64,000 nt of DNA from Oopsacas minuta (taxonomy: Eukaryota; Animalia; Porifera): positions 186,001 to 250,000 of the forward strand of contig JAKMXF010000166.1 in the NCBI GenBank assembly GCA_024704765.1, written 5' to 3'. Both the position numbers and the translations under genes were made by a program. Below, piece by piece: positions 1-64,000 of the stretch (position 1 is the first letter of the stretch; the number at the start of each line of letters is the position of its first letter). The notes beneath the pieces are model-generated. The model did no database searches. It saw nothing but the letters and a program-made list of their open reading frames with translations, and had not been told where the DNA came from.

Positions 1-1435
1 AAACTGGCGTTTTCGTTTGTTTCACAGGAATTAAAGGAGATTCTTTGTCAGATAGTTTATCAGGATATCTCGCGGTTTCAGACACCTTATCAACTTGTCT
101 GTTGAGTACAACTGGCTGTCTTTCATTCACAGGCTTAACAATAGGAATACCAACTTGGTTTACGTCATACAGATTAAGAACTCTATTTTGGCTATTTCTT
201 GCAATCAATTCATTTGCCTTTACGAATCTATCTTGGTGTAATAATGTAGATTCTGGTGCTGCAGTTTGACCTACAGGAATAGTAGATTTAGATTTATCAC
301 GTTTACGTGCTGGTGGTATAGGATAGAACTCTGAATCATCACTATTGAATACAGTTAATGTAGCATCACTATCTGCTAGATGTATGTTATTAGGAATAGG
401 TGATATAGGTCTGACGTCATCTGATTCAGAGTCTACGTGGTTAATTGTTGGGATTACAGGGAGTTCTGGTAGAATTTCAAAAGTATCATTCATCCTAGAT
501 TTACTTGGGATACTCAAATATTCTTTCGTGAATGTAGTATTAAAATCTTGCTCATTGTCCTCAATCAAGTCAGAACATACAGGATGTGAAATGTCTAGAA
601 TTTTCCTGGGAATATTTCGCTGTTGTTTAGTACTGCTTACAACCAAGGGAGTAGAATGAGAGCGTTGATGATGGTTGTTACGTGACTGTTTCTTTTTAGA
701 ACGTGAATTAGACGTAGCTCTAGAAACATGTGATTTCTTATAAACATATTCCTGATTGTCTCTATCTGTGACTAAGTCGGATTTAAAAACTTCAGTTAAT
801 TCAGATAAGAATTGTTCATCTGAGGTATCTAGCTCTGTAGGGAAAGAACCTTTATGTTCATTCTTATTCTTATATCTGGATTTCTCAGTAAATTTAGGTT
901 CAGAGAAAATATCCGTGGGTTCTTCCGTTTGATCGATAAGTTCAAAACTTTCAAAATCAATTTCATCAAATACTTCTGAAACAGAGCGAGGAATAGATCT
1001 ACCTTGTAGAATCTCTCTCAAGTACACAGTACATTCTTTGTGTTTCATTTCAGTACAGCAGTCGAGTGGTGTCTTACCGGATAAATCTTTAACACGAGGA
1101 TCGGCATTATTAGCCAAAAGTATTTTAATAGCTTCTAACTTACCCCAACTAGCTGCCACATGTAATGGTGTCTCTCCATCAACAGACTGTATATTAGGAT
1201 CAGCTTCATAGTCTAATAGAGCTTGTAATACATACACTCTATTGCTATCTGAATTAGCCGCTATGTGTAGTGCTGTAATTCCATCTTCTACAGGTTCGTT
1301 AGGGTCTATCCCTGCTTCTAACAATTTTAGAACAGATCTTAGATTGAAAGATACTGTAGCATCTAATAAAGCTTCACCCTGTGATCGAACAGATTCTTCA
1401 GCTGGGAAGTAGTAAGAATCGCTGTCATACTCCAT
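1..1435 (-). CDS. ANKLE1: Ankyrin-repeat protein, ANKLE1-like (5' part; ORF runs off the window start)
   Basis: Translated by hand from ATG at 1435 (absent from the ORF track, presumably because no stop lies in the window): MEYDSDSYYF...LLEAGIDPNEPVEDGITALHIAA...DPNIQSVDGETPLHVAASWGKLEAIKILLANNADPRVKDLSGKTPLDCC...HKECTVYL, then a long S/P/E-rich low-complexity region. The ankyrin block closely resembles the ANKLE1 N-terminus; the LEM and GIY-YIG domains would lie outside the window. Confidence 0.75.
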   Translation of the reverse strand, partial: MEYDSDSYYFPAEESVRSQGEALLDATVSFNLRSVLKLLEAGIDPNEPVEDGITALHIAANSDSNRVYVLQALLDYEADPNIQSVDGETPLHVAASWGKLEAIKILLANNADPRVKDLSGKTPLDCCTEMKHKECTVYLREILQGRSIPRSVSEVFDEIDFESFELIDQTEEPTDIFSEPKFTEKSRYKNKNEHKGSFPTELDTSDEQFLSELTEVFKSDLVTDRDNQEYVYKKSHVSRATSNSRSKKKQSRNNHHQRSHSTPLVVSSTKQQRNIPRKILDISHPVCSDLIEDNEQDFNTTFTKEYLSIPSKSRMNDTFEILPELPVIPTINHVDSESDDVRPISPIPNNIHLADSDATLTVFNSDDSEFYPIPPARKRDKSKSTIPVGQTAAPESTLLHQDRFVKANELIARNSQNRVLNLYDVNQVGIPIVKPVNERQPVVLNRQVDKVSETARYPDKLSDKESPLIPVKQTKTPV

Positions 1436-2258
1436 AAGGTCTGAAATAGTTCATTGCATTTCACTAAGAGAAATCGTTGTCTAGAATTAATCATAGAGCT
1501 TATTTTTGAGGCATTACTTCATACAGCCAACTACCATTATTTCGAAGCTCAAGTGACTGTGATAAATTACGCGGAGTTCGAAAAAACCGCTTAAACTTAT
1601 ATTACTTTGGTTTGGGAATTGGGATCATATTAGTACGATTAAGAGGCTTCCATATAAGAGGGCATTTCTATATATCCATGTTTGATACAAGTATAACGAG
1701 AGTTGACTGCAATTAGATGTCAAAATTTGTTTGTGATCAATTGTGCTGAATCCGAATTTCGTGTTTTCAAGTTTCTCTTATGTAAATATTTTGTTGTTTT
1801 TATGGATATAAAGTAAACGAATCATTCAAAAATCTCAAATATTCGTAGAGGCTTGCACTCTCAACAGACGTATAAGGGTAATCAAACAATTGCATTTGTT
1901 AGGATATTTTACGTTGGTGTTATGGTAATCAATTTTGTAACCATTTGTACAAAACTCAAGTAATACCCTCTAGAAATTCCTTTCCTAATTTTAATGTCCT
2001 TTACTTAGCTAGAGGGAGATAGTCCGAATATTCGCGATTCAAATAAACTGGCTCGTTCCGTTCAGAAATACGGAACTCTTAATTTATAGGAGGGATATTC
2101 GATCGAATAAATACGTATTGACAAGAATAACCAACTTCACAAATGGAAGAGCAATAAAATATCAAAAAAACCTACACACATAAATTTACAAACAAAAATA
2201 TACATGAAAACCGTCCCTTGAAATATACAATAACTAAATCAGTTGACTCAATATGTAA

Positions 2259-5200
2259 TCAACTTTTCCTAGCAATCCCATGTATATACCAATTGATACT
2301 CACAGTAATACTGTTATTGATAGCTTCTGCAAACTTTGCTCTAAAGAAATCTCTTGCAGTAGATTCGCTTTCATCTAGACACAATGCATCACGCATATAC
2401 GCTATATCTTCAATAGACCTCAGCTCTGGTATGCCAGTACTAAGCATCATAGATAGGAGATTAATAAATAAACTTGCATTTTGACGTAGAATAAGGTAAC
2501 CTCTTTCACATAGATTTCTGAAACCAGTCATGTGTGGGATGGCGACAGCATCTGTATGTTCTCTACCTCTGCATATAATGTATAGAAAATCACGTGTCAG
2601 GACGAATGGAACTCTCTCGCGTTTTATACCAAATTTAGACTTGAAATTGCCTAGAAAATGTCCAAAGTCAATATGGAACAGCTGACCGTTCTCTTTCATC
2701 ATGATATTGTCAGAATGTCTATCTCCTATTCCCAATACAAAAGTAGCAACACAGTAGCCAGCACATGATAATGTAAAGTTCTTAATAGCATTATCAATCT
2801 GTTTAGAGTCTTTGTTCGCATCGACAAGATAATTGTATAGGGATTGACTTGAAAATGCTCCTTTAGCTCCTCCTCCATATTTCTTATGTATTTTAGCTAG
2901 TGTATAAGAATTCAGTACAATCTCAATCATTCCTATTTGATTACCAGTTGATAAGCAACCATAAGGAGAAAGTCTCAGATCCAATCCCTGGTCCTGCCAT
3001 AGAGAATCCATTATACGAAACAACTGTATAGTAATCATGTCCTGCCTCAGATCATCTCCATTCTTAAATATTTGATACACAGATTTACCTAGCTGCTCCT
3101 GATTATTGAATACCATCCATAAAGGTTTCATCTTACTGTCCATGTATTTACATTTTGTTGATTGTAAACCATCCAATAGGAAAGTGGGATTGAGTGGAGA
3201 TGCCATTGTGAATATTTTCCCATCTGAATACTCCTGTAATTTCTCCCTCAATTTATCCTGTGTGTAACCACCTCCTTGTGTTTGCAGATTATCAGTCAGC
3301 TGTTTCATCTTCTTAAGAGCTCTAATCTGTAGATCTAGTTGTTGTGTATAAGCACCAGCTCCTCTGCAATAAGACTCTAACAGAATACCGTATCTTACTG
3401 ATAATTCAGGAAGATGCATTTCAGCTCGTAAATGCCAGAATAAGAAATGACCAATATGGGCATTCCATAGAGATTTCTCCAATAACATCACAGCAAGACT
3501 ACAGTAGAGATAGGGTTCGTACTTCAATACTTGAACAAGTTGTAACAAGTATTCAGCGAAATAATCGTCAGTCAGTTGTTGAGATAAGTTTTTAACTGCA
3601 AAATCTCTCACTGATCGGTCAGCAAAACTATAATCCAATAATTCTAGAGCTGTATTGATTGAAATCTCAGGCCATCTCTGTAGAATAACTTCTATCTCTG
3701 CTACAGAATCTCTGTTACTCCAGTCACAAGCTGTAAGCAGTTTAGGCAGAGATTCCTCACAAGTAGAACAGATCAAACGTAAATCCCAAACATACTGAAG
3801 ATCTATCTCTTCCAATTCAACTAATCTATCAGTATTAATTATCTTCTTCAACTTATCAATATGATCACTTGTGTACATTCTACCAAGTTCAATAGTCCCC
3901 TTCTTGAGGCCAGGGTTTACTTGATAAGCATGATTAGTGATCTCGGTAATATCAGGGTATTTGACCTTTGTCCTATGGAAAATTGGTATGTCAATTTCCA
4001 ACACAATTTTTTGCATGGTAGTGCCCACTACATGTGAATCAGTAGTACCAATGTAATTGAAGCATTCCTCTGGCTCTTCTTCGTATCTACGCATGTGTAG
4101 TGTTTGATGACCGTTAATGAGAATACCGTGGTAATCAAATACCATCATGTTAGCCCAGGCTAATGCCGTGAAAATAGGTTTTTTAAATCTTTTCAATGTT
4201 AATCCCTTACTGTTATCACTGGTAGCAGTAAGATTGAAACATAGCTTTGTAGAGCGAGGCATTGAACAGACAGGAACAGGGAATTCTAACCTGAAATCGA
4301 ACTGATCATTATCAAATTTGTATTCTGGAGTATTTATAATCTCTGATATAATTCTATCTCCATGATAGAGACAAGCTTGTAATTGTAGTTTATAATTTTC
4401 AGGGAGATTAGTGCTGGATATCCACTTGATAGTTATAAAATAAGTTATTTCTGGGTTAATTGACCATAAAGATGTTGTTCCCTTTTCAATTGGTACCATA
4501 GCATCAGCATACACAGGTTTAATAAATTTCGTCCTTGGAAGAGAATCATAGAGTACTTTTAAAGGAATTACTTTGAATCTTAACTCTTCTCCACGCATGA
4601 GAGCATTACGTACATGTTTATAGCGGATTATTTCAACGTGTCCGTCTAGGAAATAAGATGATTCACCCAGGACTTTAAGTACATGATCCATCTCATGTTC
4701 TTGCTGTACAGGTAAGGTAGGGTTGAGTACATTAAATACTACTTGGTTGACTGAAGCACAAGCAGGTACCAGTATCCTCATCTCAGTATTGGACTGTTTA
4801 CCGTCTTGTGAGATATAGAATATAGCATTGAACTTACCGTCTTCTGTCAATGTTTCCATCAGTAAGTCAGGTAATATTTCACCTGATGCTACCTTAGGAG
4901 GGTAATAGTAACGAGCTAAGAGATGAGAATCTGAACCTCTCTGACGTAACACTTTCTCAACAGTGTTAACTAAGTTTCTCCTACATTCCTGAACCTCACC
5001 ACCCATGATATTAAATTCTGATAGGTTCTTACTTATTAAAAGACCAATTGTCCCATCGATTATTTTATCTTCTACATTCCCAACCCTCTCCTGAACTTTG
5101 AAGAAAAATCTGTATAACTCTAGCTCTGATAATCTTTTACTTTCATCTCCACACTCTTGTCTTATACCATTTTTATTTATGGCAATGAATAGATAGAAAC

Positions 5201-5414
5201 TTTTATGTTTAAGTATTCTATTGATTGGGTCCTTACTTGCTTCTTCAAATAGCCTCTCCTTTACTTCTGCTAATGTAGCTGATAATAAAGCTTTCATAGG
5301 CAGATATATGCCTGAAGGAAGCATGAAGTGTAGATCAGCTGTAATGGAGGAAACTGATCCGTAAATGATGTCAGTCTTCTTAGGGAGAGCTGGTGGATCA
5401 GAATTCATGCTCAT
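2259..5414 (-). CDS. Class I phosphoinositide 3-kinase catalytic subunit (p110), single exon, 1051 aa
   Basis: ABD-RBD-C2-helical-kinase order; motifs IFKNGDDLRQDM, YCVATFVLGIGDRHSDNIM, FHIDFGHFLGNFKSKFGIKRERVPF. Isoform (alpha/beta/delta) not assignable by eye. Confidence 0.95.
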   Translation of the reverse strand: MSMNSDPPALPKKTDIIYGSVSSITADLHFMLPSGIYLPMKALLSATLAEVKERLFEEASKDPINRILKHKSFYLFIAINKNGIRQECGDESKRLSELELYRFFFKVQERVGNVEDKIIDGTIGLLISKNLSEFNIMGGEVQECRRNLVNTVEKVLRQRGSDSHLLARYYYPPKVASGEILPDLLMETLTEDGKFNAIFYISQDGKQSNTEMRILVPACASVNQVVFNVLNPTLPVQQEHEMDHVLKVLGESSYFLDGHVEIIRYKHVRNALMRGEELRFKVIPLKVLYDSLPRTKFIKPVYADAMVPIEKGTTSLWSINPEITYFITIKWISSTNLPENYKLQLQACLYHGDRIISEIINTPEYKFDNDQFDFRLEFPVPVCSMPRSTKLCFNLTATSDNSKGLTLKRFKKPIFTALAWANMMVFDYHGILINGHQTLHMRRYEEEPEECFNYIGTTDSHVVGTTMQKIVLEIDIPIFHRTKVKYPDITEITNHAYQVNPGLKKGTIELGRMYTSDHIDKLKKIINTDRLVELEEIDLQYVWDLRLICSTCEESLPKLLTACDWSNRDSVAEIEVILQRWPEISINTALELLDYSFADRSVRDFAVKNLSQQLTDDYFAEYLLQLVQVLKYEPYLYCSLAVMLLEKSLWNAHIGHFLFWHLRAEMHLPELSVRYGILLESYCRGAGAYTQQLDLQIRALKKMKQLTDNLQTQGGGYTQDKLREKLQEYSDGKIFTMASPLNPTFLLDGLQSTKCKYMDSKMKPLWMVFNNQEQLGKSVYQIFKNGDDLRQDMITIQLFRIMDSLWQDQGLDLRLSPYGCLSTGNQIGMIEIVLNSYTLAKIHKKYGGGAKGAFSSQSLYNYLVDANKDSKQIDNAIKNFTLSCAGYCVATFVLGIGDRHSDNIMMKENGQLFHIDFGHFLGNFKSKFGIKRERVPFVLTRDFLYIICRGREHTDAVAIPHMTGFRNLCERGYLILRQNASLFINLLSMMLSTGIPELRSIEDIAYMRDALCLDESESTARDFFRAKFAEAINNSITVSINWYIHGIARKS

Positions 5415-5625
5415 GTCTCTAATGCGTAATTACAATAAACTTATATTTTATATATTTTTACCTTAAGAAACTTGAAATAATTGACTGATAAGAAGATTAG
5501 GCACTTTTAAATTGAGATTACAATTAATTACATTCACAACTTAGAGAACAAAATAAAGGAGAATTTAAAATATATCTCTTTTTGATGTTCAGTAGATATT
5601 CCCCTCGAGCTGATTCCCAATAGTA

Positions 5626-6081
5626 TCAATTTTCTCTTGTAAGATGTATAGCTACTGGAGCTAGATCTGTTTTCATACAAAGATATTCTCCTAGAATTGC
5701 CATTATTGCAAAACTAAGCAAGTTCCCCACCCACCATAACCAATCTATAGGGAAACCCCCATAACACGTGCATACAACCAAATGTATTATGTGACAGGTA
5801 GCAGCAAAATCAATACACAGCTTAGCTCTCTGTACAATCTTCCATACGGCTATTGACAATAACAGGGAGTTAGTTAGAATAGGAATTATCTGGTACCAAT
5901 GTGTAGTTGTTAGATGATGTGAGTTGAAGATATAGGATAATGTTACACTGTCTCCTAACCACGCCGAGTCTACGACGTATACTAACAGACCGTATGAGAA
6001 GTAGTATATTGATTGTAGAGTTGTGATTTGAGCTATTATTAGCACGGGATCCCAGATGAAGGAGCGAAATACAGAGGGCAT
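5626..6081 (-). CDS. SYS1: SYS1 Golgi trafficking membrane protein
   Basis: N-terminus FRSFIWDPVLIIAQI, DFAATCHIIHL, GEYLCMKTDL and four hydrophobic segments match SYS1. Confidence 0.92.
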   Translation of the reverse strand: MPSVFRSFIWDPVLIIAQITTLQSIYYFSYGLLVYVVDSAWLGDSVTLSYIFNSHHLTTTHWYQIIPILTNSLLLSIAVWKIVQRAKLCIDFAATCHIIHLVVCTCYGGFPIDWLWWVGNLLSFAIMAILGEYLCMKTDLAPVAIHLTREN

Positions 6082-6707
6082 AATCTAGCTAGTAATAGTT
6101 TGTAATAGTAATGATTGAAATACGTATGATCCCAAAGGAATTATAAATATAGGAAAAGTGAGATTTAACTGACAGAAGTCACACAGTAGAACCTGAATAA
6201 CTTATCACTCTATAATCTGACACTTTCCCCCTAGGGCTTTGTATAAGAGTGCAGGAAGATTTTGGACAAATACATAGTCTGGAACGTGAAAATTCAGAAT
6301 CATTGCCTATCAGTATTAAATAAATATCCTTATATAGGTGTCTAAAAATGATTAGTGAGGAGTTGTGGGAATTGTGCCCAAGAATGAGCGTTGGTTTCTA
6401 CAAGTTATATTTTAGTAATTGTTTCAAAAATGGAGGAATTGAGAAAAATTATAATATCAATTCGAGATTTGAATAGTATAAGAGACAGCAATAATATAAG
6501 TGGTTTACGTAGCAAATAATAAAAAATAACCTAATATATGAATTGAATTAATAATCAATTCAATGAATAGATAATCCAACATTCAATAGGATTTTGTCAT
6601 CCTGACAGTACAGGATTATATTTTCAATTAGAGCTATCTTTAATAAAATTATAGTATAAGTGTGTTTAATAAATTAATAAGTACAGATACACATTTACAT
6701 TTCCTAA

Positions 6708-7337
<630 letters not shown>

Positions 7338-7964
7338 TTACTTTATTTTGCTCAAATCAGAGGGTTAGTAGAGATTATAAATAGAATCTGATGGAGGTGG
7401 TGGATATGGTTTCTGGGAATTATACATTTTAGGTCTTCCTATTGGAATATCAGAAAATTAGCAAAATCAAAAGTTGTTATTAAATAATAAAATATCGTAT
7501 AATTTATATAACAACCAGATTAATACGTCTAAGCGCTTTATATCATATATTCTCTGGCAAAATCTGTTCCTAACTTTTAGAGCAATTAAGAAGTATCAAT
7601 TTAGTATATAAAGCAATAACGAAAATAAATCATTTCCAGAAAAGAGGCTACATGGGATACCATGATTACAAAATACAAATTATACAATGGGTAAAATAGA
7701 ACTACGCTTTTGATGGTAGGATTAGATGCAGCTAATTTTGAGGTTTTCAGAGCTCGAAAGTAACTAATTCTCACATTTATTATATGATTAATCATATTTT
7801 CACACCTATTGCATATTATTCAAAATGATCCTAGAGGTTTCGTTTCAGTAGCTAGTCAGGGGTAATCGAGTAAGTAGATAACAATTTTTTGACGTTTTCA
7901 AATCTCTCACTCAGTGATTAATCATATGATTAATCTCATATCCAGCCAGGAGCCCAAATCAGTC

Positions 7965-8160
7965 GATCTGGTGCATTGTGGCATCTACATGGGGGTCAGG
8001 GGGGGCGTGACCCCTCTGAAAAGAACAATAACACATTACCCTGAATCTGAACTACCAGTCTATCGACTGGACATTTTTGCTAGCTTTACTCATAATTTTT
8101 CAGTCAGGTTCCCTAGGACTACGCCAATTTTTCGCGCTTCGAATATATTCTGCTCTAATT
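7965..8160. repeat. Possible degenerate non-autonomous DNA-transposon remnant
   Basis: GC-rich island with hairpin GGGGTCA-GGGGGGCG-TGACCCC and TTTTTCGCGCTTCG, resembling invertebrate MITE internal sequence. Ends not defined. Confidence 0.3.
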
Positions 8161-8309
8161 AATAGGCCAGAGGAGCATCTAGCACTCCTAGAAAGAAATA
8201 ATTGACTTCAGATAAATTTGTGTACAGAATACAGTACCAACAGCAACTGACAAAATATTCTACAAGATGTATTGAATTAAGAATTTACAACTCATTCTAA
8301 AACCGTTGA

Positions 8310-8849
8310 CTATTTTGTTAAAGTCTTTGTCAGCCAATCCATCCCCTCATTTAATCCATCTCCAGTGTATGCACAACAAGGTTGTACTAATAATTCATGA
8401 TTACATATGGAATTCAAATTCAGTTTATCTGTAATCTCTGCTGCTGTCATAGCATTAGGAATATCTTGTTTGTTAGCGAATATTAACAGAGGGATATCAT
8501 TTAGCTCATCTTCATTCAGCATTCTAGCTAATTCCTCACGTGCCTCTCCTATTCTATCTCTGTCATTGCAATCAACCACGAAGATAATACCTTGTGTATT
8601 CTGGTAATAATGTCTCCAGATTCGGCGCATATTCTGAGAACCGCCTACATCCCACATAGTAATTACAAAATCCTTGAATTCTACTTTCTCTACACCAAAC
8701 GCAAGTTTAGGGGGCGTGTATATGGACTCTCCTATCTCTAATTTATAAAGAATAGTTGTCTTACCGGCGGCATCTAATCCTACCATCAAACAACGTATTT
8801 CTCTTTTACCTATAAAATTGTTGATTGTTTTTGTAATCATCGATCCCAT
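8310..8849 (-). CDS. Divergent ARF-family small GTPase, 179 aa
   Basis: MG myristoylation start, [17 protein letters not shown]; altered switch I ([11 protein letters not shown]) and switch II (DVGGSQNMR). Confidence 0.9.
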
Positions 8850-10000
8850 GTCAACTTTGTCCTGGACTTAATCAATTTATGATTTAATACATACCTACAG
8901 AAATGTAATCCATTATATATGTACATACGGACTAATTAGGATCTGAACTAACACATACGTATTACATTTGGTGTAGTTATTCATTATGGTAGCCACTGGC
9001 ATGTGATATGTCATCGCGAATAACGACTTATTTCTCTTTTCCAGTGGTATAATTTTGACATTTTAGTATGCCAAGCGAGTATCGATATTTTATCAGCCTG
9101 CTTTCTCCATTTATTTTAGACTATAATTGAGAGAATTTCTTTATTAACTTTCAGTTGCCAGCGAAGAAAAGGATTCAGTACTACCTTAACAAAATATTGC
9201 CACAGTTCTAGTTTTCCATTAGAATAATCCATCAGTCTTCAGCCATCATTTTACAGTTTTAGGGTTCCTCAATTTGTAAGCGTTCATTGAATCTTTGTTA
9301 GATTCTTTTATTTAGTTTATAGGAATATTGAATCAAACTGTAGCCAATATTTTTTGTTTTTCCTTAACTATTTCATCAAATAATTGTCTCTCTTTCTCCA
9401 ATATATTCGAGGAAATATTTTTCAGATTTCTGTGTTTTTATCCCATTGCGATTCAAGGTAATTACAAAACAAGTTCTGCACATTAATTTTATTAGAATTT
9501 TCCGCTTGAATATTTGTGCCCTTTTAGAAATCAGCGCAATTCCTATCACTAATTTAATATATATTTGTCTTCGAATATTATAAGTAGATTACTATCCACC
9601 CATATTCAATTCATTCATCTGAAACCTACAATTTTAACGTTAACAATCCCTTCATATCATACGCATAAATTCTAAAGATTTATTTTAAAATCTAACTAGC
9701 TTCATTTTAGAGCTTTTCGCCGACCCAAATTTATAAAATTGTTCACATTCTATGAAAATATTTTATCTGGAAGACAATCTAAAAGGTTTCGTATTCAATG
9801 TTCGATGCCATTAGGACTTATTGCCCCATGCTAGTATTTGGGGATGGATTAAATGCGTAGTTTTTGTAAGATTGGGAGGGACTAATAGGTAAGTTATTTT
9901 ATCAAAGCAAGGTTTATTTCTCAAATAATGTACTTACTAACTAATTCAAAGGGGAATTGTCTATTATCCAGGATTTTGATTGCCAAAGGTACATCCTTTC

Positions 10001-10150
10001 ACGTGGCCTTGCTAATATATTGTATCATTGAACTTATGAGAAGTAATCTCAATTGACATAATATAGAAGAGTCAATTTAATCCACGTGGCGGTAATGGTA
10101 TACCTAGTAATTTGTATTTCTATTATAGCCACGTCACCACACTCCACGTC
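10001..10150 (+). promoter_or_regulatory. Cluster of four CCACGT/ACGTGG sites (CREB3/XBP1/G-box type) upstream of ARF
   Basis: ACGTGG 10001-10006, CCACGTGG 10082-10089, GCCACGTCA 10128-10136, CCACGTC 10144-10150, in AT-rich intergenic DNA. Confidence 0.6.
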
Positions 10151-10232
10151 TATTGAATTTGCATAGCAGTAGAATTTGTATTTATTGAACTGTTTCAGTT
10201 GAATTTATTATTATCACATATCAACTCAATAA

Positions 10233-10805
<573 letters not shown>

Positions 10806-11207
10806 TTATATTGAATTACCTATACTTACTCATGATGATTATGTGTTGTTTGTTGCTGATTACACAGTATTGAATTATTTTACAATTATAGTAATGATTT
10901 GGTAATTATGAAATAATTATACTTAATTCTATCAGAAATATTACTATTCAAATTATGGGTAGTTTAACTTCGCCGAAAGTTCTTTATTGGGACTTTAATA
11001 AACTGTTTGGTAGTGCTATGTAGAGCACGAGTTTCTCTCACAATATTTTCCACATTTTTTTTTGTTATCGGGGAATTTCGTTACTAGGAGTTTCTTCACA
11101 TAACTTTACGACTCTAGTGCCATCTACTGTAAAATTTGTCCTATTCGCCTACCTACTCAATGACATACTGTGATTTACATCATTAAATGTAATTATCAAT
11201 AAACATG

Positions 11208-11349
11208 CAATTGAACTCGGATAAGACTAACCGAGGTACTTCTTATCCGAATATTTTCATATTCAATTAGTTCAAAATTGATCATCCGTTTGTAGAAAAG
11301 TAACCGATAGTACTTCTTAGGCCGACTACGTATTATCCGAGTTGGCTTA
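11208..11349. mobile_element. MITE (Tc1/pogo-type), degenerate
   Basis: Perfect 11-bp inverted repeat AACTCGGATAA (11214-11224) / TTATCCGAGTT (11333-11343). Internal sequence (aaccgaRgtact..cttatccgaatatt..cata.caattagt) is shared with 63037-63150. Confidence 0.55.
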
Positions 11350-11635
11350 ATACGTACATCGGAGATAAAGTCGCTCAGAAATTTCATCATGGTACCTACA
11401 ATGCGATCAAATAATGTATAACAAGACTCTGACCGCATTAAAAGTCTAATGTAACCCAAAGCACTTCAAAAGTGCTCTTGAAACGCTCGTATTTCGTTTT
11501 CCTATGTAAAATAAGATTAGTCATACTCATAGCACGGACTACGTTATTTATGTACGTCCCAGCTTTACTGAGTAGTCTGATATTGTGAAACATTAACTCC
11601 GGTGCATCAGCCTCTACGATTTCCGAATTACAATG

Positions 11636-11767
11636 CAGTATAACCTTCAGGAAGTGAACACCCTGGGACCAGCCAAAATGTTCACATATTAGAGGTGTTC
11701 AATTTTTATGACATGTGTGTAACAATGGAAACATTTGGAAGGGGTTCATCTTTTGCAGGTTTTACTG
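11636..11767. mobile_element. MITE (Tigger/pogo-like) just upstream of LSM7
   Basis: Imperfect ~26-bp TIRs: CAGTATAACCTTCAGGAAGTGAACACC vs reverse complement CAGTAAACCTGCAAAAGATGAACCCC; internal gaacaccctgggaccagccaaaatgttcac..agaggtgttc typical of this MITE class. Confidence 0.6.
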
Positions 11768-11824
11768 TGTTTATTTGTCTCAAAAACAATTTACACTCTA
11801 GCTGTACTCTGGTGTATACTAATA

Positions 11825-12130
11825 ATGGCAAGCAAAAAGGATTCAGTTATCAGTGCAGATCTTCATAAATTCTTGGATAAGCGTGTTCGTGTTAAGTTCC
11901 TAGGAGGCAGAGAGGTTGCTGGGATGTTGAAGGGGTATGACACAGTACTTAACCTAGTGTTGGATGGTACAATAGATTATTTGAGAGACCCAAACGACCT
12001 ACATTCTCTGTCAGGAGAAACTCGTGAATTAGGTATTTGTGTATGTAAAGGCGCTACTATACAATTGATATGTCCAGCTGATTCTATTGAAGCTATTCCT
12101 AATCCTTTCACACCTCAGCCTGATTCATAA
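11825..12130 (+). CDS. LSM7: U6 snRNA-associated Sm-like protein LSm7
   Basis: First ATG at 11825; VRVKFLGGREVAGMLKGYDTVLNLVLDGTIDYLRDP...ETRELG...IPNPF is the LSm7 signature. Confidence 0.95.
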   Translation: MASKKDSVISADLHKFLDKRVRVKFLGGREVAGMLKGYDTVLNLVLDGTIDYLRDPNDLHSLSGETRELGICVCKGATIQLICPADSIEAIPNPFTPQPDS

Positions 12131-12451
12131 AAATTTATTTTAGTAGTTTTAAACTCTTCTATTCAATTTGATTAATTTGTTTAATTACTTATTAAGACTT
12201 TTTGGATTTCTTATATCTAAGAAAATCGAATTAAAATATCAAATTCCATATATAATTGGAGAAAATGTTTCATAGAAATGTAATTTTGCAAAAGGCTTCT
12301 TGTCTTCCATCGACTCCAGGTTGGGAACCACTGTATTAGGCAAACACAATCTCAGCTGTTTTATAGGACATTGTATCAATCACTAAATCGTTATATATGT
12401 TAGATATTTCTTAGCTTATAATTTGTGAAAGTATCCCTGGTTGATCCAGTT

Positions 12452-15400
12452 ATGTTAGGAGATGATAATGCCATGTGTATCAGGGTTACACCATCTGTTC
12501 CCTTACGAATTGAATCTAGTCCTATGCACTCTACATTCCAATCTTACTCTTCTGTTACCATGGCATATGTGGATATTACATGTATTTCAGAGCATAATCA
12601 AACACACGTTTGGTTAGGACACAACTACTCTAAGACTCTATTTTCCGATGACGTCATATTACTGACACAACTATTCTTTGACCCTGTATCATGTCGTCCC
12701 ACTATATTTATGTTCTCTCATAAAACAGTTTATTGGTTTGTATGTACAGAGGATAATCAATGGGATCTAGCTTGGCATTACCCATCTTCACAGCGAGTTT
12801 ATTCTATTTCCACTACATTTGATAGAAACAACGAGACTTATACAATAAATTTATTATTTAGAGATAAACTACACAGAATCACTGGTATCAAAATGCTTGA
12901 TAATAATGTTGTTTTTGATTTTGATAATGCGAAACATCAAGATTTTGTAGTTACTCGCTCAACGAAAATTGTTGATATATTGAATATGTGTTGTCTAGAA
13001 GATCAAATCTCTATTTGTACTGTAGCTACCCTATCACTTCATAATTTGACAGGTGACAGTAGTATATCCACTTGTTATACTCCTAATCAGGATATATGTA
13101 TTAAATATTGCATGTTTGTTACGGAGATAGGATTGATAATCCTTCTGACTCAAACTGGGGAAATTCAGTTTATTGATTCATACACTTTAACTTTGTGTGA
13201 TGAATGGATTAATGAGAAATATAATTCAATCAGTCTCTTGGATGATGAAGAGCTATACTATCTAGTTTGTCATGAAGCTAATATTCATGAATTAAGAGTA
13301 ATAAGCCTAAGTAATTTGGAAACAGTTGCTGCATGTTCTTTGCCGGATATTTCTACTTTTCTAGTAAGTTCGAATTCTTCAGATCAATTCTGTTATTATT
13401 CCTTTGATAATGATTCAGTTTTGACGTTATATCACTGTCGTTTAGAATTCGTTTCTAAAGAAGTTGACCTTGAGAAAACTATGGTTAATTTTTCTTTAAT
13501 GCAAGCCTGTATGGACCATGGATTCGACTGGGTTACCGAGATAGTAGACAATATCAATGATTCTAAATTCCAAACTGCTTGCTTTCTTCTATGGAAACAT
13601 TACGATAGTATTCAGTATAAAGTAACGGTGAATATATTCATTCTATTTTTGGATAATATACCAAAAATTAACCATCTTGAGGGAGTAATTTTATGGTTAA
13701 AATCATTGCTTTTATTCATTTCTTTACATAATGATTCAAAGAAAAACTTCTTTGCTCAAATGCTTGAATGGACAGAAGGATACATTGTCAGTTTAGAGAA
13801 ACATTTCCCTGAGAAATGGATTCAACTTTCACTCAAATTAGTTCAATTTTTGAATTCTCAAATATATGCTATTGACGCTTGGGAAGCCAACAAACGACTT
13901 GCTCTTATTCAAAACCAAATTCAAGATATTGAAATTGTATTCAACACACTAAATATTCGTCTTTCATTCTCGCGCATCTCTGAATATTCTCTTTCTTCCT
14001 TTTTGCATGAATTATTACGTCACGCACATTCCTCAGAACAAATTCGTTCTCTCTTAACTTCTAAGATAATCTCTATTGTAAATCGTCACGGAGAGAGCTT
14101 AGACAATGTCCTATATAAATACATACGGTCTCTAGATGGGAAGTTGAATCAAGAAATCTATCTAGCTGAGCTATTGGAGTCTAAAGCTATGGCTGTTATT
14201 AGTTTTATCAGTTCAAACGAACTCAAACACGAATCAACTATATTTTTACTGACACACGCGAAACTACCTACCAGCAAAAAGTTAATAGAATTCGCGATTG
14301 AGGTTGAAAACTCAACACGTAGGGATATGCAGCATGAAATTGAATTAACTCGTGTGTTAAGCATACTCAGAGATGTGTCTATTGATATTCCAGCGCTCCA
14401 TTCTCGATCTCGTCACCAAATGTGGGTTATAATACCCTCTTTACAAGCAAATACTCAATCCACTGAACGAATTACAACAATTGCAAAATATGGAGATATT
14501 TCTGACCATATACTAGCGTACATATTACATTCTTCTCAATTACTATCTCTTTCATTTGAAGAGGATCCTTATTCCAAATTATGCGATCTACTACCACTCG
14601 TTTTACAAGCTCTAATAAACGCGGAAAATAATTTTGCTGAATCTGAATTACTACTTGATTTCCTTAATAAATTACGTCATCATTACGTATCACAACATAA
14701 TATAGTGACAAACGCTTCTAAGTTTTACACTAATTATTTTGATGATCTTTTCAAAGGTGTATACTTATACCATCATTTAAAAGATTTTGAAAACGGAAGA
14801 TCGATCCCATTTCTGATTAATTCTCAATCAAATACTGACATTTATTCCCAAATAATTCCACAAATTCCTAACTTAGAAGAGAATGAAACATGTTTAACTA
14901 GTCCATTAAAGAAAATGAAACTAAGTTCTGATCCAATGTCCATTTTCAAGAACTTGTATCAATTGAGTAAATTCCATCGTCGACAAATCTGGGATGACTT
15001 AATGACGTCAGCTCTTGAGCTGTCAAACATCACATGTGCTATTCTACTTATTAAATTACGAATTCAGAAAGAAGGTTTTGAAAGCGAAGAATCAATTTCA
15101 ATTTTATTTCCACAAATATTATCAAAATTTCCTCAAATTTTATCTGAATTAGAAGAACCAGTCCATACGTTAACACAATTGGAGCAGATTATATCATCGT
15201 ACATACCAGTTGTTGCTAGGGAAAAGTTCGTCGATTTACAGCAGCTTCTCCTCAAAATACGATTAATAAAAGATATAATGTTTCAATCTGAGTTTGAAAT
15301 AAAACCTAAACTGAATCAACAACAATTGAAGGAATCGCGAAGACTATTCCGTAACCATTCATATCAAGAGAAAGGATACATATTAGACAAATCATCTACT

Positions 15401-17788
15401 ACTAATTGTATATCATCTTTATCAAAAGCAGATTACGTCATATCTCCTAGACACTCTGCATCTATTCTAGCCACATTAAAGAACTTATTTCTACCCCAAA
15501 CTTCTCTCTGTTATCTCCTCCTTACGCTCTACTCCATCCCTACACTCATAATATCACCCACTCTACACAATATACCTGGATCTCTCCTTACCTCATTATT
15601 ACGTAATAGTCCAATTGATGTGACGTATGGCCTATCCCTCCTCTTGTGCCTATCTGACGATGAAGCTAAGAAAGAACTCATTGCCTGTCATAACAACAAA
15701 ACATCAAGTCCTTCATGGTTCTTATCAGTTTCATGGATTGTTATTTATTATCTAAAGTTGGTAGAATTAGATTCATTCAAATCCTATGCTATTAAAGCAC
15801 TTTCTATAGGACAATATGTTACATACATTCGCTCTGTAACTAAGCAAAAAATTGATATAAGGTGCACTGAATGGACTCCTGAATATATCATATCAAAACT
15901 GAATAACCCTATATTCTCTCCTGTACACATATTGAGGGTAGCAGAGCTATTCTCTCTCAATACTGATAATCTGTTGCTAGGCTGGATCAAATCAGCTGTT
16001 CATGATGAATGGGATGTGAATATAATCAAGGATGCTCTGTGTTTGCTAGAAGCAAGATTTGAATCATTGTACTCTCTATATCAGTCAGGAGAGACAGCTA
16101 GTTTTAACGGCATAAAATTTATATTGGATTCTATTTTACAACTTCAGCAGTCTTCTGATTATCAGCCTTTGTTACACAAAGCAGTTTGTCTAGTAAATTT
16201 CCTAATTTCTTCTCAAGCACCTTTTCTTACAAAATCTCTAAGCATAAGCTGTGATGCATCCCTGTTAGCTACAAATCAACTTACATTCAATGATCTATTA
16301 GGAGATGATCCATGGTCATTAATAAAGGATTTTCTAACATTTCAATATCTGAACATCTACCTTGGTCTTACTGCATATCTGAACATATTGAGAGATCATT
16401 TGATTAGCAACACGATAAAGGCTGAAGTTACCAAATCTACATCACAAGAGAAGAGTCTTTGCTTTCAACAGGTTAAGCAGTATTTAGAACAACTTGGCAC
16501 TCGCGAAATACAGATTGCCGCGAGTAAATGGCTTGGTTCAAACATGCAACACATCGAGGATAAAATGAAGGCGATACTTTTCGCGATTGAATCAGCTAAC
16601 CAGTGGAAGAATGAGACTACTGTCGTGGCAGAGATACAAAAAGCTTGCGAAGCTCAGGAAAAGCTACAAAATTTCTATAACATGCTTAAAGTTGAAGCAT
16701 GGCTATCTGAGCTAGGAATCAATGAAGATAATACTCCATCCAATTTATATCAACATCCTAGAGAGCTAATACGGGTATTAACAACTTCTTATCTTCCTGA
16801 AACTATATACCAATGTACAAAGCTATATCAAATTATCACAGATATTTGTTCAATATTCTCACTTGATATTGATACAGTAATTTCGGATTCTATTTCTTCA
16901 CTAATTTCTAACCAGAAAGAATTGAAAAGTTTAAATGATTCATTTAGTTTTTGTATTGAGAGAGATTTGGAGGAGATGGACGTATCTCTTGATATAACGA
17001 GTAATATATATACTCAGTTGATTGTACTTCTTTCTGGTGATTCGGTTGATATCGATCTACATGTGAATAATCTGATCAATATCGCAATACGAGATACTAA
17101 ATCACATTCTTACAGCAATCGCAAGGCTGCCCTACAACTCGCGATTATTCTCATCTCCCATCACTCCAGTCATAAGATTACTTTCAACGAATTCGTACTT
17201 GATATACTCACCCAAATCGCGAAACAATTCGATTCTCCATCCGGTAGAGAAGATAATCTTCTATCACTACATTTGCTACTAGAGTTATTGTGTGTTGTGG
17301 AAGACCTTGAGTTACTCGGGTACCCAATGGGTATAGGTACTTTCCTACAAAGCAGTAAACTATCTGTCATACAGGGATTGGTGAGAAATTTTGCAGATAG
17401 TGCTCAGGCGTTTGAGCTCTCCGCACGTATTAGTATGCTTTTATGTTCTAAAGTATCAGACACTATTTGGCAAGAGATTTTAGAGAAATTATGTAACTAT
17501 AAAAGATACTCTTTTCTACTCTCAATTCTACCGACATTAACTAACCATATTTCTTCAGATTTTATTACTCCATTAACTTTCAAGGTTCTTACACAAATCC
17601 CTCTCACACAACACACAAACCTATTTCCTCACTTTATACAGCTAGCTCATAGTCTACCTGAATTAACTCCTATTCTAAAACAGGAATTTATTAGTTCTAC
17701 TTACAATTTTGTTAAAGAACTGAAAGCTATTGGGGAAGAATCTTATGCTCAGATTCTAGAACATTTAGTTCAATCACAAGACAATTGA
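12452..17788 (+). CDS. KNTC1: Kinetochore-associated protein 1 / Rough deal (RZZ subunit)-like, single exon
   Basis: Beta-rich N-terminus then a long helical solenoid. The C-terminal LELLGYPMGIGTFLQSSKLSVIQGLVRNF...IWQEILEKL resembles the Rod_C region of KNTC1. First ATG at 12452. Confidence 0.7.
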   Translation: MLGDDNAMCIRVTPSVPLRIESSPMHSTFQSYSSVTMAYVDITCISEHNQTHVWLGHNYSKTLFSDDVILLTQLFFDPVSCRPTIFMFSHKTVYWFVCTEDNQWDLAWHYPSSQRVYSISTTFDRNNETYTINLLFRDKLHRITGIKMLDNNVVFDFDNAKHQDFVVTRSTKIVDILNMCCLEDQISICTVATLSLHNLTGDSSISTCYTPNQDICIKYCMFVTEIGLIILLTQTGEIQFIDSYTLTLCDEWINEKYNSISLLDDEELYYLVCHEANIHELRVISLSNLETVAACSLPDISTFLVSSNSSDQFCYYSFDNDSVLTLYHCRLEFVSKEVDLEKTMVNFSLMQACMDHGFDWVTEIVDNINDSKFQTACFLLWKHYDSIQYKVTVNIFILFLDNIPKINHLEGVILWLKSLLLFISLHNDSKKNFFAQMLEWTEGYIVSLEKHFPEKWIQLSLKLVQFLNSQIYAIDAWEANKRLALIQNQIQDIEIVFNTLNIRLSFSRISEYSLSSFLHELLRHAHSSEQIRSLLTSKIISIVNRHGESLDNVLYKYIRSLDGKLNQEIYLAELLESKAMAVISFISSNELKHESTIFLLTHAKLPTSKKLIEFAIEVENSTRRDMQHEIELTRVLSILRDVSIDIPALHSRSRHQMWVIIPSLQANTQSTERITTIAKYGDISDHILAYILHSSQLLSLSFEEDPYSKLCDLLPLVLQALINAENNFAESELLLDFLNKLRHHYVSQHNIVTNASKFYTNYFDDLFKGVYLYHHLKDFENGRSIPFLINSQSNTDIYSQIIPQIPNLEENETCLTSPLKKMKLSSDPMSIFKNLYQLSKFHRRQIWDDLMTSALELSNITCAILLIKLRIQKEGFESEESISILFPQILSKFPQILSELEEPVHTLTQLEQIISSYIPVVAREKFVDLQQLLLKIRLIKDIMFQSEFEIKPKLNQQQLKESRRLFRNHSYQEKGYILDKSSTTNCISSLSKADYVISPRHSASILATLKNLFLPQTSLCYLLLTLYSIPTLIISPTLHNIPGSLLTSLLRNSPIDVTYGLSLLLCLSDDEAKKELIACHNNKTSSPSWFLSVSWIVIYYLKLVELDSFKSYAIKALSIGQYVTYIRSVTKQKIDIRCTEWTPEYIISKLNNPIFSPVHILRVAELFSLNTDNLLLGWIKSAVHDEWDVNIIKDALCLLEARFESLYSLYQSGETASFNGIKFILDSILQLQQSSDYQPLLHKAVCLVNFLISSQAPFLTKSLSISCDASLLATNQLTFNDLLGDDPWSLIKDFLTFQYLNIYLGLTAYLNILRDHLISNTIKAEVTKSTSQEKSLCFQQVKQYLEQLGTREIQIAASKWLGSNMQHIEDKMKAILFAIESANQWKNETTVVAEIQKACEAQEKLQNFYNMLKVEAWLSELGINEDNTPSNLYQHPRELIRVLTTSYLPETIYQCTKLYQIITDICSIFSLDIDTVISDSISSLISNQKELKSLNDSFSFCIERDLEEMDVSLDITSNIYTQLIVLLSGDSVDIDLHVNNLINIAIRDTKSHSYSNRKAALQLAIILISHHSSHKITFNEFVLDILTQIAKQFDSPSGREDNLLSLHLLLELLCVVEDLELLGYPMGIGTFLQSSKLSVIQGLVRNFADSAQAFELSARISMLLCSKVSDTIWQEILEKLCNYKRYSFLLSILPTLTNHISSDFITPLTFKVLTQIPLTQHTNLFPHFIQLAHSLPELTPILKQEFISSTYNFVKELKAIGEESYAQILEHLVQSQDN

Positions 17789-17911
17789 TTTCTAAGCCTT
17801 TAGTAGCTTCTATTGTAGGTGAGATTTACTGATATTATTTCTATCTGACATTTTATAGCGTCCGTTAAGTAACGTCTATCTAGATGAACTAAGTCTTAAT
17901 TGTATTCAATT

Positions 17912-18051
17912 TAGTGGATACCGGTTATAAGAACACCGGATATAAGCACTATCTTCTGGAAACGGTTCTCACATATTCCTGTATGTTTTATACCAGTTAT
18001 AAGAACATGTTTTGCTACTCCGGAGGGGTTTCTTATAACCAGCATCCACTG
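17912..18051. mobile_element. 140-bp MITE between KNTC1 and DNAAF5
   Basis: TIRs TAGTGGATACCGGTTATAAGAA / reverse complement CAGTGGATGCTGGTTATAAGAA (19/22 match); internal copies of gttataagaac. Confidence 0.75.
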
Positions 18052-18117
18052 TGCTTAATTTCCTAATACCGTGACATATTTGTATTGACAATACATAAGT
18101 TAGATTTTTATCTTATT

Positions 18118-20670
18118 ATGTCAGAAGAAGTAAAAGAGAAAGTACTTTATCTACAGCAACAACTACAACGAGATGTCAACTGCCTGTCAGATTCTAACAG
18201 ATCTGTACGTGCTAGTTCTTTGAATAAAATACGCAAATTTGTGTTTGTAGATAAACAGCTATCTTCTGAGGAAATTCTGTTAATGTTAGACTTTCTATTG
18301 AAACCGTTATTGAAGCTTTTTCCAGATTCAGTTGAGAAATGTCGCGAAACTTCTCTCGCTATATTCCGCGAGTTTTATGAGCGATTAGATTGTGAGGGAA
18401 TCGGACGTTCTCTCACATACCTAATGCCTGTTATGGTATCTAGGTTAGCTAACCAAGAAATAAAAGAACCTAGCGAGGAAATTCGTTTACAGATGATTGA
18501 ATTTTTGGAATATTTTCTAAAAAAACTTTCTAAACTTGTAATTACTCCATTTTACGATGACGTCATAATGATTCTCCATTTTTCTGTCACAGATCCTTAC
18601 GCAGAAGTTAAGAAAATCAGCTGTTCCCTAATAGAATACATTGCGCCATTCCTTTCAGATTGCTTTTTCGTGACAGGAGAATGTCTCATTACTCCTATTC
18701 TATCTTCCATAGGACATCAACATTCAAAAGTACGTACCGCTACTCTTAGAGCTCTCGGTGTCACAATGCAATGTGGTGGTTCTAAAGCTGGTAAGAGATT
18801 GGAGGAGTGTATGTTTCCATTAGCTCAGAGGACATTTGATCAGATACCTAATGTTAGGATATGTCTGTATCAGGTACTAGGGGGTTGGTTATTGGACCTA
18901 TTGGACAGGTACTCCTACTGGTACAGGTTGTTACCTCTGTTTTTAAGCGGGCTAACTGATGAACTTCCAGAGGTTAGAGAAAAGGTGAAATTGTTGTTTG
19001 ATGAAATTGGCGCCAAATATGAAGAAGAGAATGAAAGACAGCTGAAAGATTTCCTTGACTATCCAGATACAACCATAATAGATACACCATACACTAGACC
19101 TAGGTTAGGCTGTAGAGTACTTGTTAGAGAGAATTTCTCTAAAATACTCCCTGCTCTAATCCGAGATATGACAGACTGGACCGAAAGGAACAGATTAAAA
19201 GCCGCGGAACTTCTCTATACTCTCCTCGTGCATGAGGAAGATCACGCTACACAACATACATCTGCTATACTACAGGGCTTCTACAAAGGAATGTTAGTTG
19301 ATGAAGAGACCGTGAAGGAGAGAATAGACATGAGTGCTGAGGTGGTAGGTTACTTTGTCAGTTCCGACACTTGGATACCACTCGTGACGTCAGCCGTAAT
19401 CGGATCAACTGGTATTAAAACTCAGTCACCTGTTGCTACCAGTGTTCACTCAATGATAGCTACTCTACGCGTCTTTTCACACCTTTTAAAAGGCGCTAAA
19501 TCATCCAGCATTCAACCTCATATTTCAGAAATAGTACAATGTATATGCATCCCAGATCTTGCACTCTCAGAAACTCATGACGTCATTTTACATCTAGTCC
19601 ATTGCATGCATAACTTTATCGACAAAACAAACAAAGAAGATTGTGAGTTTATCTCAAATCAGCTGTTCGCTTCTCTATTAGGTTTATCAGCTAAACCTGT
19701 CTTAACAAATTCTCTCAGAGATTTGATTATAGATACACAAAGAAGCTTAGCAATACACCAAGAAATAGAAATACAAGATTTGTATAGAATACATACTAAA
19801 TCTATCTTGGAACAGATAGAGCCTACATCTAATAACTGGCTAGCTTCTACTTCTCATGAATTCCTGATATTCATTTCTATCCTCACCAACGCTGGTACAC
19901 ATCTGGGGTCTCTACTACCTGTTATAACAAGCATACTGATTACATGTATGACTCCTAAGAAGGATAATGTTATTAAGCTAGAGTTATTTAACGTATTGGT
20001 TGAATTACTAACTTCTGATCTGAATACTAGCTTGAATTCTCAGGGAGAACTCAAACAATTTATCCCTGAATTGGTATATAAAGTTATCCTACCAAATTGC
20101 AGATGGATGATAGGTCGTACAGCTGGAGTCATGCGTACCGCTAGTGTGTCTTGCCTCTGGGCTCTTGCTAAAACGGGGAGTTTCCCTGCTGAGTTGTGTT
20201 GTGATGCTGACCTACTCGCGGTTATTCCCACCTTATTAGACGATGATACTGAATCAACTCGCTTATCCACCTGTAAAGCATTCAAAGAGATTATATCTGT
20301 CCCTAATGTTCATCTTTCAACAGATCAGCTACACGAATTATACCCACATCTCGCGAAAAGACTTGACGACAACCGTGATGACGTAAGAGTTGCTACTTGT
20401 AAAATTCTAACTCGATTCTATCAATTAGTCCCTGCTAATTATAATACAGAGTTATATGCTGCTCATTTGAAGGACATGTACCAAGGACTCCTACTACATC
20501 TAGATGATCCTCTACAGGAAATACAAGAGGAAGTGTATGCTGTACTTGTAACAGCTGCTAAGATATGTCCTCAGCTGTTAATCGAACAGCTGGATAGTGT
20601 TAGACATAAACATAGAGTTAGTTACTACTGTAAGAATCTTAGTGAGTATGTTCGGAGTATTATTAGTTAA
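18118..20670 (+). CDS. DNAAF5: Dynein axonemal assembly factor 5 (HEATR2)
   Basis: HEAT repeats; RPRLGCRVLVRENFSKILPALIRDMTDW...EEDHATQH matches HEATR2. ATG at 18118. Confidence 0.92.
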   Translation: MSEEVKEKVLYLQQQLQRDVNCLSDSNRSVRASSLNKIRKFVFVDKQLSSEEILLMLDFLLKPLLKLFPDSVEKCRETSLAIFREFYERLDCEGIGRSLTYLMPVMVSRLANQEIKEPSEEIRLQMIEFLEYFLKKLSKLVITPFYDDVIMILHFSVTDPYAEVKKISCSLIEYIAPFLSDCFFVTGECLITPILSSIGHQHSKVRTATLRALGVTMQCGGSKAGKRLEECMFPLAQRTFDQIPNVRICLYQVLGGWLLDLLDRYSYWYRLLPLFLSGLTDELPEVREKVKLLFDEIGAKYEEENERQLKDFLDYPDTTIIDTPYTRPRLGCRVLVRENFSKILPALIRDMTDWTERNRLKAAELLYTLLVHEEDHATQHTSAILQGFYKGMLVDEETVKERIDMSAEVVGYFVSSDTWIPLVTSAVIGSTGIKTQSPVATSVHSMIATLRVFSHLLKGAKSSSIQPHISEIVQCICIPDLALSETHDVILHLVHCMHNFIDKTNKEDCEFISNQLFASLLGLSAKPVLTNSLRDLIIDTQRSLAIHQEIEIQDLYRIHTKSILEQIEPTSNNWLASTSHEFLIFISILTNAGTHLGSLLPVITSILITCMTPKKDNVIKLELFNVLVELLTSDLNTSLNSQGELKQFIPELVYKVILPNCRWMIGRTAGVMRTASVSCLWALAKTGSFPAELCCDADLLAVIPTLLDDDTESTRLSTCKAFKEIISVPNVHLSTDQLHELYPHLAKRLDDNRDDVRVATCKILTRFYQLVPANYNTELYAAHLKDMYQGLLLHLDDPLQEIQEEVYAVLVTAAKICPQLLIEQLDSVRHKHRVSYYCKNLSEYVRSIIS

Positions 20671-21526
20671 CTGAGCTGTTTTAAGTGCAACCCTATCACT
20701 GATATTTGCTGTTACTTTATTGTAAAAATAGTTTGTTCTAATTTAACGAGATTAATATTGAGTGAAACGCGGTTTTCACACTTTTTAAATAGAATGATAA
20801 ATTGGATAATAATCATTGCACTCAAACTTAGAAGTCTGTAGTTAGTTTATACCTTGAATATAGTATTTACTTGTATAATTTATGAAGTCAAACTAATGAC
20901 CTAAGATTATCAAGCACTTTACAATTATGGATATATACTTTACATATTTACAATTACAGGAAATATTATATATTATCTTGCTAGAAAATGTGGTAATCGT
21001 GCTCTGTTATACGATTCGTAACAGGTAAAATAAATCAAATTACTAATGCTTAAATAATAGATTATGCAATCTTAGATAGTTATTTCAATATGATGTATGA
21101 TTAATCATAGTTTTAAAATATGATATTCATTTCTGCAAAATATGATTAACTTCCTATTTAAGTCACAACTCACAAGCTGTGGATAATAATTGAATTAATA
21201 GCATTTTCTATGCTCATTTTAGGAAGAAATCTATTACAAATATTGCTGTGTTATCATTCAATCCTACCTAATTTTGACACATTTCCGTACTGACAAGCCC
21301 ATCATAAAGAATTTTTTGCAATAAATCTGCCTTCAAAATTCCAAAGCAAATGTACTTGTAACAAAGTTGTATCGTGTATGGCCGAATGGTGGGTTTTAAG
21401 ATATCTACGAATAAATCACTAATTCACTCTATAGTCACGTCCATATCAACTCTGCTTAATTACTTTTCTTGTAGATTCTAATATTACCGAACTATTATTC
21501 CAGCTCTATCAGTTCAATTGATTTGC

Positions 21527-22735
21527 ATGGCAGTCAGTAATCCAGATAAGAATGGTGATAAGGTGAAAATACGAGGGATATGGACGTGGGGCAGTGATGG
21601 ATACGGTAGACTAGGACAAGGGACTATTAATAAACATCTACTTACTCCCCAGAAAGTATTAGGGCTAGAAGGGAAGGTAATTACCTCTATAGCTTGTGGT
21701 TCAGCACACACTATCATTACTTGTTATAAGACTGATGATGGTAAGGAAGGTGAAATAGGATGTTATTCTTGGGGAAAATGTCATTTTGGAATGCTCGGTC
21801 ATAATGAGTTAGAAATAGATCAAAGTATTCCTCTACAGTTAACTGTTTTGGGTGATATTAAGGAAAAGGTTCGGTCAGTTGGTTGTGGACAATCATTTTC
21901 ATTTCTTGTTACTGAAGGAGGAGGTACCTATAGCTGGGGATGTGGTTATTATGGTGCTCTAGGTCATGGTAACGAAACCTCACTACTAACTCCAAAACGT
22001 ATTGAAGGATTGAAAGGTGAAAAAGTAAAGTCAATAAGAGGAGGAGCATTTCATTCTATTGCATTGACAGAAGACGGAAAAGTATTTTCATGGGGAAGAG
22101 ACCATATGGGGCAACTTGGCTTAGCGCCTCTATCAGGAACATCGAAAGTTAGACTAAATCACAAAACGCCTGAACAAGTCATTTTACCATCTACCGCAAC
22201 TAAAATATCTACATTTTGTAATCACTCTATGATACTAATGGAGGATCAAATATTGTTAAGTTTTGGTGATAACACTCATGAACAATTGGGTCACAAAATG
22301 CCATCATATGATGCGAACAAAGATCTTAAAAAGGGTAAAGAAGAGTGTAGAGTTATGATTTTGTCTGAAAAAGAGCTGGAAACTTATATTCCAATTCTTG
22401 ATATGGCTTGTGGAACATCTCACTCCCTTGCCGTTACAACTTGTAATAAGTTATACTCATGGGGGAATAACAGTAATGGAGCTCTAGGTAGGAACGATCT
22501 GGATAAGGAACCTAAACAAGTTAAAGTTGGAGATGTAAAGTTTGTTGGCGTATCTGCTGGCCACGAATTCTCCCTCGCTCTGAGTATAGATAAGAAAGTA
22601 TATAGCTGGGGTGAAAATTATCTTTCTAAACTTGGTAGAGAAAATAAAACTGAATTTCCCGAGGAAGTTAAAGGTTTAGAGAATATTGATGAAATAATCT
22701 GTGCTGAAAACCATTGTACTGCTTTGGAATTTTGA
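21527..22735 (+). CDS. Stand-alone RCC1-repeat beta-propeller protein
   Basis: Repeated (T/S)WG...G.LG and iacG..H(T/S) blades. Orthology not assignable. Confidence 0.85.
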   Translation: MAVSNPDKNGDKVKIRGIWTWGSDGYGRLGQGTINKHLLTPQKVLGLEGKVITSIACGSAHTIITCYKTDDGKEGEIGCYSWGKCHFGMLGHNELEIDQSIPLQLTVLGDIKEKVRSVGCGQSFSFLVTEGGGTYSWGCGYYGALGHGNETSLLTPKRIEGLKGEKVKSIRGGAFHSIALTEDGKVFSWGRDHMGQLGLAPLSGTSKVRLNHKTPEQVILPSTATKISTFCNHSMILMEDQILLSFGDNTHEQLGHKMPSYDANKDLKKGKEECRVMILSEKELETYIPILDMACGTSHSLAVTTCNKLYSWGNNSNGALGRNDLDKEPKQVKVGDVKFVGVSAGHEFSLALSIDKKVYSWGENYLSKLGRENKTEFPEEVKGLENIDEIICAENHCTALEF

Positions 22736-22755
22736 TTGAATAATTAGTGTATATA

Positions 22756-24063
22756 CAGGGTGGCTCCAAAGTTCTGATACAAACCATTTTGTCTATAATG
22801 TTTTTTCAGCATGACCTACATCATTGATTTTCTATATATAATTAATACATACTATTAGGAAGAGATTCCCTAGCCATTTATTCAATATAACCACCCTTTT
22901 TGGAAGTAACAACCCTGAGTCTGTTCGGGAATCCTTCTACTGCGGCATGCAGGGTTTCTTCGGGTATCTTCTCCCATTCTCGACACAAGGAAATCTTTAG
23001 AGAGCTAGCTGTGTTGTGTGACACAGAACAAACCTTGTTTTCCAAGATAGACCATACAGAATAGTCCATTGGATTTAAATCGGGACTGTATGGTGGCCAT
23101 TCATCCTTGTGTATAAAAGTGGGAATATTGTGCTTCAGCCAATCTTGGGTCGTATTGGCCGTATGGGCGGGAGTACCATCTTGTTGGAAGACAAATGGCT
23201 GTCCAGAAAACATGGTCTGGCTCAGACATTTTACCACAGGCTCTAATACAAGCTCTTGGTATAATTTGCATTGATTTTCACTCCTGGGGGGATGAAAATC
23301 AGTGGTGTCTGGCCAACAGCAGAGACCCCAGTCCAAACCATCACCGACAGCGGTTTCTCCATCCGACATATATCTGAACTTATCAGGGATCGCTGAAACT
23401 GAGGTCGAGATGACTCTGTCGTTTATGCTATTTGTAGCCTCTTCAATGGTGAAAATTTCTCAACTGAGAAAAGGATATTTTCGAGAACCCCAATAGCGTG
23501 TAGAGCAAGTAGACTCTTGCTCCGGGACACTCTCTTTTCTTTCACCGACCCAGATAGGAATTGTACCTTTTTGCGTTTAAAAGAGCGCATTCCTAGGTCC
23601 CTTTTGACAACCTTTTGTATTGCTCGGCGAGATATATTGAGCTCCCAAGGCCATTTCCCTCATCGAACGGTGTGGGTTCTGCCGAATCCGTTCTCGCACC
23701 ACTTTCTTGAGAGCTGGGTCGTTACAGAGCATAGACGACCAGATCTCTGCTTGTCTACAGTGTCCCCAGTTTCCTTATATCGATTTATCGTCCTGTAGAT
23801 AAATGCCCTACGTCCTTTTGCAATATACAGCAGTTTCAAAATTTCTGAGGGACTTTTCCCCGCCATATGCAACTCAATAATTGCTGACCTCTCAGATTCC
23901 ATGGTCAATCACAATTATTTTCGAAATAGTATACACTAAATTGAAATAAAATTCGTTAGGAAGCGTATAAGGTGTGTCATGGAAGAGCAAACCATTGAGA
24001 ATACTTCCTGATAATGGTTGTATATGAATTGTGATTTTGTATCAGTACTTTGGAGCCACCCTG
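22756..24063 (-). mobile_element. Tc1/mariner superfamily transposon, DD37D (maT) family, inactive
   Basis: 1308 bp, TA on both sides (22754-55, 24064-65); 28-bp TIRs CAGGGTGGCTCCAAAGT(T/A)CTGATACAAA, 27/28 identical; 37 residues between QDG and the D of SPDLNPMD. Confidence 0.93.
22878..23902 (-). pseudogene. Frameshifted maT transposase
   Basis: HTH N-terminus from ATG 23902 (MESERSAIIELH...) and catalytic C-terminus (FQQDGTPAH...WPPYSPDLNPMDY) lie in different frames with several frameshifts. The first catalytic Asp reads ILFSVEKIF (SDE to SVE). Confidence 0.88.
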
Positions 24064-24942
24064 TAGAGCACAGTTTTCGTCCTTATTAATGGTGAATATA
24101 TTACAATTTATATGTTAAGCAGACGAATATTATAGAATTCATTTTACAATTACATATGCTAATCCTTTTAATATTAAGGTTTACATGAATTCAAACAGTG
24201 TCATCATTTTCTGATCGCGTCCATTCTGGATGTATTATCCAAAAATCTTCTACAGGCTCAAATACTTTGTAATATCCTCACTTGTATTTGCATTAGATTA
24301 ACATTTACACTACACTAATATGGTCAATACCAACCTGACCAGACAATATGGTATGATTTACTAGCACCAAACCTTCACAATGCTTTCCAATGAATAATTA
24401 CCCTTGAGTAGAAAGTGTATTCATTTCCTATAAAGTGTGGAAATCAACTTCCTGGAAATTTAATATACATTTGTAAATGTTTTGACCTTGTCGTGTAACT
24501 TGTAGATAGGGCATATCTAATAATTAATCGACTGTGAATATTAATAATTGTAGAAATGGAAGTATATTTGAAAGACAACCCAGATAGTCTTTCAAATTAT
24601 CCTCACTCTAGTAGACACATTCTAATTGCTTATAGTGGATCGCCTTATGTCAATAATATAGTTATTTTCAACTAAAGAAAACATTTTGTACTAAAACTAT
24701 TACTAAGTACTCGGAAAGTTGTAATTTTGATTCAATGAAATTACACATAATAATTCAGAATTACAGCCTAATTAACAGTAAATCAAGTGGTAATCCTCTG
24801 AACTATATAATGTATACTTTTCAATAATTGCTTGGTAATTATACGTGTGATTTGAGAGTTCACTACTAATCATATATGACATAGAGGGTATATAATCTAA
24901 TTCTCTAATATTATAGCAGTAATTACTTCGAATACTACTCAA

Positions 24943-26784
24943 ATGGATGAAAATTGGGAAAATTGGACATCAGGACAAGTTGTTGATTGGCTCACCAAAA
25001 TGAATCTTGGCCACTTAGCAGAATCATTTTATGACCTAAAGATAACAGGTGATCATCTCGCCAAAATTGATGACGAATTTTTGAAAACTTATTTGAAAGT
25101 TTCTTCCCAATCAGAACGGACTAAAATCTTAGAAAACCTAACATATCTTCCTAATATGAATAATATGAATGGTGCACACAAAAACTTTGTCACTGGCCCT
25201 AAATCTCCGACAGAATCAGAGTATTCTACCATCACCGGAAAAAGACCCCCTCCTAAACCGAACACTGATTTAGAGGCACAAGCACTGATTAATTCTCCAG
25301 ACAATGCTCATAGTGGTTGGATTATAAAACAAGGAGGTCGTATTAGAACCTGGAGAAGACGATATATGGTTTTACATATTGGATGTTTGTATTATTTCGA
25401 AAATGAAAAGAGTCAAAAACAAAAAGGATCTCTTTCACTGCCAGGTTATGTTTTGACTGAGTATCACGATTTCAAAGATTATCCTAATTGCTGTATCAAA
25501 TTAGCTCATAAAAATCCAAATAAACGCGTGTATTATGTTTGTACTTCCTCTCAACGCGAGAAGGAGAAATGGATAGAATGTATTCAGAAAGAACTTGATT
25601 TATACAAAGAAGAGAATTTACTAGGACAGGCAGTATACGGTGCAATGCATGAAGAGCCAAATGGTATTGGAAAATCTTTGAGTTTCAACGAAGGACTGAG
25701 TGATGAAGATTACGATAACGATGATGATATATCTCCTATAGCTCTAGCTTCACGCGGTTCTAACTCTAAAATCAGCGAATCCCAAACAAGAGCTAATTCC
25801 GCGAAATTGTTGAAAATGGACAAGTCTAGTTTCAATAATTTGCCTCTACCTCAACACTCTAATACAATGAAGTCTAAAATATCTCTATCGAGTTCCCATT
25901 CAAACACTTTACCCTATACCACTACAATAACATCTCCATTATTACCATCTACTCATAATTCTCTTAACTCTTTTCCCAATGGACACGGACACCTTTCTCT
26001 CGATGGCCCTGACGTGACAGAAGATGATTATCTCGTACTCACTCCAGGTTCCTGCTTACCTTCTAACGACTACACACAGCGGGAACTTCCTACTGTCCCT
26101 GAGCGTCTCCCATCTCCCTCTACTCGCCCCCTGCCAACACTCCCTCCTGTTGAGAGATCAGTTGACTCAATGCCATCTTCTCGATCAATGGATAATATCT
26201 CTTTCGACAGACGAATAAGTGCTCTGTTCATAAAGAACAATTCACAAGGCCCATTTACAGATGTTCCGCCCAAAACAGATCCCAAATCTTATGTAGATGT
26301 AGAGAATGAGGTAGAAGACTTTTCACAGCTGAGCAAGACATTTGTTAACACTATAAATATTGGAAATACTGCGTTACCTGCCTCACACACTCTCTCCAGT
26401 ACTTATGAGGTTCAATGCGTAGAGAACGATTCAGGCGCATACATTTCACCACTGGTGGAAGTATTACCAGATGGCTGTATCCAGTCTGAATTCACAAGAG
26501 AGAAATCTGAATTCGTATTAGCCAGCATTAACCACGATGGGATGTATCTGATACGAAAATCTAGCGAGGAGAACATCAGCATGGTGCTTACAGTCTGGTG
26601 TAGGGATAAATGTAAGCATTACAAGATCTTCAAGCATGAGAAAGGTTACTGTCTACATCGAGGTAGTTATTTCTCTAGTCTTGAAGAACTTATTCGACAG
26701 TATCGAGTATCCTCACTACCTAGATCCAATTACATACTCAAGGTCCCCTATAATATCTGTTCATCCAAATCACGTGTTACTTAG
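24943..26784 (+). CDS. SAM-PH-proline-rich-SH2 adaptor (SH3BP2-like with extra SAM)
   Basis: SAM (WTSGQVVDWL...ITGDHL), PH (HSGWIIKQGGRIRTWRRRY...YYFENEKS), PxxP tract (LPTVPERLPSPSTRPLPTLPP), SH2 (DGMYLIRKSS...CKHYKI...FSSLEELIRQY). Confidence 0.85.
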   Translation: MDENWENWTSGQVVDWLTKMNLGHLAESFYDLKITGDHLAKIDDEFLKTYLKVSSQSERTKILENLTYLPNMNNMNGAHKNFVTGPKSPTESEYSTITGKRPPPKPNTDLEAQALINSPDNAHSGWIIKQGGRIRTWRRRYMVLHIGCLYYFENEKSQKQKGSLSLPGYVLTEYHDFKDYPNCCIKLAHKNPNKRVYYVCTSSQREKEKWIECIQKELDLYKEENLLGQAVYGAMHEEPNGIGKSLSFNEGLSDEDYDNDDDISPIALASRGSNSKISESQTRANSAKLLKMDKSSFNNLPLPQHSNTMKSKISLSSSHSNTLPYTTTITSPLLPSTHNSLNSFPNGHGHLSLDGPDVTEDDYLVLTPGSCLPSNDYTQRELPTVPERLPSPSTRPLPTLPPVERSVDSMPSSRSMDNISFDRRISALFIKNNSQGPFTDVPPKTDPKSYVDVENEVEDFSQLSKTFVNTINIGNTALPASHTLSSTYEVQCVENDSGAYISPLVEVLPDGCIQSEFTREKSEFVLASINHDGMYLIRKSSEENISMVLTVWCRDKCKHYKIFKHEKGYCLHRGSYFSSLEELIRQYRVSSLPRSNYILKVPYNICSSKSRVT

Positions 26785-27544
26785 TATTTCGCTACAGTTT
26801 GAACTTGTATATATTTGTACACTTTTAATATATGTATTTTATTGGGTGATAATCAGTTGGGAATATTTGTGAGATTTTTACTACAGTAGACATATTGAAT
26901 TGTATAGTCTACTACTTGTATGTTAATATCTGTTTTAGATTATTGTAATAATCATAATATTGTTTCTTTACTAGTTGTACTATAAATGTTTTTCGTTCGT
27001 ACATTAATATGTTTCAACATGACCATTTATCAAAGCTACGGCCGCTCAGCATTGGCATGCATTGTCCAAAGATATAGGGGCGATGCATCATAATGATTAT
27101 CCTATACGTACGTACATTTCTGTAAGAATAGGTCAAATACGAATAATACCGATAGTTAGAATAAACCTGTTTCGATTATAAATATAACTATAGTTATAGC
27201 TGAAACTGGTATGGAAGTGTCGCTAAATTTACGAAAACTACAATCATATAAATCTATTAGCATAATTAGGCCAAAGTCTTGGTTTACAAATCCAGAAGTA
27301 TCTAGGAGTCGGTGAATCATTGATTTAACCTGTTTGGGGTTGAAATGCTTAATATTGATCTTTTAGAATTGTTGAATTACAGCTTTGTATCATAAATATA
27401 ATATTTGTAGCTACGTACGTATTTAATATTTTCAGAACATACTTGCTCTAATTGTAATAAAACATAAAGTGTATTCTTACATGTGTGTTACTACTGTTTA
27501 TCTGTTTGATTGAATATTTCTTAATTATTCTGCATAGCTTCATA

Positions 27545-28609
27545 ATGTCCACACAAGACAATACATCTGTGGTCTTGCATAAAATTAAAGATATTCGTCT
27601 CGAACCAAAACCAATCCGAAAGCCAACGAAAGGCCAGGTTCAGATAGCTGTACACTCAGTAGGAATTTGTGGTTCAGATGTACACTATTGGGTAAATGGA
27701 GGTATTGGAGATTTCATAGTAAAATCCCCAATGATTCTAGGTCATGAGACTTCAGGTACAGTTGTAGAGCTAGGTGAGGGAGTAACCAATCTTAAGATTG
27801 GAGATAGAGTAGCAGTAGAACCTGGAGTTCCTTGTTATAAATGTGATCAGTGTATGGATGGGAGATATAACTTGTGTCCTGATGTGTTTTTCTGTGCCAC
27901 TCCCCCAGACGATGGCACTCTAACCAGACTGTATTGTCATGATGCTAATTTCTGCTTCAAACTTCCTGACAATATGACGTATGAAGAAGGAGCGTTACTA
28001 GAACCATTGAGTGTAGGAGTACATGCTTGTCGTAGAGCAGAAGTGACAGGAGGAGACACTATTCTCATCTGTGGAGCTGGTCCCATAGGTCTAGTTACCT
28101 TGTTGACTGCTCGTGCTTTTGGCGCTACCAACATAGCTATTACTGACATCAATGCTAAACGACTGGAGTTTGCTAAAACTCTTGGAGTTAATCACACAAT
28201 ACTGGTAGATGGAGATCCTCAATCTACTGCTAAGCGTGCTATCGAATTGTTGGGGAAGATGCCTGATAAATCTATAGACTGTGTTGCATTTCCTCCCACC
28301 ATCTCCACTGCTATATATGCTACAAAGTCAGGAGGCACCGTCCTGCTGGTGGGTCTAGGACCACCCACTTCTGAGATCCCTATTGTTAACGCGAGCGTAC
28401 GAGAAGTTGACATCAAGGGTGTATTCCGATACAAAGGTTGTTACCAGAAAGCTATGGACATGATTGCAAGAGGGTTGATCAATGTGAAGCCTCTTGTCAC
28501 TCACAGATATGCTATGGAACAGGCATTGGAAGCTTTTGAGATGACAAAATCTGGAGAAGGAATAAAAGTCATGATCAAGTGTGATCCAACTCGTGCACAA
28601 CTACAGTAA
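27545..28609 (+). CDS. SORD: Sorbitol dehydrogenase, copy 1 (canonical active site)
   Basis: GICGSDVHYW, GHE, FFCATPPDDG, GAGPIG, GVFRY; structural-Zn cysteines CYKCDQC...C retained. ATG at 27545. Confidence 0.95.
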   Translation: MSTQDNTSVVLHKIKDIRLEPKPIRKPTKGQVQIAVHSVGICGSDVHYWVNGGIGDFIVKSPMILGHETSGTVVELGEGVTNLKIGDRVAVEPGVPCYKCDQCMDGRYNLCPDVFFCATPPDDGTLTRLYCHDANFCFKLPDNMTYEEGALLEPLSVGVHACRRAEVTGGDTILICGAGPIGLVTLLTARAFGATNIAITDINAKRLEFAKTLGVNHTILVDGDPQSTAKRAIELLGKMPDKSIDCVAFPPTISTAIYATKSGGTVLLVGLGPPTSEIPIVNASVREVDIKGVFRYKGCYQKAMDMIARGLINVKPLVTHRYAMEQALEAFEMTKSGEGIKVMIKCDPTRAQLQ

Positions 28610-28857
28610 ATGAATTAGTTTCTTTCTTACTTATTGACAATCTTATTTTCACTTCTCTATTATCCCGTAATTCTATTCTCATTTCGAATTATAACATTCA
28701 GTAAATTATAGATTTTTCGCATTTGTTGTATTCACACCTATAGGCTAAATATAATGGAAACTTTCGAATGTATTAATCACTATTTGGGGGTTGTTCACTG
28801 ATCGGCAAACAATCCCAACCCATTCATTTTGTACCCATAAATGTGAAATACAAGAAT

Positions 28858-29919
28858 ATGTTACAAGACAACTCATCTGTGATCCTACACAAAATCAATG
28901 ATATTCGTCTGGAACAGAAACCAATTCCTAAACTAACCAAAGGTCATGTTAAGATAGCTGTACACTCAGTAGGAATATGTGGATCAGATATTCATTTCTG
29001 GATACACGGTCGTATCGGTGATTCTATAGTAAAATCCCCAATGATTCTAGGTCATGAGACTTCAGGTACAGTTGTAGAGCTAGGTGAGGGAGTAACCAAT
29101 CTTAAGATTGGAGATAGAGTAGCAGTAGAACCTGGAGTTCCTTGTTATAAATGTGATCAGTGTATGGATGGGAGATATAACTTGTGTCCCAACGTGAATT
29201 TTTGTGGAAATCCGAAAAAAGACGGCACTCTAACCAGACTGTATTGTCATGATGCTAATTTCTGCTTCAAGCTTCTCGACAATATGACGTATGAAGAAGG
29301 AGCGTTACTAGAACCATTGAGTGTAGGAGTACATGCTTGTCGTAGAGCAGAAGTGACAGGAGGAGACACTATTCTCATCTGTGGAGCTGGTCCCATAGGT
29401 CTAGTTACCTTGTTGACTGCTCGTGCTTTTGGCGCTACCAACATAGCTATTACTGACATCAATGCTAAACGACTGGAGTTTGCTAAAACTCTTGGAGTTA
29501 ATCACACAATACTGGTAGATGGAGATCCTCAATCTACTGCTAAGCGTGCTATCGAATTGTTGGGGAAGATGCCTGATAAATCTATAGACTGTGTTGCATT
29601 TCCTCCCACCATCTCCACTGCTATATATGCTACAAAGTCAGGAGGCACCGTCCTGTTGGTGGGACTAGGACCACCCACTTCTGAGATCCCTATTGTTAAC
29701 GCGAGCGTACGAGAAGTTGACATCAAGGGTGTATTCCGATACAAAGGTTGTTACCAGAAAGCTATGGACATGATTGCAAGAGGGTTGATCAATGTGAAGC
29801 CTCTTGTCACTCACAGATATGCTATGGAACAGGCATTGGAAGCTTTTGAGATGACAAAATCTGGAGAAGGAATAAAAGTCATGATCAAGTGTGATCCAAC
29901 TCGTGCACAACTAAAGTGA
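28858..29919 (+). CDS. Sorbitol dehydrogenase-like polyol dehydrogenase, copy 2 (altered substrate pocket)
   Basis: Nearly identical to copy 1 from 29026 onward except NVNFCGNPKKDG; N-terminus GSDIHFWIHGRIGDS. ATG at 28858. Confidence 0.92.
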   Translation: MLQDNSSVILHKINDIRLEQKPIPKLTKGHVKIAVHSVGICGSDIHFWIHGRIGDSIVKSPMILGHETSGTVVELGEGVTNLKIGDRVAVEPGVPCYKCDQCMDGRYNLCPNVNFCGNPKKDGTLTRLYCHDANFCFKLLDNMTYEEGALLEPLSVGVHACRRAEVTGGDTILICGAGPIGLVTLLTARAFGATNIAITDINAKRLEFAKTLGVNHTILVDGDPQSTAKRAIELLGKMPDKSIDCVAFPPTISTAIYATKSGGTVLLVGLGPPTSEIPIVNASVREVDIKGVFRYKGCYQKAMDMIARGLINVKPLVTHRYAMEQALEAFEMTKSGEGIKVMIKCDPTRAQLK

Positions 29920-30076
29920 TAGTTTACTTTTTAGCAATTAGTGTTTGCTTATTTTTATTTTTTCGCTAGGAATTGAATTTCTTTAAATTCTATCTTATAT
30001 TGTTTTTGTTTTTCTACATTTTCATGGCCATTTTATTTTCTAACTTTGTTGATAAGTTTATACTCATAACTCTCTA

Positions 30077-31753
30077 ATGGAGGTAATTCAACCTACTCCT
30101 CTAAGTATTGATACTCCCAAACAAAAGACAAGTCAGAATGAGACTAGCATGTTATTAGTAGTTGGCCAAATAGTAGCAGAAATGGTGAGAATAATCGCAG
30201 AAAATGGTGAGATCAATGTTAACAAAATACGTTCCAGTACATGTAGGAAGTACGGTGCAAAACAAACACCTAAATTGGTTGATATAATTGCTGCTGTCCC
30301 TGAGACACACAAAAAGACACTCTTACCGATTCTTAAAGCTAAACCTATTCGTACTGCTTCTGGTATTGCAATAGTAGCTGTAATGTGTAAGCCACATAGA
30401 TGTCCACACCTGTCATTCACTGGTAACATATGCGTATACTGCCCAGGCGGACCTGATAGTGATTTTGAGTATTCTACTCAATCTTACACAGGGTATGAAC
30501 CAACCAGTATGAGAGCTATCCGTGCTCGTTACAACCCGTATCTACAGTCCAGACATAGACTAGATCAATTGAAACAACTCGGCCATAACGTAGATAAAGT
30601 AGAGTATATAGTGATGGGAGGTACCTTCATGGCCCTGGATGAGAAGTATCGGGATTATTTTATTCGTAATTTACATGATGCCCTTTCAGGTCATACGTCG
30701 TCATGTGTGGAGGAAGCTGTCAGATTTTCAGAGCGTAGTAAGATTAAATGTATCGGCATTACCATTGAAACACGGCCTGACTATTGTCTGAGAAAGCATC
30801 TCTCTTCCATGCTAGCCTATGGCTGTACTCGATTAGAAATTGGTGTACAGAGTATCTACGAGGATGTAGCAAGAGATACGAACAGAGGACATACTGTAAA
30901 AGCTGTTACAGAATCGTTTCAAGGTTCTAAAGATGCTGGATTTAAGGTAGTAGCCCATATGATGCCAGACCTACCTAATGTAGATTTTGAGAGAGATATA
31001 GAAGGGTTTATCCAGTTCTTTGAGAATCCATCTTACCGTGCTGATGGCCTTAAGATATATCCTACACTTGTAATCAGAGGAACTGGACTCTATGAACTTT
31101 GGAAGACAGGTCGTTATAAGTCATATCCACCTGATATATTGGTTGATCTCGTTGCAAGAATTCTAGCATTGGTGCCACCATGGACACGTGTGTACAGAGT
31201 ACAGAGAGATATCCCTATGCCTCTAGTAAGCTCTGGAGTTGAGCATGGTAATCTCCGTGAGCTGGCCTTACAAAGAATGCGAGATCTCGGTACAGAGTGT
31301 AGAGATGTACGAACTAGAGAGGTTGGTATACAAGAGATACATCATAAAGTACGACCTTATGAAGTTGAGCTTATAAGAAGAGATTATTGTGCTAATGGAG
31401 GATGGGAAACGTTCCTATCTTATGAGGACCCTACTCAGGATATTCTAGTTGGACTGTTGAGGCTTCGAAAGTTATCTTCTGAGGTTTACAGGCCTGAATT
31501 AAAAGGGGGCGTTTCCATGGTCCGTGAGCTGCATGTATACGGAAGTGTGGTGCCTGTATCAACTAGAGACCCCTCTAAATTCCAGCACCAAGGGTTTGGC
31601 ACCCTCTTGATGGAGGAGGCAGAAAGGATATCTAAGGAGGAACATGGATCAACTAAATTAGCTGTAATTTCTGGTGTCGGTACGAGGAATTATTATAGAA
31701 AGTTGGGCTATGATTTGAATGGTCCTTACATGATAAAAGAATTATTTTATTAA
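30077..31753 (+). CDS. ELP3: Elongator complex protein 3
   Basis: Radical-SAM CPH...[26 protein letters not shown] domain QHQGFG, YYRKLGY. Confidence 0.98.
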
Positions 31754-32077
31754 TTTCAGTTTCATCTCAATCAAAAATTAATTAATACAGTATTATTTGG
31801 AATTAGTTGTGTTATTATTAAAGAATATTTGGAATGTAATATCTATCCTATTTTCTGTGTGCCTTCAATATTATAGATGAAACAAGTGGTCCAATTGCAA
31901 AAATGTTGAAAAACTTTGCCCTAGTGTATACGTATATTGATTAATAATACATTTTGATATTATAGAAATGATGTATCAAGTAACTCCCTGTAATGCTACC
32001 TTACATTTAAGAGCAAGTATAATATTAGGCTGTATATTATTCTTTGTTAATTTGTATTCAGTAATTGATATCAAAAC

Positions 32078-34525
32078 ATGGCTTATCTACTTGAAGAAAG
32101 TTACCGATCCAATGAGTGGAGCGTCAATAACCCTAGATCCCTATTGATGCCATTTGGTAGTGATTTACATACTTGTCCAATAACCGAGGAAAGTTATGAT
32201 GTTTTACAATCCACAGACGTTGGCACTCCAGATCTTCTTATAGGAACATTGGCACCTTTTGATGATTCATCTAGGTCCGTAGAAGATAGGGACATAACAA
32301 TTAACATTGATCCTGAAGAGCGTATTAGAGGAAAAACAGTAGACAATGAGTATTTTCTGCTAGAAAGTGTTGTACGAGATGAAAAGTTATTATATCCACA
32401 AACTCTGAAAGCCCAGAATTACAGAATTGAGGATATTGCTATCTATGTGCATCATAGTCAGAATTATTTTAATCCGAAACATCATCCAGGATCTAACATA
32501 AGCAAGAAGGCTTATAAGATCCTGTACCATCCCATAATGTACTATGTAGATTGGTTCATAAGTTTCTTTCTACTTCTACTCGCTGGTATTGAACATCCTT
32601 TCTATGAACTCTTAGAACCAGATGAATCAAAATTAAAAATCTTTGCAGCTGTGTTAGAATCTTTGATTATTGCATATTTCACATTTGACTTGGGACTTCG
32701 TTTTTTCTGGCTTGGTGTGAAGCGTTATTTGAGACAGAAAATAACATTAGCTCGTTTGATTGGTGTGATATTAATCACTATTGATTTCATATTGGCTCTG
32801 TCAATACCGTGGTATTACCAACATCGTTTCCTGAGAACTTGTCGACCTATCCTCTTTCTAACTTCTCACTTGAATCGAAATATTCGAAATGTTGTGAATC
32901 AACTCCTAAACTCGATTCGTCGTATCCTTGATCTCTATGTTCTGTACTTAGTTTTCGTTGTAATATTTTCATTATTGGCATACAATATACTAGGGGAAAT
33001 CGATGTAGCAAATTATGGAACATTCCCTGATAGCTTCATTACAATGTTCGCACTATCAACCACTGTTAATTATCCTGACGTAATGCTACCCGCCTTAGAA
33101 AATTGTCTTTTATATTTCCTTCTATTCTTCCCTTTCCTCTCATTTGGGATTTATGTTCTTACGAATCTTCTGCTTGCGATTGTGAAAGATCATTTTAGCA
33201 GACTCGAAAAGGAGAAATTAAAACAGCTGCTGGAGTTCCGTAGAGTTTCCCTGCTTCGCGCGTTCCACTTAGGAACCCAGCTCTCTGCTTCAGAATGGGA
33301 CTATTCCCTATTTAGGCGTGTTATGTTATCTATATCTAAAACGATATCTGAGAAACAATGCCTACTCATGTTTAAAGTTCTTGATCGTCATGGCAATCAA
33401 AAGTTAAGTTGGAAGGAATTTAAACAGTTGTCGAATGTCATGTCAATGAGGTGGCGTAGATCTGACTTAACAAATATCAACAAAATGTGGCATAGAATGA
33501 TACCGATCAGACTTCTAAGGAGGGTTTCGGAATACACTTACGTCTTGGTTTCATCATTCATCTTTAAATTCATAATAAACCTTGTGATTTTAACCAACTG
33601 TGCGTTGCTAATTATTGAGACTTTAGTATATGACACTCCACAACAGCCAGGATCAGATAATGGATTTAGATATGAGAGTGCTTTTTTCCTCCCAATCTAT
33701 TTCCTAGAGTTCTGTTTACAGATTGTTGGTTTTGGCCCATTTTACTATTTCACTCATGGATGGCATGTATTCGATTTTATCATCTTGTTTTCCTCTATTA
33801 TTGCATCAATTTCTGGATATACTTACATAATAGTGCTAAGAACATTCCGTCTTCTGAGAGTACTGAAAGCTAAAAACAGCTTTAGGCGGATTTTCACGAT
33901 TATATCTTTGAGTATTCCTAAACTAATGCGATTCGTTATATCAATATGTCTTGCATTCTACGTGTATGCTATTCTTGGTATGTGTTTATATGCTGGTAAA
34001 TTGAGGGATTGTAGCTTTAATGAATTGGATCTTCCTGAGTACAACCCTGATTGTGGAGAGGAGTACGACTATCAAAAGAATCCACCAGACGGTTTGTATT
34101 ATTTAGTGAATTTCAATGACATCTTACATTCATTTATAACTTTATTCATATTAATGATTGTTAATAACTGGCAAGTGGTGGCGAAGGGGTATATCGCGAT
34201 TACAGGCACTTATAGTTATTTATTTTTCATTTTCTTTTATCTATTTGTGGTTTTGGTTATCACGAATGTAACTGCGGCTTTTGTTCTCGATCTATATGAT
34301 AGTATATCCACTACATTGGGTAAATCATTCACTGTACGTGTAAGCTTGAGTAAGAAGGTTTTGGAGAGATTTGGAATACATGAGAACATTGAAGGAGATG
34401 AAGTGGAGTATGTGGGTAGGAGGAAATTGGGTCAATTCGATTCTCTTATGCTACTCTATCAATCTGAAGATTGGGTGCAGAAGGATGAAATATCCCCTAT
34501 CGGAGACTTTTATATTCAACACTGA
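32078..34525 (+). CDS. Two-pore channel (TPC), copy 1, 815 aa
   Basis: Two 6-TM repeats; filter motifs TTVNYPDVM and IVNNW; EF-hand-like linker (LDRHGNQKLSWKEF); charged IIS4 LRTFRLLRVLK. Confidence 0.93.
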   Translation: MAYLLEESYRSNEWSVNNPRSLLMPFGSDLHTCPITEESYDVLQSTDVGTPDLLIGTLAPFDDSSRSVEDRDITINIDPEERIRGKTVDNEYFLLESVVRDEKLLYPQTLKAQNYRIEDIAIYVHHSQNYFNPKHHPGSNISKKAYKILYHPIMYYVDWFISFFLLLLAGIEHPFYELLEPDESKLKIFAAVLESLIIAYFTFDLGLRFFWLGVKRYLRQKITLARLIGVILITIDFILALSIPWYYQHRFLRTCRPILFLTSHLNRNIRNVVNQLLNSIRRILDLYVLYLVFVVIFSLLAYNILGEIDVANYGTFPDSFITMFALSTTVNYPDVMLPALENCLLYFLLFFPFLSFGIYVLTNLLLAIVKDHFSRLEKEKLKQLLEFRRVSLLRAFHLGTQLSASEWDYSLFRRVMLSISKTISEKQCLLMFKVLDRHGNQKLSWKEFKQLSNVMSMRWRRSDLTNINKMWHRMIPIRLLRRVSEYTYVLVSSFIFKFIINLVILTNCALLIIETLVYDTPQQPGSDNGFRYESAFFLPIYFLEFCLQIVGFGPFYYFTHGWHVFDFIILFSSIIASISGYTYIIVLRTFRLLRVLKAKNSFRRIFTIISLSIPKLMRFVISICLAFYVYAILGMCLYAGKLRDCSFNELDLPEYNPDCGEEYDYQKNPPDGLYYLVNFNDILHSFITLFILMIVNNWQVVAKGYIAITGTYSYLFFIFFYLFVVLVITNVTAAFVLDLYDSISTTLGKSFTVRVSLSKKVLERFGIHENIEGDEVEYVGRRKLGQFDSLMLLYQSEDWVQKDEISPIGDFYIQH

Positions 34526-34939
34526 TATCGCGGAATTTGCATGCTATTTTTCAAACCGAACTTTTTCTTCGAAGTTTTATACTAATCTTATGAATTATAC
34601 TTTTATTGATACGTATTGGATATTTTGTGATATTTGTATATACTCAGATCATAATTGTTAATATTGTATTGAATTTGATGTTTACTTGTTTTCTTATTTT
34701 ATCTACGTTTTATTTAATAAGTTTCGTTAATAGCAGGATGGAATGTTTCAGTTTTTCTATACAGGCCGCTAAAAGGCTGTCGATTCAGTGTTGTGTATAT
34801 TTAACACTAGAGTTATCTCTCTATACATAGCTGCTACCTGTAATAACTACGTCCATCTTGACCACTACGTTATTGCGGTTGTTAATATTCCACTGTGGAT
34901 AATTACGTTAATTTTACATTTGTAGTTATAAATACTTGC

Positions 34940-35245
34940 ATGGCTTACAGACTTCTGTTACGTGACATAACTAATATAAAGCCAATATATTCTCCAATTC
35001 TACCAGCTTTACAAACCAAATTTTACTTCTCTGAAAAATCGGTTATTCCACTCACAGAAACAATCACACTAGATACTCCTGTATCCCTTAAGGAGTTAAA
35101 TGGTTTGTCACCTAACCACGTGTCACGCTATGTTGTCATATCCAAACCTGCTCGTTGTACCATGCAAAGTGGCACAGGAGGGACACATCATTGGTCCAAT
35201 TGCAAGAATGTTGAAAAACTTTGCCCTAGTGTATATGTATATTGA
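34940..35245 (+). pseudogene. 3'-truncated NDUFS4 duplicate fused to a novel tail
   Basis: Matches NDUFS4 (38245 onward) up to ...MQSGTGGTHHW, then reads into the duplicated TPC upstream sequence (SNCKNVEKLCPSVYVY*). Confidence 0.85.
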
Positions 35246-35382
35246 TTAATAATACATTTTGATATTATAGAAATGATGTATCAAGTAACTCCCTGTGATG
35301 CTACCTTACATTTAAGAGCAAGTATAATATTAGGCTGTATATTATTCTTTGTTAATTTGTATTCAGTAATTGATATCAAAAC

Positions 35383-37830
35383 ATGGCTTATCTACTTGAA
35401 GAAAGTTACCGATCCAATGAGTGGAGCGTCAATAACCCTAGATCCCTATTGATGCCATTTGGTAGTGATTTACATACTTGTCCAATAACCGAGGAAAGTT
35501 ATGATGTTTTACAATCCACAGACGTTGGCACTCCAGATCCTCTTATAGGAACATTGGCACCTTTTGATGATTCATCTAGGTCCGTAGAAGATAGGGACAT
35601 AACAATTAACATTGATCCTGAAGAGCGTATTAGAGGAGAAACAGTAGACAATGAGTATTTTCTGCTAGAAAGTGTTGTACGAGATGAAAAGTTATTATAT
35701 CCACAAACTCTGAAAGCCCAGAATTACAGAATTGAGGATATTGCTATCTATGTGCATCATAGTCAGAATTATTTTAATCCGAAACATCATCCAGGATCTA
35801 ACATAAGCAAGAAGGCTTATAAGATCCTGTACCATCCCATAATGTACTATGTAGATTGGTTCATAAGTTTCTTTCTACTTCTACTCGCTGGTATTGAACA
35901 TCCTTTCTATGAACTCTTAGAACCAGATGAATCAAAATTAAAAATCTTTGCAGCTGTGTTAGAATCTTTGATTATTGCATATTTCACATTTGACTTGGGA
36001 CTTCGTTTTTTCTGGCTTGGTGTGAAGCGTTATTTGAGACAGAAAATAACATTAGCTCGTTTGATTGGTGTGATATTAATCACTATTGATTTCATATTGG
36101 CTCTGTCAATACCGTGGTATTACCAACATCGTTTCCTGAGAACTTGTCGACCTATCCTCTTTCTAACTTCTCACTTGAATCGAAATATTCGAAATGTTGT
36201 GAATCAACTCCTAAACTCGATTCGTCGTATCCTTGATCTCTATGTTCTGTACTTAGTTTTCGTTGTAATATTTTCATTATTGGCATACAATATACTAGGG
36301 GAAATCGATGTAGCAAATTATGGAACATTCCCTGATAGCTTCATTACAATGTTCGCACTATCAACCACTGTTAATTATCCTGACGTAATGCTACCCGCCT
36401 TAGAAAATTGTCTTTTATATTTCCTTCTATTCTTCCCTTTCCTCTCATTTGGGATTTATGTTCTTACGAATCTTCTGCTTGCGATTGTGAAAGATCATTT
36501 TAGCAGACTCGAAAAGGAGAAATTAAAACAGCTGCTGGAGTTCCGTAGAGTTTCCCTGCTTCGCGCGTTCCACTTAGGAACCCAGCTCTCTGCTTCAGAA
36601 TGGGACTATTCCCTATTTAGGCGTGTTATGTTATCTATATCTAAAACGATATCTGAGAAACAATGCCTACTCATGTTTAAAGTTCTTGATCGTCATGGCA
36701 ATCAAAAGTTAAGTTGGAAGGAATTTAAACAGTTGTCGAATGTCATGTCAATGAGGTGGCGTAGATCTGACTTAACAAATATCAACAAAATGTGGCATAG
36801 AATGATACCGATCAGACTTCTAAGGAGGGTTTCGGAATACACTTACGTCTTGGTTTCATCATTCATCTTTAAATTCATAATAAACCTTGTGATTTTAACC
36901 AACTGTGCGTTGCTAATTATTGAGACTTTAGTATATAACACTCCACAACATTCAGATTCAGAGAGTGGATTTATATACGAGGGTGCTTTTTTCCTCCCAA
37001 TCTATTTCCTAGAGTTCTGTTTACAGATTGTTGGTTTTGGTCCATTTTACTATTTCACTCATGGATGGCATGTATTCGATTTTATCATCTTGTTTTCCTC
37101 TATTATTGCATCAGGATTTGGATTGACTTACATAACAGTGCTGAGAACATTCCGTCTTCTAAGAGTACTGAAAGCTAAAAACAGCTTTAGGCGGATTTTC
37201 ACGATTATATCTTTGAGTATTCCTAAACTAATGCGATTCGTTATATCAATATGTCTTGCATTCTACGTGTATGCTATTCTTGGTATGTGTTTATATGCTG
37301 GTAAATTGAGGGATTGTAGCTTTAATGAATTGGATCTTCCTGAGTACAACCCTGATTGTGGAGAGGAGTACGACTATCAAAAGAATCCACCAGACGGTTT
37401 GTATTATTTAGTGAATTTCAATGACATCTTACATTCATTTATAACTTTATTCATATTAATGATTGTTAATAACTGGCAAGTGGTGGCGAAGGGGTATATC
37501 GCGATTACAGGCACTTATAGTTATTTATTTTTCATTTTCTTTTATCTATTTGTGGTTTTGGTTATCACGAATGTAACTGCGGCTTTTGTTCTCGATCTAT
37601 ATGATAGTATATCCACTACATTGGGTAAATCATTCACTGTACGTGTAAGCTTGAGTAAGAAGGTTTTGGAGAGATTTGGAATACATGAGAACATTGAAGG
37701 AGATGAAGTGGAGTATGTGGGTAGGAGGAAATTGGGTCAATTCGATTCTCTTATGCTACTCTATCAATCTGAAGATTGGGTGCAGGAGGATGAAATATCT
37801 CCTATCGGAGACTTTTATATTCAACACTGA
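35383..37830 (+). CDS. Two-pore channel (TPC), copy 2, 815 aa
   Basis: As copy 1, differing mainly in the IIS1-S2 and IIS3-S4 loops. Confidence 0.93.
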   Translation: MAYLLEESYRSNEWSVNNPRSLLMPFGSDLHTCPITEESYDVLQSTDVGTPDPLIGTLAPFDDSSRSVEDRDITINIDPEERIRGETVDNEYFLLESVVRDEKLLYPQTLKAQNYRIEDIAIYVHHSQNYFNPKHHPGSNISKKAYKILYHPIMYYVDWFISFFLLLLAGIEHPFYELLEPDESKLKIFAAVLESLIIAYFTFDLGLRFFWLGVKRYLRQKITLARLIGVILITIDFILALSIPWYYQHRFLRTCRPILFLTSHLNRNIRNVVNQLLNSIRRILDLYVLYLVFVVIFSLLAYNILGEIDVANYGTFPDSFITMFALSTTVNYPDVMLPALENCLLYFLLFFPFLSFGIYVLTNLLLAIVKDHFSRLEKEKLKQLLEFRRVSLLRAFHLGTQLSASEWDYSLFRRVMLSISKTISEKQCLLMFKVLDRHGNQKLSWKEFKQLSNVMSMRWRRSDLTNINKMWHRMIPIRLLRRVSEYTYVLVSSFIFKFIINLVILTNCALLIIETLVYNTPQHSDSESGFIYEGAFFLPIYFLEFCLQIVGFGPFYYFTHGWHVFDFIILFSSIIASGFGLTYITVLRTFRLLRVLKAKNSFRRIFTIISLSIPKLMRFVISICLAFYVYAILGMCLYAGKLRDCSFNELDLPEYNPDCGEEYDYQKNPPDGLYYLVNFNDILHSFITLFILMIVNNWQVVAKGYIAITGTYSYLFFIFFYLFVVLVITNVTAAFVLDLYDSISTTLGKSFTVRVSLSKKVLERFGIHENIEGDEVEYVGRRKLGQFDSLMLLYQSEDWVQEDEISPIGDFYIQH

Positions 37831-38244
37831 TATCGCGGAATTTGCATGCTATTTTTCAAACCGAACTTTTTCTTCGAAGTTTTATACTAATCTTATGAAT
37901 TATACTTTTATTGATACGTATTGGATATTTTGTGATATTTGTATATACTCAGATCATAATTGTTAATATTGTATTGAATTTGATGTTTACTTGTTTTCTT
38001 ATTTTATCTACGTTTTATTTAATAAGTTTCGTTAATAGCAGGATGGAATGTTTCAGTTTTTCTATACAGGCCGCTAAAAGGCTGTCGATTCAGTGTTGTG
38101 TATATTTAACACTAGAGTTATCTCTCTATACATAGCTGCTACCTGTAATAACTACGTCCATCTTGACCACTACGTTATTGCGGTTGTTAATATTCCACTG
38201 TGGATAATTACGTTAATTTTACATTTGTAGTTATAAATACTTGC

Positions 38245-38736
38245 ATGGCTTACAGACTTCTGTTGCGTAACATAACTAATATAAAGCCAATATATTCTCC
38301 AATTCTACCAGCTTTACAAACCAAATTTTACTTCTCTGAAAAATCGGTTATTCCACTCACAGAAACAATCACACTAGATACTCCTGTATCCCTTAAGGAG
38401 TTAAATGGTTTGCCACCTAACCACGTGTCACGCTATGTTGTCATATCCAAACCTGCTCGTTGTACCATGCAAAGTGGTACAGAAGGGACACATAATTGGA
38501 GGATAGAATTTGAGACACAACAGAGATGGGAGAATCCTGTTATGGGCTGGGCATCTACTGGGGATCCGTTATCTAACATGGTATTAGATTTCTCTAGTAA
38601 AGAGGCTGCTATGAATTTCGCTGTTGAGAATGGTTGGAAGTATAAAGTTAAAGAACCAGCTGTAGTTCTCCCAAGAAAGAAGTCATATGCTGCTAACTTC
38701 TCTTGGAACAAGAAAACTCGTGTTACGAATAAATGA
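38245..38736 (+). CDS. NDUFS4: NADH:ubiquinone oxidoreductase subunit S4
   Basis: ISKPARCTMQSG...W..EF....RWENPVMGWASTGDPLSNMVLDFSSKEAA..FA..NGW.Y...KKSYAANFSWNK. ATG at 38245. Confidence 0.96.
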   Translation: MAYRLLLRNITNIKPIYSPILPALQTKFYFSEKSVIPLTETITLDTPVSLKELNGLPPNHVSRYVVISKPARCTMQSGTEGTHNWRIEFETQQRWENPVMGWASTGDPLSNMVLDFSSKEAAMNFAVENGWKYKVKEPAVVLPRKKSYAANFSWNKKTRVTNK

Positions 38737-39207
38737 CAGCATTGTATTACATTTATTACTGTATGTATGTACGAATAATATCAGTTATTATACAGCAGAC
38801 TTTATCTCAGGGAGTATAGGTTTATACTACTATCCTGAGTATGTAACCAATGCAAATTTGAAAAGATTGATTTGAATGATGAAATTTCTTATTTCATTAC
38901 TCAATATAGCATCCTATGTTACAACAAACTATACTTTTCTAATATTTATTTATTAACACTGAACTAAATAGTGTCATATTTATCATTTATTTCCCATTAT
39001 ATTTAGGATAAATCATATTCTTCGAAAAGTTTCAAATATTAATATACAGCCTATTTATAATCACCTATCACCTCAAAATATTGCAAATCACAATAATAAA
39101 ATTATCATACCGTTATCTCATAACAAGATATTTCCAATTTTGTATAAATAGATAAAAAAAGAACGAACTTATCTTATCACAACTTGTATTAATTTATTAT
39201 TAGAATA

Positions 39208-39891
39208 ATGCGAGGAACTAGTAAAAGTAGATATCCTCAAGGCCATGTGGTATGGGATAATTTCATGTCTAATCTATCTATTTTGGATCAGTCTACACTA
39301 AACACACCGGAAACTGCTGAGACCAAATCTGGATCGAATTCAAATGATTTATCATATCTATTCGATAATGCAAAATTCGATATGTGTGGTGAATTGAATG
39401 ATTATTGTCCAACTTTATCGCTAGACCTGAAACGAATACAAACTAATAATGATAAGTTAGAAATTCCACAATTCAAATACAAAGATTTTACAGTTGAAAC
39501 AAACAATGTAACCACACAAACTTTCAGTACAACATATGATCCAGGAGATGGTAACCCTCTTTGCTCCACCCCACAAGGGAAAGAAATTTCACTTTTTGAT
39601 GTGACAAGAGATGGGATAAAACCAAGACAACTTTTTGATGACTCGTTCAGTTTTGTGGTAAATGAATCTTTTCTAAAACTTCTAGATGTAAGTGAAGAAC
39701 ATGGAAATCCTGAGGAGAGTGGGGAAACTTCATCTTCATTGTCCAATTCACTTTCAAATAGCGACTTAGTTACCATGGATAATAACCAGAATTTGTTGCT
39801 AGAACACACGACTGATGCTTCTTTATTAAGTGATAGTTTTTGGATAACTGCAGGGCAGATAGCTGAAGTAGATGTTAAGACTAAAAGTTGA
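39208..39891 (+). CDS. Uncharacterised acidic S/T-rich, probably disordered protein, 227 aa
   Basis: 684-bp ATG-initiated ORF in AT-rich DNA with the same upstream acceptor context as its neighbours; no recognised domain. Confidence 0.65.
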   Translation: MRGTSKSRYPQGHVVWDNFMSNLSILDQSTLNTPETAETKSGSNSNDLSYLFDNAKFDMCGELNDYCPTLSLDLKRIQTNNDKLEIPQFKYKDFTVETNNVTTQTFSTTYDPGDGNPLCSTPQGKEISLFDVTRDGIKPRQLFDDSFSFVVNESFLKLLDVSEEHGNPEESGETSSSLSNSLSNSDLVTMDNNQNLLLEHTTDASLLSDSFWITAGQIAEVDVKTKS

Positions 39892-40128
39892 TAATTTTAT
39901 AGTTTTTTACTTGGCCTACCACTGTTTCTCTTTTCGCATTAATTCAAACATATTTCACTCTTTAAACTCTTTAATTACTAACAACCCTTCAATGCTTTCG
40001 AATGACGGACACTCGCTTGGAGACATTTCGTCCGGAATACTGACAATTCGTAATTTCTCATCAAAAATAAAAAGTTAAGAGACGAAATGTCTTACAACAG
40101 AGCTTCCAATTATTATACTCTTTCTCCT

Positions 40129-40231
40129 CAGTTGAATATCCGGTTATATCTAACACGGATATATCGAATACTCACTTATATCGTAGTAATTATCGAGGTA
40201 ACTTGAGCTTTGGTATAACAGGAGTTGACTG
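40129..40231. mobile_element. Short degenerate MITE
   Basis: CAGTTGAATATCCGGTTATA... / ...TATAACAGGAGTTGACTG followed by TA; imperfect Tigger-like TIRs. Confidence 0.5.
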
Positions 40232-40329
40232 TAATACAAAGCCTGTTATACTTATAAATAATGGTGATACATAATATTAGTGTAAATAAATTAGAGTATA
40301 CATATATCAGCTGGTAAGAGTTCATAACA

Positions 40330-41940
40330 TCAGGTATGATTCAGGTTTGTAAATACTTGTAGTAATAGATTATTCTCTTTCAGAATTTTCTTAGATTTCA
40401 GTTCTTCTCCAATATTTAAGATACGAGACAGAGACATACTTGTACCTTTATCTCTAGGAGATCCTACTTGAAAAAAACTACCATTCAGTCCAGTAATTAG
40501 ATCAACATTAAAGCTACTACATACTTCAGTGTTAGGGTCATGCATTAGTGCGAAACCTAGCTCCTTCAAGGGATCCTTGCGTTTTTTCGAATCTTCAATC
40601 CAAACATGTAACGGCAATTCAATTCGTTTTGATAATACAAACGAGTTAGTATTTCCTACTTCTTCATTTTTATCATCAGGTTCAGGTGGCCTCAGGTCAG
40701 CTCTAATTTTCTCAATAGAATCTCTATTATTCTGAAATAAAACAATTGACGGATGTGACTTGTTGAACGCAGAATAACCAGTAATGTCTCCCTCATAGAA
40801 AGCATTAAAAATGCCTAATACAGCTTTCGGATGGTTACGAATAACTTCATTTAAATACTCTACAAGTTCTGAGCTAGATTTCCACTGTCCTGTATTTATT
40901 TCATACTTATTCTTCTCTCCGTCCCATCGTACACCTGCATCAGCATTAACTACAATATACACATCTTCTCCTAATCTTAATTCTAATTCCTTAGCTGTCT
41001 CTGTCAATAACTCTATTCCTTGTTCTAATTTATCAATATTGTATTTGATAGCTCCATCATACATTAGTGGAGAAGTTAACTTCACTGAATGTTTGAGTTT
41101 ATCGTAGAATGTTTTAGCGTATTTGAGTGCATCGAGTAGTTGTATGTTAGGTGATATTGTTATGAAGAAATCTGCTATGTTAGACTTACCGCCTCTACCA
41201 TCTAGCATATGATACATAGGATGTGGTATTGTATATTTGTTCGCTATTTCCTCTGTCCCTATACCTGCTATAGTCTGATATAGAGGTGTACTAGTTGTAT
41301 TGGATAGTCCTGTTATGAGAGATTGTGATAGAGCCAGGAGTATGCTAGGTTGAATATGCTGTGAGTTGGTAGAGACAGAAATTAGAGCTTCTTTCAGAGA
41401 GTTTAGGTTCTTCTCTCCTAATGTTGTACTGAATAGTTTGATAATATCCTCAATACTCATAGTTTGAGGTGGTGGTACATGTTCTGGAGATGTCTGACTC
41501 TGAGGTTCTAGATTGTGTTTGCTGGTAGTAATTGAAGAATTCGAGTGACTCAAACTGTTTTCTAAATCGATAAAACAGAAATTATCCGACACGGTAGATT
41601 CTGCTACAAGCTCACATTCTCCTTTTACAATCGCAAAAAGTAACACTTTAGTGGCTGGGTTGCAGTTGGCATCAATTGCCTTTACAGATTCAAAATGATC
41701 GATAATGGGATTCAATGCACGAGATGAAAAGAATCTGGTTATATAACCATTCGTGTCCTTTGGTTGTTTGAAGAACATCTCATTGAGGAGGATTTGTATT
41801 GCTTGAGGAACATTATTTTCCTGGTAGTAGAGAGCTGCTTCTTGACTCAGCTGTTTCCGCTTTTCAACACTTACCTTATCTTCTTCAGAAATAGCAAGTG
41901 AAGCAGGGGTGTTACTCTTCTTGCCTTTTTTATTACTCAT
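40330..41940 (-). CDS. ENO4: Enolase 4 (enolase-like, N-terminal docking-type helix pair)
   Basis: QEAALYYQENNVPQAIQILLNEMFFKQPKD matches the ENO4 N-terminus; degenerate enolase fold (VDLITGLNGSFFQVG...LSRILNIGEEL). Confidence 0.85.
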   Translation of the reverse strand: MSNKKGKKSNTPASLAISEEDKVSVEKRKQLSQEAALYYQENNVPQAIQILLNEMFFKQPKDTNGYITRFFSSRALNPIIDHFESVKAIDANCNPATKVLLFAIVKGECELVAESTVSDNFCFIDLENSLSHSNSSITTSKHNLEPQSQTSPEHVPPPQTMSIEDIIKLFSTTLGEKNLNSLKEALISVSTNSQHIQPSILLALSQSLITGLSNTTSTPLYQTIAGIGTEEIANKYTIPHPMYHMLDGRGGKSNIADFFITISPNIQLLDALKYAKTFYDKLKHSVKLTSPLMYDGAIKYNIDKLEQGIELLTETAKELELRLGEDVYIVVNADAGVRWDGEKNKYEINTGQWKSSSELVEYLNEVIRNHPKAVLGIFNAFYEGDITGYSAFNKSHPSIVLFQNNRDSIEKIRADLRPPEPDDKNEEVGNTNSFVLSKRIELPLHVWIEDSKKRKDPLKELGFALMHDPNTEVCSSFNVDLITGLNGSFFQVGSPRDKGTSMSLSRILNIGEELKSKKILKENNLLLQVFTNLNHT

Positions 41941-42476
41941 TTTTCTAATATTTTAGGGAAGATTAGGGTTTAAAGATATTAACACTCCTATTGTTAAGAG
42001 AGTTGGTGATGGATAATTGATAAAAGAATGTGTAAATTTCGCGTTTCTGCTCTACGCACGGTAGAAACCCGAGATTATTATAGTTATTAACTAATTATTC
42101 GTGCCAAGGATGTGTTAACATTTCAGGTTTCTATTGTAATAGCAAAATCCGCATATTAGCAACTTTTATCATCGACATAGAGTGCCTTTTTGAATGGTAA
42201 ATAGTACGCATAATAGCAAATTCGTGTATTAGCTAGGAAAATTCACACAAATATGATTTGCTAATAGATGATCACTGCTGTATACCGTAAATGAATTATA
42301 AGCTCAGACACTCAGCATAATCCGGACACGTTTCAAAAACATACGTATCAAGGATATAGAGAATTAGAGATATTAGTTTCGGTTAATTAATTGGGATATT
42401 CATTCCTGTAATAAACTTGTACTAGGAGCATACCCAATTTTATCTATAATGTTAGCTTACAACTCGAAGGTTTTAG

Positions 42477-45400
42477 ATGGAAGCTAGACACTGGTGGTTA
42501 GTCAATAGGATTCAAGAAACATTCAAGTTTGGCATTAATGACAGCCCGGTGCTCTATGAACAATTCCTCGCGGATCCTTCCCACATTTGTGAAATAAACA
42601 AATTCCTCTCTGCACAGGGCTGTAGACTCCTCATCTTCTATGACGTATTCTCTGACGACACACCTAGCTCTAGAGAACTGAGAGTAGTGACTGAGCCAAC
42701 TCCAGAAGTTGACATATACCAGGAGTCAAATTTAGCTGCTGTGTTCTTCCGTCCTGAGGTTTTGACAGAGGAGCTGGACCTTACCAGTCTCCAACAGGAT
42801 GTAATGTGTGTAGAGCTAAAACTCAATGATCTCACAGCTATGCTTGCATTGATTACTCAGTTATATTTGCCTATGGTTGAACAAGAAGCCTTAACTCGAC
42901 AAACTATTCCACAACATGAAATAGAAAATTATAGGAGATCTGTTGATGAACATTTACAAGAGCTCACTACCCTCGTAGAAAAGGCAGATCCTCATTTAAC
43001 TATTCTAACTCCACACACAAAGTTTATAAGAGATCCTAACTGGAGGAATTCCCCTATGGCTCCTGATATATGTACTACCATGCTACAAGACTGGCTGCCT
43101 ACTATTCACTCGCATTTGACAGATGTAATTGACACGCCAAGTATGGAGGTAGATACACAGAGCTCTCCTATGGAAGAACTAAGGAAATGGAATGCAAGGC
43201 AAAGACTGTTTACTTCTATCCTCAAACAAATGCGTGGACAAGAAATTAAATCTACCGTAAAACTTCTAACAACCTCAAAGCCTGATTTAGTTCATATGTG
43301 GGGAGAAGCTGAAAATCAAGTTATTCACATTAACTCTGTTGCTAAAAACAAAGTTATCTTCCTCAATACGATCAATAATCATTTTTCTACCATGCTACAC
43401 TGTTCATCCATAGAATCTTTGAATACTAATTTATCTACTATCAACTCTAATCCAGGTTTTTTCCTGGGTTTTCAATTACCGAGCCAATGCGGCTATTTAG
43501 GCTACATATATTATAAACTTGTTTGTACTGCGATTAAGCTGTCTGCTACGTTACTACTTACTACCAAACCAGTGATGTCATCATGGTTCTTATTGGATGC
43601 TAATAAAGGTAGTGAAAATTATCCAAAGTTTTTAAAGTCTCTAAGTGAAATATTGAAATTGGAGGAAAATCTTGTACAACATTTTGAGCTATTGAAAGAA
43701 AAGGGTCTATTACATAATGTCTCTACCCTATCTACTAAGACCAGAGAAGTATTTGAAGATCAAAATATTTACAAGGAGTTCTCCAGCACACAAACTCTCC
43801 TCTCACCGCTGAGAGATTATACACAACATATACATTCGTTATTGAATTTATCAAATGAAATTAGCAAATTAGGTAAGCTGGCTATTCGTCTTATGCCATA
43901 TCCTTACATTCCTGATATTATATGGAAGGATAATCCTATTATAATATCATCAAAAAGTTCGATTATGATAAACATATCTGATGATGAAGATGAGTTTTTT
44001 CAAGATAACCCTCCAGTTATTTTGCGTAAGAAGCGACCAATCGGTTCCGGGAAGATGGGGATATTGCTTGAAGTTGATGAAGAGAAAAACCTTGACACTC
44101 CAGTACGATCTATACAGAATACTGATTCAGATGACTCAAGTGAGATAACAGAATGTGATCAACTACGAGAAATTAGTCAGCGATTATATTCTAATTCTTC
44201 TGATCAGATATCCAGTTGGTTGGACAATAACCTCATGTATGCTTATGAAGAACTTCCTAAAGGTCCTGAATTCCTATTCGGACCTAATAGCTCTAACTAT
44301 GAGTCTTTTGATAAGATTTTAAGCTGTATTCTAACATCTATAGAGGTATTGAATGGTAACATAGAATTGACAATTACTGAGCTGACAAATTGTCAGTTTT
44401 CTATGTACGAACAGCTGTCATTAATTGATATATTCAACGAATGGGCTGTAGTTCAAAAAGCTGCAGAATTTAGTAAGTCATACTTGAGTAAGGCGTTTAG
44501 TCAAACTGAAGAGAAGATATTCTCTATAGAACGGAGATTTTTAGATGAGAAATTCAGTCCATCTAAACTCATTGATGTTACCCGAGTTTCTGAATCAGTA
44601 CGCTGGTCTAGACTTCTTCTCGAGAAAGTAGAACAACCAATGCAAAGGTTATCCAAATACGAATTAGTTCTGAAGAACCCAGAATACGTAGAAACATTTA
44701 GCAAATACAATACATTCAGATCTGATTTGAAGCATTATGAAAAGATTTGGGTAAAGTTTTGTCATGAAGCTATCAAAGAAATTGAGAAACAACAACAAAA
44801 TAAATTACTCGTTATTCCACAAGAAAATGAGCTAATCAGAATTAACCTGAACCCTATTATTTTCATAGCAATTCGTGAGCTAAAATCTCTTGTCAAACTT
44901 GGTATCAGAGATGTGTATAAGAGACAGATCATACCAGTTAAATCTCAAGAGTTGCTTTTCAATGAAGAACGTTTAAAAGGAAATTTTGACCGATTAAACT
45001 TATTAAAATGTGAATTCTTAAAATTTTATTCTCAGATCCCTGAATATCTCATTCCACTTTACGAACCAAGACTGAAATTATTTCTCAAATCTCTACAACC
45101 TGGCTGGACACACCTGAATTGGAAAAATATAAATTTAGACATATTCTTTGAAGCAGCGAATCGAGAATTAACTAAATTGAATATTTCCTTGAAAGAAGTT
45201 TCATTCGACATTTCTTTCGCTAAAGATACATTTCAATCAAATTTACAGAATTTACCTTCAGTTCTGAATAATGTTTTAACATCAGATTCGAGTTTTACTA
45301 TTGAGCAATTCCAGTCACAAATCACAAATTTCACAGATAAAGCCCGATCTAAAATGGAAAATCATTTGCAAACATTTCACTTCATCATTTGTCGATCTTA

Positions 45401-48400
45401 CCTCAAAATTAACCAACTTTATCAAGAATACGAGAGTTATTCGCAAGAAGAGATATTTGAAATGATGAATGATAATCTTGAAAAAGATTCCAATTCCTCT
45501 TCAATGAAATGTTTCCTTCAATACTATATATCCTGGTCTCATGAATGCCTATACACATGGGTAACTGATCAACTTCAGCAATATTTGAGTCTTGTAAATT
45601 TCACTTTACACCAAACAAAAGAAAATGATGGTTTCCTAGAAAAACAATTATCAAATCTTCAAATAGAAATGGCACCTGTCTTAGTCAATCTACACAAATT
45701 CGTTATTGCATCAGATTTCAATGAAGTTATGAAATCCTTTGCGAAGAATAAACTTAGAATTTCCTGTGAAGTTATTTTTGAAGTCCCCTGCGTTGTTTCT
45801 GTCCCGTCTTATGAAACTATTTCTGAAACTATCCTTGACTGTTTCGATCAGATAGTCACAGTTTTCTCGTCTCTGTTTACTCCGCGTTTTGCTAAATTAT
45901 CAGAAGAAGAAGAAATAAGCGCAATGACCCCTTCACAAATAATTGTAAAAGCAACTAACATTAGATCTGCTATGAAATTTAGCTTGATTGAGCTAATACA
46001 TCCTTTACGTCTTATTTTCAACTTTTTATCTAACTTTGATTCAATTCGTAGAGGAGAGCTATTCCAGACATATGAACAGTTACGTACTCATACAGATTGC
46101 CTACATCTTTCTACTAATATAGTGCATTCTCTGTTTGATATCCTCACGTTTCTGCGAAATTTACCACCTGCGTTTAACCTGGGAATACTCAAGGTTTCTC
46201 TAGCTCCTATACAAATGTCACTAGTTCTCCTAATTCAAATGTGGAAAGATAAATTCAGTTCTTACTTACTGGAGAACTTTGAATCTCAGCTCAATGAAGC
46301 TGTTACAAAGCACGAAATGATACATCAACAATTGGATAAAAAAGTCGAATGCATTTTTGATCTAGACGTCGTATTGAAATATCTATGTGAAATATTCAAT
46401 CTTGAATTCAGCATAGAAGGAACCTTTTCTCAAATTGACCTTAGTTACCAACTTCTAGAATCATATGAGGTCACGATAAAAAGAGCATATCTTGAGGAAG
46501 TTCACGACCTACGAAAAAATTGGCAAATTATACTTGAACGTGCTAAGGAGCTTCAAGAATTATATATTAAACAGAATTATTTAAAGTATCACAGAGATAT
46601 TGAGAGGGAAACAAAGACTTTTGAGATTCAAACTATTAATCTATTGAAACAATTTGAAGCAGAGGGTCCATCTGTTTCTGGTATTGATGCAGAAACAGCT
46701 GTCTCACGATTGAATGCATTCTCTGAAAAGTACACAATTTTTCTTTCTAAAAAAGAGCTTCTCTCATCTCTACAAACCACATATTTCATTCCTACTTCTA
46801 TTTATTCAGATCTTGATAAAGTTGGTAAGGAAATTACTAAATTGAAAGAGCTCTACTTATTGTATGAGAATTTCTGTGCCTTTGAAGATGATTATAATTC
46901 ACAAACTTGGTCTAATATTCAATTTGATAACTGTCATAAACAGATTTGTCAATTTAAACAAGTTTTTGAGGAACTCGATGAATCATTTGCTGAATGGGAC
47001 GCCTATAGAGACTTAGGGGATAGAATTAAATTGGGTCTATTGGTCGTACCTATTTTGCGTAAAATTCAGGACGCAACCTTTAAACCTAGACACTGGCTGC
47101 GGTTAATGGCACTTGGATCAAAACATTTTACCATCAACCCTCAACATCTGACCTTAGAAAAAATACTCAAATTGAAGCTTGTAGAACACAGCTCTGCAAT
47201 TGATGAGATTTGTAAACAAGCACATTCTGAAGCTGAAGTGGATAAAATATTGAAAAGTATCAGTAATGAATTGCAAGATTTAATATTCATATTTGACAAT
47301 ACACAAGATGGACAGCTTCAGCTCTCAGTAGAACCTACCGCGAAAGTTCTCGAGGTCCTAGACCACCATTACGTCACACTTACGACTGTTCTCACAAGTA
47401 AATATATCAGTCATTTCCTAAGTGAAGCAGCTGAATTATCTACTCAAATAACCACAACACAGAAATTTATACAAAACATAACACACTCACAAACTCTAGC
47501 TTTCCAATTAGACAGTATATTTAAGAATAATCAGACAGATGTCCTGCCTACACATTCCTTCAATGAAGCTCAGATTAGTTTTCTAGCAGCTTTTAAGCGA
47601 TGGAAGAAGTTAATAAGTAAGATTGAAGAACCTGCAAACATAGTACTATGCTGTAATCATGAACATTTGAGTGATCAACTTGAATATATTCTAACAGAAT
47701 TTGAGAATTGCCAATTTTCACTTGAGGAGTATCTTGATACGATAAGAAAATCTTACCCATTTCTCTATTTCCTATCAGATAATGATCTGCTAGACTTACA
47801 CCAGCAACAGTTAGATTCAGATGCAATAGTCCCACATGTTAAGCAGTTCTTCCCGCAATTTGTTGAATTTATTTATGAAGAGAAAATTCGTAGACGTAGT
47901 AGTTCTGTAGGGGAACCGGAGAAGAGGATAAAATACATTAAAGGATTCTTATCTTCTATTGGTGAAGAGGTTATTCTACAACACTTGATCCCTGTCAGTA
48001 AAGATACTTTCAATACTCTGAACGAATTGATGCTTGAAACACGTACAACTTTACAGTCAGAATTTTCGTCCATAACGAGAGAAAATCGCGAAAAGAAAAT
48101 GCCAAATGCAGAATATGATCTTTATATATTTAACTGGGAAACGATGACTAGTCAAATTTCTCTAATCACTCTCCATTCAATTTGGACAAAAAATGTTCAA
48201 GAAGCTATTATTAATTTCCGTTCACACAAAAATGCATTAACTGAAGCCTCCTCACTATTTTACCAACACATCAACAGACTACTAGCTCTGGTTAACAATC
48301 CACATAGTTCAAGAAATCCCATCTCTGTACGTAGCAAGCTAGAATGTATTGTGTATTATGGATTATGGCTGAGAGATATAAGCCACGATTTAGCTGAGAA

Positions 48401-51400
48401 GAAGCCGCGAGATATTTCAGATTTTGAATGGCAAAAGTATATACGAATGTATTATCATTCAGTACCTGTATTGGATGAACCAAATTTTGAATTAGTCGAT
48501 ACTAATAAACAGTTAAATCTCACACTTCGCTGTCTTTTCACAGATATTCCTTATGGATTTGATTATATAGGAAATGCTACACCAAATTATTTCCTTACCT
48601 CTTCCAGTAAGACTATGCATTTAATCTATGTATCAATCTTAGAACAGAGACATACACAATTTAAGACTAATCTTCCATTAGAGTTCATGCATTCAGCATC
48701 AGAATTCGCACGTATGCACGGTAGACGCCTGATGCCTTTATGCATACATGACAATCTCTCTCCTAGAGCTATGTCATGCTATTTACTCGGTACACTAATG
48801 TCAAAATCATGGGGGATTATTAATGGATGGAATAACATTAACAAAGAATGTCTTTCTATTTTCAATTCAGTAATTTCACGACTCCACGAATGTCTATTCC
48901 AAATTACAACACCGGATAAGTCAATCTGTATCGAATCCTCTATTCTAATGGTTGTTACAAGTATAGACCATTTTCTACCCTCTAATCTACGCCCCTATTT
49001 CAAGTCTTGTAGTTATATAGCTCCTAATGATCACTACATTTTGAAATTATACTGTCTTGCTCGAGGAATTAGATCATCTAAACAACTAATCGATAAAATG
49101 CTGTGGTTAAAAGATATTCTCCCTATAATGTTCCCTGATGCTTCTCACGTAAGATTCACAATACCATTCTTCATATCGATGCTGAATCATATATCAGCTG
49201 ACAAGTATAAAAACAAGAATGATGCAACGTCACATCGCCCCTCCATCTCTGATAGTGATGTTGAGGATGAATCGAAATGTATAAGAGGACGGAAGAAATC
49301 CATAATCCATGTCCGGGCCATGAAGCAAGTGCAATCACATAGAGTAACATTTGGTAACATTCTATCTCTCCCAACAGATGATAGTCACACTAATCCACCT
49401 GTAACGAATAAAGATCAGAAAATGATTGCATCTTATCTTGTAGATATTTGTGTACCAAGATTTCAACCTCAATTCCATTCTAAGTTTATTTCCCTATTAG
49501 ATACTCTATTCGGTACTTCCCATATGATTGGTATTACAGATAGTATTATACTGATACCTAATTTCGATTCTCTATTTGTTCGAGTATGTACTGAGAATGG
49601 ACTAATCCCAACTCCCATTCTCGAGCAACAAGTATTAGCAATACACCGAGCAGCTAACACATACCACGGATTTATTCTGTATGGGAAACCTGGTACTGGT
49701 AAGACGACAGCTTTCAATGCATTTCTATCTTGTATCAAGAATACTACAGGTGATATTACTAACGATAACATACTCAAGTATAGTAACCACAAAACATATT
49801 ACATCTATCTTAAAACATTGTACTCTCATCTCTCACTGATTGGAAAGGTTGATGAGAGACACTGTTGGAGAGATGGCATTCTCTCTCAAGCTATAAGATA
49901 TGCTAATACTGATTCTAATTGCTTGGTTTGGATTATATTTGATGACATCATAGAAACACCTCTTTTTGAATTCATAGCTTCGTGTATATACAGTTGTTCA
50001 TTAACTCTAAGCAATGGTCAGTGTCTGGTTATCCCGAATAATGTAAGATTTGTATTAGAGACCGTGAATTTATCTTCTCTCAGTCTATCCTACCTCAATC
50101 TATTCCAGATGCTATATTTTGCAGATGATACTGTTAAGTTCGATTCATTCGCTAAGTTATCTATACAGAAACATCCACCACATATACAACCATTTATCCA
50201 AACAGCACTTGATAAGATAATGGGAGCATTCCTACGCAATCATATCATACAATATCCCTCAGTTAATGAATGTAACTTTTCAAGTTTGTTTAAAACATTT
50301 TTCATATACTTCGATCAGCTGATTGTGAACTATATAAACTCTCCATCACAGCCTGACCCTATCAATCTCGGTTTAATTGAGAGATTCACATTATTCGCAT
50401 TACTGTCTTCATTCGGTACACATTTAGAGGAATATAAATGGGCTAGCTTTACACAAGATCTTCACTCTCTAAGTGAATGCTTACCTGACCTAGAACCTGG
50501 ATTAACGATGTATGACTATTGTATTAGCAGTCTAGGAGACTGGGACACTCTACCCATGGTGTATTCAGACGTATATCCTTCCTACAGTATTACATGTAAT
50601 GGCGATATTGTTGTAAAATGCAATAATCTGTACAGAGTTAATATGCTAGCTGAACTATGTAATTCCTCAGAGAGACCTATCATGCTTATTGGTCCTCATT
50701 CATCAGGGAAATCGTGTCTAATTAAGAATCTAATCTATACAAAATGCTATGAAGATACAACGCAAGACGTATTGCATCAAGCCATTGACCCATGTACTAC
50801 CGTATCTTCACTATATGACTCACTATTTTCGCGATTAGAATGTATATACCTTGAGACATACGGCCCACCTAATAACCACAGACTCAATTTCTTCATAGAT
50901 GATTTACATATTGGCCAATCTACCGGTGATGCTAACTCTCCTGTACAAGAATTTATTCGTTGTTTGATTGAGCGTAAAGGTTGTTTTTCTAAAGGTTTCC
51001 CGACCAGATGGCTGAGCCTGAAGGATGTCAATATAATCTGTGCATTAACTTCTGATTCTTATCAACCATGGACTAAATCAAGAATGTCTCAGCATTTCAG
51101 TGTGATTAAATTGTTACCAGAGGTTATGACACAAGACACAGTACACCATTTACTTGATGCACTCACTCAGCCTGAAGGTATGACTAAATACTCTCCAGAT
51201 CTCATAAAAACTATCATAAAAACTTCTCAAACTCTCTACCAACTCGTCAGCACTGTTTTCCAACCTGCTGATATAATTGGCAGAGGTCATTATTACTTCT
51301 CATGGAAAGAATTAGCTTTGATCTTCCATGGATTTAGAGTATGTGCTGATGAACTGTTAGAACGAGAAAGTGACGTATTCAATCTTCTCTACCATATAAC

Positions 51401-54400
51401 TAACAGAGTATACTCAGCTCAATTGTGTAATATCTCAGATATAGAAACTTTTAAATGTATAATGGAGAAACAATGGCAATACGATTCAATGAATACAAGT
51501 TATATTGATATTGAATTTAAAGATATTCCATACTTCACTACATTGGTAGAAGAACATAAGCCAGACAGTGGTAATAGACTTCACCAATCTCTCTCTCACG
51601 CAATGGAGATTAATACAAACATTATTCTACATCCTTCTACACAGACAGACAAGCTAGTTACGTATGCTACTAAATTACAAAATCAATACGATGATAAATT
51701 CGTGGAAAAACCTTGTATTTCAGTTTTAACCATCTCAGACATAAGACAACTAGACTATCTTAGTTTTATTCTAAGTTTACCTAAGAGCAATACCCTTCTA
51801 GTTGGTAGCTACGTGAATAGGTTATGTGATATTGCAAGACTAGCTTATTTTACTGCTGGGTTTGAATATTTAGAATTGATTCTGTCAACAAGACAATCAT
51901 TTATTGATGGCATTAAGACAGCCATAAGACAGGCAGCTTTAGGGTCTAAATCAGTAGGTTTTATTCTTACAGGTGAACAGCTACAGCTGAATTATGTACG
52001 AGAACTTTTCAATACTTATTTAGTAACTGGTCACGTTGATCAGGTATTCTCCTATGATGAGTTTAACAGTCTAGTTAGTTCAATTGAGCCAATTTACAAA
52101 CGTTCTTATGCTAACACATATACTGATGCACGACAGTACTTTTCTGTTCAAATACAAAAGAACCTCAAAGTAATTATTTGTATGGAAATACACAATCCAT
52201 TACTCCTCGATTTCAAAGCATTTCCTGGCTTAATTAAAGGTTGTTACATTTCTCTCTACAAGAATTGGTGTGGTCCAAATTTGATACAGGATATGATTGA
52301 TCTAGTTAATCGCCCTGAATCTAAAATTTGTATTGGATCTTTGCATCCAAACTTCCCAATGGAGAATATTATAACTCTCTGTTCATCTATCCATAATAAA
52401 TTTATACAGGAGGATAGGGTTCTGAATATTATCGATAGAAGCTCTCATTATACAAGGAATGCATTCAATTTACTCGATCCGTTTGTCGACAAGGATTCAC
52501 GGAAGCCTACTTCTTCATCACTGTCTTTACTCTCTTTTGAAGATAAAATAAAATATATACAAGAAAATGAGAAGGTTGGAAAAGAAAGAATTCGATCAAT
52601 CGAAGGTTTGTCTCTTCAAAAATTTATCAAAGTATTTTTCACGATTTATTTGAGTGAATCAAAAAATAATGAACGTAAGGGTAAAAGTCTAAAAAGATGC
52701 ATCTCAACTCGCGAGCATTTACAAAATATGCACGAAGACTTAATTAAAGAAGTTTCCCGGATTGAAGCAGAAATAATTGATAAAGACGCTCAATGCGAAT
52801 CTCTACTGCAGAAACTTAGCCAAATTAGTTGCAAATTAGAATCTGTAAAGGTATTTTCATCTGATTCAGATTCTAATATTCTAAGATCTACTCTTGCTAC
52901 GATACGAAGTCAAGATGAGACGAGTATGGAAATGTTAGACTTTGAAGAAGATAGACAATTAATCTCAAATTTACTTGAAAATGAAACTCAATTGAAACAG
53001 AGCTGTTTTGACGAACAAACCAAAAAACAAAAGGAACGAATTGAAGAGTTACAAATTAACTTAGATATGAATGCAAAACTTGTAGAAGCAGCAGCAAGTG
53101 AAGTGAAAAGCACTTTTAACAAAATCGGACGTATTATGTTAGAAAGCGTTAAATTACTACATACCCCTCCCAAGCATGTAATACAGGTCCTAGAAATTCT
53201 AGTGTTTATTCTTAAAAAGCAACAGAGAACTCTTTCATCCATTTCAACAGAAATGGCGACTTATCATGAACCTGATGCAGTTGCCGACAGCACTACGGTA
53301 CGAGCAAGTAATAGACTATACCCGAACAGAGGAAGTATCATCCCTCTTGTTTCAAGAAGCTCAAATGAAGCATGGAATAGCGTACAACATGGTATTGGAC
53401 AAGATGCACAGAAATTTCTTGATACCTTACAAAAATTGCCCTGGAAATTCGGTTTAGATCCAGAGATAATTCAATACATTGAAAGGAATATATTAACTTC
53501 CAGGAACGCATTTCAGAACAAAGCAGGAGTAACTTTAATAACAGTACAATCTGCTAAACATGCAGCTGAAGGAGCTGGCATTATTTGTGCTTATATAATT
53601 GCTTTAGCTGAATACACTTATGTTTATAGACAGAATTGTGTGTTTGAAGAGGAAATATCCAAACTGAGTGCTGGGATAACTGAAATAAGTCAAAAGCCGA
53701 TCACATCACATATCGATCTGCCTACATTATCCTATGAGAAGCAGTTCCTTGACGAGCAACAAGTAATGGAGTATGATATTGAGAATCTAGAAGCTGAGTT
53801 GAATGAAACTGAGTCAGAATTTCATCGTGCTGTACGCCAACAGTATCAATTGAAAGAGGAATTCAAGAAACAAAAAACTCTCACACAAGCTCTCAGTGAT
53901 ATTCTGAAATCTACAGAATCGTTGAAATCTTCTTGGCAGCAGTCAATTGGATTTCTCTACGATGAACAGACTCTTTTGTATTATTGTATTGCTACTTCTT
54001 TGCTTATCTGTTATCTCGGATCAACACAACCTTCTCTAAGGAAAGTATTCCTTGATGATGCTCTCACCAGAATGTCTCCAAACTTGGAAGAAGAGAAGCA
54101 ATTTAACTTTTCCTATGAAGCATTCAGTGAATTTCTAAATCATATTATCAAGCAAAAACCTAACTTAACAGATATCCCTTGTGATAATTATGTACAAGAG
54201 AATATTTCTATTATCTTCAATCCCTATTTGCCTAGTTTCCCTCTCATCCTCGATCCTTACCGCATGTTCTTATCTTGGATTCGGGAAGAGTCAGGTTTTA
54301 TGTGCACTAGTTACTTTGCTAAAAATTTACTGCAACTCATCGATGTATATTCAAAACAGTCTAAAAAGCTTGTAATTTATGATGTTGACTTAAATGATTT

Positions 54401-57400
54401 AGCAAAAAATAAGGCAATTGTAAATATTCTAATGGCTAAGTCTGTTAGATTTGGTATCACCAGAAAACCAACTTATTCACAGAAAGAATTGTTTTTCCAT
54501 ACATCGTTTAAATTATTCCTTGTCTGTCCAATCAAAAAAGACATTCCTTACTCCCTCCATGGTTACGTAACTCCTGTTCTCTTTACAGCAACGAGGGAAG
54601 GCTTTGTTAAAGATTTGTGTAGAGTTTGTATGTCAGCCTTAGAACCTATTAAATACGCAGACATGCGTAAAAATGAAGCTACGCTCCTGGATTCACGATC
54701 AGCTATCGAAAACTTAGAAAATGAGCTATCAAATGCTCTCTGCATTTCTTTCCAGGTTGACAGTATACTCAGCAAATGCAAAACGATCACTTCACTCAGC
54801 TCTGAATACCAAATAAACAAAGAAAATTGCGAAACTTCCAAAAAATTCCTACATAATTTGTATTACAAAAGTTCTCATGTATTTGATGGAGGGGAGATTG
54901 CAGCTATTGTATTCGATGTCACAAGGTGTATGCAGTCACTCAATACAAACTATCAATCATCATATCCTGCATTCAAACATTTCATAAGGTCAACTGGTGG
55001 GAATATAGATAGGATTAATCCAAAGAATATCCCTAATATGATAATACGAATAGCATATAGCTCTGTAAACCAGTCTTTCTCTGAAGATGATAGAGTGCAT
55101 TTCGCACTCGTGCTAGCTATAGAGATTGAGATCTTTAGGAAGCAAGCACGGAGAAATGACGCTGAGATGCTATTCTCTCCTCTCAATCCGGTTAAACATA
55201 ATACAAAGAAACCATTCGACTGGATGCAAGAGAAGCAATGGGAGAATTTCAATGCGATGGGTCAGTCAGTCAAGAAGATACAGGATGCTGTTGATAGAAT
55301 GGCTCGAGAGGGTCGTGCCACTCAATGGAGAACATTTTGTGAACATGAATCTCCTGAAGAACAAGACTTTCCTGATGGATTAAACAATACACTCTCCCCA
55401 TTAGAGAAACTATTAATCTTAAAATGTGTAAAACAGGACAATCTCAAAAACTCAATCACTCGTTTCATAGACAATTGCTTAGGAGTGGATCTGATCAATG
55501 GTAGTCAAGCAGACTACAATAAGTTTGTATCTAGAGCGTTCCCTCCTGGTGGCCCTCTCCTTATATTCTCTAGCCATCCTCTCTACACCATACTATTGCT
55601 GAATAGTATGATAAAGGATTCTAAGACTACTCTGGACGTTATTCCCTTATATGGTAATCTTCCTGAAGATATTCATCTAGTTTTTGAGGGAATTTCTAAA
55701 GCCGCTAGCCAAGGTAACTGGTTGTTTGTTGAAAACATAGAATTGAATCCCCAGTTAATGAAACTAGTGCCTTATCAATTAGACAGTTTATCTCATTGTC
55801 ATGACTCATTCCGTTTATGGTTTGGGTGTAGTTCAAATGCCTCACTCGATCCTGTATTTGTTCAGAGATGTATCCGTGTATATTTGGGCGTTCCTTTGGA
55901 TCCAAAGAATAGTGCAATACGCTGTCTTGAGTTATTAGACCTTGACGATTGCCTCGAGGCGATCACCCGAACCGAATGGACGCCTATATTACACAATCTA
56001 ATAATGGTCCATGTAGCCTGTAGATACCGTGTGATGCTCTGTCCATCTAGTTTCGGACAACACTATCGGTGGAGTTTAGATTCTTTGATTCGAAGCTTAA
56101 GAATAATATTATTAGAAATAGACCAGTGTGCTAATACTATGCTAACCTATAGCCAGCAGAATAAGCCATTTTCCTGGTCTTGTGTTAAGTATATGATTGG
56201 GGAACTAACCTATGGCAGTGGATTCATTTATGCTGCAGATATAGAATTATTGAATGGCATATTTGATTATTGGTTGAATCCTAATGCTATGAAATCTTTT
56301 CATGAATTTCCACGTTCGCCACATAAAATCCCTAATGCTTTCTTCAAGACGTCTCCTAGACCGAAAGATCTAATTTTAGGATTCTTACATGAGACTAATA
56401 TGCTTCAATTACGCTCTCCTGAGATTTGTGGTCTCTACAGTAAATTTATATTCTTCTCCCCCGACAAAATTGTCAATAATACAAAGTTACTGAACGATAC
56501 TTTGAAAATCTACAGAATAGAAGAACAACAACTTGTAAATATTGGCCCGAGCACTAGAGACAATATTGCACAAGCAGTTGACAAGCTTAAAGGCTATAAA
56601 AAACGCAGTTCTTCATTTTTGGATGTTTCCAAACGTATTATAGGTAGATTTCCCTCACAAACAACTAGTATGACGTCATTGGCAGTTTACGCCACACATC
56701 CTTCTATCCGTGGACTCAAGGATCTGTCTATTCAAGAGAAATGTTCACTTTTACTCAATAACCTACCAAAATTGGTGTCTATAGAAGGTCTTATCAATAA
56801 ATGCGAACAATACTCGAATCAATATTTACAGAGGTTTTTTATACAAGAGCTAAATACCTGGACAAAATGTTTTGGGAATATTCGTAGTGATTTACAGGTT
56901 ATCCAAAATTACCTTCTCTTCTCTAAACTAGTTGGAACATCTTCTATGTTTCTCAAACACGTTATAGATCTACATGAGAATCGTGTACCGCTTAGATGGG
57001 AGAGATTGGTTGGGCCATCTGCCCCACCCAACTACCAGCCGTTCTCCACGTGGATTGAGAATCTTACCAAACGTTATCAATACTTGTTTGAGCTAATAGA
57101 AAGTGGAAATCTTTCTTGTTACAATTTAGGTTATTTTTTCTATCCAGGGTTACTCCTTGCTGCATTTTGTCTTTTGAAACCTAAGACTGACACTCTGAAC
57201 TTTGAAAAGAGTTGTTTGATTGGAGAAATAACTATGAAAGAAAAGGAGCATGTAAAAGACCCTCCACCTAACGGGATGTATGCTTCAGATATAAGCGTAC
57301 ACGGTTGTTTATGGGACAAGGGTACAGGTGAATTTATCGACATGCCAACTCCAAAATTTGTGAACACTGTTCTTCCATTGGTTCACATCACGCGGTTTCA

Positions 57401-57578
57401 AGCTAGCCAACTATCAACACGTAAAGATGGCATCAGAGGTCCACATTTGTATTACTGTCCTGTCTACCGGAATGAAGACAAGAAAGAAATATTCTTTTAC
57501 ATCAAAGTACAGAACACTGATATACCTCGTATTCGTTGGATGATGCGTGGACTCACCTGCACTATGCAGCACTATTAA
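42477..57578 (+). CDS. Divergent axonemal dynein heavy chain-like protein (outer-arm gamma/DNAH5-8 lineage), single 15.1-kb exon, 5033 aa
   Basis: Tail (SPMEELRKWNAR, EGPSVSGIDAETAVSRL), linker (FKPRHWLRL, YPFLYFLSDNDLL), AAA2 GKPGTGKT, AAA3 GPHSSGKS, stalk TPPKHVIQVL, C-terminal YYCPVY. AAA1 and AAA4 P-loops not recognisable. Confidence 0.9.
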   Translation: MEARHWWLVNRIQETFKFGINDSPVLYEQFLADPSHICEINKFLSAQGCRLLIFYDVFSDDTPSSRELRVVTEPTPEVDIYQESNLAAVFFRPEVLTEELDLTSLQQDVMCVELKLNDLTAMLALITQLYLPMVEQEALTRQTIPQHEIENYRRSVDEHLQELTTLVEKADPHLTILTPHTKFIRDPNWRNSPMAPDICTTMLQDWLPTIHSHLTDVIDTPSMEVDTQSSPMEELRKWNARQRLFTSILKQMRGQEIKSTVKLLTTSKPDLVHMWGEAENQVIHINSVAKNKVIFLNTINNHFSTMLHCSSIESLNTNLSTINSNPGFFLGFQLPSQCGYLGYIYYKLVCTAIKLSATLLLTTKPVMSSWFLLDANKGSENYPKFLKSLSEILKLEENLVQHFELLKEKGLLHNVSTLSTKTREVFEDQNIYKEFSSTQTLLSPLRDYTQHIHSLLNLSNEISKLGKLAIRLMPYPYIPDIIWKDNPIIISSKSSIMINISDDEDEFFQDNPPVILRKKRPIGSGKMGILLEVDEEKNLDTPVRSIQNTDSDDSSEITECDQLREISQRLYSNSSDQISSWLDNNLMYAYEELPKGPEFLFGPNSSNYESFDKILSCILTSIEVLNGNIELTITELTNCQFSMYEQLSLIDIFNEWAVVQKAAEFSKSYLSKAFSQTEEKIFSIERRFLDEKFSPSKLIDVTRVSESVRWSRLLLEKVEQPMQRLSKYELVLKNPEYVETFSKYNTFRSDLKHYEKIWVKFCHEAIKEIEKQQQNKLLVIPQENELIRINLNPIIFIAIRELKSLVKLGIRDVYKRQIIPVKSQELLFNEERLKGNFDRLNLLKCEFLKFYSQIPEYLIPLYEPRLKLFLKSLQPGWTHLNWKNINLDIFFEAANRELTKLNISLKEVSFDISFAKDTFQSNLQNLPSVLNNVLTSDSSFTIEQFQSQITNFTDKARSKMENHLQTFHFIICRSYLKINQLYQEYESYSQEEIFEMMNDNLEKDSNSSSMKCFLQYYISWSHECLYTWVTDQLQQYLSLVNFTLHQTKENDGFLEKQLSNLQIEMAPVLVNLHKFVIASDFNEVMKSFAKNKLRISCEVIFEVPCVVSVPSYETISETILDCFDQIVTVFSSLFTPRFAKLSEEEEISAMTPSQIIVKATNIRSAMKFSLIELIHPLRLIFNFLSNFDSIRRGELFQTYEQLRTHTDCLHLSTNIVHSLFDILTFLRNLPPAFNLGILKVSLAPIQMSLVLLIQMWKDKFSSYLLENFESQLNEAVTKHEMIHQQLDKKVECIFDLDVVLKYLCEIFNLEFSIEGTFSQIDLSYQLLESYEVTIKRAYLEEVHDLRKNWQIILERAKELQELYIKQNYLKYHRDIERETKTFEIQTINLLKQFEAEGPSVSGIDAETAVSRLNAFSEKYTIFLSKKELLSSLQTTYFIPTSIYSDLDKVGKEITKLKELYLLYENFCAFEDDYNSQTWSNIQFDNCHKQICQFKQVFEELDESFAEWDAYRDLGDRIKLGLLVVPILRKIQDATFKPRHWLRLMALGSKHFTINPQHLTLEKILKLKLVEHSSAIDEICKQAHSEAEVDKILKSISNELQDLIFIFDNTQDGQLQLSVEPTAKVLEVLDHHYVTLTTVLTSKYISHFLSEAAELSTQITTTQKFIQNITHSQTLAFQLDSIFKNNQTDVLPTHSFNEAQISFLAAFKRWKKLISKIEEPANIVLCCNHEHLSDQLEYILTEFENCQFSLEEYLDTIRKSYPFLYFLSDNDLLDLHQQQLDSDAIVPHVKQFFPQFVEFIYEEKIRRRSSSVGEPEKRIKYIKGFLSSIGEEVILQHLIPVSKDTFNTLNELMLETRTTLQSEFSSITRENREKKMPNAEYDLYIFNWETMTSQISLITLHSIWTKNVQEAIINFRSHKNALTEASSLFYQHINRLLALVNNPHSSRNPISVRSKLECIVYYGLWLRDISHDLAEKKPRDISDFEWQKYIRMYYHSVPVLDEPNFELVDTNKQLNLTLRCLFTDIPYGFDYIGNATPNYFLTSSSKTMHLIYVSILEQRHTQFKTNLPLEFMHSASEFARMHGRRLMPLCIHDNLSPRAMSCYLLGTLMSKSWGIINGWNNINKECLSIFNSVISRLHECLFQITTPDKSICIESSILMVVTSIDHFLPSNLRPYFKSCSYIAPNDHYILKLYCLARGIRSSKQLIDKMLWLKDILPIMFPDASHVRFTIPFFISMLNHISADKYKNKNDATSHRPSISDSDVEDESKCIRGRKKSIIHVRAMKQVQSHRVTFGNILSLPTDDSHTNPPVTNKDQKMIASYLVDICVPRFQPQFHSKFISLLDTLFGTSHMIGITDSIILIPNFDSLFVRVCTENGLIPTPILEQQVLAIHRAANTYHGFILYGKPGTGKTTAFNAFLSCIKNTTGDITNDNILKYSNHKTYYIYLKTLYSHLSLIGKVDERHCWRDGILSQAIRYANTDSNCLVWIIFDDIIETPLFEFIASCIYSCSLTLSNGQCLVIPNNVRFVLETVNLSSLSLSYLNLFQMLYFADDTVKFDSFAKLSIQKHPPHIQPFIQTALDKIMGAFLRNHIIQYPSVNECNFSSLFKTFFIYFDQLIVNYINSPSQPDPINLGLIERFTLFALLSSFGTHLEEYKWASFTQDLHSLSECLPDLEPGLTMYDYCISSLGDWDTLPMVYSDVYPSYSITCNGDIVVKCNNLYRVNMLAELCNSSERPIMLIGPHSSGKSCLIKNLIYTKCYEDTTQDVLHQAIDPCTTVSSLYDSLFSRLECIYLETYGPPNNHRLNFFIDDLHIGQSTGDANSPVQEFIRCLIERKGCFSKGFPTRWLSLKDVNIICALTSDSYQPWTKSRMSQHFSVIKLLPEVMTQDTVHHLLDALTQPEGMTKYSPDLIKTIIKTSQTLYQLVSTVFQPADIIGRGHYYFSWKELALIFHGFRVCADELLERESDVFNLLYHITNRVYSAQLCNISDIETFKCIMEKQWQYDSMNTSYIDIEFKDIPYFTTLVEEHKPDSGNRLHQSLSHAMEINTNIILHPSTQTDKLVTYATKLQNQYDDKFVEKPCISVLTISDIRQLDYLSFILSLPKSNTLLVGSYVNRLCDIARLAYFTAGFEYLELILSTRQSFIDGIKTAIRQAALGSKSVGFILTGEQLQLNYVRELFNTYLVTGHVDQVFSYDEFNSLVSSIEPIYKRSYANTYTDARQYFSVQIQKNLKVIICMEIHNPLLLDFKAFPGLIKGCYISLYKNWCGPNLIQDMIDLVNRPESKICIGSLHPNFPMENIITLCSSIHNKFIQEDRVLNIIDRSSHYTRNAFNLLDPFVDKDSRKPTSSSLSLLSFEDKIKYIQENEKVGKERIRSIEGLSLQKFIKVFFTIYLSESKNNERKGKSLKRCISTREHLQNMHEDLIKEVSRIEAEIIDKDAQCESLLQKLSQISCKLESVKVFSSDSDSNILRSTLATIRSQDETSMEMLDFEEDRQLISNLLENETQLKQSCFDEQTKKQKERIEELQINLDMNAKLVEAAASEVKSTFNKIGRIMLESVKLLHTPPKHVIQVLEILVFILKKQQRTLSSISTEMATYHEPDAVADSTTVRASNRLYPNRGSIIPLVSRSSNEAWNSVQHGIGQDAQKFLDTLQKLPWKFGLDPEIIQYIERNILTSRNAFQNKAGVTLITVQSAKHAAEGAGIICAYIIALAEYTYVYRQNCVFEEEISKLSAGITEISQKPITSHIDLPTLSYEKQFLDEQQVMEYDIENLEAELNETESEFHRAVRQQYQLKEEFKKQKTLTQALSDILKSTESLKSSWQQSIGFLYDEQTLLYYCIATSLLICYLGSTQPSLRKVFLDDALTRMSPNLEEEKQFNFSYEAFSEFLNHIIKQKPNLTDIPCDNYVQENISIIFNPYLPSFPLILDPYRMFLSWIREESGFMCTSYFAKNLLQLIDVYSKQSKKLVIYDVDLNDLAKNKAIVNILMAKSVRFGITRKPTYSQKELFFHTSFKLFLVCPIKKDIPYSLHGYVTPVLFTATREGFVKDLCRVCMSALEPIKYADMRKNEATLLDSRSAIENLENELSNALCISFQVDSILSKCKTITSLSSEYQINKENCETSKKFLHNLYYKSSHVFDGGEIAAIVFDVTRCMQSLNTNYQSSYPAFKHFIRSTGGNIDRINPKNIPNMIIRIAYSSVNQSFSEDDRVHFALVLAIEIEIFRKQARRNDAEMLFSPLNPVKHNTKKPFDWMQEKQWENFNAMGQSVKKIQDAVDRMAREGRATQWRTFCEHESPEEQDFPDGLNNTLSPLEKLLILKCVKQDNLKNSITRFIDNCLGVDLINGSQADYNKFVSRAFPPGGPLLIFSSHPLYTILLLNSMIKDSKTTLDVIPLYGNLPEDIHLVFEGISKAASQGNWLFVENIELNPQLMKLVPYQLDSLSHCHDSFRLWFGCSSNASLDPVFVQRCIRVYLGVPLDPKNSAIRCLELLDLDDCLEAITRTEWTPILHNLIMVHVACRYRVMLCPSSFGQHYRWSLDSLIRSLRIILLEIDQCANTMLTYSQQNKPFSWSCVKYMIGELTYGSGFIYAADIELLNGIFDYWLNPNAMKSFHEFPRSPHKIPNAFFKTSPRPKDLILGFLHETNMLQLRSPEICGLYSKFIFFSPDKIVNNTKLLNDTLKIYRIEEQQLVNIGPSTRDNIAQAVDKLKGYKKRSSSFLDVSKRIIGRFPSQTTSMTSLAVYATHPSIRGLKDLSIQEKCSLLLNNLPKLVSIEGLINKCEQYSNQYLQRFFIQELNTWTKCFGNIRSDLQVIQNYLLFSKLVGTSSMFLKHVIDLHENRVPLRWERLVGPSAPPNYQPFSTWIENLTKRYQYLFELIESGNLSCYNLGYFFYPGLLLAAFCLLKPKTDTLNFEKSCLIGEITMKEKEHVKDPPPNGMYASDISVHGCLWDKGTGEFIDMPTPKFVNTVLPLVHITRFQASQLSTRKDGIRGPHLYYCPVYRNEDKKEIFFYIKVQNTDIPRIRWMMRGLTCTMQHY

Positions 57579-57778
57579 TTATTTATTTATTATTTACGAA
57601 ATATACATTTAATATTTTTAAAGACTAATTATAGAAATTTACGAGTTGCATTTCTCTATTTTATTATGATTTCACATATATCTCCAACTATAATAAATAT
57701 CTATAAACTAACAAACAATACTCTCATTTTCTAGAATACTTTACTAATCCAATTCTACGAATGCTAATTTTCATCTTT

Positions 57779-60199
57779 TCACTTTGCCTCAACAATTTTC
57801 ATATTCCATTCCGCTTCCATGCTAATCGTCAATTTACTTATTTTTAGAATTTTCTTAGTGAATGAATAACTATCCGTTTTGAGAGCTACTCCGTTTACCT
57901 CAACATTCAAAGGCTTGTTCTTTAATCCAAGAACAGTGACAGTGTTAAGATTAGGTACTTGTAAATCTAAACATTTTCCAGATTTCTTTGTTACAACAGC
58001 ATGTATTACTGTGTTACCTACGCCATCAGGTTTAGCGGTATATTGGATATACACAAAGCTTTTTGTGTTTATTGTAAAGCCATCGTCTAGATACAATAAT
58101 CCATCTGCTTTATAACTGTTATCCAGAGCAATAAGGAGCGAAAAATCACCTTTCCTACACTCAGTGGTTGTCATACCAGGTGCTTGTGTAGTGAGTATAT
58201 TCCCTCCTAATACGTGTAGCTGTATTTTATCTTTCGGAGTTGACAATGTTTTATTTAGACCTTTGTCAGTTGATATGATTATTTCCTGTGTGAACCAATC
58301 GTACCATTTTCCAGGCGGGAAATACACTTTAAGCATGTTTGTGTTACTCTGGAAAACTTGTGACACCATTACAGCCGGTCCGAAGAAGAATTGCCAATCC
58401 ACGGAAAGAGAGTATTCATCTTTTGGAAATTTGAAGAATAGTGGTTTGACTACTGTTGCCATTTGATGCGATGGTAATTCAGAACCTACACACAGATATT
58501 AGTATACATAATTATTAGCTCTGATTAATTGAAATGTTTATCGTGTGTTTACCTTTATTCGCCAATACAAACTGCGTGTAGAGATATGGTAATAGTCTGT
58601 ATCGGATCATGAGCATTTCTCTTGAGATGCTAGCAACAGATTCCCATCTGTATGCTTCTTGTGGGACACCAGTATTAATGTTGTGATTCCTGGAGAAGGG
58701 GTAGAATGCTCCTAGCGCCATCCAGCGACCACACAACTCTTCTGTAGTATCTCCGTTAAACCCACAAATATCTGACCCAACAAATGGGATTCCGAAAAGT
58801 TGAAAATTGAGCATATCTGGAACACTATATAAAAGAAATTATATTGATTTCTATTATTATGATTTTATCCATTTTGGAATTAAGATATTGTGAACAAACC
58901 TGACATAAATATCATCCCAGGTAGCATGATTATCTCCTGTCCAATGAGCAGCATACACTCCAGAGGCTGGAAACGTAGATCTGCTAAGAATGAATGGTCT
59001 CTGATCTGGGTTAATTTGTAATAGAGCTTTTCGGGTTGAAATACATTCTGTTAGACCATATAAATTGTGTGTGTTGTATACAAGAATGTTAGTGTTATCT
59101 ACATGATGATATGCATCCATATCAAGTGTCTTTTTATTGAGAGGATATTTCCCGTTTTGGTTGTTAATTGCATACGGAGGATTATTTGGATCAAATTGTA
59201 ACATTCCACCATCAGGCTCGAGATCAAGAGACAGTTTAACCTCGTCTTTTTCTGTTTTGCACTCTCCATCACAAAAATTTGAAGCTTCATTCATGTCTAG
59301 CCAAATCCCATCAATTGCTACCATTCTTAAGAATTTCTTCATTTGTTCTCCCCACCAGCTGATTGTATCTGTATTGAGGAAATCTGGATAAGTTGTAAAA
59401 CCAGGCCAAACTTTTCCTGTGAAAACTTCTCCTTTATGATTCTTTATGAAGACATCTTTTTGTAATCCCTCTGTGTATGGAGTATAGTTTTTATCTATAG
59501 CTATACCAGGATCTACAATAACCACATAGTGCTGATTATTTGAATGTAAATTCTTGACAAAATTTTGCATTTTCTCAACAGGGAAATTCTCCGGGTCGAA
59601 TGTGAAATCTTTGAACTTATCCATGTAGTCAATGTCATTCCATATAGTTTCCAGTGGTATGTTAGCTTTTGAATAGTTAGCGACTACATCTTCAAGGTTC
59701 TAGATGATGCAATTGTAATAACTATATCTTCATTGAAAAACTACTTCGTATATATTAATGCCTTCAAACAAGAATTTTCAATTTTATAAGATTTACCAAT
59801 TCGATGAATTTCAGTATTTCAGTATTTCATATTTTACCTGTAAGTCTTTATATCCCCATCTACATTGGTGGAACCCCAGGCTCCAATATGGAGGTACAGC
59901 AGGTCTACCTATTAAATCTAAATATTGTGAGACCACCATCTCAGGATCAGGTCCCATGAAAAAATAGAAATCTATAATCCCTCCGATGATCTGATAAGTG
60001 ATAGAAGATTGTGTAGTATTGATGTCCATACCGTTAGAATTTCTGAGGAATACTCCATGTGATTTTCCAGTATCTAGTCTATGTTCTAGATAGAAGGGAT
60101 GGCTCCCATACAGATTCTTATGGTATGGTGTAGGTGTGTCGTAATTCCATAAAGTGTACTGATCATTCTCTTTAATACGAAACTCTCTGATTTGTTCTC
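57779..60199 (-). CDS. GH31 lysosomal alpha-glucosidase/maltase, 3' four exons: 60199-59838, 59699-58900, 58824-58553, 58485-57779
   Basis: GT-AG introns of 138, 75 and 67 bp restore one frame (GYKDLQ|NLEDVV; WDDIYVS|VPDML; ANKG|SELP). Motifs [16 protein letters not shown], nucleophile [10 protein letters not shown], acid/base HWTGDN, PFSRNHN. About 713 aa in view; N-terminal exons missing. Confidence 0.93.
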
Positions 60200-60467
60200 C
60201 TAAACATACAAATATTGTTAATAAATTGTAGTTTTATGGATTCAACTAACGGTGTACATTTTAAGGATACTTCCCCTTAATAATAAATATGGCTATTCTC
60301 CTCTACTAACTATTGTTTGCCCATCTGATCCACTAATACTAGCCAGCATGTATACCTTGAAGTGATTCTATCGACTGTAGTAATAATAGTGAATTGTGTA
60401 TGCGGTGTCTTATGTGTTAAACAGTATCACGATGTAATAAAGTTAATTGTTTGACATTGGCTATAAA

Positions 60468-62051
60468 ATGGATGCTTGTGTTCTCGTAAAAAAAATGGGA
60501 TTGCAAATGTTTACATGGATGTTAGAAGAAATACATTTCCTTACTCTACTTGCATTACCAACCTCAATAATGAGTCTAACAGAAGGGTTCCAATTGAAAT
60601 TGAGTAATATATTTATTGGAAGGGTATCAGGCGAGGATGTTTCCACAGAACTGAGTTCTCTCTTCATTGGTCAGATGGTCACAACATGTGCAGCTTATTC
60701 AATCTCAGAAGGTTTGTCAGTTTATGTGAGTATTCTCTGTTCTCAAACATACGGAGCCAATCAACATAGACTAGTAGTACTGCATTACTATAGAGTTTTA
60801 ATGCTACTGATTCTACTTTGTTTTCCTCTCTTCTCACTGTGTGTCAGTGTTAGGCCCATTGTCTACTTTATCACTCAAAATTGGGAGATGTCAGTTAGTG
60901 CTGGAAGCTACACCAGCATATACTGTTTTGGATTCCCTGCTTATGCTTACTACAAGATATCTGTTTGTTTTCTTCAATCACAAAATACTATTTGGATACC
61001 ATTAATGTATCTTCTAATTGGGAACATATTCAATGGCATACTCCAATACATTTTCATATTCGATTATGATCTCGGACTTGCTGGTTCAGCAGCAGCTTAC
61101 GTCATCAGTAACTACATCATTGCTCTACTCTTATTTCTACATCTTAGATTATTTCCCCAATTCTTGTCTCATGCAGAGTTCAGTATTGATTTGATCAATG
61201 AATGGTACCACACTGCTAAATATGCAATCCCAGCTACCATACAAATGGTCTTAGGTACTACAATCTCCTGCATATTTCCTATTATAGTATTGCTATTAAT
61301 TTCACATGACAAGAATCAGTTAGCGATTTACTCCATAATGTATTCAGTATGGTTCATATTCTCGTTATTTACCATGGGTTATGCTAGAGCTCTAACAATC
61401 CGTGTTGGTCAGCTGTTGGGTGCAAACACTATCACCAAAGCCAAGAGATCTGCTATTTTTGGAATGGCATTCGGAGAAACTACCATAATATTTCTTAGTA
61501 TAATGGCAATGCTATTGCATCGGCCGTTAAGTGTTCTGTTCACGACAGATGATAGCTTCATACAAGAACTCTATTTAAACTTACTATTACTGCCAATTAT
61601 CATCCTTAGTGACATCGTTATATTAGGAGAGGGAGTCATGAATGCATGTGGTATGCAACAAATATATGCTGGTGTGAAGTTTTTGTTTCTATTCGTGACA
61701 GGGTTAATTACACAAGTTTTATTAGTTAGACATTTTGCTCGGAAGGCACTTGCAATTTATTCAATACAAGGTGTGCTTTGTGTTTCATGTTTTATTGCAG
61801 CTATGATTCTACTCTTTAGTCGTGACTGGAATAAATTTACATTGAAGAAAAACAACAACACACAATTAACAGATGGTTCTGTAGAATTGTTACAGAAGGA
61901 AAAATCCGCTTTTCATCTTTCTTCTCAAGGATCCTATTTTTCGAAATTGAAAAGTATATTTAAAACAAAACTTTTCATTATCACTAGATATGTTATTTGT
62001 TTAATTCTTGGTGTGTCCTTGTTGGTTACAGTTATGCTAAAGATTAGATGA
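60468..62051 (+). CDS. MATE (SLC47-like) multidrug/toxin extrusion transporter
   Basis: About 12-13 TM segments; LCSQTYGA, FGFPAY..Y..LQSQN, RVGQLLGA..ITKAKRSA. ATG at 60468. Confidence 0.88.
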   Translation: MDACVLVKKMGLQMFTWMLEEIHFLTLLALPTSIMSLTEGFQLKLSNIFIGRVSGEDVSTELSSLFIGQMVTTCAAYSISEGLSVYVSILCSQTYGANQHRLVVLHYYRVLMLLILLCFPLFSLCVSVRPIVYFITQNWEMSVSAGSYTSIYCFGFPAYAYYKISVCFLQSQNTIWIPLMYLLIGNIFNGILQYIFIFDYDLGLAGSAAAYVISNYIIALLLFLHLRLFPQFLSHAEFSIDLINEWYHTAKYAIPATIQMVLGTTISCIFPIIVLLLISHDKNQLAIYSIMYSVWFIFSLFTMGYARALTIRVGQLLGANTITKAKRSAIFGMAFGETTIIFLSIMAMLLHRPLSVLFTTDDSFIQELYLNLLLLPIIILSDIVILGEGVMNACGMQQIYAGVKFLFLFVTGLITQVLLVRHFARKALAIYSIQGVLCVSCFIAAMILLFSRDWNKFTLKKNNNTQLTDGSVELLQKEKSAFHLSSQGSYFSKLKSIFKTKLFIITRYVICLILGVSLLVTVMLKIR

Positions 62052-62675
62052 TGGATGCTTAGAACTCACTATTGCTTGTTTCTTGCCTAGATATTTGTTC
62101 CTTATTATATTCTGCTTATAAATTATTATGTTTACCCCATTAATCATTATACATCTCTCAATTATATACGAAATCTAGATTATTAAATCTCAATTGTTGT
62201 CTGTTTGTTTGTCCGTTGTCAAGGAAAGGATTTACGATATGCAATTTTGAATTGTCGCATAACTATGTATTTATCGTGTTTATCAAATAAGTAAATAGAT
62301 TTCAATAAAACTTCACTAAATATATCAAACATGCTGAATCCGATTTTCGCACTTTTGGATTAATCATATGTAAATTTATTGTGATTTTTATGAATATGAA
62401 GTAAACAAATTAGCCATATTTTAATGTATATATACAGGCTTGCCCTCAACGGCTACAAAGGGGGTTGATCTTACAAAATAATTCAATAATATATATGCCA
62501 TATACGTATATTTGTGAATTACATTGTTCTAAATTTAACTATATTATAATACTCAAAGGGAGCGTCAATTTGGAGAATAATGGCCACTGCGAGGCGCAAT
62601 GTACCGAGTTCATCGTGGAGTGACGAGCCAAAGACCCGTACAAATAATGTGCCCATGATACAAATAACTTATACA

Positions 62676-62818
62676 TATAGCTCAGCTATAGTACAATTTT
62701 TTGTATTAGCTTTTCCATCTTAGGAAGGTCATTTTTTCGGATTAATGAAAGTCACCTTTTCGAACGAGGGTATGAGGTTTTGTATTACCAGAAAACTGTA
62801 CTATATAGCTCAGCTATA
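62676..62818. mobile_element. MITE-like element with palindromic termini
   Basis: Left TATAGCTCAGCTATAGTACAATTTT vs reverse complement of right end TATAGCTGAGCTATATAGTACAGTTTT. Confidence 0.5.
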
Positions 62819-63036
62819 TATATAAGGAATCTCCCCATGATATAAGCTCTGCTAAAAGCACAACAGCCACCTGTCTATATACCCACCTATATCAGCGATA
62901 ACTGCATAATCGAACAAACTAGATTTGTGATAATTGTATACTTAGATTTATACGTGACGAGTTATGTAAAGTTAATCCTGCCGTAGAATGATGAACTCTC
63001 ATTGAAGGTTTTTGCATACGGTATATTTTCTGAATA

Positions 63037-63150
63037 CAGTAGAACTCGGATAAGGCGTACCCCTTCGGGGAACCAAAATTAGTAGGTAAATACGGTAATA
63101 ACCGAAGTACTACACTTATCCGAATATTCGTCATATACAATTAGTAGCAA
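63037..63150. mobile_element. MITE fragment related to 11208-11349
   Basis: TA-CAGTAGAACTCGGATAAG left end and shared internal cttatccgaatatt..cata.caattagt; right end not found. Confidence 0.5.
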
Positions 63151-63630
63151 ATTAGAGTATTAGCTTAAAACTCTTGGGAAATAAGATTCTTGCAATAGGC
63201 CACTGCAATCATAACGGAAGAATAGCATAGACAAACACTGATTTTGCTAATAGGCGTTTCCACTGATCTTGTGTTCTAGCTAGGTACTACAAAATCAGCT
63301 TGAAATTTGAAAATTTGGATAAATATAGGCAAGAATCTTTCTGACAAAATAATTGCATGGCCTCACAACTTGTCATTGTACAGTAGAATATGGTTTATGT
63401 GTACTCAGCTTAGGACCAACTTTTGGTTAGTATTTAGTCGTACTATTCTCCAAAATTATGCACACTAATTACCATACAAACTGTACTCTATGTGACTATG
63501 TCCATGAAAAAATTGCTAATACACTGATAATGATGTCATGGTCATGGCCACTATACCAATAATGTCCTGTGGTCCCTTATCAATATGTGATCTTTGAAAT
63601 ATTCGATTTATTTTTATAACAGCTAGTGAG

Positions 63631-64000
63631 ATGGATATACTGAGAGGGGCTACAGATAAACAGATTACTTTTGTCAAGTTACTAATCCTTACATTAGCAT
63701 CTCTTCTCGCATTCACAACCCGATTATTCTCAGTTCTAAGGTTTGAGAGTGTCATCCACGAATTCGATCCATACTTCAACTACCGTACAACTCAGTTCCT
63801 CGCTAAAGAAGGCTTCTATAACTTCCATAACTGGTTTGATGACAGAGCATGGTATCCATTGGGTAGGATTATTGGAGGTACAATATATCCTGGATTGATG
63901 ATGACGTCAGCTATGTTCTACCACATACTACACTATTTGAACATTACTATTGAGATACGTAATGTGTGTGTATTCCTTGCGCCTATTTTCTCGTCATTTA
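63631..64000 (+). CDS. STT3A: Oligosaccharyltransferase catalytic subunit STT3A (5' part, runs off the window)
   Basis: [20 protein letters not shown]...[22 protein letters not shown]...[23 protein letters not shown]; the short N-terminus is STT3A-like. Confidence 0.93.

Follow-up and report, generated by a model that had tools for sequence, protein, structure and literature searches.

The window, a 64-kb stretch of contig JAKMXF010000166.1 of the glass sponge Oopsacas minuta, contains two tandem units arranged head to tail, each of which carries a two-pore channel (TPC) gene; all features given with coordinates lie on the forward strand. Unit 1 (31887-35191; 3305 nt) comprises 191 nt of upstream sequence, TPC copy 1 (32078-34525), a non-coding spacer of 414 nt (34526-34939) and a 5' fragment of NDUFS4, and unit 2 (35192-38499) contains TPC copy 2 (35383-37830) and ends within the intact NDUFS4 gene (38245-38736; 163 aa; Pfam NDUS4, E = 4.7e-35). 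Copy 1 is an intronless ORF of 815 aa, and copy 2, co-oriented with it, is intact and of the same length; copy 2 and the intact NDUFS4 both have gene calls in the public collection. In a self-BLAST, 31887-35194 and 35192-38499 are 99.0% identical, with 33 mismatches and 0 gaps. The unit boundaries, set by base-by-base reading, place the breakpoint at codon 85 of the intact NDUFS4, and the junction joins this codon to sequence beginning 191 nt ahead of TPC through a microhomology of three nucleotides (TGG, 35192-35194), the first of unit 2, which the end of unit 1 has in common with it. The truncated NDUFS4 copy (34940-35194) retains 85 codons, then reads through to a stop at 35245, and differs from the intact gene at 6 nt and 4 aa; it is a dead by-product of the TPC duplication. 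The O. minuta genome paper lists two consecutive tags, LOD99_1634 and LOD99_1635, each named Two-pore channel 1, which by name and order presumably correspond to the two copies.

Sequence similarity marks both genes as intact members of the TPC family, of the TPC1-like type. Pfam Ion_trans matches the ORF in two stretches (E = 1.8e-60), which indicates two tandem Shaker-like ion-transport domains of six transmembrane helices each, and the best relative of known structure is mouse TPC1 (6c96; E = 2.7e-69, residues 117-740), followed by TPC3 (3.8e-46), AtTPC1 (about 1e-31) and TPC2 (1.4e-24). Filter I (TTVNYPD) aligns to mouse TTANFPD and filter II (IVNNW) to mouse VVNNW. The linker between the repeats aligns to that of mouse TPC1, the sole match in a PDB search with the linker-IIS2 segment, and gives matches to EF-hand_8 (E = 0.0017) and EF-hand_7 (E = 0.0071) that both fall below the Pfam cut-offs. 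Both filters are the same in the two copies, as is the IIS4 segment (VLRTFRLLRVLK), which carries R588, R591, R594 and K597.

Over the CDS the two copies differ at 24 nt, and 20 of these differences lie in a single tract of 225 nt spanning codons 519-593 (33632-33856 in copy 1 and 36937-37161 in copy 2); the probability that at least 20 of 24 differences would fall in 9.2% of the CDS is 1.4e-17. The tract covers the IIS1-S2 loop, IIS2-S3, the IIS3-S4 loop and the start of IIS4. Eight of its 12 amino-acid changes (D519N, Q523H, P524S, G525D, D527E, N528S, R531I and S534G) are found in the IIS1-S2 loop (codons 519-534; 33632-33679, in copy 2 36937-36984; pN = 0.22, pS = 0.16), where copy 2 has lost D519 and R531 and gained H523 and D525. 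The remaining four (I578G, S579F, Y581L and I585T), which arise from 7 nt, are found in the IIS3-S4 loop (codons 578-585; 33809-33832, in copy 2 37114-37137; pN = 0.34, pS = 0.14). Thus 12 of the 24 loop positions are replaced, while the IIS2 and IIS3 helices are identical at the protein level and the 129 nt of IIS2-S3, midway along the tract, hold one difference. Three codons of the tract carry two or three nucleotide changes each, and four codons (Y532, G553, L587 and L593) are altered only synonymously. Outside the tract there are three amino-acid changes (L53P, K86E and K802E) and one synonymous change. The first-pass annotation had counted these differences exactly, as the ORF comparison showed for the three substitutions outside the tract and for the 20 nucleotide differences, four synonymous changes and 12 amino-acid changes within it, and it had quoted the loop peptides, the unchanged filters and the unchanged S4 arginines correctly. 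Its view that the channels share a pore and differ almost exclusively on the luminal face of the second voltage-sensing domain (VSD2) also stands, in that the pore, S4 and the dimer-forming parts are identical.

HMMER alignment to mouse TPC1 (6c96) locates the changes in two places, one comprising the IIS1-S2 loop with the beginning of IIS2 and the other the IIS3-S4 loop with the beginning of IIS4. This alignment, together with low-confidence helices of an AF2 model, places them on the predicted extracytosolic face of VSD2; the model, built from a nine-sequence alignment, has a mean pLDDT of 45, which is too poor for placing residues in three dimensions, and it served for rough helix limits only. 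In TPC1, voltage sensing resides in VSD2 (PMC6424560), in agreement with the role that the first reading had given this domain.

That reading had further likened the D/N exchange at residue 519 to the luminal Ca2+ site of AtTPC1. Its account of the plant channel agrees with the literature, in which the main luminal site consists of D454, E528 and D240 and the fou2 variant is D454N (PMC13114498). However, the analogy itself fares poorly, as residue 519 is E, T, L or H in six other hexactinellid orthologues and Lys in the alignment to mouse TPC1, so that a conserved acidic ligand after IIS1, as in AtTPC1, is not found at this position. According to the literature, it is not known how luminal Ca2+ acts on animal TPC1 at the molecular level, and the fou2 comparison is a weak one for the sponge site.

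The synonymous differences speak to the age of the pair. pS is 0.106 in the tract (pN = 0.084) and 0.002 in the remaining CDS, a difference of about 50-fold (p = 3e-5). Outside the tract there are at least two strata of divergence, with the unit edges at about 2% and the interior at about 0.15%, and the spacer shows 0 differences in 414 nt (34526-34939 against 37831-38244), compared with 9 in 446 nt at the edges (p = 0.004). Identical runs between the units reach 1299 nt (permutation P < 1e-5). Because identity in non-coding sequence cannot be put down to purifying selection on a protein, the spacer points to homogenisation, and the excess of pS in the tract, taken together with the 2% edges and the identical spacer, indicates that the low overall divergence reflects gene conversion rather than youth. 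The earlier description of a recently built pair is therefore not borne out, and the pair appears to be a mosaic shaped by gene conversion, with one peak of divergence. Synonymous divergence in the tract (about 8-11%) also exceeds that at the unit edges (p = 0.008), so that either the edges must have been partly converted or the tract must have a separate origin. An adjacent pair of dehydrogenase genes is likewise a mosaic, with 2 differences in 600 nt bordered by blocks diverged by 20-24%, and gene conversion is thus active locally.

Comparison with relatives shows that the TPC duplication is specific to the O. minuta lineage among the hexactinellids sampled. Five relatives have a single TPC in conserved synteny, the duplication is absent from the other hexactinellids sampled, and the two copies are sister to each other in trees of the rest of the gene and of the tract alone (SH-aLRT 100 and 98). 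The assembly of a related sponge, L001, has a duplication of TPC and NDUFS4 with breakpoints unlike those of O. minuta, and this pair is also monophyletic, both for the rest of the gene (SH-aLRT 100) and for the tract alone (97). The grouping of each pair by species is a pattern that independent origins with different breakpoints can explain, as can concerted evolution. An ancient duplication common to both species was considered and ruled out on the basis of the breakpoints, of a single-copy gene in L003 that is sister to L001, and of the monophyly of each pair even for the tract. In the L001 pair, inspection of the alignment by eye assigns about 28 of 35 amino-acid differences to the apparent luminal face; the IS1-S2, IS3-S4 and IIS3-S4 loops account for 19 of them, and nucleotide divergence peaks most sharply at IIS3-S4. 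Its omega is 0.41, compared with about 0.2 between orthologues. By these comparisons, L001 is an independent, parallel case in which divergence is again highest in luminal loops of the voltage sensors.

Amino-acid change in the two VSD2 loops of O. minuta is significantly accelerated relative to orthologues. Omega for the loops is 1.4 and 2.4 within the pair, compared with 0.1-0.5 for the same loops between orthologues, a 3-10-fold increase (Fisher test of the McDonald-Kreitman type, p = 0.006). These values rest on NG86 counts with Fisher and binomial tests, the counts being too small for a formal test of omega > 1. Loop omega does not exceed 1 significantly, with P = 0.26 within the loops, p = 0.046 in a post hoc comparison of the loops with synonymous sites of the tract, and P = 0.11 when both sponge species are pooled; over the whole tract omega is 0.79. 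Among orthologues, moreover, no part of the protein is less conserved than these loops (40-57% identity), so that a neutral, leftover patch would give the same loop-focused pattern.

A divergence pattern confined to loops can mark a selected functional difference, and our preferred explanation builds on this. A microhomology-mediated tandem duplication produced two TPC1-like genes in the O. minuta lineage, and gene conversion appears since then to have repeatedly homogenised nearly the whole 3.3-kb unit, coding and non-coding, so that the copies evolve in concert. The 225-bp tract has escaped this homogenisation, which would make it the oldest part of the pair, and selection would reject conversions that erase a useful difference in the loops, leaving a narrow peak of divergence. 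Both theory and precedent hold that, where duplicates undergo conversion, such a peak lies over the site under selection; exon 5 of the red/green opsins is an example (PMC3924837). Since a narrow peak within converting duplicates is what theory predicts under selection, the channels most likely differ in the outer face of VSD2. They would share the pore, the gating charges and cytosolic regulation, and this difference, at the outer surface of the functional sensor, would alter voltage dependence, kinetics or sensitivity to luminal or external ions; in Nav channels, variants of the S3-S4 linker alter gating (PMC3196094). We consider the chances of this scheme as a whole, namely tandem duplication and conversion, a loop tract kept by selection and functionally distinct channels, to be about even. 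Within it, we infer that selection caused the peak, that the channels differ electrophysiologically, that both copies are expressed and that they may form heterodimers; the different Ca2+, pH or voltage tuning that the first reading had proposed belongs here as well.

The most serious alternative is that the pair is real and converting, but that the tract was merely missed by conversion or blocked from it by mismatches, the loops tolerating change and the channels being functionally equivalent. Dense mismatches alone can block conversion without selection, and relaxed constraint is usual in young duplicates, a circumstance that fits the raised omega of the L001 pair. The variability of the loops among orthologues, the tract-wide omega below 1 and the lack of a significant loop excess above 1 are all in keeping with this neutral reading, and the dehydrogenase neighbours show that patchy conversion is common here. 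It has greater difficulty with the acceleration of the loops over the same loops in orthologues, with the replacement of half of the loop residues at a local pS of only about 0.1, and with the peak at the same IIS3-S4 loop after an independent duplication in L001. Moreover, the conversions that made at least two younger strata, the edges and the interior, would all need to have passed over the tract. We regard a neutral relic as rather unlikely, though well worth weighing.

Alternatively, the duplication could be young (about 0.2% diverged), copy 2 having received its tract from a diverged source, unsampled or since lost (an allele, a pseudogene fragment or an array member) or through a clustered multi-nucleotide mutation. 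The branch of copy 2 in the tract-only tree is about 5-fold longer than that of copy 1, which favours such a patch, as do the three multiply changed codons and the excess of synonymous divergence in the tract over the edges. Candidate donors have nevertheless failed. A third paralogue, which the first-pass annotation had proposed to search for, exists as P0008 at L010, the only other TPC of the O. minuta protein set, with 55% identity and a Lys in both filters; at the 20 tract differences, in a codon-by-codon alignment, it agrees with copy 1 in 7 cases, with copy 2 in 9 and with neither in 4, and with no bias to either copy and a conserved match of only 23 nt it was rejected as the donor. The 90% protein cluster consists of the two copies only, the 64-kb window holds no further copy of the tract, and a local template switch behind the clustered changes was rejected because only chance 9-10-mers were found. 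The near-identity of the intervening IIS2-S3 excludes a distant donor of one continuous tract, and a very young duplication leaves edges diverged by 2% beside an identical spacer unexplained. An imported or mutated patch is thus improbable. Finally, we hold it to be very improbable that alleles were threaded in tandem by an assembly of the older hybrid kind (corrected PacBio CLR and Illumina reads; SPAdes, SSPACE, Pilon and GapFiller) from tissue of a wild population, or that most genomes have another copy number, given that alleles cannot produce a novel junction with microhomology together with an NDUFS4 fragment bearing six differences of its own, that the genome paper has two consecutive tags presumed to be these genes, and that an independent assembly of a related sponge contains an analogous tandem pair.

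The O. minuta pair exhibits similarities to several known systems, but there are also differences. Like mouse TPC1 (6c96/6c9a), the sponge channels have two Shaker-like six-helix repeats, a linker that may be EF-hand-like, filters of the types TTxN(F/Y)PD and VNNW, and IIS4 arginines at every third residue; unlike it, they have an extra IIS4 arginine where the mouse has Gln, a very short IIS3-S4 linker and an intronless gene in a tandem converting pair, and about one-third of the residues are identical (by eye). In AtTPC1 and natural variants such as Vicia faba TPC1, luminal residues of VSD2 or the pore mouth tune voltage activation, and natural variation in them alters excitability (PMC13114498, PMC10665017). 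The sponge differences similarly include a D/N exchange just after IIS1, although at a residue that is not conserved among hexactinellid orthologues. The catarrhine red/green (L/M) opsins are likewise tandem paralogues homogenised in their non-coding parts as well, with a narrow peak over the residues that differ in function (PMC3924837, PMC3213168); the effect of the opsin peak is measured, whereas that of the sponge peak is a prediction, and the latter lies in weakly constrained loops. The alternative S3-S4 exons of Nav and Cav channels (Nav1.1 5N/5A and Drosophila cacophony IS4) also exchange a small outer voltage-sensor cassette over the same pore, and these exons change gating (PMC3196094, PMC11828482). 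In the sponge, however, the cassette is carried by two whole genes of an intron-poor genome rather than by splicing, and the difference spans both the S1-S2 and the S3-S4 loop of a single sensor. By analogy, the sponge pair would do with whole genes what Nav and Cav channels do with mutually exclusive S3-S4 exons.

If the loops do not matter, the locus is a clean textbook conversion mosaic and nothing further. If they do matter, the pair would be a natural chimera experiment, with 12 residues exchanged on the outer face of one functional voltage sensor between channels that have pore, S4 charges, linker and tails in common, and would isolate the roles of the S1-S2 and S3-S4 loops in TPC1 gating and luminal ion sensing. 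It would also illustrate how channel isoforms can arise without alternative splicing in an intron-poor, early-branching animal whose lineage has very few voltage-gated cation channels. Glass sponges are without Nav and obvious Kv channels, and the twin TPCs were the top matches to the Cav and Nav profiles in the search of the genome paper. This might suggest a broader reading, which we consider a distinctly long shot, namely that TPC1-like channels contribute to the syncytial action potential or to some other signal driven by depolarisation, and that hexactinellids have repeatedly built variants of a voltage-sensor cassette, in at least two lineages in parallel, by tandem duplication and conversion with selection guarding only the outward loops of the voltage-sensing domain. 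If true, it would constitute a splicing-free route to channel isoforms.

Two tandem TPC1-like two-pore channel (TPC) genes lie on the forward strand, copy 1 at 32078-34525 and copy 2 at 35383-37830, each an open reading frame (ORF) of 815 aa whose protein carries two Pfam Ion_trans domains. For both proteins the best-aligned relative of solved structure is mouse TPC1 (6c96; E = 2.7e-69, residues 117-740), followed by TPC3, plant TPC1 and TPC2. The two ORFs differ at 24 nucleotides in total, and 20 of these fall in a 225-nt tract spanning codons 519-593 (33632-33856 in copy 1; 36937-37161 in copy 2), where they give 12 amino acid changes and four synonymous-only codons, a clustering for which chance is excluded (P = 1.4e-17). 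The remaining four differences, all elsewhere in the ORF, comprise the replacements L53P, K86E and K802E and a single synonymous change. Both filters (I, TTVNYPD; II, IVNNW) and helix IIS4 (VLRTFRLLRVLK) are the same in the two copies. On alignment to mouse TPC1, the changed residues map to the IIS1-IIS2 and IIS3-IIS4 intervals of voltage sensor II (VSD2), which in voltage-sensor domains of standard topology are extracytosolic, on the luminal side. A nine-sequence AF2 model, which is poor (pLDDT 45) and was used solely for rough helix limits, places the helices at approximately 494-517, 528-549, 564-579 and 583-595. The pattern of twin ORFs with one divergent tract is real: the counts and peptide strings of the first-pass annotation were all correct on direct comparison of the ORFs, and its description of twin channels whose differences are almost confined to the outer face of VSD2 stands.

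Self-comparison resolves the pair as one head-to-tail repeat of 3308 nt (31887-35194 versus 35192-38499; 33 mismatches, 0 gaps), with a 3-nt TGG microhomology common to both units at the junction. The unit runs from a point 191 nt before the TPC start codon to codon 85 of NDUFS4, the next gene downstream, and unit 1 therefore holds a dead 85-codon 5' fragment of that gene (34940-35194, forward strand), left there by the duplication; the intact gene (38245-38736, forward strand) lies downstream of copy 2 and differs from the fragment by 6 nt and 4 aa. With ~16 read-through codons, the fragment (34940-35245) remains an ATG-started ORF. Elsewhere in the window, self-BLAST finds a 365-nt inverted repeat of 90% identity (6852-7213 and 10291-10655).

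Divergence between the units is far from uniform. By Nei-Gojobori counts, pS and pN are 0.106 and 0.084 in the tract versus 0.0021 and 0.0017 in the rest of the CDS (p = 3e-5 for synonymous divergence), and this synonymous excess implies that the tract has an older history and is not merely a set of selected amino acid changes on a young background. The 414-nt spacer from the TPC stop to the NDUFS4 start is 100% identical, and all 9 differences outside the TPC CDS lie at the unit edges (outer 191 nt and 255 nt; 9/446 versus 0/414, p = 0.004); the longest stretch free of differences spans 1299 nt (permutation P < 1e-5). Diverged edges around an identical non-coding interior are a classic footprint of gene conversion. 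Because silent divergence is higher in the tract (~8-11%) than at the edges (~2%; p = 0.008), either the edges have been partly converted too or the tract is of other origin. The pair, earlier taken to be recently built, is thus not simply young but a mosaic shaped by conversion, in which the divergence peak is old. The adjoining zinc alcohol/sorbitol dehydrogenase genes, themselves a tandem pair (27485-29919), form a stronger mosaic, with 2 differences over ~600 nt (27985-28584) and 20-24% divergence in adjoining blocks (27585-27734, 27885-27934), and therefore conversion between tandem paralogues is active in this region. Two dehydrogenase copies also occur at L001, the TPC locus of a related sponge, and one in other relatives.

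Both proteins are encoded, with exact identity, on contig JAKMXF010000166.1 of NCBI assembly GCA_024704765.1, from the genome project (JAKMXF) of Oopsacas minuta (Hexactinellida). Table S17 of the genome paper gives consecutive locus tags, LOD99_1634 and LOD99_1635, each named 'Two-pore channel 1' and both top matches to that paper's CaV and NaV profiles; neither Nav nor obvious Kv genes are reported there (PMC10280926). We infer that these tags are the two copies. Both the gene family and the kind of evolutionary pattern are known; no description of the pair's mosaic was found, although the genes were already annotated.

Our preferred reading of these sequences, to which we give about an even chance, is that selection holds the divergence peak: conversion would homogenise the pair, and selection would maintain the loop differences against it. 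Such a narrow peak in converting duplicates is expected where selection rejects homogenisation, from theory and from the red/green opsin genes (PMC3924837). The main alternative, that the tract is a neutral leftover of conversion, appears less likely. Among seven species, no part of the protein is less conserved than the four luminal voltage-sensor loops (40-57% mean pairwise identity, similar to 53% for the cytosolic N-terminus), so a neutral relic is also expected to look confined to loops, and dense mismatches can block conversion without selection. What such a relic accommodates poorly is the rate of loop change, as pN/pS is 1.4 (IIS1-S2) and 2.4 (IIS3-S4) in the pair versus ~0.1-0.5 between orthologues (MK-like comparison, p = 0.006), and 12 of 24 loop codons are replaced despite a local pS of only ~0.1. 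However, omega is not significantly above 1 (P = 0.26 within loops; 0.11 with both species pooled), and loops versus tract synonymous sites gives 0.046 post hoc. Loop acceleration is clear, and either relaxed constraint or diversifying selection could lie behind it. Two haplotigs from one related sponge, L005 and L006, encode the same TPC protein (pS 0.004, pN 0), so in that species alleles do not show hypervariable voltage-sensor loops.

At L001, from the ENA assembly of a related hexactinellid, TPC and complete NDUFS4 have been duplicated in tandem independently (L001:5772-13566), with breakpoints unlike those of O. minuta; the sampled relative closest to L001, L003, has one TPC. Overall pS of the L001 pair is 0.055 and patchy, falling to zero over the first 120 codons. 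The IS1-S2, IS3-S4 and IIS3-S4 loops hold 19 of its 35 amino acid differences, and ~5 more lie in luminal pore loops (alignment read by eye). The sharpest nucleotide peak (15/100 nt) is at IIS3-S4, a loop also changed in O. minuta, and Nd is 9.8 versus Sd 0.2 in IS1-S2. Both L001 NDUFS4 genes are intact, with just 1 difference between them in ~500 nt, and the TPC copies are a mosaic, 4% diverged. That two independent duplications both differ mainly on the luminal voltage-sensor face is suggestive, albeit confounded by which parts conversion erased.

Regarding the origin of the tract, the O. minuta copies are sisters in trees of both the CDS without the tract (SH-aLRT 100) and the tract alone (SH-aLRT 98), and in the latter the copy 2 branch is ~5x longer than that of copy 1. 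Gene order in six other hexactinellid loci is SAM-PH-SH2, dehydrogenase, ELP3, TPC, NDUFS4, unknown gene, enolase-like and dynein, except that L007 has dehydrogenase through the unknown gene in common and differs at both ends; five of the six (L002, L003, L004, L005/L006 and L007) have a single TPC. At L003, a mariner-type transposase gene (L003:12646-13710; Pfam Transposase_1, HTH_32) lies between TPC and NDUFS4, the latter called solely as a 64-aa piece. A third paralogue had been suggested as a candidate tract donor, but P0008, the one further TPC of the O. minuta protein set (55% identity, contig JAKMXF010000233.1), is not the donor, matching copy 1 at 7, copy 2 at 9 and neither at 4 of the 20 tract differences. 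Both selectivity filters of P0008 (L010:5001-7436, 811 aa) carry lysine (TKVN, GKSW), and its gene adjoins a TRPA-like gene with ankyrin repeats and Ion_trans. Clustering of proteins at 90% identity groups the two copies with no other member, and a search for a local template for the clustered multi-nucleotide changes in the tract found none. A distant donor of one continuous tract is ruled out by the IIS2-S3 middle, with 1 difference in 129 nt. The hybrid assembly combines corrected PacBio CLR reads with Illumina reads (SPAdes, SSPACE, Pilon, GapFiller; PMC10280926); two alleles threaded in tandem are very unlikely, as they could not yield the novel junction carrying its own substitutions.

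In AtTPC1, the main luminal Ca2+ site consists of D454, E528 and D240, and D454N (fou2) abolishes inhibition; how luminal Ca2+ acts on human TPC1 at the molecular level is stated as unknown (PMC13114498). The first-pass annotation likened the D/N difference at residue 519, which it put one residue away from D454, to fou2, a weak analogy: this residue is E, T, L or H in other hexactinellid orthologues and aligns to lysine in mouse TPC1, and hence is not a conserved acidic ligand. The IIS1-S2 loop of copy 2 has lost D519 and R531 and gained H523 and D525, for a net extra negative charge and a titratable histidine, and four residues of the very short IIS3-S4 linker differ between copies. Since Nav channels gate differently with variant S3-S4 linkers (PMC3196094), and TPC1 senses voltage through VSD2 (PMC6424560), a difference in gating or ion sensing between the two channels is plausible by analogy. 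Overall, the value of this pair is as a clean natural chimera for testing the roles of the VSD2 loops in an animal TPC1.
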